Below are positions 1 to 64,000 of a stretch of DNA of 64,000 nt, piece by piece. This DNA comes from Alphaproteobacteria bacterium (GTDB taxonomy: Bacteria; Pseudomonadota; Alphaproteobacteria; GCA-2731375), in assembly GCA_016776605.1 (NCBI GenBank), contig JADHTB010000010.1, positions 8,727 through 72,726 of the forward strand, given 5' to 3'. Under the pieces are notes generated by a model that was not told the origin of the DNA, ran no database searches, and saw only the letters and a program-made list of their open reading frames with translations. How positions within the stretch are numbered: position 1 is the stretch's first letter; each line of letters starts with the position of its first letter. The translations under genes and the position numbers were made by a program.

Positions 1-493
1 TCTGGCCAGTTTCGTGGAACCTAATTTTTGGTGGCTGCTGGGCATCATGTTGGTGTTTTCCTGGATGTCCCTGGTTGGCGTCGTGCGGGCGGAATTCCTC
101 CGCGCCCGAAACTTTGACTATGTCCGCGCGGCCCGCGCCCTGGGCCTGTCGGACGCCATGATCATGTACCGCCATGTGCTGCCCAATGCCATGGTTGCCT
201 CGTTGACCTTTCTGCCGTTCATCCTGTCGGGTTCCATTACCACCCTGACGGCGCTGGATTTCCTGGGCTTTGGCCTGCCGCCGGGCTCGCCATCCCTGGG
301 CGAGATGTTGCAACAGGGCAAGGCCAACCTGCAGGCGCCCTGGCTGGGCATTACCGCCTTCGTCATGCTGTCGGTAATGTTGACGCTGTTGATCTTTATT
401 TTCGAGGCGGTACGCGATGCCTTTGATCCCCGCAAGGGCGCGGCGGCCGGCGCGGTGGTGGCGGAGCCGACCCAAGATAAGGCCGCATCATGA
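1..493 (+). CDS. ABC transporter permease, C-terminal fragment (peptide/opine-type inner-membrane component, YejE/DppC-like); 5' end lies outside the window
   Basis: Translation has the EAA-loop-like region and hydrophobic transmembrane segments typical of binding-protein-dependent permeases. Its stop overlaps the start of the downstream ATPase gene (ATGA). Confidence 0.75.
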   Translation, partial: LASFVEPNFWWLLGIMLVFSWMSLVGVVRAEFLRARNFDYVRAARALGLSDAMIMYRHVLPNAMVASLTFLPFILSGSITTLTALDFLGFGLPPGSPSLGEMLQQGKANLQAPWLGITAFVMLSVMLTLLIFIFEAVRDAFDPRKGAAAGAVVAEPTQDKAAS

Positions 494-2130
494 ACGCGCC
501 GCCGGACACACCCCTGTTACAGGTCAAGGATCTGTCGGTCGATTTTAAGGTCGAGGGCGGGCAGAGCCACGCGGTCAAACACATTTCGTTCGAATTGAAC
601 GCCGGCGAAACCCTGGCGATTGTCGGCGAAAGCGGCTCCGGCAAATCCGTTACCGCGTTGTCGATCCTGCAATTGCTGCCCTATCAAACAGCCTCCCATC
701 CCTCCGGCTCGATCCTCTATCGCGGCCAGGAATTGCTGGGCGCGGACGAGGCCACCCTGCACGCCGCCCGGGGCAACAACATCTCGATGATTTTTCAGGA
801 ACCCATGCTGGCCCTGAACCCCCTGCACGTGGTCGAACGCCAGGTCGGCGAGGTTTTATCCCTGCACAAAAACATGAAGCCGGCCCAGGCCCGCGCCCGC
901 ATTCTGGAACTGCTGCATCTGGTTGGTATTCAGGAGCCGGAGAAGCGCCTGGGTGCCTATCCCCATCAACTATCGGGCGGGCAACGGCAGCGCGTGATGA
1001 TCGCCATGGCGCTGGCCAACGAGCCGGAAATCCTGATCGCGGACGAACCCACCACGGCCCTGGACGTCACCATTCAGGCGCAAATCCTTGCCTTGCTGAA
1101 GCAGCTACAGGCCAAGCTGGGCATGGCCATGATCCTGATCACCCATGATCTGGGCATCGTCCGCCACATGGCCGACCGGGTGGCCGTGATGACCGCCGGC
1201 GAGATTGTCGAACAGGCGGGCGCCAGGGAGATCTTCGCCAACCCGCAACATGCCTATACCCAGCATCTGTTGTCGGCGGAGCCCAAGGGCCATCCCGCGC
1301 CCGCGCCCGCCGATGCGGCGACGATAATTGAAGTGGAAAACCTGCGCGTTTGGTTCCCCATCAAGGCCGGGGTGTTCCGCCGCACCATCGATCACGTGCG
1401 CGCCGTGGATGGGATCAGCCTGGAAGTCCGTGAAGGGCATACGGTGGGCGTGGTTGGGGAAAGCGGCTCGGGCAAGACCACCCTGGGATTGGCTATTTTG
1501 CGTCTGCTCTCCAGCCAGGGGGCGATCCGATTTGACGGCCAAAGCATCGACAATCTACGCGGCAAGGTCCTGCGGCCCCTGCGTCGGCAGATGCAGGTGG
1601 TCTTCCAGGATCCGTTTTCATCTCTCTCTCCGCGCATGTCCATCGCCCAGATCATCGAAGAGGGCCTGTTGGTGCACGACAAGGGCGGCGATTACGGCGA
1701 ACGCCGCAGCCTGATTGCCCGCACTTTGGAAGAGGTCGGCCTGGAACCCAGCGCCATGAACCGCTTCCCCCATGAATTTTCCGGTGGCCAGCGCCAGCGC
1801 GTGGCCATCGCCAGGGCCCTGGTGCTGCATCCCCGTTTTGTGGTGCTGGACGAGCCGACCTCGGCCCTGGATGTCTCGGTACAGGCGCAAATCATTGATC
1901 TGTTGCGTGATCTGCAACAACGCCACCGCCTGGCCTATCTGTTCATCAGCCATGACCTGAAGGTGGTCCGCGCCCTGGCCGACGAGGTTATCGTGCTGCG
2001 CAATGGCAAGGTGATGGAACAGGGCAAGGCGGCGCAAATTTTCGATGCCCCGCAAACCGCCTACACCAAGGCCCTGATGGCCGCCGCCTTCAAGCTGCAA
2101 GCCACCGAGGGCGGCGCGGTCTCGAACTAA
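490..2130 (+). CDS. yejF: ABC transporter ATP-binding protein with two fused ATPase domains (YejF/DppDF-like peptide or microcin-type importer ATPase)
   Basis: Two Walker A motifs (GESGSGKS, twice), two LSGGQRQR signature motifs and two Walker B motifs ([24 protein letters not shown]). 546 aa. Confidence 0.85.
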
Positions 2131-2244
2131 AACCAGGATATCGAAGCGTTTTCGCCAACCAACTCCCCTAAATCTTCTCATTCATCAGGAGAGCCTGCTT
2201 GGGGTCAAATGATCCGCTACCCAACTTTGGACCGCCGATTGGCG

Positions 2245-3363
2245 TTACAGGCGCGCCAATACCGTCTCACCGAATTGGCTGATGAAGTCATGGGTGATGG
2301 GCAGATCCGGCGCGCCGATTTGCGGGCTGACCACCACCCGGTCTATCCGTGGATCGGCAAGCAGCGCGGCGATCCGCATATGTACCTCGTCAGGCGTACC
2401 AGCAACCGCGTACCGGTTGATAAGCCGCTCGGGCACAAGAGCGGCGTGCGGCGGCATGGTTTGCGCATGGGCGAACATGTCGTAGTCGTGATGCAGACGT
2501 TCCACGGCCTCCCGGTCCTGACCCTCGAGCCGTGACGGGTCCGTCATACGCAGCACCGCCGCCACCCGGGCCCGCACCTGATCGTGCGCCCGCTGGGTAT
2601 CACGGTCCAGGCCCACATAGATCCAGGCAGTGGTCTGCACGCTGCCCGGTGCGCGGCCGGCGTCCTTTAATCCCTGATCTACCAGTTCCATGCCTTGTTC
2701 GATGAGATCGAGCGCGGAACCTTGCAGCAAGATGACGCCATCGGCCATGCCGGCAGCGGCGCGGGTCAATCGCGGACCGGTCGCGGCTACGTGTAACGGC
2801 ACCGGGGCGGGCTGCCCAAGCCAGGTTATGGCCCCTTCGGCGCCGGTTTCAAAGCGCGCGGTCTGCCCATCGAGCAGCTGGCGCACGGTCCCGACGTAGT
2901 CGGCCAGTTCCGCAATGGGTGCCGGTAACTGGCCGATATTGCGCAGCGCCGAATGGCCCACGGAAATTCCCGCCATGGCCCGCCCATCGGACAGCTCGTT
3001 CAGGGTTGCCAGCGCGCTGGCGGTAACGCTGGGGTGCCGGGTGCGCGGTACGGTGACCCCGGTGGCCAGCCTTAACCGCGTGGTCGCGGTGGCACAGGCT
3101 GCCAGCGTTACATACAGCTCGCGGCAGATAAGCTGCGTGTCTGTCAGCCAGATGCTCTCGAAACCGACCTGCTCGGCCAGCCGGGCATGGCTGACAGTGG
3201 TTTGCACCCGCTCCGTGCCCCATAGGGCCAAGCCGACTGGTTTTCTCTGCGACGTACCTGCGTCAATTTCGCTCACGCGTGGTCCTCCCCAAGGTGTGTG
3301 TGGCAGGTTAACTGTATCAGACTCGCAGGGATTCTCTGACGCCGGGGGCGCCCGGCCCAGCAA
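2245..3363 (-). CDS. LLM-class (luciferase-like) flavin-dependent oxidoreductase
   Basis: Similar to bacterial luciferase-like monooxygenases over most of its length. The track ORF starts with TTG; the true start may be an internal GTG near 3275. My base-level reading around 3298-3303 does not reproduce the track frame, so the 5' end is uncertain. Confidence 0.7.
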   Translation of the reverse strand: MLGRAPPASENPCESDTVNLPHTPWGGPRVSEIDAGTSQRKPVGLALWGTERVQTTVSHARLAEQVGFESIWLTDTQLICRELYVTLAACATATTRLRLATGVTVPRTRHPSVTASALATLNELSDGRAMAGISVGHSALRNIGQLPAPIAELADYVGTVRQLLDGQTARFETGAEGAITWLGQPAPVPLHVAATGPRLTRAAAGMADGVILLQGSALDLIEQGMELVDQGLKDAGRAPGSVQTTAWIYVGLDRDTQRAHDQVRARVAAVLRMTDPSRLEGQDREAVERLHHDYDMFAHAQTMPPHAALVPERLINRYAVAGTPDEVHMRIAALLADPRIDRVVVSPQIGAPDLPITHDFISQFGETVLARL

Positions 3364-3438
3364 AATTGATCTGTTCGTCTTTCAGGCCGCGCCCTAAGTG
3401 CGCTAAGATGCCGGTAACGAGTCAATTTGGAGGCAAAA

Positions 3439-5169
3439 ATGAGCAACGACATTTATACGGCCCTGTGGCCGCGCGGCGAAAAAACCGTGGCGATCGCGCC
3501 CCTGGCGCCGCGCCTGGATACCCTGGAAGGCAAGACCGTGGCCTTCATGTGGGACTACCTGTTCCGGGGTGACGAGATATTCCCGGTTCTGGAAGCCGAG
3601 CTGTCCGCCGCCTATCCGGACATGAAATTCGTTGGCTACACCACCTTTGGCTCCACCCACGGTTCGGAAGAGGGACGAATTCTGGCCGATCTGCCCACCA
3701 CCCTGGCCGATAACAAGGTTGATGCCATAATCTCCGGCATGGGCTGTTGAGGCAGCTGTACCCCCGCCGTGTTGCGGGCATCAGCTGCCGCGGAAGCCGC
3801 CGGCATCCCTTCCTCCTCTCTGGTCTGCGATGGCTTTTTGGGCCAGGGCGCAACCACGGCGGTGGGTTTGGGCCTGCCGAACCTGCCCATGGCCAAGGTG
3901 CCGGGCCATGTGGATACGCAAACCGATAACGAACTGCGCGAGAATCTGATTTCGGTCACCGTAAAGGCGGTGATCGAAAACCTGACCGCCGCCCCCGCGG
4001 CGGCGGTGATGATCCCGGAACCGGGACCACAGGACGTGGTGATGGAGGGCAGTTTTGAAGAGATCAACCGCTTCTTCTATGAAAACGGCTGGTCCGACGG
4101 CTTGCCCATCGTGCCGCCGACGCGGGCCAAGATCGAAAGCTTCCTGGCCTTCACCGATCTGCCCAACGATCATGTAATCGGTAAAATGCCGCCCGACAAC
4201 CGCCAGGCCACGGTCTGGAATGTCGCCGTCAACGGCGTCATGGCGGGCTGCCGGCCACAATACATGCCGGTTCTGGTGGCCTTGGCCGAGGCCATGGCCG
4301 ATCCCGGCTATGGCGTCGAGCATTCCGGCAACACGCCGGGCGCGGAAACCCTGATCACCATCAATGGCCCCATCATCAAGGACCTGGAATTCAATTATGA
4401 ACAGGGCGCCCTGCGCGATGGCTTTCAGGCCAACACCTCCATCGGCCGCTGGTGGCGGTTGTATCTGCGCAATGTGGCGGGCTTTCTGCTGCATCAGAAC
4501 GACAAGGGTACCTTCGGCAACACCTGGCGCGTGGTTCTGGCGGAGAACGAGGATGTGCTCGCGAAAATCGGCTGGCCGCCCCATTCGGCTGATTTTGGTC
4601 ATGCCCGGGGCGACAACGCCGTCACCATCTCGCGCTTCACGGGGGGCGATGTCATCGCCTCGGTCTATGGGCAGAAACCAGAGGATATGCTGCCATATCT
4701 GGCCGATGCCCTGATCAGCCAGACCGGCTGGCAGTTGATCTTTACGGTCGGCATGGCCGATGGCAGCTATACCCCGTTGCTGGTGCTATCACCCATCCTG
4801 GCCGAAACCATGGCCAAGGCCGGCTGGTCCAAGGACGATGTGCGGCAATGGCTGTTTGAAAACGCCCGCATCCCGGCCTCGAAGTTCGAACAATATATTG
4901 TCGAGTTCACCAACTTCTATTCCGGCGGACGCTCCATGTTCGAACTGGCCCAGTTGGGCAAGGCGAACGAGCTGTATGGCCTGTCCAAGGATCCGGACCG
5001 CCTGGTGCCCATCGTCTGCGACCCCATGGACATTCAGATTGCGGTCAGTGGCGATCCGGGGCGGACCAACGCCCAGGTGTTCTCGCACAATGGTATTCTG
5101 GGCTTTCCCACGGCGCGGGCGATCCGCCTGCCCAATGACTGGAAGAACAAGTTGGCCAATGCCGGATGA
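3439..5169 (+). CDS. Putative selenoprotein: an N-terminal UGSC-type domain (about 107 aa) with an in-frame TGA (selenocysteine) at 3748-3750 inside the motif GMG-C-U-G-S-C, fused in frame to a domain of about 470 aa of unknown function
   Basis: The track ORFs 3427..3750 and 3769..5169 are in the same frame (both coordinates are 1 mod 3) and are separated only by one TGA. The codons after the TGA read GGC AGC TGT (G-S-C), giving CUGSC. A SECIS-like hairpin follows directly. The ATG at 3439 is preceded by a GGAGG Shine-Dalgarno sequence 7 nt upstream. Confidence 0.6.
3751..3789 (+). other. SECIS-like RNA hairpin immediately 3' of the in-frame UGA
   Basis: GGCAGCTG (3751-3758) pairs with CAGCTGCC (3782-3789). 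An inner stem CCCGC/GCGGG closes a 6-nt apical loop CGUGUU. Total length is about 39 nt starting at +1 after the UGA, matching the layout of bacterial SECIS elements. Confidence 0.5.
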
Positions 5170-6402
5170 GTGGTGCCGGATGAGTGGGGCAGAGTGAACG
5201 ACGGACAATCTCTGTGGATCCTGCTGCCCACCGGACAGCGGGCATCGGGCGAATGGATTGACGACACCCTGCACAGCCGGGCTGACGAGCAAGGCTTGTT
5301 GGGCCGGCTGACCCAGGTCGCCGCCTTTCCGCGGCAACGGGTTGAAGTGGTGCGTGGGCCAAATGCCGAGGCCCGGGTGAACGAAACGTTCTACCGCCGG
5401 GGCTGGACCGACGGCCTGCCCATCGTCGTCCCCAGCATGGCCCGCGTGGACGCCATGCTGCGGGCCGGCGGGCGGCCGCGCAACATGGTCATGGGCGAGG
5501 CCGAGCCGTTGAAGGGCGTGGTAACGGTTGAAAAGGTCGCCATCAACGCGGTCATGGCCGGCTGCGAGGACGCGCATATGCCCTTCGTCCTGGCCGCCGC
5601 CGAGGCCTTGTTGGAGCCAGCATTCAATCTGCGCGGCGTCCAGACCACGGACGAAAACGTCACGCCGTTGCTGATGCTGTCGGGGCCGGCGGCAAAAACC
5701 ATGCACATGAACAGCCGGTTTGGCGCCCTGGGGCCCGGCTGGCGGGCCAATGCCGCCATTGGCCGGGCGGTGCGGCTGATCATGCACAACCTGGGTGGTG
5801 GCTGGCCGGCGGCGGTGGCCTTTGCCGGCCTGGGCCAGCCGGGCCGCTATACCCTGTGCCTGGCCGAGGATGAGGAGTTCAATCCCTGGGAAAGCCTGCG
5901 CGAGGAGCTGGGCTTTGCCGTGGAAGACAACGTATTGGTGGTGCAACGGGCCGAAAGCGTGGTCAACGTAACCGGCGGCCTGAACGATCTGGCCTCTGTC
6001 ATGGCCTCGGCCACGTCCGCTTTTTCCCGTCTGCATGGGGGCACGGTCGCCGTCGTCCTGGCGCCCTATGTGGCGAAATTACTGGCGGAGGAAGGTAAAT
6101 CGAAGGCCGACGTGAAGGCCTATTTGCACGAACACAGCCGGGCCCCGGCGGCGGAGTTCGAAAAATCCTGGCTGCCGGCCCGTCTGGCCGGCAAGACGAA
6201 ATTCCCCCGCTGGGTGAAAGAGGGCGTCCAGGCGGGCTGGGTACCGGCGGTGGAAAAGCCCGACGACATCACCGTCATCGTCGCGGGCGGCGATATTCCG
6301 ATTCCCCAATGCGCCTATATGCCAACCTGGGGTTTCCCCGCCTGCCGCATCGCCAAGAAAATTGATTTACCTCAGGGGTGGGACCCCTCGCCGGAGATTT
6401 AA
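5170..6402 (+). CDS. Paralogue of the C-terminal domain of the upstream selenoprotein (uncharacterised family); it lacks the UGSC domain
   Basis: Shared motifs with the upstream gene: FYxxGW(S/T)DGLPIV(P/V)P, N(G/A)VMAGC, and a collinear remainder. The start abuts the upstream stop (5169/5170), suggesting translational coupling. The start codon is uncertain (GTG). Confidence 0.6.
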   Translation: MVPDEWGRVNDGQSLWILLPTGQRASGEWIDDTLHSRADEQGLLGRLTQVAAFPRQRVEVVRGPNAEARVNETFYRRGWTDGLPIVVPSMARVDAMLRAGGRPRNMVMGEAEPLKGVVTVEKVAINAVMAGCEDAHMPFVLAAAEALLEPAFNLRGVQTTDENVTPLLMLSGPAAKTMHMNSRFGALGPGWRANAAIGRAVRLIMHNLGGGWPAAVAFAGLGQPGRYTLCLAEDEEFNPWESLREELGFAVEDNVLVVQRAESVVNVTGGLNDLASVMASATSAFSRLHGGTVAVVLAPYVAKLLAEEGKSKADVKAYLHEHSRAPAAEFEKSWLPARLAGKTKFPRWVKEGVQAGWVPAVEKPDDITVIVAGGDIPIPQCAYMPTWGFPACRIAKKIDLPQGWDPSPEI

Positions 6403-7317
6403 ATGCCCAGAGCACCCCGTACAAGCCATCAGTTGATCGTTATTGGCGCCGGCGTCGCCGGCATGGCGGCGGCGACCGAGGCCGCCCGTTGCGGCCTGAA
6501 AACCGCACTGTTCGATGACGGTCTGCTGGGCGGATTAATCACCAATGTGGGCGCCGTGCACGGCCATCCGGGGCTGGCTGAAACAACCGGCGCTGATCTG
6601 GTCAACACCATGCTGGGGGAGGCCCTGGAGGCGGAGGTGGACTACCAGCCTGGCGCCGTCACGGAACTGGCGGCCATGAGTGATCATTGGCGCCTGCCGG
6701 GCAATGACGTTACAGCACTTCGGGTCATACTTGCCACCGGCGCGGACCTGCGCACCCTGGACGTACCGGGCGAGGCAAGATTGATGGGTCGGGGCGTCTC
6801 GCAATGCGCCTTTTGTGATGGCGGATTGTACAAGGGCAAGGATGTCGCCGTGGTGGGGGGTGGCGACGGCGCCTTTCAGGAAGCCCTGCATCTGGCTCAA
6901 CTATGCGCCAACGTCACCATGATCCTGCGCGGCCGCAAACCCCGCGCTCGGCCAACCTTTGCCAGACAGGCCGCCGACCTGGGCAACATGCATTTCCGCT
7001 GGCAGACGGACGTGCGGGAAATTATAGGCGATGGCGGGGTCGATGCCGTTCGCCTGCATGATCAGGACGGCGGCGAAGAAGAAATTTTACCCATCGCCGC
7101 CATTTTCCCCTTCATCGGCCTGGCACCCCGCACCGCGCTGGCGCCGGCGGCTGCCAAACGGGACGACGATGGCGGCTTGATCGTCGATGCCGATATGCAG
7201 ACGGACCAGCCCGGTCTGTACGCCATAGGCGCGGCCCGCGCTGGTCACGGCGGCCAGGTGGCCCACGCCATCGCCGATGCCAAATCAGCGGCCCAGGGGG
7301 CCTGGCGCTCTATTTAA
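6403..7317 (+). CDS. Thioredoxin-reductase-like FAD/NAD(P)H-dependent disulfide oxidoreductase
   Basis: N-terminal GxGxxG motif (VIGAGVAGMAAA). CAFCDG redox-active motif positioned as the TrxB CATCDG motif. A second dinucleotide-binding motif VAVVGGGDGAFQEA. ATG at 6403 directly follows the upstream TAA. Confidence 0.75.
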   Translation: MPRAPRTSHQLIVIGAGVAGMAAATEAARCGLKTALFDDGLLGGLITNVGAVHGHPGLAETTGADLVNTMLGEALEAEVDYQPGAVTELAAMSDHWRLPGNDVTALRVILATGADLRTLDVPGEARLMGRGVSQCAFCDGGLYKGKDVAVVGGGDGAFQEALHLAQLCANVTMILRGRKPRARPTFARQAADLGNMHFRWQTDVREIIGDGGVDAVRLHDQDGGEEEILPIAAIFPFIGLAPRTALAPAAAKRDDDGGLIVDADMQTDQPGLYAIGAARAGHGGQVAHAIADAKSAAQGAWRSI

Positions 7318-7324
7318 AGCAGGT

Positions 7325-8641
7325 TTAGGTCTGCGCCTGGGCCCGCTCCAACAGATCAAAGCCATGGGGCACATTGGGCCGGGCCTTGGCGCGGGACTCC
7401 AGCAGCGCCGCTGCCTCGCCGCCCCGGTTGGTGCGCAACAGGGTATCCAGCCAGGTCTGCACGAACAGATCGCGCTGGGCGTGGCTGCCACCGATTTCCT
7501 GCAAACGCGGCGTCGCGGCCGCCAGATCCGCATAGGCGCCCTGGTAATCGCCACGGGCGTGGGCGGCCAGGCCACGGGCGGCGGGCACAGCCACCTCCAC
7601 CCAGGCCGGGCGCACCAGATCGGGTGCAGTCGCCGCATGGGCCGTCATGCTGGCCAGCATTTTATCGGCCTGCGCGTTGCGTCCGGCGCGGGCCAAGGTA
7701 TAGAGGTAATGCAGATCCAGGAACGGCTGCACATGTTCCCTCGTGCGGCCCTGCACATGATCAGCCAGGTCGGTCCAGCGCGCGCCCACGTCGATGCCGC
7801 GCAGTTCCATGCGCCACAGCAATGAGGCGGCATTGGCCTGATCCTGGCTGTAGGTCTTGTCCAGGCCCCAGACGAATTCATCGTGGATCTGGCGCACCCG
7901 CCGGGCATCGCCGAAATCCAGATGGAACAGCGCCGTATGCCACCAATTATGCCCCAGCATGAAGGAATTGCATTCCGCCCAGGTGTCGGACAGGCCTTCC
8001 ATCCAGGCCACGCCCTCGCCGATCCGGCCCTGGGTCTCCATGACATGGGCCACCGCATGATGGGCCCAGGGGTCGGCGCGGTTGATCTCCACCGCCCGGC
8101 GTCCCGCCGCCTCCGCCGCCCGCGGATCGTGGGTCTGCTCCAAGCCAAAGGCCAGGCAGCCGTACAGATAGCCGTTCTCTTCGTTGGCCGGCAGGATCTT
8201 TTGGCAAACCGCCAGCATTTTATCGGACCAGCCCAGATTGAAATAATGGTACTGCGCCAGCTTCATGGCGAATAGATCCCGTGGCCAACGCTCGGTGATC
8301 TGTTCCAGGATCGCCAGTGCCGTCGCCATATCGCCCGCCACCCAGGCTTCCGTGGCCTGGAACCACAGCGTTTCCCGTGCTTCGGCCACCGCCAGGGCGG
8401 GGCGGCAGCGGTCCAGATAGGGCCGGGCCAGGCTGGGTGATTGCCCCGCCTCCATCCACATCATCAGGGATGCCGCCAGAGCGCCGGCCATGACGCAGCC
8501 GGGATCAGCCTCCGCCGCCTCTATGATCGGCTGATAATCGGTGCCATAGGCCAGGGCCGTGGTGACAAAGGCATTAATGGCCGCAATATTTTCGGGCCGG
8601 TCGGTGGCGACCGCCAAGCCCTGGCCGTCGGTGAGCATCAA
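7325..8641 (-). CDS. Tetratricopeptide-repeat protein (TTC38-like family)
   Basis: 438 aa, all-helical, with repeated W/Y/A-rich TPR-like modules; resembles the bacterial TTC38 family. Overlaps the upstream M81 peptidase gene by 4 nt. Confidence 0.55.
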   Translation of the reverse strand: MMLTDGQGLAVATDRPENIAAINAFVTTALAYGTDYQPIIEAAEADPGCVMAGALAASLMMWMEAGQSPSLARPYLDRCRPALAVAEARETLWFQATEAWVAGDMATALAILEQITERWPRDLFAMKLAQYHYFNLGWSDKMLAVCQKILPANEENGYLYGCLAFGLEQTHDPRAAEAAGRRAVEINRADPWAHHAVAHVMETQGRIGEGVAWMEGLSDTWAECNSFMLGHNWWHTALFHLDFGDARRVRQIHDEFVWGLDKTYSQDQANAASLLWRMELRGIDVGARWTDLADHVQGRTREHVQPFLDLHYLYTLARAGRNAQADKMLASMTAHAATAPDLVRPAWVEVAVPAARGLAAHARGDYQGAYADLAAATPRLQEIGGSHAQRDLFVQTWLDTLLRTNRGGEAAALLESRAKARPNVPHGFDLLERAQAQT

Positions 8642-10125
8642 CCCGGTCCCGGCTCGTTGATGTTGTCCAGGGGATAGATCGGGCGGCGCACATTCTTATA
8701 GTCCAGCAGGCTGTTGTCCGACGTGGTGACGCCAACGCCATCCAGGGTAATGGTGTGCTTGGCGATGGGGGCGAAGCCAGCCCGGTAATGAATGCGGGAT
8801 TTCAACAGGACATAGCGTTTGTAGGCCGGATCAATCCCGACGGAGAGGAAAATGCCCTGATCCCAGGGTTCGTGGTGGCGGGAAACCACGACGATCTGCA
8901 GCTTGCCCGTATCCAGTACCGCGGTCGGTCCCATCCGCACGTTCAAGCCGTGGTACATGGGCCCGCGCACGGTCCATTCGCCATCGCTGAGCACCTTCAC
9001 CTTGCCCGTGACCAGCATCGGTTCGCCCTTGCGGCCGATAGACGGCATGTCCGTCTTGCCGCCCAGGGCAAGGGTTACCGTGGCACCGACACCTGCCTGC
9101 ATCATCTGTTGTACGGCGTCCGGATCCCACAGACCGCCCACGGCCACCTCATCCAGGCCCTGGCGGATCACTTCCTCGATCACGGTCATGACGTCCTGAT
9201 TGCCGCCCGAGCCGGTATTGTCCGCATGATCCAGCAGAATGACCGGCCCGTCCGTTATCCCCTTGGCCCGGGCCACGGCGTCGGCAAGAGGTTCATGGCC
9301 ATAAAGGTGATCGTCGCGATGCTCCCACATCTCTGCCCGCAGGCGGTCCACCACGCCTTGGGCGGCGGCCATGTTGCCGTCCGCAATGGTGATGCAGGAG
9401 ATACCGGCGTCCTGAATATCAGCCAGGGCAAAGCCGCCGAATACCGTTGCCGCCATCACCTCGCCCGACGCCTCGGCCTCGCGGGTTAGGCGGATCAGGC
9501 TTTTGAAGGGCTCATCATCGGTGCCCTGGCGCAGGGTCTGGCTAAGGACCGGCACCCGGCCCCAGGCCATTACAGGGTCAGCCTCGCCCCGCACTTTCGC
9601 CAACAGGATCTTGCCCACCGTGGTTCCCACCTCGAACATGTCCGTATGCGGGTAGGTTTTATAGCCGATCAGGGCGTCGCAATTAGCCACCATGGCCTGG
9701 GTCAGATTGGCGTGCAGATCGCAGGTCACGCAGATCGGCGTGCTGGGGGCTGCTTGCCGCACACGGGCCAGCAGGGTGCCCTCGCCGTCCGGCGTGCTTT
9801 CGGTCACCATGGCGCCATGCAGATCCAGCATGATGGCGTCACAGCCCTTGGCCACCGCCTCCAATATGGCATCCGACATGCGGTTATAGGCATCGTCGGC
9901 GACCGGCCCCGACGGCATCGCCTCGGCCGCGATGGGAGAGATTATTTCCGCATCCGCCTCCCGGCATAGCTTGATATAGGCCGACAGGGTCATATTGGTG
10001 GGTTCGTAGGCGCGGATCACGTCCCCGCCAAAAGCGACGCTCCAATCCTCGAACCGGGACCAGGGCGTGGGCACCGGCGAAAAGGTATTGGTTTCGTGTT
10101 TCATCATGGCCATGACCACGCGCAT
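8638..10125 (-). CDS. M81-family metallopeptidase (MlrC/microcystinase C-like, DUF1485/DUF1446 architecture)
   Basis: N-terminal HETNTFSP motif and the overall MlrC-like sequence. Chosen start is the ATG at 10123-10125, with GGAGG 7 nt upstream; the track ORF extends to a TTG at 10164. Confidence 0.7.
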   Translation of the reverse strand: MRVVMAMMKHETNTFSPVPTPWSRFEDWSVAFGGDVIRAYEPTNMTLSAYIKLCREADAEIISPIAAEAMPSGPVADDAYNRMSDAILEAVAKGCDAIMLDLHGAMVTESTPDGEGTLLARVRQAAPSTPICVTCDLHANLTQAMVANCDALIGYKTYPHTDMFEVGTTVGKILLAKVRGEADPVMAWGRVPVLSQTLRQGTDDEPFKSLIRLTREAEASGEVMAATVFGGFALADIQDAGISCITIADGNMAAAQGVVDRLRAEMWEHRDDHLYGHEPLADAVARAKGITDGPVILLDHADNTGSGGNQDVMTVIEEVIRQGLDEVAVGGLWDPDAVQQMMQAGVGATVTLALGGKTDMPSIGRKGEPMLVTGKVKVLSDGEWTVRGPMYHGLNVRMGPTAVLDTGKLQIVVVSRHHEPWDQGIFLSVGIDPAYKRYVLLKSRIHYRAGFAPIAKHTITLDGVGVTTSDNSLLDYKNVRRPIYPLDNINEPGPG

Positions 10126-10213
10126 GATTAACCCTCCGCGATAAAGTCGAGACGTTATTGCCAAGCATAATACAAAAGAAAACGCCCGGCGCGATGGCCG
10201 GGCGTCTTAACCG

Positions 10214-10326
10214 TGATTATTCGGTTAGAGCAATTCCGAATTAATGAGAATCGCGGAGCGATTCTAAGTGATTGGAAAAATTGCTCTAATTCTAAAGATC
10301 TGAGCATTTTCATTCTGAAAATGCTC
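10214..10326 (+). repeat. Copy A of the ~110-bp AT-rich intergenic repeat (MITE-like) with CTAGAGCAATT-type termini and two internal palindromes
   Basis: Near-identical to 18124..18232 and to the reverse complement of 23497..23604. Internal palindromes GAATCGCGGAGCGATTC and GAGCATTTTCATTCTGAAAATGCTC. Confidence 0.85.
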
Positions 10327-10341
10327 TAGAGCAATTATTAT

Positions 10342-11073
10342 TTAGTTGCGGTTGCCGAACAGCCGCAGCAGCATCAGGAACAGGTTGATAAAGTCCAGAT
10401 ACAGCCGCAAGGCGCCCATGATCGCTTTTTTGCTCATGGTCGCTTCGCTATCGGCATGAGAATACATTTCCTTGATCTTCTGGGTGTCATAGGCAGTCAG
10501 ACCCGTGAAAACCAGGACGCCGATGACCGAGATGACCCACTGCATCATGGCCGAGGCCAGGAAGATGTTGACCACCGATGCCACGATGATGCCGATCAGG
10601 CCCATCATCAGGAAGCTGCCCCAGGCGGAAAGATCCTTTTTAGTGGTATAGCCGTACAGGCTCATGGCGCCGAATGTCACGGACGTGATCATGAAGACCC
10701 GAACAATGGAGGTCTGGGTATAGACCACGAAGATCGAAGCCAGCGAAGCCCCCATCAGCGCGGCAAAAATCCAGAACGTGGCCTGGGCTGCGCCGGTGCT
10801 CATCTTTTCAATGCGCGCGCCAAGGAACATCACCAGTCCCAGCGGCGCCAGCATCACCACCCACATCAATGGAGTGCCGAAGATCACCTGCATCAGGGCC
10901 GGCGTATTGGCCACCGCATAAGCGACAATGCCGCTGAGCAGCAGGCCCGAACCCATATAATTGTAGACCCGCAGCATATAGGCGCGCAGACCTTCATCAA
11001 TCCGCGTATCGGCTGCCGCACCGGCCTGACCTCTGGTCTGACCGAAAACCGAACTTCTAGGATCCATTGCCAT
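10342..11073 (-). CDS. Bax inhibitor-1/YccA family membrane protein
   Basis: Seven hydrophobic segments and similarity to the BI-1/YccA family, including the typical Lys-rich charged C-terminus. Confidence 0.8.
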   Translation of the reverse strand: MAMDPRSSVFGQTRGQAGAAADTRIDEGLRAYMLRVYNYMGSGLLLSGIVAYAVANTPALMQVIFGTPLMWVVMLAPLGLVMFLGARIEKMSTGAAQATFWIFAALMGASLASIFVVYTQTSIVRVFMITSVTFGAMSLYGYTTKKDLSAWGSFLMMGLIGIIVASVVNIFLASAMMQWVISVIGVLVFTGLTAYDTQKIKEMYSHADSEATMSKKAIMGALRLYLDFINLFLMLLRLFGNRN

Positions 11074-11243
11074 TTATTCAACCCCTTGTTGTAGCAAGCG
11101 CATTGCCGCCGCTCTCTCAAGCCGCGCATTCATCTAAGTTCAATATTGGTGAAAAGACCCGATACTTCAAGGCCTTTGGTGCCAATACGAAGTTTCTTCG
11201 GATAATTCCGGGTAGGACTGATTTAGCGCCGTTATGTCCTATC

Positions 11244-13787
11244 CTATTCGTTGCGCAACAGCGGCGCGGGCTTTTGGCTCATGGCCAGCCAGGTCCCCAA
11301 CATCCCCGCGCCCACGGTCACAATCAGACAGATCAGCGTGGTCACAAGGACGCCGTGCGGCAGCCAATACCAGGGCATACCCATGATTTGCGCCACCACC
11401 GCATAGCCAGCGGCCGTGCCGACCCCGGCGGCCAGAATGGCGGTAATCAGCCCTAATAGAGAATATTCCAGGAAATAGGTCAGCAACACGCGCCTTCTGG
11501 TTGCACCCAGAACCTTTAACACCACGGCATCATAGACCCGGCGCCGATGATTGGCGGCAACCGCGCCCGCCAGCACCAGGACGCCCGCCGCCAGGGCCAC
11601 GGTGGCGGTGGCGCGCACGGCAATACCGATGTTGCGCAGGATGCCATTGACCGCCTCCAGGGCCTCGCGAATTCGGATCGCGGTAATGTTGGGATAGGTA
11701 TCCGTCACCGCCATCTGTAAAGGTAGTTCGGCGGCAGGGGTGGTTTTCGCCGTCGCGATGAAGGTTTGCGGGGCCCCTTCCAGGGCGCCGGGGGCAAATA
11801 CAATGACGAAATTGATGCCCATGGTGGACCAATCGATGCGGCGCAGATTGGCGATTTCAGCCTCGATCTCGCGGCCCAGCACATTCAGGGTCAGACGGTC
11901 GCCGACACCAATGTTCATACCCTCGGCAATGGCCGCATCGAAAGAAATCAGCGGCGGCCCCGCATAGTCCGCCGGCCACCATTTTCCCGCTACGATCTCG
12001 GTGTGCGGCGGCGGCAGGGCGGTATAGGTCAGGCCACGGTCGCCATGCGCCGCCCAGGCGGCGTGCGGCGCCACCTTGAACTTGGCCACATCAATGTCAT
12101 TAATTTTGACGATACGGCCGCGCAGGGCCGGGACGTGCTGGATCTCCTCCACGCCGTCGATGTCTTTGGCCAAGGCTTCAAATGGCGCCACCTGGTCGGG
12201 CAGGATATCGATAAAGAAGAATGCCGGCGCTTTTTCGGGCAGCCGTTCGTTGACCTGCAAATTCATATTGCCTTCAACCGCGATCACCGCCACCAATACG
12301 GACAGGCCCAGGCCGAAGGACTGCACCACGGGGATGGTCGCCGCGCCCGGCCGGTACAGATTGGTCAGGGCCAGCCGCAGCACCGCCCCCCAACGCCTGG
12401 ATCGCGGCCGAGGCAGCCGGCGCGCCAGATCGACGATGCCCAGTCCAGCGCCCAGGAAGGCCACCATGGCCGCCGCCGCTCCACAAACGAACCAAATGGC
12501 GAAACGTTGCTCCTCCGCCGTCAGGATGGCCAGGCCGGCCAGCGCGGCGAAGCTTAGCGCGGCCAGCCCCATATAACGCCACGACGGCCGGGCCAGCATG
12601 GGTGCCGCCAGATCGCGAAACAAGGCGCCCGCCGGCACGCTCTGGGCCCGGGCCAGCGGCCAGATGGCAAAGGCCAATGCCGTGAGAAAACCATAGGTGG
12701 CGGCCAGCAACAGCGGCAGCGGATGCAAATTGAACTGAATTTGAAACGGCAGCAAATCAGCCAGCAAACCCGACAGCAACGGCGGCACGCCGGCACCGAC
12801 CACCAATCCCGCGACGACGCCCAGCCCGGTCAGGGTCATCACCAACAGCAAATAAACCTGAAAGATCAACCGCGACGGCGCGCCCAGGCATTTCAGAGTA
12901 GCGATGGTCCCGGTCTTGCCTTCAAGAAAGCTGCGCACCGCATTACCAATACCCAAGCCCCCCACCAACAGCGCGGTCAGACCCACCAGGGTCAGAAACA
13001 GGCGCATACGGTCGATGAACCGTTTTAGGCCAGGCGCACCATTGCGCACATCACGGATGCGCCAGCCGGCTTCGGGAAAGCGGTTCTTGAGGTCTTCGAT
13101 CCAGGCCACCACATCGCTATTCGCCGGCAGGGCGATGCGATAGCGGTACTTCACCTGGCTGCCTTCGCGGATCAGCGCCGTTGCCTCCAGGCTGGCCTTG
13201 GCCACCATCAGGCGCGGGCCAAGGACAAAGGCATCGGCACCCCGGTCCGGCTCCCGCTGAATGGCGGCGGCAATACGGTAGGTCGTCTCGCCGACCCGGA
13301 CCTGATCGCCGGCCTTTAAGTTCAGGCGCTGTAAAAGCACCGGCTCCGCCACCGCGCCGGGCAGGCCGTCTTTAACCGCGAATGCGCTGGCCAGGTCCTG
13401 GCCCTGATCCAATTGCATGCGGCCATACAAGGGATAGCGCCCGTCCACGCCCTTTAACTCGATCAGGCCCCGCTGACGCCCGTCCATGCGGCGCGCCATG
13501 GCGCGCATTTCGGTGACCTGACTGACTTGGCCGGCGGCCCGCAAATAGGCCAATTGCGCCGGCTTGGCGGGCTGCTGGGACAGGCGCAGTTCCACATCGC
13601 CGCCCAATAGCAGACGGCCGTCCCGATGCAGCCCGTCAACCAGGGCATCCGACAGGGAACCAACCCCGGCAATGGCGCTGACGCCAAGGGCGACGCACAG
13701 CAAAAGGATACGAAAACCACGCAGACCGCCGCGCAATTCCCGCCGGGCAATGGTAAACGCAAGGCGGCGGGGGAACATGGTTTTCAA
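11244..13787 (-). CDS. ybbP: ABC transporter permease with duplicated FtsX domains (YbbP-like)
   Basis: 847 aa with two FtsX-type four-transmembrane modules and large periplasmic loops. The adjacent ATPase gene and a divergent tesA reproduce the tesA-ybbA-ybbP arrangement of E. coli. Confidence 0.75.
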   Translation of the reverse strand: MKTMFPRRLAFTIARRELRGGLRGFRILLLCVALGVSAIAGVGSLSDALVDGLHRDGRLLLGGDVELRLSQQPAKPAQLAYLRAAGQVSQVTEMRAMARRMDGRQRGLIELKGVDGRYPLYGRMQLDQGQDLASAFAVKDGLPGAVAEPVLLQRLNLKAGDQVRVGETTYRIAAAIQREPDRGADAFVLGPRLMVAKASLEATALIREGSQVKYRYRIALPANSDVVAWIEDLKNRFPEAGWRIRDVRNGAPGLKRFIDRMRLFLTLVGLTALLVGGLGIGNAVRSFLEGKTGTIATLKCLGAPSRLIFQVYLLLVMTLTGLGVVAGLVVGAGVPPLLSGLLADLLPFQIQFNLHPLPLLLAATYGFLTALAFAIWPLARAQSVPAGALFRDLAAPMLARPSWRYMGLAALSFAALAGLAILTAEEQRFAIWFVCGAAAAMVAFLGAGLGIVDLARRLPRPRSRRWGAVLRLALTNLYRPGAATIPVVQSFGLGLSVLVAVIAVEGNMNLQVNERLPEKAPAFFFIDILPDQVAPFEALAKDIDGVEEIQHVPALRGRIVKINDIDVAKFKVAPHAAWAAHGDRGLTYTALPPPHTEIVAGKWWPADYAGPPLISFDAAIAEGMNIGVGDRLTLNVLGREIEAEIANLRRIDWSTMGINFVIVFAPGALEGAPQTFIATAKTTPAAELPLQMAVTDTYPNITAIRIREALEAVNGILRNIGIAVRATATVALAAGVLVLAGAVAANHRRRVYDAVVLKVLGATRRRVLLTYFLEYSLLGLITAILAAGVGTAAGYAVVAQIMGMPWYWLPHGVLVTTLICLIVTVGAGMLGTWLAMSQKPAPLLRNE

Positions 13788-14485
13788 TTCGCCGCCATGG
13801 ACGGCGCTTCATCCAGGCGGCCATCGCGCATGTGAACAATGCGGTCACAGCGTTCCGCCAGGGCGGGGTCGTGGGTGATCAGGATCAGCGTACTATTGGC
13901 GGCCCGATGCAGGCGGAACATCAATTCGATGATCGCCCCGCCCGTGGCGCCATCCAGATTGCCCGTGGGCTCGTCCGCCAACAGCAGACTGGGGCGGTGG
14001 ACCACGGCCCGGGCCAGGGCGACCCGCTGTTGTTCGCCACCCGATAGTTGCGATGGATAGTGACTTAAACGATGCTGCAGGCCAACTTCGGTCAAGGCCG
14101 CCGCCGCGCCGGCGAAGGCATCCCGTACGCCGGCGAATTCGAGGGGCATGGCGACGTTTTCCAGGGCCGACATGGTCGGGATCAGATGAAAGGATTGGAA
14201 AACGATGCCCACATGGTCACGGCGGAACAGGGCCAGGGCGTCTTCGCCCAAATCCTGCAAGGCCTGGCCCGCAACCTGGACCCGGCCGCGGCTGGGGCGT
14301 TCCAGGCCGGCCATCACCGCCATCAAGGTGGATTTGCCGGAGCCCGAGGGGCCAACCAGACCGACCGTTTCACCCCTGGGGACAGACAGGTCAACGCCGC
14401 GTAAGATGTCCACCGGCCCGGCCTCGCTGGGCAGGGTCAAATGCACATCGTTCAGGTCGATCATGATATCAGCAGAATTTGTCAT
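13784..14485 (-). CDS. ybbA: ABC transporter ATP-binding protein (YbbA/LolD-like)
   Basis: Walker A GPSGSGKST, signature LSGGEQQRVALARA, Walker B LLLADEPTGNLD. The track ORF extends to 14506; an internal Met start is chosen to leave room for a divergent promoter region. Confidence 0.8.
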   Translation of the reverse strand: MTNSADIMIDLNDVHLTLPSEAGPVDILRGVDLSVPRGETVGLVGPSGSGKSTLMAVMAGLERPSRGRVQVAGQALQDLGEDALALFRRDHVGIVFQSFHLIPTMSALENVAMPLEFAGVRDAFAGAAAALTEVGLQHRLSHYPSQLSGGEQQRVALARAVVHRPSLLLADEPTGNLDGATGGAIIELMFRLHRAANSTLILITHDPALAERCDRIVHMRDGRLDEAPSMAAN

Positions 14486-14513
14486 AGGTTCCCTATCCGC
14501 CCGCAAGGTATCC

Positions 14514-15161
14514 GTGGCAGATGGCTACGTCACGCGACTTGTCAAGGCGGCGGTTCTTTTTGCCGCCCTGTTTTGGCTAAGTCCCGCCGCCTGGGCAGGG
14601 GAACAAGTGGTCCTGACCTATGGTGACAGCCTGACCGCCGGCTATGGCCTGCCGGCGGCCGATGGCTTCGTGGCCCGGCTGCAAGCCAGCCTGCGGCAGC
14701 GGGGCCGCGACGTGCGGGTGCGGAACGGCAGCGTCTCGGGCGAGACCACGGCCGGCGGCCGGGCGCGGCTGGCCTGGACCTTAACCGGACAGATCGATCT
14801 GGTGATCCTGGAACTGGGCGCCAATGATGTTCTACGCGGCATCGATCCGGTGGAAACCCGCCGTAATCTGGACAACATCCTGACAGCGCTTCGCCAACGC
14901 GGCTTGCCCGTCCTGCTGGCCGGCATGCGGTCGCCGCCCAACCTGGGGCCTATTTATGCCCAGGCTCACAACAAGATTTATCCCGACCTTGCCCGCGGCC
15001 ATGGCGTCACCCTGTATCCATTTTTTCTGCAAGGGGTGGCGGCGCGGAAGGCGCTTAATCAAGCCGATGGCATCCACCCGAATGCCGCCGGGGTGCAGGT
15101 CATTGTCGATGCCATGACGCCATATGTGCTAGACCTGCTGGATCGCAAGACGGGGGAGTGA
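14514..15161 (+). CDS. tesA: SGNH/GDSL arylesterase (multifunctional acyl-CoA thioesterase I/protease I/lysophospholipase L1-like)
   Basis: GDSLTAGYG block I after a predicted signal peptide. GTG start at 14514 in frame with the longer track ORF. Divergent from ybbA, as in E. coli. Confidence 0.8.
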   Translation: MADGYVTRLVKAAVLFAALFWLSPAAWAGEQVVLTYGDSLTAGYGLPAADGFVARLQASLRQRGRDVRVRNGSVSGETTAGGRARLAWTLTGQIDLVILELGANDVLRGIDPVETRRNLDNILTALRQRGLPVLLAGMRSPPNLGPIYAQAHNKIYPDLARGHGVTLYPFFLQGVAARKALNQADGIHPNAAGVQVIVDAMTPYVLDLLDRKTGE

Positions 15162-15165
15162 CAGA

Positions 15166-15750
15166 TTGCGGCTGTTCGTGGCGATTTCATTGCCGGACCG
15201 GATCAAGGATACCCTGACCGCGCTTTGCGGTGGGGTTGACGGCGCCCGCTGGCGCGACCGCGCGCAATTGCATCTGACCCTTCGCTTCATTGGCGAGGTC
15301 GATGGCGCCATGGCCCGGGACATTGACGATGTTCTGCACCGGATCACGATGCCGGCCTTTTCCCTGACCCTGCGGCGCACCGGCTTTTTCAAGGAACGCA
15401 AGCTGGCCCGTGTGCTGTGGGCGGGCGTTGAAGACCATAAGCCGCTGCGTACCTTGCATGGCAAGATCCAGCACGGCTTGCAGGCCATTGGCCTGGAGCC
15501 GGAGCATCGCCGCTACCACCCCCACGTCACCCTGGCCCGTCTGGACGGCATCGCCCCCTTGGAGGCAGAAGGCTATGCCGCGCGTTATAGCGAATACGCC
15601 TCGCCGCCCTTCACGGTGGACCATTTTAGCTTAATCTCGTCCCACCTGGCGCGGCAAGGGGCTATTTATACGGTGGAAGCGGATTATGCCCTGGATCAAT
15701 CTCTGGAATCTTCAATCGCCGCCATATCCGCATCGGAGAATCCGAAATGA
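15166..15750 (+). CDS. thpR: RNA 2',3'-cyclic phosphodiesterase (2H family, LigT/ThpR)
   Basis: Two H-x-T/S-x motifs (HLTLRF and HVTLAR) about 80 aa apart; 194 aa. Confidence 0.8.
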   Translation: MRLFVAISLPDRIKDTLTALCGGVDGARWRDRAQLHLTLRFIGEVDGAMARDIDDVLHRITMPAFSLTLRRTGFFKERKLARVLWAGVEDHKPLRTLHGKIQHGLQAIGLEPEHRRYHPHVTLARLDGIAPLEAEGYAARYSEYASPPFTVDHFSLISSHLARQGAIYTVEADYALDQSLESSIAAISASENPK

Positions 15751-16097
15751 TGGCCGATTTCATGGATCAGGACATGCCGCACAAGATTTTTCAGTTCTTC
15801 GCCGCATTCAATCCAGTATTCCAGCAGGGGCCGGCGGTAGAGGAAGATGATGTCCACATCTTCGGGCACGGCCGTAACGCTTTTCCGCTCCAGACTGACG
15901 CCGCTGTACATTCCCAGCAGATCGTAGGGTGTATTCAGGGCCAACGCACGGATGGTTTCGTCATCGGGAAAGTCGACCACCTGGATCACCAGATCGGTCA
16001 ATTGCTGCCGCAGCGGCGGCGGAATGCGGTCCAACGTGGCCCGCGCCATGTCCTCTATTTCGGCCAACGTAGGGGCCATGCTGTTGCCCTTTGCCAT
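15696..16097 (-). CDS. Small zinc metallopeptidase-family protein (HExxH)
   Basis: HEIGHHFGFSD zincin-like motif; about 130 aa. Convergent with thpR, overlapping its 3' end by about 55 nt. Confidence 0.6.
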   Translation of the reverse strand: MAKGNSMAPTLAEIEDMARATLDRIPPPLRQQLTDLVIQVVDFPDDETIRALALNTPYDLLGMYSGVSLERKSVTAVPEDVDIIFLYRRPLLEYWIECGEELKNLVRHVLIHEIGHHFGFSDADMAAIEDSRD

Positions 16098-16156
16098 GGG
16101 CCGCAGTTTAACGCTCCGCCCAGCCCGCCGCCAGAGCCGTTCCGGGGTTCCATGCC

Positions 16157-17815
16157 ATGAATTGGCGAATTAAAGGCGTGATTATTCTGCTGGGTGTCGT
16201 TTCAGGTTATGCGCAGCCGGCGCGGGCCGACTTTTTTGCCGGCCTGAAAGCCTATGGCCAGGGTGATTTTGCCACCGCGCGGACGCAATGGCAAGGGACG
16301 GCGGCAGACGACACGAACAAGGCCATGGCCCATTACCGCCTGGGCCTTATGCTGGTACATGGCACCGGTGTGGATAAAGACCCCGACACCGGCGTGGCCT
16401 GGCTGCGCCGGGCCGGGGAAGACGGTCTGACGTTGGCCCAATTAGATCTGGCGGAGCTGTTGTTCACGGGCGTTGATCTGCCGGTGGATTACCCGGAGGC
16501 CTTGAAATGGAGCCAGGCAGCGGCGAAATCCGACAATGCATGGGCGCGCTATTACCTGGGCCGTCATTTTGACCGCGGCCTTGGCGTGCCTCTGGATTAT
16601 CATGCCGCCTTACGCCATTTCCAGTTCGCGGCGGAACGCGGCGTGGCCCCGGCGCAACGCCGTCTGGGGCAATATCTGGCCGCCGGCATCGCGGTCGATG
16701 CTGACCAGGAAAATGCCCTGCACTGGTTGGCCTTGGCCGCCGAGGGCGGTGACCATCCGGCCCAATACGACCTGGCCCGGCGCTACAATCTGGGCACGGG
16801 CGTGGAAAAAGATCACAAAAAGGCACAGGCGCTCTATCGCCGCGCCGCCGAGGCCGGCAACGCCAAGGCGCAACATGATTTGGCGATGTTTGAAATCAAG
16901 GGCCTGCTGGGCGAGATTGACCTGACAGAGGGGCGGTTTTGGCTGCAACGGGCGGCGGCGGCCGGTATTGCACAATCGCAATTTCAGCTTGGCCACCTGG
17001 AACTGACCCAGCTGCGCCGCCCGCTGTTGATGTTCGAAGCCTTTGATTGGATCGGCCGCGCCTGGCGGCAAAACCATGCGGCCTCGCAAGAGTTGATCAG
17101 CAAACTGGCCAGGGAACTGCCGTCGCGTTTACAGGGAAAAAATCCAGCCGCCAAAATTGACCGCGACGCGACCGCGTTCTGCCTGCTCGCCTACGCCGTT
17201 TCAGCCTGGACGGAAATCGATCAACATTGCGCCAAGATGGCCAAGATCGGGCAAGTCGTGGCGCAGTACGTCATGGGGCAGGTGTATGAATACGGCCAGG
17301 GCCGGCCGTTTGATTTGGTCAAGGCGCAGCAATGGTATCGCCGTGCCGCCATTGCCGGGCTGCCGCGGGCGCAGAATGCCTATGGCCGCATGCTGCTGCG
17401 CGGCCTGGGCGTCAAGCGGAACCCGACAAAAGGCGCGGCCTGGGTGCGGCAGGCGGCGGAACAGGGCTATGCCCCGGCGCAGTTCAATCTGGGTTTCATG
17501 TATCAGGAGGGCTTTGGCGTCGCGGCACAAGTGGTGGCGGCGGCAAACTGGTACCGCCGAGCGGCAGGGCAGGGCCACGCCAGGGCGCAAATTAATCTGG
17601 CGGCGCATTATATGACGGGGAACGGCCTGCCCTACGACCCGATCCAAGCTTATAAGTGGCTGCTTTTGGCCACTATTCCCCAGGGTGTGGACCGCAGCGA
17701 AGGCGGCGTGGCGGCGCAAAAGGCGCGGCGCTCCCAAGGCTTGTTGGCTGCCCGCATGACGCCGGCGCAACTGGAACAGGCCCGGCGCGAAGCCATCGCG
17801 TTTCGGCCGGAATAA
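16157..17815 (+). CDS. Sel1-repeat (TPR-like) protein, secreted
   Basis: N-terminal signal peptide followed by 10 or more Sel1-type repeats of about 36 aa (A..Y.LG..Y..G.GV..D...A..W...AA..G...AQ..LG). Confidence 0.85.
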
Positions 17816-17819
17816 CGTC

Positions 17820-18113
17820 ATGAGCGATCTACTACAAGAAAACTGCCGCCGCGAAGCACTGGCTGGCCTATCCGGCTGGCAACTGCAAGACGGGCGAGAT
17901 GCCATACAGAAATCCTTTACATTCAAGGATTTCAACGCCGCCTTCGCCTTCATGACCCGCATCGCCCTGAAGGCCGAGGCTATGAACCATCACCCGGAAT
18001 GGAACAACGTTTACAACCGGGTGGATATTGTCCTGACCAGCCACGACGTGGCCGGCCTAAGCGAACGGGATATCGTCCTGGCCACCTTCATTGATGCCGC
18101 CGCGTCGGATTGA
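17820..18113 (+). CDS. phhB: 4a-hydroxytetrahydrobiopterin (pterin-4a-carbinolamine) dehydratase
   Basis: [20 protein letters not shown] signature; 97 aa. Lies 4 nt after the Sel1 gene. Confidence 0.85.
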
Positions 18114-18123
18114 GCCATCCGGA

Positions 18124-18232
18124 TCTAGAGCAATTCCGGATTAATGAGAATCGCGAAGCGATCCTAAGTGATTGGAAAAACTGCTCTAATTCTAAAGATC
18201 TGAGCATTTTCAGAATGAAAATGCTCTAGAGC
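18124..18232 (+). repeat. Copy B of the ~110-bp intergenic repeat family
   Basis: About 90% identical to copy A over its full length. Confidence 0.85.
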
Positions 18233-18235
18233 GTT

Positions 18236-18408
18236 TCCGGGCTATTCTGAACCATTTGACCGCTCACCAAGGCCCCGTGGGTAGGCGCGGTTTGCAGGTC
18301 GATGTGGTGCATCGTCCAAGAACCGCAACGCAGCCACGGGGCCTTGGTGAGCGGCCTTCGGTGGCACCCCTAAGCCATCAAATGGACCAGAATAGCCCGG
18401 AAATGCTC
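18236..18408. repeat. Long imperfect hairpin element (about 170 nt) inserted next to repeat copy B
   Basis: Outer arms CCGGGCTATTCTG / CAGAATAGCCCGG and inner arms GCTCACCAAGGCCCCGTGG / CCACGGGGCCTTGGTGAGC. Its core CGATGTGGTGCATCGTCCAAGA is shared with the element at 34005..34160. It is flanked by a near-duplicate of GAAAATGCTCTAGAGC, which looks like a target duplication. Confidence 0.6.
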
Positions 18409-19169
18409 TAGCGGGGCGCCATGCGAATGGCGCCGTCCAGGCGGATGGTTTCGCCATTCAGCATGACGTTTTCCACAATCTGCCGGGCCAGTTGGGCATA
18501 TTCGCTGGGCACACCCAGTTTCTTGGGGAACGGCACACTGGCCGCCAGCGACGCCCGCACGTCATCGGGCAGGGTGCCCAACAGGGGTGTCTCGAAAATT
18601 CCCGGCGCGATGGTGCAAACGCGGATGCCCTTGTCCGCCAGATCGCGGGCGACCGGCAGGGTCATGCCGACGATGCCGCCTTTCGAGGCGGAATAGGCGG
18701 CCTGGCCGACCTGACCATCGAAGGCGGCGACCGAGGCGGTGTTGATGACCACGCCGCGTTCGCCATGCTCCAACGGCTCTAAATCCACCATATCGGTGCT
18801 GGCAAGACGGATGCAATTAAAGGTGCCTATCAGGTTGATCTTGATGATCCGTTCGAACTGATCGAGGGGATGGGCGGCACCGCGGGAGGTTGTCTTGACC
18901 GCTACGCCGGTACCGGCACAGTTGACCAGAATGCGGGCCGTGCCAAAGGCTTCCCTGGTCTCGCCCAGGGCGGCAACCACACTGTCTTCCGAGGTGACAT
19001 CGCATTTGCAGAAGATACCGCCCACGGCCTTTGCCACGGCCATGCCTTTATCTTCCTGAATGTCCCAGATCGCTACTTGTGCGCCGGCGCCGGCCAGTTC
19101 CCTGGCCGTACCCTCGCCCAGGCCCGAGGCGCCGCCGGTAATGATCGCTACCTGTCCGTCGATTTGCAT
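18408..19169 (-). CDS. SDR-family oxidoreductase, 3-hydroxyacyl-CoA dehydrogenase type-2-like
   Basis: TGGASGLG cofactor-binding motif and YSASK active-site motif; 253 aa. Confidence 0.8.
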
Positions 19170-19264
19170 GCTGTGCCCTTACCTTTGTTCAGTAAATTAT
19201 CGCCTTCTCATAGCAGATGCACGGCCCTGGCGGCAATCATTGCAAATTGCGGGGAACCGCACAT

Positions 19265-19624
19265 ATGCCCAACATGTCAAAAACACATTCCAAAGTGGAG
19301 GTAACGACCGACGAGGCCAAGGTACGCCGGGATTTTTGGCCCAAGTTACGGCGCGTATTGCGCCGCGTCCCTTTTGCCACCGATCTGATTGCCTCTTATT
19401 ACTGCGCCCTGGATCCAGCCACGCCGGCACAGGCGAAGGCGATATTACTGGGCGCCCTGGCCTATTTCATCATGCCGGTGGATCTGCTGCCGGATTTCAT
19501 CGCCCTGCTAGGCTTTACCGATGATGCCACCGTGCTGTTCATGGCCATCAACCGCGTGCGCCAGTATATCCGGCCCGAACACCGGGACCGGGCGCGGGCC
19601 TTTCTGTCAAGCGGCGAAATTTAG
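19265..19624 (+). CDS. YkvA/DUF1232-family membrane protein
   Basis: DLIPDFIALLGFTDDATV motif typical of DUF1232. A Met downstream of the longer track ORF start is chosen. Confidence 0.6.
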   Translation: MPNMSKTHSKVEVTTDEAKVRRDFWPKLRRVLRRVPFATDLIASYYCALDPATPAQAKAILLGALAYFIMPVDLLPDFIALLGFTDDATVLFMAINRVRQYIRPEHRDRARAFLSSGEI

Positions 19625-20559
19625 TTTCGGGCGACGGCGGGTGGATCGACGGCAGGCTGGGACAGCCCGGACTTTTTTCCCAACCTGGCTTCCCGCACAC
19701 CAATATACAAGGTCGCCGCGGCGACGATCAGGGCGCCGGTTATGGTCCAGATATCCGGCACTTCCGCGAACACCAGGTAGCCAATGGCGCCGGCGAAAAG
19801 CAGCCGGGTATAGTCAAAGGGCAGCAACGCCGTTGCCTCGCCAATGCGATAGCCCCGGATCATAAAGTACTGCCCTGCCGCGCCGAGGGCGCCGATCGCC
19901 ATCAAAAACACCAGTTCAACCAGGCCTGGCGCCCGCCACACCATCAAGGCCGGGCCCAGGGCGACCAAGGATGAGACCACGCCAAAATAGAACAACAGGG
20001 ATTCCGGCTGCTCGGTGGTCGACAGTTTTTTGATCATGATGGTGATCGAGGCCACCAGAAAGGCCCCGAACACGGCCACGAATGTCGCGGGCGCGATGTC
20101 GCCGCCCGGCCGCAGCATGATGATCACGCCAACAAAGCCGACGGCAGTCGCGGTCCAACGGCGCAGACGCACCACCTCGCCCAGGAACAACACCGCCAGC
20201 GGGATCAGAAACAGGGCGCGGGCATAGCTGATGGAGACGGCATCGGCCAGCGGCAGATGGGTGATGGCGTAAAAACCGGACAACATAGCAAGGGAGCCAC
20301 CAACGGCACGGGTCAATTGCATGCCCAGACGCCGGGTGCGCACGACAGCAAGGCCGTGCCGGAGGAAAAATGGCAACACGGCAAAAAGGCCGAACAGGGC
20401 GCGGAAAAAAGCCAATTGGAACGAATCGAACGAGCCACCCAGATACTTCACCACCGCCGTCATACAGGAAAACATGACGCAGCCCAGGACAATCCACAGC
20501 GCCCCACGGGTGTTGTCGGGCAGGCCGCGAACATGGACGCGCAGTCCCGCCGCGGTCAC
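19621..20559 (-). CDS. DMT-superfamily (EamA) transporter
   Basis: Ten predicted transmembrane segments arranged as two EamA halves. Confidence 0.8.
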   Translation of the reverse strand: MTAAGLRVHVRGLPDNTRGALWIVLGCVMFSCMTAVVKYLGGSFDSFQLAFFRALFGLFAVLPFFLRHGLAVVRTRRLGMQLTRAVGGSLAMLSGFYAITHLPLADAVSISYARALFLIPLAVLFLGEVVRLRRWTATAVGFVGVIIMLRPGGDIAPATFVAVFGAFLVASITIMIKKLSTTEQPESLLFYFGVVSSLVALGPALMVWRAPGLVELVFLMAIGALGAAGQYFMIRGYRIGEATALLPFDYTRLLFAGAIGYLVFAEVPDIWTITGALIVAAATLYIGVREARLGKKSGLSQPAVDPPAVARN

Positions 20560-20722
20560 CCCTGGGGCCCGTCAAAATCAGCGCCAAATACGTTGCTTGT
20601 GTGCATGGCCGCAACCTAGAGCAGATCCGGGATATTGTGAACCATGGCCAAAAACCATGCCCAAAAACGATGACCAGAAACGATGGTATGGTGGCGAATT
20701 CGCGCATGGCGTAAACTGCTGA

Positions 20723-22702
<1,980 letters not shown>

Positions 22703-22724
22703 AAATTAGCCATAGGAAAACAAC

Positions 22725-23489
22725 ATGAATGAACTTGCGGGCAAGGCGGCCATTGTCACCGGGGCCAGCCGGGGTATTGGCGCGGCCACGGCGCGGGAGC
22801 TTGCCGGACGCGGCGTCGCGGTTTTGCTGGCCGCGCGCAGTTTGGCCGAGATAGAAGCCGTGGCGGCGGAAATTCGCGCCGCCGGCGGCAGGGCGGAGGC
22901 AATGGCCTGCGATGTCAGCCAATATGGCGACGTTGCCGCCGCCGTGGCGCGGTGCCAGGAGGCCTTTGGCCGGTTGGATATCCTGATCAACAATGCCGGC
23001 GTTATCGAACCGATCACCCGGCTGGGGGACTCCGACCCCGAACAATGGGGCCGCGCCGCCGACATTAACTACAAGGGCGTCTATCATGGCCTGCGCGCGG
23101 CAATCCCGGTGATGGCGGCGCAAGGCGCGGGCGTCATCATCAATCTCAGCTCTGGCGCGGCCACCGGCGCCATGGAGGGGTGGAGCCACTATTGCTCCGC
23201 CAAGGCCGCCGCCCTGTCATTGACCCGTTGCGCCCATGTGGAATACGGCGGCAGCGGCATCCGGGTCATCGGCCTTGTCCCTGGAACCGTGGCCACCGAA
23301 ATGCAGGTTCTGATTAAGGCCTCGGGCATCAACCCGGTCAGTCAGTTGGACCCTTCGGTGCACATACCCGCGGAATGGCCCGCCCGTGCTATCGCCTGGC
23401 TGTGCAGCGAAGACGCGGCGGAATTCTCCGGCAGCGACGTCTCGCTCAGAGATGATGGCATTCGAAGGCGCGCCGGGCTTACCGCGTAA
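22725..23489 (+). CDS. SDR-family oxidoreductase
   Basis: TGASRGIG and NNAG motifs, and a YxxxK (YCSAK) catalytic motif. Confidence 0.8.
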   Translation: MNELAGKAAIVTGASRGIGAATARELAGRGVAVLLAARSLAEIEAVAAEIRAAGGRAEAMACDVSQYGDVAAAVARCQEAFGRLDILINNAGVIEPITRLGDSDPEQWGRAADINYKGVYHGLRAAIPVMAAQGAGVIINLSSGAATGAMEGWSHYCSAKAAALSLTRCAHVEYGGSGIRVIGLVPGTVATEMQVLIKASGINPVSQLDPSVHIPAEWPARAIAWLCSEDAAEFSGSDVSLRDDGIRRRAGLTA

Positions 23490-23496
23490 TCGCTTC

Positions 23497-23604
23497 GCTA
23501 GAGCATTTTCATTCTGAAAATGCTCAGATCTTTAGAATTAGAGCAATTTTTCCAATCACTTAGAATCGCTTCGCGATTCTCTGTAATTCGGAATGGCTCT
23601 AGCC
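23497..23604 (-). repeat. Copy C of the ~110-bp intergenic repeat family, inverted orientation
   Basis: Its reverse complement aligns over its full length with copies A and B. Confidence 0.85.
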
Positions 23605-23609
23605 GTGCT

Positions 23610-24515
23610 TTATATATTGGAGGTGGAAGGTTCGAAACCGCTGGCGCGCGCGTCGCGGGCGGTGGCGGCAAGCTCGCTGGCCGGATCGCCGGCAACGCGG
23701 GTATGCCGCATGACCCGCGTTTCGCTGTAGTCATAGGGCCGCGCGGCATGCAGAACACAGCGATTGTCCCAAATTATCAGGTCGCCCGGCTGCCAGCCGT
23801 GAGTGTAGGTACGCGGCGGCTGACAGGCAAAATTCAGCAGGTCATCCAATAGGGCTTTCGCCTCCCCGTCGTCCAGCCCTGGAATTTGGTAGGCGTGACG
23901 GCCAATGAAAAGCGACTTGCGGCCGGTGACCGGGTGCGTCTTCACCAGCGGACGCAACGGCGCGCCCTTGTTGTGATAACCGTAAGCGGTGCCGCTCTCG
24001 ACAATATGTCCGATCTCGGCCTGGGATTGGTACAGCGAATGATGGGCGGAAAGCCCCTCGATGCGTTCTTTTTGGTCATTATCCAGGGCATCGTAGGCGG
24101 CGCGCATATCCGCCCACGCCGTCTCGCCCCCTGCCGAGGGTACGACCAGCGCGGCTAGCATGGATGCCTTGGCCGCCAGCGGCATGTACGAGCTGTCCGT
24201 ATGCCAGCCTTCGTTCCCGCGCAAAGCCTGATAGCGATGCTCCTCCGGCTGCAAAACGCTGCCATCGGGTTTTTGGTTGCTGATCGCAACGGCCTTGGCT
24301 GCGGGGTCTCCGCGCAAAAGTTCGATCTCGCCAAAGCGCATCGCGAATGCCACCTGCGCCTCGTCGGTCAGATTTTGCCCTGGAAAAATCAGCACGGCGT
24401 ATTCGTGAAAAGCATCCTCCACCCGCTGCCAGGCAGGTTGATCCAGATGGGCCAGGTCGATGTCGGTGATCGTGGCGCCGAATGTGGCATCAAGAGGCGT
24501 GATCGTTGGCGCCAT
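23610..24515 (-). CDS. TauD/TfdA-family Fe(II)/2-oxoglutarate-dependent dioxygenase
   Basis: WHTD(S) iron-binding motif and the C-terminal R..H motif of the TauD family. Chosen start is the ATG at 24513-24515, with AGGAG 7 nt upstream. Confidence 0.75.
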   Translation of the reverse strand: MAPTITPLDATFGATITDIDLAHLDQPAWQRVEDAFHEYAVLIFPGQNLTDEAQVAFAMRFGEIELLRGDPAAKAVAISNQKPDGSVLQPEEHRYQALRGNEGWHTDSSYMPLAAKASMLAALVVPSAGGETAWADMRAAYDALDNDQKERIEGLSAHHSLYQSQAEIGHIVESGTAYGYHNKGAPLRPLVKTHPVTGRKSLFIGRHAYQIPGLDDGEAKALLDDLLNFACQPPRTYTHGWQPGDLIIWDNRCVLHAARPYDYSETRVMRHTRVAGDPASELAATARDARASGFEPSTSNI

Positions 24516-24700
24516 GGGATACTCCTGCTTTGCGGATTGCGCCGCGGCAGCGTCCATTCAGACCATACTGCCGCGTTCAGAGGGGCAGTATGGCCAAGGA
24601 AGGGCAACGAAGGCAAGCCCGCGGAAGCCCCCGACCCTGCAACGGTCGGAGCTAGGTGCGCGGTCGACGGGTGCGGCCGCGCACCAACCCTATGCCAACC

Positions 24701-27310
<2,610 letters not shown>

Positions 27311-27433
27311 TTTACATCCCTTTCAAGCACGCCTTGTGACAGCCAATGTTGCGCGTCTCGGTGGCCTGCCATCAACGCCTTGCAGTCAAAGCCCGGTCCT
27401 TCTATGAAGCAACCACGGCAGCGTATAACACTC

Positions 27434-27470
27434 CCTAGATATGGTGCCGTCAACACGCAACACAAGGTTC
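27434..27470 (-). promoter_or_regulatory. Candidate RpoH (sigma-32)-type heat-shock promoter upstream of clpB
   Basis: On the minus strand, CCTTGTG is followed after 16 nt by CCATATCT, about 130 nt upstream of the clpB ATG. This resembles the alphaproteobacterial sigma-32 consensus CTTG-N17-CCTATNT. The spacing is approximate. Confidence 0.3.
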
Positions 27471-27509
27471 CATAGCATCACAAAATAACCGCTGGAGAGG
27501 CAATTTTGC

Positions 27510-27620
27510 CGAGAGCGCATTCGAAGAAAATGCGCTCGGACTCTTAAAAATAGAACAATTGAACCAATCACTTTAAGTCGCGAAAGCGACTTCGATGAAT
27601 TGAACGTTGCTCTAAGTTTG
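27510..27620 (-). repeat. Diverged copy (about 60% identity) of the intergenic repeat family
   Basis: Same two-palindrome architecture as copies A-C (GAGCGCATTCGAAGAAAATGCGCTC and AAGTCGCGAAAGCGACTT), collinear with copy C. Confidence 0.55.
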
Positions 27621-27638
27621 GCAAGATTCGAGATAAAA

Positions 27639-28397
27639 ATGAGCCGTATCGCACAAATATACCGCTATCCGGTAAAGGGCTTAAGCCCGGAACCATTGTC
27701 AAAGACCGTCGTGTCGGCAGGACGCTGCATACCGATGGACCGCGCCTTTGCTTTGGCGCACGGCTCAACCCAGTTCGATGCAGCCAATCCAAAGTTCCTG
27801 CCGAAAAGCAAATTTTTGATGTTGGCGCGCAATGAACGGCTGGCGGCATTGAGCAGCCGTTACCATGATGAGACGCAGGAATTAGTGATCGAGCGGGACG
27901 GTAAACAGGTCGCCCGCGGCCGTCTGGATCTGCCCGTGGGGCGGCAGATGATTGAACAATTCTTTGCCGCCTATATGGCCGACGAGGTGCGGGGCAGCCC
28001 AAAACTATTGCGCGCCGGGGATCATACTTTTTCAGATGTGCCCCGCCATTGCCTGTCAGCGATTAATATTTCCAGCCTGCGGGAACTGGAACGGGTGATG
28101 AAAGTGCCCCTCGATCCCTTACGCTTTCGGGCCAATCTGTATTTCGATACCGGTGTGCCGTGGCAGGAGTTCGATTGGTGCGACAATGAATTTCCGATTG
28201 GCGACGGCGTGGTGGTCCGGGCCGTGTCCAGGATCGTGCGTTGCGCGGCGACCAACGTGAATTTGGAAACAGCCAGCCGCGACGTCAATATACCGCTGCA
28301 ATTGCAACAGGCTTTCGGCCATGCGGACATGGGCATTTATGTGGAAGTGATCAACGGCGGTACGATCAGCCTGGGCGATATGGTAACCCCGCCATAG
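27639..28397 (+). CDS. MOSC-domain protein (MOSC N-terminal beta-barrel plus MOSC domain, YcbX-like)
   Basis: N-terminal IYRYPVKGL motif of the MOSC beta-barrel and a conserved Cys in the C-terminal MOSC domain (RCAATNVN). Confidence 0.75.
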   Translation: MSRIAQIYRYPVKGLSPEPLSKTVVSAGRCIPMDRAFALAHGSTQFDAANPKFLPKSKFLMLARNERLAALSSRYHDETQELVIERDGKQVARGRLDLPVGRQMIEQFFAAYMADEVRGSPKLLRAGDHTFSDVPRHCLSAINISSLRELERVMKVPLDPLRFRANLYFDTGVPWQEFDWCDNEFPIGDGVVVRAVSRIVRCAATNVNLETASRDVNIPLQLQQAFGHADMGIYVEVINGGTISLGDMVTPP

Positions 28398-28434
28398 GCG
28401 CGACGCCAATTTTTAAACTATTTTCGAGATCGGG

Positions 28435-29208
28435 CTAGCTGGGTTCGATGTCCTCGACCACATTGCGCGGCGCGCTATCGCTTTCCGCCGCACCCGTATC
28501 CGCCGCAGCTGTATCCACCGCCGGGCGGCGTCTGCGGCGCGGTTGCCGGCGGGGGGCGGCATCGACTGTTTCCGCACCACTTTCATCCCGCGCATCGCCG
28601 CCAGAATTCTCGTTATCGCGGCCATTCACGCCATTACCGCTGCCAGCGCGGGGCATGCGGCCACTTTCGGACATTGCCGCCAATTCCGCCGGATTCATTG
28701 GCGCCTCGCGCGCCTCATCCCTCTGTGGCGCATTTGCCTCGTCGACATATGCGCGACCGACACGCGTATCCTCGATAACAACCGCCTCGGCGCTATCCGT
28801 GCCAAGCCCGGAACTGTCCCCGGCAACTTCAACAACCGCCTCTTCCGACGCGGCCGTCGATTGCTTTTCGCTGTCGCCCGCAGCCCTATCGTTGCCGCGT
28901 TCATCCTGATTTTGCTGCTCTTGGCGCCGCACATCCCGCTGTTCGCTCTCGCCAGCTTGCTGTTTGGCCGCTTGCATCAGGCGGTAATAATGTTCCGCAT
29001 GCTGAAAGTAGTTTTCCGCCGCGACGCGGTCACCCGATAGCACCGCGTCGCGCCCCAGCGTCTGGTATTTGTCATATACCGCCGACGCCGTGCCGCGAAC
29101 TTTTACCTCCGGGCCACTGCTGTCATAACTACGATTGGGGGAATTGTTAAAACCCCTGCGACCGGTTGGACGGCCACGTCCCCGTCTCTGGGGTGCGTTC
29201 TGTCTCAT
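28435..29208 (-). CDS. DUF4167-domain protein (alphaproteobacterial, Arg-rich N-terminus with Glu/Gln/Asp-rich tail)
   Basis: N-terminus MRQNAPQRRGRGRPTGRRGFNNSPNRSYDSSGPEVKVRGTA...KYQTLGRDA matches DUF4167, followed by a low-complexity acidic tail. Confidence 0.65.
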   Translation of the reverse strand: MRQNAPQRRGRGRPTGRRGFNNSPNRSYDSSGPEVKVRGTASAVYDKYQTLGRDAVLSGDRVAAENYFQHAEHYYRLMQAAKQQAGESEQRDVRRQEQQNQDERGNDRAAGDSEKQSTAASEEAVVEVAGDSSGLGTDSAEAVVIEDTRVGRAYVDEANAPQRDEAREAPMNPAELAAMSESGRMPRAGSGNGVNGRDNENSGGDARDESGAETVDAAPRRQPRRRRRPAVDTAAADTGAAESDSAPRNVVEDIEPS

Positions 29209-29550
29209 GCTACCGTCTTGAGTTGTGAATACGAATGAACGCCAATTCAAGATCCCTACGCTCGATCGATCGCCTCGGTATTTCTACCGCAAGCCAGCCG
29301 CCAAATATCCAGCGGCGAGACTAATCGCCAATGCCCTCGATCGAAGCAAGACATACTATTTGCATTCAAGTTGTCCGTATTACATCGGCCTAAATACTGG
29401 CCACAGATTTCCGGGTTGCATTGTGGGTATGTCTAATTGGAACCGTTCGCCCCATCACGACAGCTGTTTTTGCTGATCGATACGGTCGTTCCTTGCCGTT
29501 CGACTAGGAACCTAGCCGCTGACGGCGAAAATTCCAACCTCTTTTTTCAA

Positions 29551-30426
29551 TTAATTGGCCGAAACAATGAAACAGCGTTCGACCCCACCTAAATCACGAT
29601 GGCGACTTTCAACGTGCAAACCGCTGGCTTCGATAATTTGCCCCAGCAAAAATGCCTGGCCGCGGCCGCACTCCAAGGCCGCTTTGCCGGTCGGTTGCAG
29701 CAACCGCGGCAGATCAGGCAGCAAAGCGCGGTAGGCTGCCAGGCCGTCCCTGCCGCCATCCAGGGCCAGGCCCGGGTCATGGCAGCGGACCTCCGGCGCC
29801 AGGCCGGCAATCTCGGCGGACGCAATATAGGGTGGGTTGGCAACGATCAAATCAAAAGCACCCACCAATGCCCGGCTCCAATCACCCACCATGAAACGAG
29901 CCCGGTCAGAGAGGCCGAGGGCATGCGCATTGTCCCGCGCCTGGCACGCCGCAGCGGCGCTGATATCCAGGCCAACGCCCCAGGATTGGGGCCGTTCCTG
30001 CAATAGCGCCAACAACAGACAACCCGAGCCGGTGCCAAGATCGGCAATTCGATAGGCCCCGTCTTTTTGCCCCAGCTGTTCCAGAGCGGCGGCAACGATG
30101 GTTTCACTGTCCGGGCGCGGATCCAAAACATCCGGCCCTATTTGCAGATCAAGGCTCCAGAATTCTCGGTGCCCCAACAGGCGCGATACCGGTTGCCGCG
30201 CGGCACGGGCCGCGATTAAACCGGCAAAGGCCAGAGCTTCGCCATCGCATAGCCTACGGTCGCCCTGCCGTATCAGGGTCAGGCGGTCGCCGCCAACCAC
30301 ATGGGCCAGCAACAGCCCGGCGTCCAGCATGGCATCGTCGACCCCCGCCGCCCGCAATTCTTGACCGGCGGCGAGCAGAACCTGACGCAAAGTTAACCCT
30401 GGAGCCGGGCCGGCGGCATTAGCCAT
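29551..30426 (-). CDS. prmC: Peptide chain release factor N5-glutamine methyltransferase
   Basis: NPPY motif (LIVANPPYI) and GTGSG SAM-binding motif. Overlaps prfA by 8 nt. Confidence 0.9.
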
Positions 30427-31498
30427 GACCTTCCAGCTCTGCCAATAAATTCGCCTGATGTTCGGCGATCAGAGCATTCACCACCTCGTCCACCGCTTCC
30501 CCACTCATCATTTTTTCCAACTTATACAGGGTCAGATTAATGCGGTGGTCGGTGACCCGGCCCTGGGGAAAATTATAGGTGCGAATGCGCTCGGAACGGT
30601 CGCCACTGCCGACCTGTTCCTTGCGGGCGGAGGCCCGAGCGCCGTCCACCATTTGCCGTTCGACGTCGTACAGGCGGGCGCGCAGCACCTTCATGGCCTT
30701 GGCGCGGTTCTTATGTTGGGATTTGCTATCCTGTTGCGTCACCACGATGCCCGAGGGCAGATGGGTGATGCGGATCGCCGAGTCTGTTTTATTGACGTGC
30801 TGGCCCCCGGCTCCCTGGGCGCGGTAGGTATCGACCCGCAGGTCCGAGGGGTTGATTTCAATATCTATCTCTTCGGCCTCGGGCAAGACGGCGACGGTGG
30901 CGGCGGAGGTATGGATGCGGCCCTGCGATTCCGTTTCGGGCACCCGTTGCACCCGGTGAACACCGGATTCATACTTTAATTTGGCGAACACGCCTTGGCC
31001 CGTGATCTCCGCCACGGCATCCCGGATACCGCCAAGCTCGGATGCACTGAGGCTCATCATTTCGAACTTCCAGCCATTGATCTCGGCATAGCGTTGATAC
31101 ATGCGCAGCAGGTCGGCGGCGAACAGGGCAGCTTCATCGCCGCCTGTACCCGCGCGCACTTCCAAAATGGCATTCTTGGTATCGGCGGCGTCCCTGGGCA
31201 GCATGGCGATCTGCAGTTCATCTTCAAACGCCGGCAATCTCTGCCGTGCCGCCGCCAATTCCTCGGTTGCCAGCGCGCGCATTTCAGCGTCGCTACCCTG
31301 ATCAACAACCATTGCCCCCAGTTCGGCAATTTCGGCACGCATATCGCGTATCACGGCGGCCTTCTTGGCCACCGGGGCAAGCTCGGCATATTCCTTGGAC
31401 AGGCGGACAAAATCGCCGCTCGAACCACCCGCCGCCATTGTGGCCTCAAGCTCCGCCAGGCGTTTCAGGATGCCCTCTATCTGTTCTTCGCTGATCAT
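30419..31498 (-). CDS. prfA: Peptide chain release factor 1
   Basis: GGQ motif ([22 protein letters not shown]) and PxT-type region; 359 aa. Confidence 0.95.
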
Positions 31499-32742
31499 GT
31501 AACCAATTTCCGCAGATGGGCCGCTACCGCGTCCAGGGCGACATCCTGCTGGGCGCCGTCATCCAAATCGCGCAGGGTTATCATACCTTTGGCGATTTCA
31601 TCATCGCCCAGGATTAATGCCGCGCGGGCGTTCAGCTTGTTGGCCCGTTTCAGCCGCCGGCTTAAATTACCGCGAAATCCCATATCGACCGTAAAGCCGT
31701 CCCGACGCAGGCCATGGCACAGCCGCAGAGCCATGCTCTCGGCCTCGGCCCCCAGGGGCACCAGGGCAATGGGCCGGACTGGCGCAGGCGTATGGGCGGC
31801 CAGCATGGCCAGGCGTTCGATACCCCCGGCCCAGCCGATACCAGGCGTCTCTGGTCCGCCCAGCATCTTGATCAGGCCGTCATATCGGCCACCTGCAATG
31901 ACCGCGCCCTGGGCGCCCAGGGCGTCGGTGACGAATTCAAAGGCGGTGTGGGTATAATAATCCAAACCGCGCACCAGGCGCTGATTGACGTTGTAGGTGA
32001 TCCCCAGGGCATCCAATCCTTCGCGGACGGCGGCAAAAAATTCCTGCGATGCCGGGTTTAAATATTCAGCCATCAAAGGGGCATCAACAACGATCACCCG
32101 GTCCCCTTCGTCCTTGGAATCCAGGATGCGCAAGGGATTGCGGGCCAACCGATCGACGCTGTCTTCCGAGAGGCGGTCCCGATGGTCGGAAAAATAAGTT
32201 ACCAGGGCCTCGCGATAAGCCTGCCGGCTGTCGGGATCGCCCAGGGTGTTCAGTTCCAGGGTACAGCGGTCCAGGACACCCAGCTCGTGCAGAATGTCGG
32301 TGCCCAGGGCGATAATCTCGATATCGGCACCGGGGCCTTCCACGCCCAGGATTTCGGCATTAATCTGGTGGAACTGCCGCAACCGGCCTTTTTGCGGCCG
32401 CTCATAGCGAAAGGCCGGGCCATGCGCGAAAAACTTCAACGGCAAATCCTGCTGCATCCCGCCTGAGATGAAAGCGCGGCAGATGCCGGCGGTGAATTCC
32501 GGGCGCAGGGTAATATCCTCGCCACCACGATCGGTGAACGAATACATCTCCTTGCGCACGACGTCGGAGCCCTCGCCCATGGTGCGGGCAAAGACCGGCG
32601 TGAATTCAAAAATCGGCGTATCGATATCGCTAAAGGCATAGCGGTGGGCACAGTTCCGCGCCACCTCCACCACGTGGCGATGACCCGCCGCCGCCACGCC
32701 GACAATGTCATGGGTGCCGCGCACCGATTGAATTTTCGCCAT
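31495..32742 (-). CDS. hisS: Histidine--tRNA ligase
   Basis: Class II aaRS motifs and HisRS-specific regions. Start chosen at [13 protein letters not shown]; the track ORF carries an N-terminal extension unlikely to be translated. Confidence 0.9.
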
Positions 32743-32761
32743 ACTCGTCTTACTCCGCGTC

Positions 32762-33889
32762 TTACTCTGTCGGGACCAGGGCCATTCGTTCCTGGCCAGC
32801 CTGCATTTCCGCCACCTTGGCCTCGACCAACGCGACCACATGATCAACAAAGCCTTCATCGCCGATCTTGTGATCGGCAACGCCGCTTAGATACACTAAA
32901 TGGGTGCCGTGGCCACCGCCGGTAACACCGATATCGGTTTCCCGTGCCTCGCCCGGGCCATTTACCACGCAGCCCATGATGGACAGGGTCAGCGGTGTGA
33001 CGATATGGGCCAGGCGTTGTTCCAAGGCTTCCACCGTCTTGATCACGGGAAAGGCCTGGCGCGCGCAGGACGGGCAGCTAACGATGGAGACCCCACGATG
33101 GCGCAGGCCCAGGGCCTTCAATATCTCGAAACCAGCATGGATTTCCTCGACCGGGTCGGCGGACAGGGAAACCCGGATGGTGTCGCCAATACCGGCCCAC
33201 AAAAGATTGCCAAGGCCGATGGACGACTTGACCGTGCCGCCCCGCAAGGCGCCGGCCTCGGTAATGCCCAGGTGCAGGGGATAGTCACAGGCATCCGCCA
33301 GGGCCTGATAGGCGGCAACGCAAAGAAACACATCCGATGCCTTGACCGAAATCTTAAAGTCTTCAAAGTTATTGTCTTCCAGCAACCGGGCATGGTTCAA
33401 GGCGCTTTCCACCATCGCCTCCGGGCAGGGTTCGCCATAACGTTCCAGCAATTCGCGTTCCAGGCTGCCGGCATTGACGCCAATGCGCATGGAACAGCCG
33501 TTGGCCCGGGCGGCCTGTATCACCTCACGCACCCGGCTTTCAGAGCCGATATTGCCCGGATTGATACGTAAACAGGCAGCGCCGTTGTCGGCTGCTTCCA
33601 AGGCCCGGCGATAATGGAAATGAATGTCGGCGATAATCGGCACGCTGACCTGATCGACAATGTCGCGCAGGGCGGCCGAAGACGCTTCATCGGGGCAGGA
33701 AACCCGGACGATATCCGCGCCGGCCGCCTCCAATGCCTTGATCTGGGCCACCGTCGCGGCGACATCATGGGTCAGCGTCGTGGTCATGGATTGCACCGAG
33801 ATCGGCGCGCTGCCGCCGACGGCAACGTCACCAACCTTCACCTGACGGCAAGTCCGCCGCTGAATATCGCGATAGGGACGTAGGCTCAT
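32762..33889 (-). CDS. ispG: 4-hydroxy-3-methylbut-2-enyl diphosphate synthase (flavodoxin type)
   Basis: GcpE-family TIM-barrel and 4Fe-4S domain (CPSCAR...C). Start chosen at MSLRPYRDI. Confidence 0.9.
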
Positions 33890-34004
33890 GATCTGATCCA
33901 GGATACGGGGTGTAAACACGGGACACATAAAATCAGGCCGGAAAAAACACCGCAGACCAGCCTGACCGATGCAATAGCAATAAATTGCTACCGATAACAG
34001 GTAA

Positions 34005-34160
34005 TACCAACCGACGCTGATAGGGACCTACTGAGACGCCTTGGGCCAGTATTCGGGTCGGAGCGCGCCGACGCGATGTGGTGTGCATCGTCAAGACTTC
34101 ACTCCTACCCGAGGGCACGCGAAGGTGATCACAGTAGGTCCCTATCAGCGCCGGTTGGTA
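34005..34160. repeat. Hairpin element bounded by a 29-nt perfect inverted repeat
   Basis: TACCAACCGACGCTGATAGGGACCTACTG (34005-34033) pairs with CAGTAGGTCCCTATCAGCGCCGGTTGGTA (34131-34159). Its internal core GATGTGGTGTGCATCGTCAAGA matches the core of the 18236..18408 element. Confidence 0.6.
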
Positions 34161-34232
34161 TAAGATCAAGGTTCGAGACGGGAAATAACAGACGGATACC
34201 CGATCCTAGAACGCGTTCGAAGAAGCCACGCT

Positions 34233-35948
34233 CTAGGGACCGGAGCCGACCGTGTTGTCCGTGTCGTCCGTGTTGTCGGTCTTAGGCAGCAATTGCGCCC
34301 GCAGGAACTCGGCATTCAATTGAATGTTGCGGCGCACCTGTCCAATAGGCCCCAAGGCGCCCAACGCCTGACCATCCACTATGATTTCGATTGCCCCGGC
34401 ATTGCCGGTCATCAGCACCAAATCGTCGCGGTTCGGGGCGTGATAACTATCACCGGCCCGCAGCATGCGGGTCAGAAGTAATTCATTATTCGCGCCCTGG
34501 ATCTGGACCCAGGATTCGGCGCGCGCGCGCAATTCCACCCGGGAATTGCGGTTCGAGGCGCCATAGACCTGTGGAGGATAGCTCAGGGCACCAGACGCCG
34601 CGGCCTGGGATGCCGGGGATGCCTGCTGGCCCACGGCGCCGTCGGAAGCACCTTCGCTTGCCGCTTCGGGCAAAGCACGGGCCGGCGCCGATGGTGCGGC
34701 GGGCGGCGGCGGCGGGTCGATAGCCGCCTGGACCGATGGCGGGACCGACGGCTGGACTGGGGCGGCCTTTACATCACCGCCCTCACCCAATGACGCGGCG
34801 GGTTGGGCTGCCGTAGATCGGGCTGCCGTGGATTGCGGTACCGCAGATTGGGGCACGACAACTTGCGGCGCCACGGGCTGCGCCTGCGCGGCGTCTTCCA
34901 AGATCACGGGGATCACGGGCGCGGTGCGAACCTCGACCGCCGGCTTAGCGGTGCTGACCATGGCATTTGGCGAAACCGGTGAGGTTGAAGCATCAGCCGC
35001 CGCCAAATTCGCGGCTGCCGGCATATCCCCGATGCTGACGCCGGCGTTCGCCTTGACCGTCGCGGCAGGCGTCTTGGCGGCTTGTTCGCCTTCACCAGAC
35101 CCTGACGTCACCGTTGGCGCGGCCTGGCCCACGGCCTCCGGATTGGCGACTGTAGCTGCCAGGTTTGCGACGGCTCCAACATTCGGTGTTGCCGCCGCCG
35201 CATCGTTATTGGCCACGGCATCGTTATCAGCCACGGCATCGTTATCAGCCACGGCATTGCTGTTAACCGCATTACTATCAACAGCTATCTGCTCAGCAGC
35301 GGCCTGGCGCGCGGGCTCGGGTGCGGGAACGGACGGCGCAACGGCCACATTGGCTGTGTCTGCCTTAGGGGCAGTGTCCGCGGTATCCGTCGCCGCCTGA
35401 TAGGGTGTAAAGCGTTCCGGCGGTTCAGCCACCACTTCAATTGGCAAAAGCCCCTGCCGCTCCAGGAAAATCCAACCACCGTAGACCGCACCCGCCAACA
35501 GCAATGAGACCAGCGCCAACCGCAAGCCCGGGCGTCGGGCCTCGTCCAGCGGTTCCGGTATAACGATACGGCGTTCTACCGGAACAAGGGTCGCCTCGCG
35601 CTTGAACTGGCGGATAACCTCATCGCCATCAAGTCCAAGAAATTCACTGTACGTGCGGAGGAAGCCGATAGCATAGGTCGGCCCTGGCAAACCATCAGTG
35701 CGGCCCTCTTCCAACGCCAACAAATGCGCCTGTTGGATACGCAGCTCGCTTGAAATTTCCGCCAGGGAAAGCTGCCGCCGTTGCCTCTCGGCCCGCAAGT
35801 TGGTGCCTACGCCGCTGTAAACCTCCACGTCACCCGATTCCACGATCTGTTGCAAGTGCAGGCCACGCCCATTCCCGCGCCGCCGGCTATCCTTGCCGCC
35901 CTGTGGTTCCTTCCCAGGCAATTCATCCATAATATTTGGATCAGTCAT
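34233..35948 (-). CDS. rodZ: Cytoskeleton protein RodZ (HTH-XRE domain, single transmembrane segment, long low-complexity periplasmic linker, DUF4115)
   Basis: N-terminal HTH (LRAERQRRQLSLAEISSELRIQQAHLLALEEG), a transmembrane segment, an Ala/Pro/Val-rich linker with tandem NDAVAD repeats, and a C-terminal DUF4115-like domain. Confidence 0.8.
   Translation of the reverse strand: MTDPNIMDELPGKEPQGGKDSRRRGNGRGLHLQQIVESGDVEVYSGVGTNLRAERQRRQLSLAEISSELRIQQAHLLALEEGRTDGLPGPTYAIGFLRTYSEFLGLDGDEVIRQFKREATLVPVERRIVIPEPLDEARRPGLRLALVSLLLAGAVYGGWIFLERQGLLPIEVVAEPPERFTPYQAATDTADTAPKADTANVAVAPSVPAPEPARQAAAEQIAVDSNAVNSNAVADNDAVADNDAVANNDAAAATPNVGAVANLAATVANPEAVGQAAPTVTSGSGEGEQAAKTPAATVKANAGVSIGDMPAAANLAAADASTSPVSPNAMVSTAKPAVEVRTAPVIPVILEDAAQAQPVAPQVVVPQSAVPQSTAARSTAAQPAASLGEGGDVKAAPVQPSVPPSVQAAIDPPPPPAAPSAPARALPEAASEGASDGAVGQQASPASQAAASGALSYPPQVYGASNRNSRVELRARAESWVQIQGANNELLLTRMLRAGDSYHAPNRDDLVLMTGNAGAIEIIVDGQALGALGPIGQVRRNIQLNAEFLRAQLLPKTDNTDDTDNTVGSGP
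35194..35265. repeat. Four imperfect 18-bp tandem repeats inside rodZ (GCCACGGCATCGTTATCA)
   Basis: Direct repeats visible in the DNA; they encode AVADND-type repeats in the RodZ linker. Confidence 0.8.
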
Positions 35949-36095
35949 GCATTCTTTCAGATCAAGCTTTCCTGGCGCGCCACATGCGCCGCATCCCACG
36001 GCCCGCACATCGTAGAGTCCTACCGTCGCAGTCCCCTGTGGATAACTTCACAATAAGTTCTAACAGTTAAAAAAAACTCAAGCAATCATCATAGT

Positions 36096-38366
36096 TTATA
36101 TGATTATTCCATGATCTTCCGCGAACTTCGTCAACGCCTCGCGCAGGCTATGTTCCGGCGAATCATAATAATTCTCCATAAACGCCTGCAAAGCGGGCAG
36201 ATCCAAGCTGCGGACCATCATTTTCACCGGGCCAATCGAGGCCGCGCCCATTGAAATACTGCGCAGGCCCAGGCCGATCAGGGCCATGGCGTCGATGGGC
36301 CGGCCCGCCGCCTCGCCACACAGGCTGACCGGCACCCCGGCAGCGTCACAACGGCGCACAATATCGCGCACGATCGACAGGGCCGCCGGGCTTAATTCAT
36401 CATAGCGGTTGGCCAGCCGTGGATTGCCACGATCCGAGGCAAAGAGAAATTGCATCAGATCGTTACTGCCGATGGAGACAAAATCGACCATGGGCAACAA
36501 TGCCCCCAGCTGCCAGGCCAGACTGGGCACTTCCAACATGGTGCCGACCCGAAGCGACGATGGACCCGCTTCTCCCATACGGTGTTGACGCTCTACCTCG
36601 AGCTCGAGCAAGCCGCGTGCCGCCTTGAATTCGGAAACTTCGGCGATCATGGGAAACATGATGGCCAGCGACCGGCCCGCGGCCGCTTTCAGCAAGGCCC
36701 TGATCTGCATGCGCAGCAAAACCGGTCGATCCAGAGACAGGCGGATCGCGCGCCAGCCCATGGCCGGGTTCTTTTCGTCGTCATAGCGGGTCAAATAGGG
36801 CAACATCTTATCGCCCCCAACATCAAGCGTACGAAAAACCACCGGCCGGTCGCGCACTTGATCCAGCACCCGTTTATAAAACTCGGTCTGCACGGAAACC
36901 GTAGGCAGGGTGGCCCGGACCATGAAATGCAGTTCGGTTCGGTACAGCCCGATGCCATCGGCCCCGGTCTCGTCCAAATGGGGTAGATCCGCCAGCAATC
37001 CGGCGTTCAGGTTAAGCTGAATGCGGGTGCCATCCCGGCTTATCGCCGGCTGGTCACGCAGCGCGGCATATTGCGCCGCCTTGGCCTGGCGCAGCTCCAG
37101 ATTAGCGCTGAAGGCGTCTAGTGCGTCCGCGCCCGGGCGTACGAATAATAGTCCATTATCGCCGTCAACAACCAGATCGTCGCCGCTTTCCACCAGGTCA
37201 AGCAGGTGATCCAACCGGCCGATGACCGGGATTTGCAAAGCCCGGGCAACGATAGCCACGTGCGAGGTGGGCGAGCCCTCTTGCAACACCAACGCCTTAA
37301 CCCGGGTGACATCGTAATCCAGCAATTCCGCCGGCCCCATGTTCCAGGCCACCACCACGGCTTGATCAGGTAAAACATCATCGATTTGCCCGCCGCTATA
37401 GGTTAAGTGGCGCATCAACCGGTTGGACAGATCTTCCAGATCGTGCAGTCGTTCGCGTAAATAGGCATCGCCAATTTCCGACATCCGGGTGCGGTTTTCG
37501 ACCTGGACCCGCTCCACCGCCGCCTCAGCCGTCAAGCCGCTTTGAACCACGTCATGCATCCGGGCCATCCAGCCCTTGTCGTGGGCGAACATGCGGTAGG
37601 TTTCCAGGATATCGCGGGGTTCACCAGTCGGTTCCGCGATCACCGCCTGCAACATGCCATCGATCTGGATGCGAAGCTCGGCAACGGCCGTGTTCAGGCG
37701 TGCCGCTTCAACGTCGATATCGTCGGCAACATGCTTTTCCACGACGATTCGGGGCTCGTGCAATACGGCAATACCACGGGCCAAACCTTCGTTCAGGGAT
37801 AACCCGGACAGACGCCTCGGCAAGCCATCGGTGGCCAACACGCCCGCGCCTGGAATCTCTTCCTGCAACGCACCGCCAACCATTTCCGCCAGGACCATTG
37901 CGATGGTCTGCATCACCTCGACTTCGTCATCGGAGTAGTTCCGGTTTGTCCGGTTTTGCAGCACGAGCACGCCCACCACCCGGCCGCCACGCAGCACCGG
38001 CACCCCCATCAGGGAATGATAGTCTTCTTCGCCGGTTTCCGGGCGGGCGGCGAAATTAGGATGGGAGCGGGCCTCGGACAAAGCAACGGGCCGGGCCAAC
38101 TGGGCAATCTGGCCAACAAGGCCTTCACCAATCCGCAGGGTGGTTTCATGTACGGCGCTGCGCTTCAAGCCTTCGGTGGCAAACAGTTCCAAGGCACCGT
38201 CGCGCAACAGATAGATCGAGCAGACCTCGGCCACCATGTTGGCGGCGATTGCGGCGACCAATTGATCCATTCGTTCCTGGGCCGTACCCGGGCCGGCCAT
38301 GACTTCGCGCAGCCGGCGCAGCAGAATGCGTGGCCCCGAAGGCACCGCTGGCCCTGCGGCGTTCAC
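36096..38366 (-). CDS. ptsP: Phosphoenolpyruvate-protein phosphotransferase with an N-terminal GAF domain (EI-Ntr)
   Basis: 756 aa with a GAF domain followed by the PEP-utilising enzyme I domains (phospho-His region and a C-terminal TIM-barrel). Confidence 0.9.
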   Translation of the reverse strand: MNAAGPAVPSGPRILLRRLREVMAGPGTAQERMDQLVAAIAANMVAEVCSIYLLRDGALELFATEGLKRSAVHETTLRIGEGLVGQIAQLARPVALSEARSHPNFAARPETGEEDYHSLMGVPVLRGGRVVGVLVLQNRTNRNYSDDEVEVMQTIAMVLAEMVGGALQEEIPGAGVLATDGLPRRLSGLSLNEGLARGIAVLHEPRIVVEKHVADDIDVEAARLNTAVAELRIQIDGMLQAVIAEPTGEPRDILETYRMFAHDKGWMARMHDVVQSGLTAEAAVERVQVENRTRMSEIGDAYLRERLHDLEDLSNRLMRHLTYSGGQIDDVLPDQAVVVAWNMGPAELLDYDVTRVKALVLQEGSPTSHVAIVARALQIPVIGRLDHLLDLVESGDDLVVDGDNGLLFVRPGADALDAFSANLELRQAKAAQYAALRDQPAISRDGTRIQLNLNAGLLADLPHLDETGADGIGLYRTELHFMVRATLPTVSVQTEFYKRVLDQVRDRPVVFRTLDVGGDKMLPYLTRYDDEKNPAMGWRAIRLSLDRPVLLRMQIRALLKAAAGRSLAIMFPMIAEVSEFKAARGLLELEVERQHRMGEAGPSSLRVGTMLEVPSLAWQLGALLPMVDFVSIGSNDLMQFLFASDRGNPRLANRYDELSPAALSIVRDIVRRCDAAGVPVSLCGEAAGRPIDAMALIGLGLRSISMGAASIGPVKMMVRSLDLPALQAFMENYYDSPEHSLREALTKFAEDHGIII

Positions 38367-38427
38367 GTCGGCGGTCCCGGCCAGGCCCTATCCGCGCCAG
38401 GGATCGGTACTATTTTTGCAAGCGCGC

Positions 38428-39645
38428 TCAAACGGCGTCCAACCCATATGCGGAATGCAGGCTTCGCACGGCCAACTCGGTATATTCCGCGCCGATCAGA
38501 ACCGATATTTTAATTTCGGAGGTCGAGATGGCATGGATATTAATGCCCTTCTCGGACAGTGCGGCAAACATCCGCTGGGCCACGCCGGCATGACTGCGCA
38601 TGCCAACGCCGATCACCGAAACCTTAACGATATCGCCGTCAGAGATAATTTCCTGATAGCCGATAGCCGCCCGGTGCTGGGTCAAAATTGCCTCGGCCCG
38701 GGCCAGATCAGCCCGCGTCACCGTGAAGGTAATATCAGTGCGGGAACCGTCGGGCGAGGCGCTTTGGACGATCATGTCCACATTGACATTGGCCTCGGCC
38801 AAAGGTCCGAAAACCGCCGCCGCCACGCCAGGCCGGTCGGACACATGCAACAAGGTTACTTTGGCCTCGTCGCTGGCATAGGTAATACCACTGACAACCG
38901 CTTTTTCCACGATTTCATCCTCGTCAACAACTAAAGTACCGGGCGTATTGTTAAAACTGGAAAGCACCTGCACCCGCACCCGGTGATTCATGGCCAATTC
39001 GACCGATCGGGTTTGCAGCACCTTGGCACCTTGAGATGCCATTTCCAGCATTTCTTCGTAGGTAATTTTATCAAGTTTACGGGCCGCCGTCACGATACGA
39101 GGATCAGCGGTGTAAACACCATCAACATCAGTATAGATATCACAGCGGTCCGCGTCTAAAGCGGCGGCCAGGGCCACCGCAGTGGTGTCGGTACCACCGC
39201 GCCCCAAAGTTGCGATACGATTGTCCGGCGCCAAGCCCTGAAATCCGGCCACGACGGCAACCTCGCCCGTCGCCATACGCCGCGTTATTTCAGCCCCATC
39301 AATGTCTTCGATGCGGGCGCTGCCATGCACGCCGTCGGTACGGATCGGTATCTGCCAACCCAGCCAGGAACGGGCCGATATGCCTTTTTCCTGCAACGCG
39401 ATGGCCAGCAGCCCGACGGTGATCTGTTCGCCGGCGGAAACCACGGCATCATACTCTCTCGCATCGTGCAGGCTGCTCATGGCCTGGGTCCACTCAATAA
39501 GCTGATTAGTGGTGCCGGCCATGGCCGATACCACCACGGCAACCTGATTACCCGCGGCAACCGCCCCGGCTACGGTTTCAGCAACACTTTGCAGGCGCTC
39601 CACGTCAGCCACCGACGTGCCGCCAAATTTCATTACAATACGTGC
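38428..39645 (-). CDS. lysC: Aspartate kinase
   Basis: N-terminus KFGGTSVAD and two C-terminal ACT domains. Start chosen at MARIVMKFGG. Confidence 0.9.
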   Translation of the reverse strand, partial: ARIVMKFGGTSVADVERLQSVAETVAGAVAAGNQVAVVVSAMAGTTNQLIEWTQAMSSLHDAREYDAVVSAGEQITVGLLAIALQEKGISARSWLGWQIPIRTDGVHGSARIEDIDGAEITRRMATGEVAVVAGFQGLAPDNRIATLGRGGTDTTAVALAAALDADRCDIYTDVDGVYTADPRIVTAARKLDKITYEEMLEMASQGAKVLQTRSVELAMNHRVRVQVLSSFNNTPGTLVVDEDEIVEKAVVSGITYASDEAKVTLLHVSDRPGVAAAVFGPLAEANVNVDMIVQSASPDGSRTDITFTVTRADLARAEAILTQHRAAIGYQEIISDGDIVKVSVIGVGMRSHAGVAQRMFAALSEKGINIHAISTSEIKISVLIGAEYTELAVRSLHSAYGLDAV

Positions 39646-39851
39646 CATACCCTCACCCGGCGGCCCCAACCAACTACTGCCGCCCACAACCGCCTACCCA
39701 CCAGATCAAAGCCGTCGGTGGGGCGGCTATTCATACTCAAAGGTCTTGCCGCTTACAAGTGATGGAGGTAGTGCCAGAATACGCAAGTCTTCATGTCTCT
39801 GCGTTCATTTGGCCCGCAAGACCGCTCCTTGGCGCCGTGGCGGCGCCGCAT

Positions 39852-40103
39852 TCATGGGACCGGTGTTTTAGGCAGACGCTCCGCCGCTGTCAGCAATGCG
39901 CGGCCTGCCGGGGTAATCCGCACCGTTGCCCCGATGCCATGGCGATGGTCCCGGATCACGAGTTTCCGGTCGACCGCATCCTCCCAAATGGTGAGTTGGG
40001 GGCAAGACGTACGCCAAGCCGCCATCACGTCGTCATAGCGCCTGGGTTGAACCGCGATCCATTCAACGAGATCCAGGATCAATGCCTCATTTACCGATGC
40101 CAT
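39852..40103 (-). CDS. Small conserved hypothetical protein
   Basis: About 85-aa ORF with codon usage typical of the window; no recognisable motif. Start is uncertain. Confidence 0.35.
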   Translation of the reverse strand: MASVNEALILDLVEWIAVQPRRYDDVMAAWRTSCPQLTIWEDAVDRKLVIRDHRHGIGATVRITPAGRALLTAAERLPKTPVP

Positions 40104-40177
40104 CACCGCCCCCTCCATCCCTTGCACTGACTATCGCCGTCGGATAGTACAATAAGACAATGCGGAAGGCACGGAAC

Positions 40178-40918
40178 ATGAGCCAGGCAGCAAGCATCGA
40201 CCCGGTTGAAATTGACCGCTTCGCACGGATGGCGGCGCAATGGTGGGACGCCGATGGACCCATGGCGCCGTTGCATCGCCTTAACCCCACTCGTTTGCAA
40301 TACAGCCGCGCGCGCCTATGCGGCCATTTCAATTTGGACGCTGGCGATCTTCGGCCCCTGGCCGGCCTGCGGTTGTTGGATGTGGGCTGTGGCGGCGGCC
40401 TTTTATCCGAGCCATTCGCCCGCATGGGGGCTTCGGTCGTAGGCATTGATGCCGGGGTCGAGAATATTGCCGCCGCCGACGCGCATGCGCAGGCAATGGG
40501 ACTCACGGTGGACTACCGGGCCATGGCCGCGGAAGATTTAGCCGCCTCGGGCGTACAATTCGATGCCGTCGTCAGCATGGAGGTGATCGAACATGTGGCC
40601 GATGTAGCCGGCTTTATCGCGGCCCTTGTCGATCTAACACGTCCAGGCGGCGCCTTGTTGTTGGCGACGTTGAACCGTACGCCGCAGTCCTTTTTTTCCG
40701 CCATTCTGGGCGCCGAATACGTGCTGCGCTGGCTGCCCGTGGGCACGCACGACTGGCAACGCTTTCGCAAGCCCGCGGAACTGGGCCGGTATCTACGCCA
40801 GGCCGGCGCGGAACTGCGGGACGTCACCGGCATGCGCTATTTACCTCGTCAGGGGGATTGGCAACTTTCGCGTAATACCGGCGTGAATTATCTGGCCTAT
40901 GCCGTTCGTCCGGCCTAG
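40178..40918 (+). CDS. ubiG: Bifunctional 3-demethylubiquinol 3-O-methyltransferase / 2-polyprenyl-6-hydroxyphenol methylase
   Basis: SAM-binding motif LLDVGCGGGLLSE and overall UbiG similarity; about 246 aa. Confidence 0.9.
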   Translation: MSQAASIDPVEIDRFARMAAQWWDADGPMAPLHRLNPTRLQYSRARLCGHFNLDAGDLRPLAGLRLLDVGCGGGLLSEPFARMGASVVGIDAGVENIAAADAHAQAMGLTVDYRAMAAEDLAASGVQFDAVVSMEVIEHVADVAGFIAALVDLTRPGGALLLATLNRTPQSFFSAILGAEYVLRWLPVGTHDWQRFRKPAELGRYLRQAGAELRDVTGMRYLPRQGDWQLSRNTGVNYLAYAVRPA

Positions 40919-40972
40919 AGCATTTTCATTCTGAAAATGCTCAGATCTATAGAATTAGAGAAATTTCTCTAA
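40915..40972 (-). repeat. Partial copy D (one palindrome arm) of the intergenic repeat family
   Basis: CTAGAGCATTTTCATTCTGAAAATGCTCAGATCTATAGAATTAGAG matches the first half of copy C. Confidence 0.7.
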
Positions 40973-40991
40973 GCCCCGCCGTGTTCCGCCA

Positions 40992-41543
40992 TCAATCCGC
41001 CTGATAGTCGTCCGGGAAATAATCGCGGACGTAGGGACTGTTTAGGGCATAGGCATAGCAGGAATTGCGCAGACCAGGGCTGAGAGACAGGCGGCCGGTA
41101 TTGTTGGGATCCATATTTTCAACGACCTCGAACAGGGATTGCATGGCCGTCGTCGCCATTTGTGCCAGCATTTCGTTCAAATGTGTGCAACCCACCACCC
41201 CGCCCAAACGTTCGCGGACGGCACGGTTCCAGCCAGGTCCCATTTTTAACCCCTGCAAGCGGCTGTAATTGGGTGCCGCCAGGGGACAGGGTCCATGGGC
41301 GCCCACATCCATCTGGGCTTCCGCCGCACGGACCACCAGATCCGTATCGATGGTCAGACGCAGCCACATATCATGCACCGGCTGATCCGCCGTACGCTCG
41401 CTGTCCAGCATGCTGTAGTCGTCTTCCTTGACATCGGTAATATGACCTTCGATGTCCCACAGGCCGTCCTGGCGTTCGTAGGCTTTTAATTCAAGGATAC
41501 GGGTATGGGACAAGGCGCGCGGCGCGGGATCGCTTAGGGGCAA
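40992..41543 (-). CDS. DUF2889-like protein
   Basis: Conserved GCTHLNE(M/L)L-type motif; 183 aa. Confidence 0.5.
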   Translation of the reverse strand: MPLSDPAPRALSHTRILELKAYERQDGLWDIEGHITDVKEDDYSMLDSERTADQPVHDMWLRLTIDTDLVVRAAEAQMDVGAHGPCPLAAPNYSRLQGLKMGPGWNRAVRERLGGVVGCTHLNEMLAQMATTAMQSLFEVVENMDPNNTGRLSLSPGLRNSCYAYALNSPYVRDYFPDDYQAD

Positions 41544-41649
41544 GGGAGGCTCCTGATAATATTCCAGATAATGTGAGCATTCTAGAACATCCCGGAACCG
41601 CTCTAGAGGCCGCCGTCGCGGGGACAGCCATGACGGACAGAGAAGCCGC

Positions 41650-42762
41650 TCAGGCCGTGGCCGCGATCACGGTGTCGGCAGTGTCGCCGGCACGGTCCGT
41701 GGCTGCCGCGGGCTGGGCCCAGACCGCGATGGGGCCGCTGGTCGGCAGGGCGCGATCGTAGCTGTATTCCCAGTTCAATGGATCCGAAAACAGTTTCCGC
41801 AAAAGCTGATTATTGCTGCTGTGGCCGGTACATTGACCCGCGAAATGCGCCAACATCGGCCCGCCGGCAAGGTAAAAATCACCGACGCAGTCCAATACCT
41901 TGTGGCGGACGAATTCGTCGTCATAGCGCAGACCGCCTTCGTTCATGATTTCGTCGTCCCGGCCAACCACCACGACATTGTCCAACGAACCGCCTTGGCC
42001 CAAACCAAGATCCATTAAGCGGTTAACCTCATGCTCGAAACCAAACGTACGGGCACGGCAAATATCTCGTTTGAAACCGCCGTTATGCAGATCGTAAAAG
42101 CCGGATTTTTCCACAATCGCGGGACTGTCGAAATCAATCTCCAGCGAAACCGAGAACCCATCCGAGGGCACCAATGCGGCCCGCCGTTTGCCGTCCTCGA
42201 TCTCTACCCGGCGCAGAACGCGGATCCAACGGCGGCGCGCCTGCTGCGGCGCCAGACCTGCACATTCGATCAAAAACACGAATGGCGCCGAAGAGCCATC
42301 CATGATGGGCACTTCCGGGCCATCCAATTCAACCCGGACATTATCGATGCCGCACCCGGCCAGCGCCGCCATCAGATGTTCAACAGTGCCCACCTTCACC
42401 CCGGCGTCATTTTGCACCGTGGTTGACATGACCGTGTCGCTGACCGTATCCCAGCCTGCCCGGACGTCGGCGGCACCCGGCGCGGCATCCGCACCAGTAT
42501 CCCCGCCAATATCCCCGGGAGCATCTTTAGCTATCCCTAAGGCAGCTGCACGAATATCGGTGCGGTGAAAGACGATACCCGTATCAGCCGGCGCCGGACG
42601 CAGACACATGGCGACCTTAATGCCGCTGTGCAGGCCCACGCCTGAACAGTTGATCGCATTCTTCAGCGTATGCTGCTGCCTGAGCGTATGCTGCTTTGGG
42701 TCCACGTCTTCAATCCGCTTCAAACTTAACGACCTATTCAAATTTAACGTCAAACTTAACAA
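41650..42762 (-). CDS. lpxC: UDP-3-O-acyl-N-acetylglucosamine deacetylase with a low-complexity insertion and a C-terminal extension
   Basis: GVGLHSG, GTVEHL and ARTFGF LpxC motifs in the correct order. There is an extra Gly/Asp/Ala-rich insert of about 20 aa after HRTDI and a C-terminal tail of about 25 aa. The start is uncertain and probably lies downstream of 42762. Confidence 0.85.
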   Translation of the reverse strand: MLSLTLNLNRSLSLKRIEDVDPKQHTLRQQHTLKNAINCSGVGLHSGIKVAMCLRPAPADTGIVFHRTDIRAAALGIAKDAPGDIGGDTGADAAPGAADVRAGWDTVSDTVMSTTVQNDAGVKVGTVEHLMAALAGCGIDNVRVELDGPEVPIMDGSSAPFVFLIECAGLAPQQARRRWIRVLRRVEIEDGKRRAALVPSDGFSVSLEIDFDSPAIVEKSGFYDLHNGGFKRDICRARTFGFEHEVNRLMDLGLGQGGSLDNVVVVGRDDEIMNEGGLRYDDEFVRHKVLDCVGDFYLAGGPMLAHFAGQCTGHSSNNQLLRKLFSDPLNWEYSYDRALPTSGPIAVWAQPAAATDRAGDTADTVIAATA

Positions 42763-42764
42763 CT

Positions 42765-42854
42765 TGTCCGAACGTTTGCACTTGTCCGAATGTTTGCACT
42801 TCTCTGAATGTTTGCACTTCTCTGAATGTTTGCACTTCTCTGAACGTTTTCACT
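42765..42854. repeat. Five 18-bp direct tandem repeats (TGTCCGAATGTTTGCACT variants) in the ftsZ-lpxC intergenic region, immediately 5' of lpxC
   Basis: Units at 42765, 42783, 42801, 42819 and 42837. They are preceded by 2 x CAAACTTAAC. The apparent coding potential on the plus strand is a repeat artefact. Confidence 0.85.
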
Positions 42855-43049
42855 TCGCTTCGACACCCGCATCCACCAGTCGGCTTCTTCGAGCAAAGGC
42901 GCCAAATCGAATTATCCTTAAAAGAGAACACCTTGGGTCAGGTTATTAGCAACCCATCCCAAGATGCTCAAATCAAACTTTATTACATTTCATTACGGCG
43001 CCAATCCGGCGAAACATAGTTAACCCAGTGGGCTGACGCCGCCCATGCC

Positions 43050-44810
43050 TTAGTTAGCCTGCCGGCGTAGAAATGACGGAATTTCAAGTAGATCCTCCTC
43101 GGTTTGCGGCGGCGCCAGGGGCCGGGTCGGCTCTAAGGGCGCCGTCTCCGGCGCGGAGGCCAGGGTTTGTCCGCCGGCCGCCGGCGTAGCGGGTGGCGTG
43201 GTCTCCATAGTGACATCGGGGGCTGTCTCCCGGCGCATTTTTTCCGGAGTGGGCGATTCGAACCTGGGTTGCACCTGGGCCGGTGGCGCCGCCGATGCCA
43301 ATTCGGGCGCTTCTTTACGCCGGAACAGGGAAAAGCCCCGGGCCTTACGCTTGGCCGGCTGATCCGTTGGGTTCAGGGCTTCTGCTTCCGCCAGGGGGTC
43401 GGGTTGACGCAGCAAGCTACGGTCCCTCTCCGGCCGGCTGGCGGGCGGCGCGATAAAAGGTCCGTCTTCTACACTGACATCGACCGTCTGTTGCGGCCGC
43501 GGCGCCACGGGCTCGGGCTCCGCCTGGGGTGGTTTGGGCGCCGGGACCCGCTGGCCGAAGGTCAAGGGCAAGGGCAAGGCCGGTGGTGCTTCCATCGCGG
43601 CTGGCGGCACCTCCGTAATGGTTTCGGGTACGGCCTCGGCGATGGTTTGCACCGCCGCGGCGACCGCCGCCGCGGCCTCGGCTTCCGTTTCAGCCGGGCT
43701 TTCGGCAGCCGGCAGGGGAGACAATTCAGGCGCGGCGACCTCTGGTGCGGCCTCCATAGGCGCCACGGCCGTCTCGCTCGAGATTGGGCGTCCGGCCACG
43801 GCGGCCAGGCGTGGCGACGTGATCAGCGGGCGCTGAGCACCTTCTTCAATCTCAATTCCAGTTGCCACGACAGAGACCCGCATGCGCCCATTCAGGCTGT
43901 CATCCAGCGCCGATCCAACGATAATGTTCGCATTCGGGTCGACTTCCTGACGGACCCGGTTGGCCGCCTCGTCTACCTCGTACAGGGTCAGGTCCATGCC
44001 ACCGGTGATGTTGATTAAGACGCCACGGGCTCCCTGCATCGAGACATCATCAAGCAACGGATTCGAAATCGCTGCCTCGGCCGATTCGATGGCGCGGTTT
44101 TCGCCTTCCGCCTCGCCCGTGCCCATCATGGCTTTACCCATCTCCGCCATAACCGTTCTGACGTCGGCGAAGTCCAGATTGATCAGGCCGGGCAGGACCA
44201 TCAGATCGGTGATGCCACGGACACCGGAATGCAACACGTCGTCGGCCATGGAGAAGGCATCGGCGAAGGTGGTTTTTTCGTTGGCGATCCGGAACAAATT
44301 CTGGTTGGGAATAACAATCAGGGTATCGACGAAGGATTGCAGCTCTTCAATGCCGCGTTCCGCCGACAGCAGACGCTGTCCGCCTTCGAATTGAAATGGC
44401 TTGGTCACCACGCCCACGGTAAGAATACCCTGGGCCCGCAAGGCCTCGGCGATGACCGGCGCGGCGCCGGTGCCGGTGCCGCCGCCCATGCCAGCAGTGA
44501 TGAAAGCCATATGCGTGCCTGTCATATGATCGAGAATCTGCCCGATGGCTTCTTCCGCCGCCGCGCGGCCAACGTCCGGCCGGGCACCACAACCCAGGCC
44601 CTGGGTGATGCTCGCGCCCAACTGGATGCGCCGTTCCGCCTTGCTATGGGACAAGGCTTGGGAATCCGTATTGGCGACGATAAAATCGACCCCCTCCAGG
44701 CCGGAGGAAATCATATTGTTGACAGCGTTGCCGCCGGCACCGCCGACGCCAATCACCACAATACGGGGTTTCAGTTCAGTCAATTGCGGGGCATTTAGGT
44801 TGATGGTCAT
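43050..44810 (-). CDS. ftsZ: Cell division protein FtsZ (long Pro/Ala-rich C-terminal linker)
   Basis: GGGTGTG tubulin signature and the N-terminus MTINLNAPQ...[17 protein letters not shown]. Confidence 0.97.
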
Positions 44811-44976
44811 GGCTCAGGTCTCCTTTACCTATTGGCGCCGGTGCGCAATGCGATACTGCGTCGGTTGGTTAAGATGGGTTTGGTTTCGGTGAACGCTATT
44901 AAAACAGGGTCTGCGACACGATTGGCTGACGGCATCTTCTTCAGGACCGCCGGTATTGCTGGTGAAATCCGCATGC

Positions 44977-46227
44977 TTAAAAATTCTCCTTGAACCAGCG
45001 GCCCAGGCGGTGAATTCGCCCCGCCCCCGTGCCGGCTTCGCTAATGGGTTCCATGTGTTGCTGGCCGGGTTCGTGCTGGGCATAGGCTAACAACCCCGCG
45101 GCGGAGGCGAAGGCCGGCCCTTCGGTCACTTCCGCCAGGCCATGGATGCCCAGGGGGCGGCCAACCCGAACCTGTTTGTCCAATACGCGGGCCGCGTGTT
45201 CGCGCACCCCGGTCAATAGAGCACTACCACCCGTCAACACCGCGCGCCGCCCAGCGGTCCGCGCCAGGCCCGAGGCCTGCAGACGATCACGCACCAGTTC
45301 CAGGGTTTCCTCAATCCGGGGCTGGATGATGCCAACCAACATTGAGCGTGGAATTTGTTGCACGGCATCGGCGCCGCTTTCCCCGACCCGGGGCACGCTG
45401 ACCATGGCGTGTTCATCATCCGGGCCCGCCACCGCACTGCCATGCAGCGTCTTCAAGCGTTCCGCATGGGCGCTGGACGTGGACAGACCGCGCGCAATAT
45501 CATTGGTGACATGATTGCCGCCAACGGGCACCTGGTCCGTATGGATCATATGACCGTCGTAAAAGATGGCGACATCGGTGCTGCCACCACCCATATCGAT
45601 CAAGGTCACGCCCAGATCCATTTCGTCCTCGACCAGTGTCGACAGACCCGAGGCGTAGGGGGCCACCACCAGAGCGGCGATTTCCAGATGGCAGCGTTCC
45701 GCCAACAGCTTCAAATTCCGCAGCGGTCCCATAGCGGCGGATACCACATGCAGACGCAATCCCAGGCGCGAGCCAAACATCCCGCGCGGCTCGCGATAGC
45801 CTGGCGTCCCGTCGATGGAATAGCCGGTAGGAATAGCATTTAATATTTCCCGGCCCTCGCTACTGCGTCGAGCCAGCAGATGGGCCTGGGCCAGAGCGCG
45901 TTTCAGATCGCGTTCGCCGATCTCATGACCTGCGATATCAGTTTCCACATCGATCAGGCGCGAGGCGGGCCGCCCACCGGAAAAACTCAACAGCACGCGG
46001 TCGACGCGTTCCTTGGCCATACGCTCGGCTGCATCCACCGCCCCACGCACGGCCTCTTCGGCCGCGTCCATATCGATCACCGTGCCCGCGCGCATACCCT
46101 TGGCGACTTGGTGCCCTATACCGATGACCCGCATGCCGCCGGCACCATCGGACCGGGCGATAAAGCAACAAACTTTGGTGCTGCCGATATCCAGGGCGGT
46201 GATCAGACCATTTTTGCCGACAGCCAT
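44977..46227 (-). CDS. ftsA: Cell division protein FtsA
   Basis: Actin-fold ATPase with FtsA-family similarity throughout. Confidence 0.95.
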   Translation of the reverse strand: MAVGKNGLITALDIGSTKVCCFIARSDGAGGMRVIGIGHQVAKGMRAGTVIDMDAAEEAVRGAVDAAERMAKERVDRVLLSFSGGRPASRLIDVETDIAGHEIGERDLKRALAQAHLLARRSSEGREILNAIPTGYSIDGTPGYREPRGMFGSRLGLRLHVVSAAMGPLRNLKLLAERCHLEIAALVVAPYASGLSTLVEDEMDLGVTLIDMGGGSTDVAIFYDGHMIHTDQVPVGGNHVTNDIARGLSTSSAHAERLKTLHGSAVAGPDDEHAMVSVPRVGESGADAVQQIPRSMLVGIIQPRIEETLELVRDRLQASGLARTAGRRAVLTGGSALLTGVREHAARVLDKQVRVGRPLGIHGLAEVTEGPAFASAAGLLAYAQHEPGQQHMEPISEAGTGAGRIHRLGRWFKENF

Positions 46228-46228
46228 A

Positions 46229-47146
46229 TCAGGTGTCCTTCCCGCTTTTATGTTTTCTGGCCGCCGCTTCCGGTGTCAGACGCAAAACCAGGCGATCGGG
46301 CAGACGCAGGTCGATGGCCACGACATCGCGTTCAAAAATACGCTGTTCGGCGACCAGCTCGGCTAACCGGCTCCAGGCATCCGCGGCCTGAACCTCGGGC
46401 AAATGCACTTTGATGCCGTTCTTCAAACTTATGTCCCAACGACGCGAACCAATCCGTACAGCCGCCCGAACCTGGGCAAACAACGCCGGCTTTTGCGACA
46501 GCATGTCGATCAGGGCAGCGGCCGTGGCTGGCGCGTCCAGGCCCACCACGACGGGCAGATAGGCAAACCGCGCAAGGTTGTTCCGGGTGATCGGATTTCC
46601 GCCGCGATCGATTAGGACATGGCGGCCCTCGTACTGCCAGAGAGCCAGTGCCTTGCGCTCACTCAGATGCACCACGATGGTGTCGGGCAACCGGCGTTCG
46701 ACCCGGGCCGTCTCCACCCAGCCCAGCCGCAGCAATTTTTCCCGCGCCTGGACCGGGTCAAAGGCCAGGATCGATTGACCGCTCAAAACCCCCATGGCGC
46801 GCAGTACCTCGGGCTTGCTGGTTTCGGCCCGCCCGGTGACAAAGACATGCCGCACCGTCAGGCCCGCCCGCGCGATCTGCCGGTTGCTCCAGCTGGTCAG
46901 ATTGGCACTTGCCGTTGTTATTACCTGGCCAACAATGCCGCTTTGATGGATCTGCCAGGCCGCGATACCCGACCCGGCTAGCATGACGGCGAACAGCGAC
47001 AGCACGATCAGGCGCCGCCGCGGCGACCAACGCTGGGGACGTCCGCGCCCAGGACGCCGGCGTGCCGAAACAGCCTTACCTTGGCCGCTCTTGCCCTGGC
47101 TGGCCCCGCCGTCTGCCGGCCTGAAAAATTGCATCAGCGCGCGCAT
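46229..47146 (-). CDS. ftsQ: Cell division protein FtsQ
   Basis: Arg-rich N-terminus, a transmembrane segment, and POTRA plus FtsQ beta domains. The start is uncertain and overlaps ddl. Confidence 0.85.
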   Translation of the reverse strand: MRALMQFFRPADGGASQGKSGQGKAVSARRRPGRGRPQRWSPRRRLIVLSLFAVMLAGSGIAAWQIHQSGIVGQVITTASANLTSWSNRQIARAGLTVRHVFVTGRAETSKPEVLRAMGVLSGQSILAFDPVQAREKLLRLGWVETARVERRLPDTIVVHLSERKALALWQYEGRHVLIDRGGNPITRNNLARFAYLPVVVGLDAPATAAALIDMLSQKPALFAQVRAAVRIGSRRWDISLKNGIKVHLPEVQAADAWSRLAELVAEQRIFERDVVAIDLRLPDRLVLRLTPEAAARKHKSGKDT

Positions 47147-48045
47147 CCGGCGTCCTCCACCATCCAGCGCACCAGGGCGGCAAAGTCGATATCGCAATGG
47201 GCGGCAAGTTCCGGCACCAACGAGGTCTGCGTCATGCCCGGCTGGGTATTGACCTCCAACATGTAGAGTGCACCCGGCTCTCCGTTAGTATCGTCATAGC
47301 GGAAGTCAGCCCGGCTAACCCCGCGGCAGCCCAGGGCAATATGGGCCTGTTCGGATAGGGCCAGGGCCTGGGCGTAGCTTTCCGCATGGATTGGCGCCGG
47401 TATCAGATGCTGGGATCCGCCCGTGTCATATTTCGCCGCATAATCATAGAAACCGCTGTCGGTCCTGATTTCGATCACCCCAAGGGCCCGGCCATCCATC
47501 ACCGCGACGGTCAATTCCCGTCCCGGAATGAAACGTTCCGCCAGAACCGCATCGCCGAACTGCCAGTCCGCGCCAATGGGCGGGTTGTTATCGCCGCCGC
47601 GCACGACCCGAACGCCAAAAGTGGAGCCTTCGCCGGGTGGCTTGACCACATAGGGACGGGGCAGCGGATCTTTTGCATTAACCGCCGCCACCGTTGTCAG
47701 ATGGCCTTCAGCACAAGGAATACCGTGGGCCCGGAAAACCGCCAGCGCCGATGGTTTGTGCATGGCCACCGCCGAGGCGCGAACGCCGGAATGGGTATAG
47801 GGCAGGCCCATAAACTCCAACAGGCCCTGGACACAGCCATCTTCGCCCCAACGGCCATGCAGCGCGTTGAATACGACCTCGGGCTTCAGTTCCGTCAGGC
47901 GTTGGGCCAGATCGGGACCAGCATCAATTTCACTAACCCGATAGCCGGCAGCACGCAGCCCCACGGCACAGGCCGCGCCGGTATCCAGCGAAACCGGGCG
48001 CTCGGCCGATCTACCCCCCATCAGCACCGCGACGTGAGTGTTCAT
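47134..48045 (-). CDS. ddl: D-alanine--D-alanine ligase
   Basis: ATP-grasp enzyme with Ddl family motifs; 303 aa. Confidence 0.95.
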   Translation of the reverse strand: MNTHVAVLMGGRSAERPVSLDTGAACAVGLRAAGYRVSEIDAGPDLAQRLTELKPEVVFNALHGRWGEDGCVQGLLEFMGLPYTHSGVRASAVAMHKPSALAVFRAHGIPCAEGHLTTVAAVNAKDPLPRPYVVKPPGEGSTFGVRVVRGGDNNPPIGADWQFGDAVLAERFIPGRELTVAVMDGRALGVIEIRTDSGFYDYAAKYDTGGSQHLIPAPIHAESYAQALALSEQAHIALGCRGVSRADFRYDDTNGEPGALYMLEVNTQPGMTQTSLVPELAAHCDIDFAALVRWMVEDAGCAR

Positions 48046-49073
48046 GGCGCCACCTCGGTCAAGATCGGTTCGGGGGCGCTAACAGATGCATTAACAGGTG
48101 CGTTATCTGGGGCATGCTCACCAATGCGGCGAATTTCCCATTGCAGCATGACGCCGCTACGCGCGTGAACCCGGCGGCGGACTTCTTCGCCCAGGGCTTC
48201 CAGATCGGCAGCGGTGGCATCGCCGGTATTGATCAGGAAATTGCAATGCAGCTCCGACACCATGGCGCCGCCGCGCACCAGGCCCCGGCAGCCTGCCCCG
48301 TCGATCAGTTCCCAGGCGCTATTGCCTTCGGCGCTGCCGCCGGCAGGACGGCCGTCGCCAAAATCGCCGCTTACCGGATTTTTAAAAGTGCTGCCGCCGG
48401 TGCGGGTATTGACCGGCTGGCTATCCTTACGGGCCTGACGCACTTCCTGCATGCGGGCCGAAATCTCTTCCCGGTCACCATGCTCGCCCTTAAATTGAGC
48501 GGCGGTGAAGATCCAGTCCTCCGGCGCGCCGCAATGGCGATAGCTCAAGTCCAGTTCATCCACCGTTACCCGGTGCAGCGTTCCAGCCCCATCCACGGCT
48601 TCGGCCCAGACCAGCACGTCGCGAATGGCCCGGCCATAGGCGCCCGCATTCATGCGCAAACCGCCACCTAGCGTACCTGGAATGCCACGCATGAACTCAA
48701 ACCCGACCAGTCCGGCATCGCGGCAAATCCGGGCCAGATTGACATCCAAAGCGCCGGCCCCGGCGGTGATCGTTGTGCCATCTACCGCGATCTCGGAAAA
48801 TGATTTGTCCAGCCGAATGACCACACCGCGCACCCCGCCATCCCGGATCAGCAGGTTCGAACCAAGGCCCAGTACGGTACGGGGAATGTCGTCGGGGCAG
48901 GCCGCCAGGAATGCCGCCAGATCAGCGGCATCGGCGGGACGGAAGACCACATCGGCCGGCCCTCCCACCCGGAACCAGGTGCTGCCGGACAGATCCACGT
49001 TCTCGATATAACGCCCCCGCACCGGCGGCAGGCGGGACAGCAAGGTGAAGTGAGGTTGCCGGGAGGCCATCAT
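48042..49073 (-). CDS. murB: UDP-N-acetylenolpyruvoylglucosamine reductase
   Basis: FAD-binding PCMH domain and MurB C-terminal domain. Confidence 0.93.
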
Positions 49074-50506
49074 GGGGCATCTCCCATCGCCTTTTGCGCC
49101 AGCAGCAAGGGGGCCAGTTGCGCCGGCAAAGCGTTGGCCCAGGCGCTAATGGTACCGGCGCCCAGGCAGACCACCATATCGCCGGCACGTATATGGGGGG
49201 TGATCAAGGCCGCCAAATCTTCCGGCTTATCCAATGCCAGCACCCGGCGGTGGCCGCGCGCCGTCAGGCCCTGGATCAGGGCGTCTCGGTTCATGCCCTC
49301 GATTGGCGCCTCGCCGGCGGCATGCACATGCGCCACAGCCACCACGTGGGCGTCATTAAAGCAGGTACAGAAATCTTCGAACAAATCGCGCAACCGGCTG
49401 AAACGGTGGGGCTGAACCACGGCGATGACATGGCCATCACAGGCGGCCCGGGCAGCCTTCAACACGGCGGCGATTTCGACAGGGTGATGGCCATAATCGT
49501 CAATCACCGAAACACCACCCACCTCGCCGGTTTTGGTGAAGCGCCGCTTGACCCCGGAGAAACCGGCCAAGCCGTCAAGCAGGGCATTATCGGCAAGCTT
49601 CATTTCCAGACCGACAGCAATCGCGGCCAGGGCATTCAAGACGTTGTGTTCCCCATGCATGGGCAAGTGAAAGCCTTGCACCAGACGGGTTTCGTCGCTG
49701 CTCCGATCGGTTAGGACAACAGCGAACCGCATGCCATCCGGGCCGGCACTGACATCAACGGCGCGCACCGCGGCCTGGGGGCTGAAGCCATAAGTCACGA
49801 CGCGCCGGTCCGAGATCCGGCCAATCAGGGCCTGCACCTCTGGGTGATCCAAACACATCACCGCAAAGCCATAGAAGGGGATGTTTTCGATGAAACTTTG
49901 AAAAGCCGCCCGCTCGACATCGAAGTCGCCATAAAAATCCAGATGCTCGGGGTCTATATTGGTGACCACGGCGATGGTTGCGGGCAGCTTGGTGAAACTG
50001 CCGTCGCTTTCGTCTGCTTCCACCACCATCCAATCGCCGGCGCCCAACCTGGCGTTCGTACCATAGGCATTGATGATGCCGCCGTTAATCACCGTCGGGT
50101 CATAGTTGGCCTGATCCAGGATCGCCGCGATCATCGATGTTGTGGTGGTCTTGCCATGGGTGCCGCCCACGGCGATGGACCATTTCAGGCGCATCAGTTC
50201 GGCCAGCATCTCGGCCCGGCGCACGACGGGGATCATAGCGTCCCGCGCCGCCAGAACTTCCGGATTGTCGGGCTGCACGGCAGACGAAATCACCACCACC
50301 TGTGCCTCGCCCAGATTTTCCGCCACATGGCCGATTTTCGCCTCGATGCCCAAGGCGCGCAGGCGGCTCACATTGGCGCCTTCCGCCTGGTCGCTGCCCT
50401 GGACCCGATAGCCCAGATTATGCATGACCTCGGCAATGCCGCTCATGCCGATACCGCCGATGCCGACGAAATGAATGACTCCGATATCCAATGGCAATGC
50501 CGTCAT
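49070..50506 (-). CDS. murC: UDP-N-acetylmuramate--L-alanine ligase
   Basis: N-terminus [12 protein letters not shown] and Mur ligase domains. Confidence 0.95.
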
Positions 50507-51633
50507 GCCGCCGCCCTCCGGCGCACGCCATTGGCGGCCACGGCCAAGACCAGATCGGCCAATAGAACCGCAGCATTCGGCTGCGCGCGGCCGCGTGCGG
50601 CCTGGGCCGCTGCGTGCAGTAAATCCGGCGCCTGCATCAGCTTGGCCAGAAGAGCCGCCAGGACGGGCACGGTCAGGTCGGCCTCGGGCAGCAGCCAGGC
50701 GCCACCGACGGCACTTAAAACCCCGGCGTTGCTGGTTTGATGATCATCGGTGGCATGGGCATAGGGCACCAACACGCTGGGCCGGCCCGCCGCCGCCAAT
50801 TCGCTGACGGTGCCGGCGCCGCTGCGGGCGATGACCAGATGCGCGGCGGCCAGACGGGCCGGCAAATCGGCAAAAAATGCGGCGGTTTCCGCCTCTATTC
50901 CCGCCTCGGCATAGATTTGGCGCACCGCCTCCAGGTCCTCTTCCCGGCATTGCTGCACCACGCGCAGGCGCTGACGCTGGTCTGGCGCCAAGGCCAGCAG
51001 GGTCCGCGGGATGACCTCGCTAAACCTGCGGGCACCCTGGCTGCCACCAAAAATCAGTAATTGGAACGGCCCATCCGGCGCCGGCGCCAGATAGGCCTGT
51101 TCGGCCAGCGCTAATATGTCGGCGCGAACAGGATTGCCGGTGACCAGTTTTGGCTCGCGGCAGGCGCGTGGCAGTCCCTTTGTCGCGGGGAATGAAGTCG
51201 CGATGGCGTCAACCCGGCGGGCAATCAGGCGGTTGACCCGGCCCAGTACCGCATTCTGCTCATGCACCGCGCGGGGCACGGATAGGGATATCGCCGCCAG
51301 CATGGTGGGCAGGGAAGGATAGCCGCCAAAGCCGACGACCGCCGCCGGATCGACCCGGCGGATCAGACGCCGCGCCTGAATGGTGCCAAGGGCGATGCGC
51401 GCCAATGCCATCACCTTGCCCAGCCCGGCCCGCCCGGACGGCGTGGCGGAAGTAATACGGTGGACGGTCCGGCCCGGAAAACGGCTGTTGAAATCATCGC
51501 CCCGCCCGTCGGTCACGATGTCCACCGCCCGGCCGCGCCGGTCAAGCTCAGCCGCCAGGGCCTGTGCCGGGAAAACATGGCCGCCGGTTCCCCCTGCCGC
51601 CAACATGATGGGTCCCATGGCCGTCCTGTTCAT
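50503..51633 (-). CDS. murG: UDP-GlcNAc:undecaprenyl-PP-MurNAc-pentapeptide GlcNAc transferase
   Basis: GT28 family; N-terminal [10 protein letters not shown] motif. Confidence 0.95.
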
Positions 51634-52754
51634 GGCAGCCCCCCAAGATTGGGACGCCGCCGGGTCAGGGACAACACCATACCCATGGCCAATGCCAGCG
51701 CCAGCAAGGACGACCCGCCGTAGGAGATGAAGGGCAATGTCATGCCCTTGGTCGGCAGCAGGTTTAGATTGACGCCAATGTTGATCACCGCCTGCAAACC
51801 AAATTGGGTCAACAGGCCAGCGGCGGCCAACAGCACGAAAAGATCCTCTTCACGCAACAATCTGGCGAAGCCGCGCAGGGTGATGAAGCCGAACAGGGCA
51901 ATAATAATCAGGCAGGCGATCAGGCCGAACTCCTCGCCGGCGACCGAAAAGACGAAGTCCGTGTGAGCATCGGGCAGCACCCGCTTGATCATGCCTTCGC
52001 CTGGCCCGCGACCCAGCAACCCGCCTTGGCCAAAGGCATCCATGGCCCGGTCAATCTGATAGGAATCGCCGCTGGCCGGATCCAGGAAGCGGTCAATTCG
52101 GCTGGCGACATGGGGGATCATGGCATAAGCCAGAATGGCGCCCGTCAGGCCCAGACCCGCCAGGGCCGCAATCCAGATCATGGACAGGCCGGCGATGAAA
52201 CATTGACCGATCCAAACCACCGCGACCACCGCCGTCATGCCAAAATCAGGCTGCATGATCAACAATCCCGCCACCAGGGCGAACAGGACACAACAGATCA
52301 ATCCACCCGGCATCCCCTCGCGCCGCCGTTGTTCCGACAGCAGCCAGGCGGCCACGACGGCAAAGCAGGGTTTGATGAATTCCGATGGCTGGATGGACAA
52401 ACCGGAAAATTGCAGCCAACGGGTCGCGCCCTTGATTTCCGGGCCGAGGAACAGGGTCGCCATCATCAGCAATAGGCCGACGGCGAACCCGACGATGGAA
52501 ATGCGGCGCACGCCACGCGGGCTCATCAAAGAGACAATGAATATCGTGGCCACGGCCATGGGCAGGAAAACCGCCTGGCGCAGCACGAAATGCTGGCTTT
52601 CCAGTTGCAGGCGTTCGGCCACGGCCGGGCTGGCGGCCAGGGTCAACAAAGTGCCGATGGCAATCAACAAGGCAACCGCCAGCAAGGTCCAACGGTCGAC
52701 CGTCCACCACCAGCGGCCAACGACAGAGGTATCGGTGCGTGCGAATGAACTCAC
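51630..52754 (-). CDS. ftsW: Peptidoglycan glycosyltransferase FtsW (SEDS family)
   Basis: Ten transmembrane segments with SEDS family motifs. Placed between murD and murG. Confidence 0.93.
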   Translation of the reverse strand: MSSFARTDTSVVGRWWWTVDRWTLLAVALLIAIGTLLTLAASPAVAERLQLESQHFVLRQAVFLPMAVATIFIVSLMSPRGVRRISIVGFAVGLLLMMATLFLGPEIKGATRWLQFSGLSIQPSEFIKPCFAVVAAWLLSEQRRREGMPGGLICCVLFALVAGLLIMQPDFGMTAVVAVVWIGQCFIAGLSMIWIAALAGLGLTGAILAYAMIPHVASRIDRFLDPASGDSYQIDRAMDAFGQGGLLGRGPGEGMIKRVLPDAHTDFVFSVAGEEFGLIACLIIIALFGFITLRGFARLLREEDLFVLLAAAGLLTQFGLQAVINIGVNLNLLPTKGMTLPFISYGGSSLLALALAMGMVLSLTRRRPNLGGLP

Positions 52755-54196
52755 CGGACCCCTCCCACCGCACGCCGCGGAAAGTCACCATTGACGCCAT
52801 TGCCGCCATTGCCGTTACCGTTACTTTGGCCGGCGATGTCCCGCGCCAGAGCACGAAACTGATCGCCACGGTCTTCAAAGCTGGCGAATTGATCAAAACT
52901 GGCACAGGCCGGCGACAACAGAACAACCCCGCCCGCCCCCTCATGGGCGGCCTTATGGGCCGCGCGCACCGCCGTGGCCAGGTCGCCTGATATTTCGTGG
53001 GCCAGATCGGTCCCCAGGCCTCGGGCGAAATCAGACGCTGCTTCGCCAATCAGAAAGGCCCGGACGATATTGGGGAAATAGGGCGCCAAAGTGGCAATGC
53101 CGCCCTGTTTGGCAATACCGCCCGCAATCCAGTAAATCCGCTTGTACGCCGCAAGGGCATGCGCCGTGGCTTCGGCATTGGTGGCCTTGCTGTCGTTGAC
53201 GAAGACGATATCGCCCTGGCGCGCCACCACTTCCAACCGATGGGGCAGGCCGGGATAATCAGCCAGCGCCGGGACAATTTGCCCCGTGGTCAGGCCCAAG
53301 GCCTCGGCCACGGCAAAGGCCACCGCCGCGTTTTGCCAATTATGGGCGCCGTGCAGGGTCTCAATACCATTCAGATCGGCGACAAGTTCGGCCGGCCGGC
53401 CGCTTCCGGTTCGATACAGCCGGCCGTCACGGGCAAAGACGCCAGCCGCCACTTCGTGGTGAATGGAAATTTCCATCACCTTGCACCCGGCGGCCTGCAT
53501 GGCATGGCAGATCCGCGCCGACCATTCATCGTCGCTGCCGATTACCAGCGTGGCGTCAGGACCGGCCATCTCCAACAAGCGGTGCTTGGCCGCGATATAG
53601 CCATCCATGCCACCGTGACGGTCCAGATGATCGGGGCTGATATTCAACAACGCGACCACCTGGGGCCGCAGTCCCTTGGTCAAATCAATCTGATACGAGG
53701 ACAGCTCCAGAACGTAGGCGCCTGCCGCCGCCAGAACATCGAAGTCCAGGACCGGCCGGCCCAGATTGGCGCCGACCTCCACCGCGCGCCCCGCGCTGGA
53801 CAAAATATGACCCAGCAACGAAGTCGTCGTGGACTTGCCGTTAGTGCCGGTCACCGCCGCCATCGCCGCCGCCGGCCGGGTGCGGGCGAACAGTTCCACA
53901 TCACCCAATATTTCGGCCCCCAGACGATCGGCCAGACCGACCACCATATGGGGCCGGGGATGGGTCAACGGCACGCCGGGGCTCAACACCAGGGCAGCAA
54001 TGCCCTTCCAGGTTTCGGCTGACGGCGCCGCTGCTTCGGCGCCAAGGCTGACCGCATCCAGACGGCGGTCCGGATCATCATCCCAGACCAGCACCCGCGC
54101 ACCACCGGCCACCAGCGCCCGGATCACCGACAGACCGGTCCGTCCCAGGCCAAAGACGGCGACGGTTTTATCTCGATATGTGGTGATCGGGATCAT
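52751..54196 (-). CDS. murD: UDP-N-acetylmuramoylalanine--D-glutamate ligase
   Basis: Mur ligase domains with a MurD-specific N-terminus. Confidence 0.95.
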   Translation of the reverse strand: MIPITTYRDKTVAVFGLGRTGLSVIRALVAGGARVLVWDDDPDRRLDAVSLGAEAAAPSAETWKGIAALVLSPGVPLTHPRPHMVVGLADRLGAEILGDVELFARTRPAAAMAAVTGTNGKSTTTSLLGHILSSAGRAVEVGANLGRPVLDFDVLAAAGAYVLELSSYQIDLTKGLRPQVVALLNISPDHLDRHGGMDGYIAAKHRLLEMAGPDATLVIGSDDEWSARICHAMQAAGCKVMEISIHHEVAAGVFARDGRLYRTGSGRPAELVADLNGIETLHGAHNWQNAAVAFAVAEALGLTTGQIVPALADYPGLPHRLEVVARQGDIVFVNDSKATNAEATAHALAAYKRIYWIAGGIAKQGGIATLAPYFPNIVRAFLIGEAASDFARGLGTDLAHEISGDLATAVRAAHKAAHEGAGGVVLLSPACASFDQFASFEDRGDQFRALARDIAGQSNGNGNGGNGVNGDFPRRAVGGVR

Positions 54197-54199
54197 GAC

Positions 54200-55288
54200 T
54201 TAACGCAACTTCAAGGTGGCCAGGCCGACCAAGGCCAGGATGACGGCAATAATCCAAAACCGGATCACGATAGTGGGTTCGGCCCAGCCCTTTTGTTCGT
54301 AATGGTGATGCAAAGGCGCCATGCGGAAGACCCGGCGACCGGTCATCTTGAACGAGGCGACCTGCACGATGACCGACACGGTCTCCAACACGAACAGGCC
54401 GCCAATGATGGCCAGCACCAATTCGTGCTTGGTAACCACGGCGACCGCGCCCAGCCCGCCGCCCAGGGACAAGCTGCCCGTATCGCCCATGAAAACCATG
54501 GCCGGCGGCGCGTTAAACCACAGGAACCCCAACCCGGCTCCAACCAGCGCGCCGCAGTAGACCGCCAGTTCACCAGCGCCCGGCACGGCATGCAGCTGCA
54601 GATAAGAGGCAAACACCACGTTGCCGGTCAGATAGGCGATCAAGGCGAACGCCGAAGCGGCTATAATCAAAGGTCCGATGGCCAGACCATCCAGGCCGTC
54701 GGTCAAATTTACGGCGTTGGACGATCCAACCATGACCAAAGCCGCGAACGGGATGAAAAAGATGCCCAGGTTTAGCAGCACGTCTTTAACGAACGGCAAC
54801 GCCAAATGGGTGGCAATGGCGGCGGGTTGAAACGACATGATCCACCATGCCGCGATCACCGCGACGATCAGTTCCAGTATCAGCTTCAACTTGCCGGGCA
54901 GTCCGCGCACGTTTGCCTGGCTTACTTTCATATAATCATCGGCAAAACCGATCAGGCCAAAGCCACCGGTGACCAACAGCACGGCCCAGACATAGCGGTT
55001 GCTTAGATCAGCCCACAGCAAGGTCGATACCGAAAGCGCCAACAGGATTAGAAAACCACCCATGGTGGGTGTGCCTTGCTTGGCCACGATATGCCCAGCG
55101 GGGCCGTCTTCGCGGATCGGCTGGCCCCGGCCCTGCTTGCTGCGTAGCCAGCGGATCAAGGACGGACCAACAATAAAGCTGATGAGCAACGCCGTTATGA
55201 CCGCCGCACCGGTGCGGAAAGTCAGATAACGGAACAGATTGAAAATGCTGTAATCATCCGCCAGAGGGTAGAGTAGGTTGAAAAGCAT
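54200..55288 (-). CDS. mraY: Phospho-N-acetylmuramoyl-pentapeptide transferase
   Basis: Ten transmembrane segments, DD and HHH motifs; N-terminus MLFNLLYPL. Confidence 0.96.
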
Positions 55289-55297
55289 CCCTGCCCC

Positions 55298-56758
55298 CTA
55301 TCCGTTAGCCATGGAAGAATTCGGCGAAGAACCTGCGTTAGGATTTTCCGGCGATGCCGCCGCGCCCAGACCGCACAAGGCCTGCACAATGGGCGCCATG
55401 GCCAAACCCAGCGAGCCCTTGACCAGCACCGTATCGCCAGGCCGAACCGCGGCCACAACCTTTGGCAGCAGTTGCGCCGATGTTTTTTCATGAACCCCGT
55501 GCATGGACCCGGGCAAGGCATCGAGCAGATGCGCCATATGGGGGCCGCAGGCAAAAACCCGGTCAACCCCAGCCGCCACCAGCGCCGGGGCCAGCGCCGC
55601 ATGTAGGGCCGGCGCCGTTGCGCCCAATTCCAACATGTCGCCCAGAACGGCAATCCGCCGGCCCAGAGGCGCGACCTCTACCGCGCCCAGGGTTTCGATC
55701 GCCGCCGTCATGGCAACGGGTGAAGCATTGTAGCTTTCGTCTATGATCAACAAGGCGCCGTCGCCAAATATGATGTGATGGCGCTGCCCGCGTCCCTTGG
55801 GCGCCGCCACCTCGGCCATGGCCAAGGCGGCCAGTGCCAAATCCGCGCCTAGGGCGCGGACAGCGGCCAACACCGCCAAACTGTTAATCGCCCAATGACG
55901 GCCCGGCGCACCCACCTTGTAGGTCACGGCCTGACCATCAATATCGGCGGAGATGCAGTTGCAGGTGGGATGCTGGGCCAAGCCGATCAGGCGTGCCTGG
56001 GCGTCCTGATGCGCGCCAAAGGAGATGACCCGGCCTACGCCCGCGGCCTTGGCCGCGGCTTCCAAATGGCCGAAGTGCACGTTGTCCCGGTTCAGGATGG
56101 CAACCCCGTCGGGCTCCAGACCGGCGAAAATTTCCGCCTTCGCGTCGGCGATCTGACTAAGCGAGCTGAAAAATTCCAGATGCACCGGCTCCACATTGGT
56201 GATGATGGCAACGTGGGGACGGACCAGACGGCTAAGCGGCGCAATCTCGCCTGGATGGTTCATGCCCAGCTCGAAAACGCCATAACTGCAATCGCGGGGC
56301 ATCCGCGCCAGGCTCAGGGGGACGCCCCAATGATTATTCAAATTGCCTTGGGAGGCGTGCGCGGATGCACTGCGCGCCAGGGCCAGATAAAGCGCCTCTT
56401 TGGTGCCCGTCTTGCCTACGCTACCGGTCACGGCGGCGATCCGGGCTGAACCGCGCGCGCGGGCGGCACGTCCCAAAGCCTGCAATCCAGCCAGCGTATC
56501 GCCGACCAGCAACAGGGGCGCGCCCGGATCCAGATTATCGGGACGATGGCTGACCATGGCGGCGGCGGCGCCACGCGCCAGGGCATCGGCAACAAAACCG
56601 TGACCATCAAAATTCGGCCCCTGGATCGCCACGAACAAATCGCCGGCCTGGACGGCTCGGCTATCGATAGAGACACCGCTGGCCTGCCAATCACCATGGC
56701 TTTGACCGTTGGTCGCGGCGGTCGCTTCAGCGGCCTGCCAAAGGCGGGGGGCGGTCAT
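55298..56758 (-). CDS. murF: UDP-MurNAc-tripeptide--D-alanyl-D-alanine ligase
   Basis: Mur ligase family; position in the cluster. Confidence 0.93.
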   Translation of the reverse strand: MTAPRLWQAAEATAATNGQSHGDWQASGVSIDSRAVQAGDLFVAIQGPNFDGHGFVADALARGAAAAMVSHRPDNLDPGAPLLLVGDTLAGLQALGRAARARGSARIAAVTGSVGKTGTKEALYLALARSASAHASQGNLNNHWGVPLSLARMPRDCSYGVFELGMNHPGEIAPLSRLVRPHVAIITNVEPVHLEFFSSLSQIADAKAEIFAGLEPDGVAILNRDNVHFGHLEAAAKAAGVGRVISFGAHQDAQARLIGLAQHPTCNCISADIDGQAVTYKVGAPGRHWAINSLAVLAAVRALGADLALAALAMAEVAAPKGRGQRHHIIFGDGALLIIDESYNASPVAMTAAIETLGAVEVAPLGRRIAVLGDMLELGATAPALHAALAPALVAAGVDRVFACGPHMAHLLDALPGSMHGVHEKTSAQLLPKVVAAVRPGDTVLVKGSLGLAMAPIVQALCGLGAAASPENPNAGSSPNSSMANG

Positions 56759-58200
56759 GGGTTTTCCCCCGCCAGAACCCTGCGCGCCACATCACGATCA
56801 TCAAAGGGCTGCGTTACACCGTTGATTTCCTGTCCCGTCTCGTGGCCCTTGCCGGCGATCAGCAAGACATCGTCGGGGGCCAGCCAGGCGATTGCCGTGG
56901 CTATGGCCTGGCCACGGTCGCCGATCTCGGTCGCGGCGGGACAACCGCGCAGAACCTCGGCCCGGATCAGGGCGGCATCTTCGCTGCGGGGGTTATCGTC
57001 GGTGACCACTGTTTTATCAGCCAGTTCGGCGGCAATGCGGCCCATCTGCGGGCGTTTACCCCGGTCCCGGTCGCCACCGCAGCCAAAAACCACGATCAGC
57101 CGGCCTTTGGTATGGGGACGCAGAGCGGTAATGGCGGCGCGCAAGGCTTCCGGCTTATGGGAATAGTCCACATAGACGCGGCCGCCATTTGCCCGCGTCC
57201 CGACCGCCTGCAAGCGGCCCGGCACGCCGGTAAGCTGGGCCGCGGCGGCCAACACCGCGCCCGGATCTTCGCCACAGGCCAGAACCAGGGCGATGGCGCA
57301 CAAAACGTTCTCGGCCTGAAACGCGCCGATCAATGGCAACGCCAGTTCGGCCGTGTGACCCAGGGCCCCGATAGACAGCAATTGTCCATCGCCAACGATC
57401 CGGCGCTGCAATAAATCGATATCGCCGCCCGCGCCGAAAGTAAGGATGCGATGGCGCCTGGCTTCGCAGACGGCGCGCAGGCGATCCGTCAGATCAGAGC
57501 CCACGGGCAATACCGCCGTGCCGCCCGGCGCCATAACAACCTTGAACAGGTGCAGTTTGGCCTGAAAATAGGCCTCCTCGTCAGCATGATAATCCAGATG
57601 ATCACGGGACAGATTTGTAAAAGCGGCCGCGATCACCTTCACGCAATCCAGTCGCCGTTGCTCCAAACCGTGGCTGGAAGCTTCCAGAGCCAGACGGTCA
57701 ACGCCCGCCGCCGCCAGATCCCGCAACGCTTCATGCAGGATCACCGGGTCCGGCGTGGTATGGGCCAGTTTGCGTTGCAGGGACGCTGAATTGACGCCTA
57801 GTGTCCCAAGGCTGGCGCCGGAACGGCCCAGGGCAGCCCAGATCTGTCGGATAAATTCAACAATGGAACTTTTGCCAGCGGTGCCGGTCACGGCGACGAC
57901 GGTTTCAGGCTGGCCGGCAAAAAAGTGCGCCGCCAATTGCGCGAGGCGGCGGCGTGGCTCTTCATCCTCAATGATAGGAATATCGACCGATGTTTTTAAG
58001 CTGGCGGCAAGGCCGGGCGGCCCCAACAGCGCGGCGGCGCCACGGCGGATCGCCTCGGGCACGAAATCCGCACCGTTGATCGAACGATCGGCAACGCTGC
58101 TAGGCAAGGCGGCGAACAGATAGCCGGGCGCTACCAACCGGCTATCAGCCGTCAGCCCAACAATTTCCCGATCCGCCAACTGGCCCATTCCGTCTCCCAT
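56755..58200 (-). CDS. murE: UDP-MurNAc-L-Ala-D-Glu--2,6-diaminopimelate ligase
   Basis: Mur ligase domains and a DNPR meso-DAP specificity motif. Start chosen at the ATG at 58198-58200; the track ORF extends 77 codons further into ftsI and is implausible. Confidence 0.9.
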   Translation of the reverse strand: MGDGMGQLADREIVGLTADSRLVAPGYLFAALPSSVADRSINGADFVPEAIRRGAAALLGPPGLAASLKTSVDIPIIEDEEPRRRLAQLAAHFFAGQPETVVAVTGTAGKSSIVEFIRQIWAALGRSGASLGTLGVNSASLQRKLAHTTPDPVILHEALRDLAAAGVDRLALEASSHGLEQRRLDCVKVIAAAFTNLSRDHLDYHADEEAYFQAKLHLFKVVMAPGGTAVLPVGSDLTDRLRAVCEARRHRILTFGAGGDIDLLQRRIVGDGQLLSIGALGHTAELALPLIGAFQAENVLCAIALVLACGEDPGAVLAAAAQLTGVPGRLQAVGTRANGGRVYVDYSHKPEALRAAITALRPHTKGRLIVVFGCGGDRDRGKRPQMGRIAAELADKTVVTDDNPRSEDAALIRAEVLRGCPAATEIGDRGQAIATAIAWLAPDDVLLIAGKGHETGQEINGVTQPFDDRDVARRVLAGENP

Positions 58201-58204
58201 GAGT

Positions 58205-59968
58205 TCAATTAACCGCAACGTTCCGGCCCCGGCCGTGCAAGGACGAAGTCGGCGGCAACGCCATCGCCCGCTGAATTGGCGCGGCCTCATCATCGACGGG
58301 CCGAACCCCCAGGATTGGTGCAATCCGGCTAACCACCCGCCCGGCCAGCGGCGCCGCTGTCCAGCCGGCGGTGGCATAGCCGTGGGTTTCTCCGTCGCCC
58401 CGCGGCTCGTCCAACAGCACGTAGAGGACATATTGTGGCGCCGTCATGGGAAAAGCCGCGACAAAGGAAGAGATCAAGGCATCGTGGCGGTAGCCGCCCG
58501 CGGCGGCCTTTTCCGCCGTGCCGGTTTTACCGCCAACCAGATAGCCCGGCGCATCGGCCTTGCGTCCGGTGCCCTTTTCGACCACGGCGCGGAGCAGACG
58601 GCGCAGCTGGTTCGAAGTCTGGGCGCTGATAACCTGCACGCCAAGCGTTCGCGCATCTGGCTTGCGCTTGATTAAGGTAGCGGGCAGCAGCACACCGCCA
58701 TTCACCGTAGCCGCGAAGGCGGTGGCGAATTGCACCGGACTAACCGCCAGGCCATGGCCGTAGGCGGCGGTCATGGTTCTGATTTCGCCCCAACGGGCCG
58801 GAATGATGGGCCTGCCAACTTCGGGCAATTCCAGGCTGGGCGCGCTCAATAGGCCAAACCGTTCAAAGTACCTGCGCTGACCGTCGCGGCCCACATCCAG
58901 GGCCATCTTGGCGGCGCCGATGTTGGAGGAATAGATCAGGATTTCCGGCACCGACAACCAGCGCTTTTTGGCATGGCTATCGCGAATGGTGAATCTGGCC
59001 ATGCGGATCGGATCGGTCGCGTCATAGCCGCCGCGCAATTTGGCCGCGCCACTGTCCAGCGCCATGGCCACGGTCAGCACCTTGAAGACCGAGCCCAACT
59101 CGTACACACCCTTGGTGGCGCGGTTGAAGCGGGCCAGGGCGGGCGCGGCGGTGGGATGGTTGGGATCAAAATCCGGCAATGAGGCCAAGGCCAATATTTC
59201 ACCTGAATTGGCATTCATCACCACGCCGGCGGCGCCCGCGGCGCGAAAGCGCTCCATGGCCGCCGACAGTTCATCGTGCAGCACATGCTGCACCCTGACA
59301 TCCAGGGATAATTGCAGGGCCTGCCCCTCGGGGCCACGGTTACGCATTTCCTGGTCAAAGTATTTTTCAATACCGGCGATGCCGTTGCCGTCAACATCGG
59401 TGAAACCCAGGACATGGGATTCCAATGCGCCCTGGGGATACAGGCGGTGCTGTTCGTCACGGAAATACAAACCCGGAATACCCAGGCCATTGACCGCCGC
59501 TTGTTGTGATGGTGTCAGGTTCCGCTTCAGCCAGACGAAGGCACGGCCCGAGGCCAGGCGTTCCAGGACCGCCGACAGACTCAATTCCGGCAGGACCGTG
59601 ACCAAACGCCGGGCCGCCTCGGGCGCATCGCGCACCACCCTGGCGTCGGCATACAAAGACGCGGTCAACAAACTGGTGGCCAGAAGAATTCCGTTTCGGT
59701 CCACGATACCGGCCCTGCCGGCGGTGGACTTGGTGGGGCTGGCGGGGATGAAGGCATGGGATCGAACCGGGTCGCGAATGACGGTCAGCTCGATCAGCCG
59801 GCCGCCCAATACCACGAAGCTGATGGCGAAAACCAACGCCACGGTCAACAGCCGGGTACGGCCAATGCGGATCGCCTGGGCCTTGCTGCCAACCAAAAGG
59901 GCATCGTCATCCGGCCCCATTTCAACCGCCATGTCCCGCGCCGAGACCGGCACATCCGAACGTATCAT
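58205..59968 (-). CDS. ftsI: Peptidoglycan D,D-transpeptidase FtsI (PBP3)
   Basis: N-terminal transmembrane anchor, PBP dimerisation domain, and transpeptidase motifs SxxK, SxN and KTG. Confidence 0.93.
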   Translation of the reverse strand: MIRSDVPVSARDMAVEMGPDDDALLVGSKAQAIRIGRTRLLTVALVFAISFVVLGGRLIELTVIRDPVRSHAFIPASPTKSTAGRAGIVDRNGILLATSLLTASLYADARVVRDAPEAARRLVTVLPELSLSAVLERLASGRAFVWLKRNLTPSQQAAVNGLGIPGLYFRDEQHRLYPQGALESHVLGFTDVDGNGIAGIEKYFDQEMRNRGPEGQALQLSLDVRVQHVLHDELSAAMERFRAAGAAGVVMNANSGEILALASLPDFDPNHPTAAPALARFNRATKGVYELGSVFKVLTVAMALDSGAAKLRGGYDATDPIRMARFTIRDSHAKKRWLSVPEILIYSSNIGAAKMALDVGRDGQRRYFERFGLLSAPSLELPEVGRPIIPARWGEIRTMTAAYGHGLAVSPVQFATAFAATVNGGVLLPATLIKRKPDARTLGVQVISAQTSNQLRRLLRAVVEKGTGRKADAPGYLVGGKTGTAEKAAAGGYRHDALISSFVAAFPMTAPQYVLYVLLDEPRGDGETHGYATAGWTAAPLAGRVVSRIAPILGVRPVDDEAAPIQRAMALPPTSSLHGRGRNVAVN

Positions 59969-60408
59969 GGCTGCCTCCCGCTACTGGCCAGGATAATCCG
60001 CCCGGTGGGGCGCGGCTTGACCGGCTTCCAACCCGGCAGGGGCGGTGCGACCGACTGTTCCCGGCCATTATTTCGAACCGCCTCGTCCCTGGCGCCATCG
60101 TTCCCTGGTTTGCCAGCATCGCGAATGGCGTTGGCATTCAGGGGTAGACTGGCCAGTCCGCCGATCTGTTCCGGCGTCAGGGGCGCAAGGGCAAGATAAC
60201 GCCCGGCCAGGGTCTGTACCCGGCTGGGCTGACTTAGGAAACTCCATTCCGCCGCCAGGATGCGGCTGTTGTGCCGGTTCTCCTCCAACTGAGCGGTTGC
60301 CACGGACAGGCGCCGCTCCAACCGCTGCACCTCAGATTTCAGGCGGTACAAGCCCAGGGAGATGGCCAGCACCAGCGACAGTACAACAATGGTGATGGGC
60401 CACCTCAT
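59965..60408 (-). CDS. ftsL: Cell division protein FtsL (alphaproteobacterial type)
   Basis: Small bitopic protein with a transmembrane segment and coiled coil; lies between rsmH and ftsI. Confidence 0.8.
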   Translation of the reverse strand: MRWPITIVVLSLVLAISLGLYRLKSEVQRLERRLSVATAQLEENRHNSRILAAEWSFLSQPSRVQTLAGRYLALAPLTPEQIGGLASLPLNANAIRDAGKPGNDGARDEAVRNNGREQSVAPPLPGWKPVKPRPTGRIILASSGRQP

Positions 60409-61364
60409 GCCGCCGCCTCCCCGCCCGATACGGCAAGCGCGGTGCGCTGGGCAACCCGCAAACGGGCCGAACGGGCCCTGGGATTGGCCGCGGTCTCGGC
60501 CGCCGTGGGTTTGGCAACGCCGCGCCGGGGCAATTGAAAGGTGACTGGGCCCTGTTCGTTGTCAGGCGGGCGGTGACGCGAGGGGCTGGGTTGCAGGCCA
60601 GCCCGTTCGTTCAGGAACTGTTTAACCTCCCGATCCTCCAGCGAATGGAAGGAAACCACGGCCAGCCAACCCTGGGGCGCCAACAGGCGTTCAGCGGCAC
60701 GCAGGCCCTGGCGCAGTTCGTCGATCTCGCTGTTTACGTAGATGCGCAGAGCCTGAAAAGTACGGGTCGCGGGATGGATACGCCCGGCCCCCCGGCCGAT
60801 AACCTTGGCAACGATGTCGGCCAGCGCCGTGGTTCGTTCAATCGGGGCGATCTCCCGCGCCTTGATGATGGCGCGCGCCACCGCGCGGGAGCGGCGCTCG
60901 TCACCCAATTGATAAATGATATCGGCCAGTTCATCCTGACCACGGCTGTTGACTACATCCGCGGCGCTTTCCCCGGCCTGGGCCATACGCATATCCAACG
61001 GGCCATCGGCGGCGAACGAAAATCCGCGCTGGGCCTGATCCAGTTGCATCGAGGAAACGCCCAAATCCAGGGTGACACCTTGCACCTGGGACGCACCAGC
61101 TGCGCGGGCCAATTGCTCCATCTCGGAAAAACGGCCCTGAAGCAAGGTCAGGCGTCCGCCATAACGCGCCACGATCGGGGCGCCCGCCGCCACCGCATCC
61201 GGGTCGCGGTCGATGGCGATCAGGCGGCAATCGGCCGCATCCAGAATGACCTGCGCATAACCGCCTGCCCCAAAGGTGCCGTCCAGATAGGTGCCGCCAG
61301 CCGTGGGGGCCAGGGCATCCAGCACCTCTGCGATCATCACCGGAATGTGGGCGGCGGCGGTCAT
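60405..61364 (-). CDS. rsmH: 16S rRNA (cytosine1402-N4)-methyltransferase
   Basis: MraW family SAM-binding motifs. Confidence 0.93.
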   Translation of the reverse strand: MTAAAHIPVMIAEVLDALAPTAGGTYLDGTFGAGGYAQVILDAADCRLIAIDRDPDAVAAGAPIVARYGGRLTLLQGRFSEMEQLARAAGASQVQGVTLDLGVSSMQLDQAQRGFSFAADGPLDMRMAQAGESAADVVNSRGQDELADIIYQLGDERRSRAVARAIIKAREIAPIERTTALADIVAKVIGRGAGRIHPATRTFQALRIYVNSEIDELRQGLRAAERLLAPQGWLAVVSFHSLEDREVKQFLNERAGLQPSPSRHRPPDNEQGPVTFQLPRRGVAKPTAAETAANPRARSARLRVAQRTALAVSGGEAAA

Positions 61365-61876
61365 GCGCCGTTCTCCGTTTGATTGCGGCCCGAATTATTG
61401 CGGCTGTGCAGCTCGAACTTGGCAGCCTGATCCTTGGCCCGATCCGAAGCCTCCAACTCGTAAGCTTCATAAGCCGCCGGCGCCCAAATCTGGAAGGTCG
61501 CGCCACGGCCCGCGAAGGTGGCCAAGCCGGTGATGCCCGCGTGTTGCAGCAATGGCTGCGGAAGGATAACCCGGCCTTCGCTGTCAAACGGCAGGCGATG
61601 CGACTTGGTCAGGATGGCAGTGGCAAGATCGCCGAATTCGTTGGAGAATGGATTAAGACTGTCGATGCCTTCGGACAGGGACTTTATCCGGTCGATGTCA
61701 CACGCATCCAGGGCGCCGTCGCTCACCGGAGAGGGGAATACGATAACGCCCGCGAAGGCTTCGCTGGTCAGGTCGGCACGGAACGACGCCGGCACGGAAA
61801 CCCGTCCCTTCCCGTCTACCTTGTTATCAAATCGCGACAAAAACAGGGCCACGACAAATCTCCTGATTCGTGTCAT
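61361..61876 (-). CDS. mraZ: Transcriptional regulator MraZ
   Basis: Two SpoVT/AbrB-like DxxGR modules (FLSRFDNKVDGKGRVSVP and a second copy). The true start is probably 8-10 codons inside the track ORF. Confidence 0.85.
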   Translation of the reverse strand: MTRIRRFVVALFLSRFDNKVDGKGRVSVPASFRADLTSEAFAGVIVFPSPVSDGALDACDIDRIKSLSEGIDSLNPFSNEFGDLATAILTKSHRLPFDSEGRVILPQPLLQHAGITGLATFAGRGATFQIWAPAAYEAYELEASDRAKDQAAKFELHSRNNSGRNQTENGA

Positions 61877-61935
61877 CGTAACGAGACGTCACGCCACGCG
61901 ATCAACATTTCTCGTCACGATGCCCAATTTGGGTT
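61877..61935 (-). promoter_or_regulatory. Candidate mraZ/dcw promoter-operator region with three CGT(A/C)ACG repeats
   Basis: Hexamers at 61877-61883, 61888-61894 and 61914-61920, the first two with 10-11-bp periodicity, immediately upstream of mraZ. MraZ proteins bind direct repeats in their own promoter. Confidence 0.3.
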
Positions 61936-62242
61936 TTTATGGGATATCATGCCTTAATATGCCCGTCAATTATTAAACAAATAATTAATTGGCGTTCTCA
62001 AAGTTAAAATTAGAGCAATGAAGTGTTTCGCCAAATGCCGCGAGCGATCAAATCCGGCTTGATCTATAAAATTACCAGACGATTCAGAGCAACAATCAGG
62101 ATGGTCTATAGGAACAATGAGGCGAAACCTTGTTCCTTTTATGTTCTTATTGTTATTTTTGCTCCGCACGGCGTGGTGCCAAAGCTCTTTCGAGATTGGC
62201 TGAACCACCCGCGCTCCGCATCGGCACATTATGAAGAAGGGG

Positions 62243-62680
<438 letters not shown>

Positions 62681-62731
62681 GATGGAGGCAACAGCCGGCC
62701 CGGTCAAGTTGTCGGGGTCAACTCATGCGGA

Positions 62732-63400
62732 TCAAGTCATGGAATCTAACAATCCAGTCAGCAGGCCCAGGCATTCGTCGTCCATCGCGCCATCAACCTG
62801 TCCCGGGCGCCAGTGACGTTGAAAGGCCATGGCGCACGCCGCCAGCCCGGCGCCGGAGACGTCATAGCCGAAGCGGGCCAATGCCGCCGCCGACAAATCA
62901 TTGCCTTGGGACCGTACTGGCCACAGGCCAACCCCCGCCGCCGCCAGGGCGGCCCAGTCGAACAATTCGCCGGGATCCTGCTTGCGCGCCGGGGCCACGT
63001 CCGCATGACCCAGAACCCGATGGGGCGGAATGGGATGGCGGCGCAGGATGTCGCGGCAAAGCTCCTTCAAGGCATCCATCTGCGCCCGGGGAAAGGCGCG
63101 GTAGCCGAATTCATGACCCGGGTTGACCAATTCGATGCCGATGGAACAGCCGTTTATATCTTCCTCTCCAGCCCAATGAGAAACCCCGGCGTGCCAGGCC
63201 CTGCGGTCTTCCCCAACCAATGCAAAAACCGCACCGTCTTCAGCAATCAGATAGTGGGCCGAAACCTTGGCCGCCGCGTCGCACAACCGCGACAGGGCCG
63301 CTTCAGCGCCGAGCATGCCGGTATAGTGAAGCAGCAACATGTCGATGACGCCGCCCGGCGGGCGGGCATCATGATTGGGCGATGGCCTCGCGACGATCAC
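62732..63400 (-). CDS. ampD: 1,6-anhydro-N-acetylmuramyl-L-alanine amidase AmpD
   Basis: Amidase_2 domain with an N-terminal SPNHDARP...IDMLLLHYT motif. Confidence 0.85.
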   Translation of the reverse strand: MIVARPSPNHDARPPGGVIDMLLLHYTGMLGAEAALSRLCDAAAKVSAHYLIAEDGAVFALVGEDRRAWHAGVSHWAGEEDINGCSIGIELVNPGHEFGYRAFPRAQMDALKELCRDILRRHPIPPHRVLGHADVAPARKQDPGELFDWAALAAAGVGLWPVRSQGNDLSAAALARFGYDVSGAGLAACAMAFQRHWRPGQVDGAMDDECLGLLTGLLDSMT

Positions 63401-64000
63401 GCCAGCAGGCTCTCGGCCCGATCAAGGTCTTCGGGCCGGTTGGCATTGAAGAATGGGTCGAAGGGATGTACCGGCCAGTCCACATGCACCAGGGCATGGC
63501 GCGCCGTCCAGGCATCGATCTTGCGCAGATCCTCGACCTCCATAGCCCGGCGCAAATCATCCGCCAGGTCAACATCCCACAGGCCAATCGGCGGATGCGT
63601 CCGTCCGTCGGACCGGGCACAGGCGATCCGCGCGCCCGCCTCCTGCTTCGCCGCGGCCAGCCGGGGCACCAGATCAAGGGGCAGAAATGGCCCGTCCGTA
63701 GGTGTGGACAGCATCATGGTAACGCCCGCGCCGTGCGCGCGCACCCACTCCATACCGGTCAGGATACCGGCCAGGGGGCCGGCCATGCCGGGGATGCTAT
63801 CGGCCACCACCGGCAGGCCAAATGCGGCGAAACGGCTGCCATCGCCATTGGCGTTCAAAACCAGTCTGCCGACCTGGCCGTGCAAGCGCTCAATCACATG
63901 GGCCAACAGGGGCCGCCCGCCCAAAAGCCGCAGACATTTGTCGCCGCCCCCCATGCGCCGGGCGCCGCCACCGGCCAACAGCAAGCCGATGATAGCGTGA
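63397..64000 (-). CDS. mobA: Molybdenum cofactor guanylyltransferase MobA (5' end at or beyond the window edge)
   Basis: LAGGGARRMGGGDKCL N-terminal motif. Overlaps ampD by 4 nt. Confidence 0.8.
   Translation of the reverse strand, partial: HAIIGLLLAGGGARRMGGGDKCLRLLGGRPLLAHVIERLHGQVGRLVLNANGDGSRFAAFGLPVVADSIPGMAGPLAGILTGMEWVRAHGAGVTMMLSTPTDGPFLPLDLVPRLAAAKQEAGARIACARSDGRTHPPIGLWDVDLADDLRRAMEVEDLRKIDAWTARHALVHVDWPVHPFDPFFNANRPEDLDRAESLLA

Follow-up and report, generated by a model that had tools for sequence, protein, structure and literature searches.

The genes ddl-ftsQ-ftsA-ftsZ-lpxC-DUF2889 follow one another in the 64-kb stretch of DNA analyzed here (the window). On the minus strand, ftsA occupies positions 46227-44977 and ftsZ positions 43050 to 44810 (586 aa; TIGR00065, E = 2.3e-121). 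A 345-nt spacer that holds a repeat array, here called array A, separates ftsZ from lpxC (41650 to 42705, minus strand; TIGR00325, E = 9.6e-84), which has a conserved GTG start at 42705-42703. lpxC is an essential lipid A gene, and LpxC is the committed enzyme of lipid A synthesis. The spacer is AT-rich, with a GC content of 45% compared with 62% for the window.

The repeat array and its surroundings

Array A consists of five 18-bp units arranged head to tail on the minus strand at 42765-42854, as read directly from the region 42400-43200. On the gene strand the unit has the form AGTGCAAACATTCAGAGA, and the units are AGTGAAAACGTTCAGAGA, AGTGCAAACATTCAGAGA (twice), AGTGCAAACATTCGGACA, and AGTGCAAACGTTCGGACA. 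The five head-to-tail repeats were found exactly as the preliminary description had quoted them. They are contiguous and have no unique spacers between them, which agrees with its exclusion of a CRISPR array. Tandem Repeats Finder placed the array at 42762-42856, with a period of 18, 5.3 copies, 93% matches, no indels, and a score of 141, the highest among the 36 rows returned for the window. A search with the consensus unit gave five matches, at 42765, 42783, 42801, 42819, and 42837, with 0 to 3 mismatches each, compared with 0.01 expected from shuffles. Outside the array, no match to the unit was found within the 64 kb at ≤3 mismatches.

Two other tandem repeats of the window were noted. A 13-bp repeat (AACCATGGCCAAA; 3.6 copies, 85% matches) at 20640-20686 lies about 37 nt upstream of an AMP-binding/acetyl-CoA-synthetase-like ORF (20723-22702, plus strand). 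A coding 18-bp repeat (3.2 copies, 95% matches) at 35200-35257 specifies AVADND hexapeptides in the linker region of a RodZ-like protein with HTH_25 and RodZ_C domains (ORF 36008-34233, minus strand).

The same five units were present in two further contigs. An ENA contig (L089) was 100% identical to the window over 6.8 kb, and a GenBank metagenome contig (L087) differed at 11 of 2,935 bases (99.6% identity) and had the five units unchanged. L087 is the sole independent near-identical assembly, as L089, being 100% identical, may be the window's own source. Judging from L089 and L087 together, an assembly artefact, which had been raised earlier as a possibility, is ruled out.

A second repeat family, family B (GTCGTTAAGTTTGAA-like), lies between array A and lpxC at 42719 to 42763 on the minus strand. 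Its three copies, at 42763-42749, 42751-42737, and 42733-42719, have a layout of 18+12+18 nt. The two copies of CAAACTTAAC reported previously belong to family B, viewed from the opposite strand; the family has three copies in the window. The B motif matched the window four times, compared with 0.44 expected, and three of the four matches fell within family B.

Three candidate starts were considered for lpxC: the TTG at 42762 of a mechanically called ORF, the TTG at 42723-42721 of the public gene call (357 aa, P0001), which is that of contig L089, and the GTG at 42705. In two relatives (L093 and L097), stop codons lie between the TTG and the GTG, and the GTG is therefore the sole start usable in all relatives. 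It has no good Shine-Dalgarno site. The array was initially described as abutting the lpxC ORF, which is true solely for the mechanical ORF from TTG 42762; the distance from the end of the array is 60 nt to the conserved GTG and 42 nt to the public TTG, so that 42 to 60 nt separate the array from the start codon. An extension of the LpxC N terminus through the repeats was considered and rejected, as unit 1, read in the frame of lpxC, is interrupted by a TGA and none of the units offers a start codon. In L099, a TAA lies inside a B unit in the lpxC frame.

Within lpxC, a third duplication (duplication C) was found at 42661 to 42693 on the minus strand. It covers codons 5 to 15 and consists of CAGCATACGCTCAGG followed by CAGCAGCATACGCTGAAG, encoding KQHTLRQQHTLK. 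In the two sister lineages introduced below, the same feature is an 18-nt duplication (KQQHTLRQQHTL), from which one CAG has been lost in the window. Duplication C is common to the window and both sister lineages and is absent from all other lineages compared; LpxC relatives at ≤88% identity have a single KQQHTLK.

Other length differences were seen in the LpxC proteins of this clade. P0008 has an independent, similar duplication (KQQKTLQHTLK). A length-variable, low-complexity insert is located at about residues 55 to 95 (P0001-P0009 and P0121-P0125), and the C-terminal tail is variable with short repeats, e.g., GANAGANAG in P0003 and NAASNAASNAA in P0007.

A conserved block at 42916 to 42991 on the minus strand delimits, on the upstream side, the variable leader in which array A lies. 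This block comprises an invariant 25-mer at 42991-42967 (GAAATGTAATAAAGTTTGATTTGAG), a 16-bp hairpin at 42969-42926, and a T-run at 42927-42916, and it resembles a terminator. Its conservation exceeds that of the flanking genes, and it was seen in each of the 24 clade loci and in 0 of 79 more distant lpxC loci. No Rfam match was obtained for it. The block may act as the terminator of ftsZ, as a 3'-UTR RNA, or as an attenuator of lpxC. In one relative (L095, positions 752-2080; ENA ERZ28763718 ctg124000), an inserted DDE_Tnp_1 transposase gene separates the ftsZ stop from the conserved block, and the otherwise near-identical locus L094 has no such insertion. That lpxC in L095 tolerates this IS between itself and ftsZ suggests that a promoter of its own lies downstream of the insertion site.

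Copy number among relatives and origin of the array

For comparison, 12 distinct lineages of one clade of uncultured marine alphaproteobacteria were assembled from three sources, namely, metagenome contigs found with the conserved spacer 25-mer as a probe, LpxC homologues together with their contigs, and the 90% LpxC cluster of the window. By LpxC, the best genome match was an uncultured marine alphaproteobacterial MAG with 82% identity, and all other genomes had ≤56% identity.

Array A is absent from most of these relatives. At 74 to 84% DNA identity to the window, L090, L093, L094, L096, L001, L083, and L085 have one copy of a related, partly conserved motif (RTGCRAAYATTYGSAY) and no array. 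The single copy is located about 17 nt upstream of a conserved TAAGTTTGAAGCGGATTGAAGACGTG, i.e., TA(A)GTTTGAAGCGGATTGAAGACGTG. Single copies were also deduced for the closest outgroup, an 88% relative (P0002), from its N-terminally over-extended protein. The two sister lineages (L099 to L105) have about 91 to 93% DNA identity and about 95% LpxC identity to the window and are species-level lineages distinct from that of the window. They have two A units, ATGAAAACATTTAGAGAA and then GTGCAAACATTCGGACAA. Five A units were found only in the lineage of the window among the lineages compared.

Family B also differs among these three lineages. In the sisters, the B repeat (GTCGTTAAGTTTAAACAA) has a clean 18-nt period and follows the A units in phase. 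Two B copies are present in L103 to L105 (three JGI samples) and four in L099 to L102 (one NCBI and three Logan assemblies), compared with about three in the window. The previous suggestion of a VNTR is supported at the scale of lineages, as the copy number at this one locus differs among related genomes (1, 2, or 5 for A; 2, about 3, or 4 for B). The hypervariability that had been proposed with it was not seen: the within-species comparison covered the two contigs L089 and L087, and both had five identical units, including the near-identical but not fully identical L087. In the more distant relative represented by L097 and L098, an unrelated 13-bp tandem repeat with two copies (CAACTTTAAGAAC) lies in the ftsZ-lpxC spacer (L097, positions 2381-2405; L098, positions 264-288), and an extra segment of about 130 nt with long inverted repeats directly follows ftsZ.

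The individual units allow the growth of the array to be followed. Unit 1 of the window matches the distal unit of the sisters, and units 4 and 5 match their proximal unit. Units 2 and 3 are composed of GTGCAAACATTC plus AGAGAA, i.e., a proximal-type (lpxC-proximal) head and a distal-type tail, and the sister lineages carry just the two parental A units. Units 2 and 3 are chimeras of these two, as would be expected of an out-of-register exchange or replication slippage followed by further duplication. Between the window and the sisters, the spacer has about 95% identity outside the repeat zone, where a single 1-nt indel, located just ahead of unit 1, is the only length change. Inside the zone, all indels are multiples of 3 (+54, +36, +12/-6, and -3). 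Because the units match those of the sisters in this way and the spacer is about 95% identical outside the zone, the history read from the alignment starts from one copy, which became two in the ancestor shared by the window and the two sisters and five in the lineage of the window only.

A, B, and C are three adjacent duplications with one 18-nt period. Repeat-driven length change is common in and around lpxC of this clade. Array A is very probably a minisatellite born by slippage and derived from local sequence. The explanation as a whole, in which array A is a young, lineage-specific minisatellite in the AT-rich lpxC leader, is neither an operator array nor a folded RNA, and acts on lpxC, if at all, in cis via that leader, has about an even chance of being correct. 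As part of such a leader, the array would lengthen the stretch from the terminator-like hairpin of ftsZ to the lpxC start by 54 nt that are purine-rich and unstructured. The array could also lie upstream of the lpxC promoter and outside the mRNA.

Possible upstream reading frame, regulator sites, and RNA structure

The repeat zone is spanned by a candidate upstream ORF (uORF) at 42734 to 42853, which would be read on the minus strand in the -1 frame with respect to lpxC. It runs from GTG 42853 to TAG 42736-42734, with the predicted product (M)KTFREVQTFREVQTFREVQTFGQVQTFGQVVKFDVKFE. Frame -1 is open through all A and B units from the start in unit 1, which is GTG in the window and ATG in both sisters; the uORF start of the single-copy relatives is also ATG. 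Homologous ATG/GTG uORFs of at least 10 codons were found in 10 of the 12 lineages and were missing in L097 and L082.

The ancestral stop of this frame, a TGA at 42710 to 42712 on the minus strand, lies 4 nt before the lpxC GTG. The sisters have TAA at this position, and L090, L001, L083, and L094 have TGA; the change leaves the stop intact. The uORF stops 4 nt before the GTG in L090, L001, L083, L103, and L099 and 16 nt before it in L094 and L085. In the window, an in-frame TAG ends the uORF eight codons early, about 28 nt before the GTG and 10 nt before the TTG. The stop is lost in L096 and L097 (and, by one tally, L093). Frameshifts of +1 occur in L094, L085, and L093; that in L094 ends the uORF before the ancestral TGA.

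Several comparisons bear on whether frame -1 is translated. In its favor, the length changes in the zone, being multiples of 3, leave frame -1 open, and the exchange of TGA for TAA retains the stop. Between the window and L103, eight changes are silent and five are non-silent in frame -1, compared with three and nine in each other frame, a contrast based on about 13 sites. In L099, frame -1 is the sole frame open across all four B units. Across unit A all three frames are open, and an open frame there is uninformative. Comparisons between paralogous units gave no frame preference. The sequence before the uORF start (gtgtcgaagcgaa-GTG) has no GGAG/AGGA core of a Shine-Dalgarno site, in contrast to the clear sites of ftsZ and ftsA. 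The predicted peptides are MKTFREVQTFGQVVKFKQVVKFEAD in L103, MKTFREVQTLGQVVKFKQFVKFKQAVKFEQLVKFEAD in L099, MQIFAQVGKFEAD in L090, and MRIRRRVSKFETD in L001. Deeper relatives show little conservation of the peptide; their changes fall mostly at first and second codon positions, and many second-position changes separate the last two peptides. No homologue of it was found among 5.8 billion proteins, and a literature search returned no paper linking lpxC to a uORF or to tandem repeats. A longer ORF of 65 aa (42931-42734) was considered as a gene and rejected, as the 1-nt indel upstream of unit 1 breaks its frame in the sisters and it has no homologue. Antisense ORFs across array A also had no protein homologues.

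Translation of the upstream frame, with coupling to lpxC, is possible although doubtful. The uORF would begin at the first A unit and would normally stop 4 nt before the lpxC GTG, and ribosomes ending it could start again at this GTG, which is not preceded by a good Shine-Dalgarno site. The expansion of array A would lengthen the uORF by 18 codons. The fuller proposal, which is tentative, is that the clade has a translated uORF, ancestrally of 13 codons (M-Q-I/T-F-G-Q-V-G-K-F-E-A-D), that would feed ribosomes to lpxC and in which arrays A and B would be in-frame hexapeptide expansions ([E/Q]-V-[Q/V]-[T/K]-F-x).

A different explanation would need no reading of the repeat at all. The array could be a purely neutral, non-coding VNTR that arose by slippage in a permissive ftsZ-lpxC spacer and whose copy number has no effect on lpxC. 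The array does lie in the part of the spacer that varies most across lineages, no motif, structure, or homologue was found for it, near-identical strains share a stable copy number, and the window holds other tandem repeats. However, the amplified module includes the most conserved element of the stretch (TGC.A, invariant in 10 lineages). The restriction of indels in the zone to multiples of 3, next to an outside indel of 1 nt, also argues against a purely neutral origin, as do the excess of silent changes in one frame and the one period common to three adjacent duplications. Weighed together, these observations make it somewhat unlikely that the array is entirely neutral and non-coding. In itself, the expansion of array A may well be nearly neutral.

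The array had originally been interpreted as iterated binding sites for a regulator of lpxC. According to this explanation, each unit would bind a transcription factor of lpxC, e.g., an envelope-stress regulator, and five units would give stronger or cooperative control. Transcription of lpxC depends on NtrYX and ChvGI in other alphaproteobacteria (PMC12444477), and the motif is at a fixed distance from the lpxC start. The single-copy motif is also an imperfect 14-bp dyad, with six of seven positions paired in L090 and five of seven in L093, L094, L096, and unit 5 of the window; about 2% of background 14-mers score at least five of seven. In units 2 and 3, however, the dyad is lost, with a score of three of seven, which is the background level. 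The putative ChvI motif TTGC-N3-GCAA (PMC9731502) and the motifs CAA-N3-5-TTG, TTAA-N7-TTAA, and GANTC, i.e., ChvI, NtrX, CtrA, and CcrM sites, are absent from array A and the variable leader, and GCC-N8-GCC occurs once, in the far conserved block. In Rhodobacter sphaeroides, NtrX does not bind upstream of lpxC (PMC7240162). The A motif matched the window six times, compared with 5.2 expected, five of the six matches being in the array, and it was not found elsewhere in the 64 kb as a recurring site; the B motif likewise did not recur elsewhere in the window beyond chance. The regular 18-bp phasing, which had been taken as a sign of regulator sites, speaks against them, as 18 bp is out of helical phase and places successive units on different helix faces. 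A set of iterated operators is thus quite improbable, and array A probably has no dedicated binding protein.

Structured RNA, such as a riboswitch, a thermometer, or an hmw-like hairpin, was also considered and rejected on the basis of the fold scores of shuffled sequences and the lack of an Rfam match. The leader with array A folded at -45.8 kcal/mol, compared with -54.9 kcal/mol for shuffled sequences (z = +2.09), and 198 of 200 shuffles folded as well or better. Array A by itself had a folding z of +0.87, and no Rfam family matched in the spacer at E ≤ 1. We infer that array A is neither a set of operator sites nor a folded RNA.

Two conserved patches, RTGCRA and TA(A)GTT, are separated by about 17 nt in nine to 10 lineages (spacing measured by eye), and RTGCRA-N17-TAAGTT could, with low probability, be a weak promoter, in which case the ATG would be coincidental. 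A related and very improbable reading is that the array is a reiterated promoter element. RTGCRA would then be a -35-like hexamer of the proximal lpxC promoter and TAAGTT its -10 element, and the expansion would place spare -35 boxes and upstream DNA behind a single working promoter (unit 5 and the first B copy, with the 17-nt spacing kept). In its favor, the two patches flank a variable spacer in 10 lineages, a promoter is required for lpxC beyond the terminator-like hairpin, and an IS element upstream of the conserved block is tolerated in L095. Against it, TGCAAA and TAAGTT resemble the sigma-70 hexamers poorly, a consensus scan of 42400-43300 found no promoter-like site, the spacer between the patches is itself moderately conserved, and both boxes are missing in L097 and L082.

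Relation to known systems and significance

Bacterial intergenic minisatellites or VNTRs of the MIRU-VNTR type resemble array A in their head-to-tail units of tens of base pairs, their differing copy number among related genomes, their origin by slippage or unequal exchange, and their frequent location near gene starts. For Mycobacterium tuberculosis, change in tandem-repeat copy number has been described (PMC12817950), and VNTRs have been reviewed (PMC3899988). Array A differs in that its variation lies between species-level lineages only and its host is an uncultured, free-living marine alphaproteobacterium. It is also derived from a locally conserved single-copy motif and not from a dispersed repeat family.

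In the iteron and tandem-operator arrays, direct repeats of about 18 to 22 bp are shared with array A. Iterons lie at replication origins, where a dedicated initiator with a nearby gene binds them. In contrast, array A has no such initiator or origin context, and its units degenerate away from the dyad.

Leader peptides coupled to a downstream gene include TrpL, PheL, and ErmCL, encoded by trpL, pheL, and ermCL. The candidate uORF is similar to them in having a start codon in the leader, a stop 4 nt before or overlapping the main start (for the candidate, 4 nt before it in five lineages), and a weak main ribosome-binding site. It differs from them in that it has no Shine-Dalgarno site and no attenuator or terminator alternative, and its peptide is poorly conserved, with some frameshifts. 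Expansion of a leader peptide by hexapeptide repeats is, to our knowledge, not a described feature.

The 5'-UTR heptamers of Haemophilus influenzae hmw1A likewise form a tandem repeat between an upstream control region and a start codon, and in that system the repeat number can tune expression in cis via the leader (PMC12721329). The hmw repeat has a 7-nt unit in at least 11 copies, is transcribed, forms a long hairpin that is cleaved by RNase III, and varies at high frequency (PMC12721329). In contrast, array A has five 18-nt units, lies in a leader that folds worse than shuffled sequences, and no variation of it was observed within the population. With five units of 18 nt, it also falls outside the simple sequence repeats of contingency loci, which have units of 1 to 9 nt in many copies.

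LpxC is controlled by FtsH/LapB proteolysis in enterobacteria, by MurA activation in Pseudomonas, and by NtrYX/ChvGI-dependent transcription in some alphaproteobacteria. The known modes of LpxC control are thus proteolytic, allosteric, or transcriptional (PMC12444477). The NtrYX/ChvGI control of lpxC (PMC12444477, PMC7240162, and PMC9731502) likewise concerns an alphaproteobacterial lpxC that is the last gene of the dcw cluster, but array A and the variable leader contain no published ChvI motif. In R. sphaeroides, the effect of NtrX on lpxC is indirect (PMC7240162).

The present analysis removes the reading of array A as an array of operators and corrects the gene start and the strand. As reconstructed from the aligned lineages, the birth and growth of this minisatellite is an ordinary evolutionary process, with three stages (1, 2, and 5 copies) seen in wild marine populations, and array A is a tidy example of such growth rather than a surprise. 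A repeat that alters the lpxC leader could in principle retune the expression of this essential gene between lineages. If the upstream frame is indeed translated and coupled to lpxC, the repeat number would set the length of a leader peptide and thereby the translation of lpxC, which would be an undescribed translational layer in the control of lipid A synthesis.
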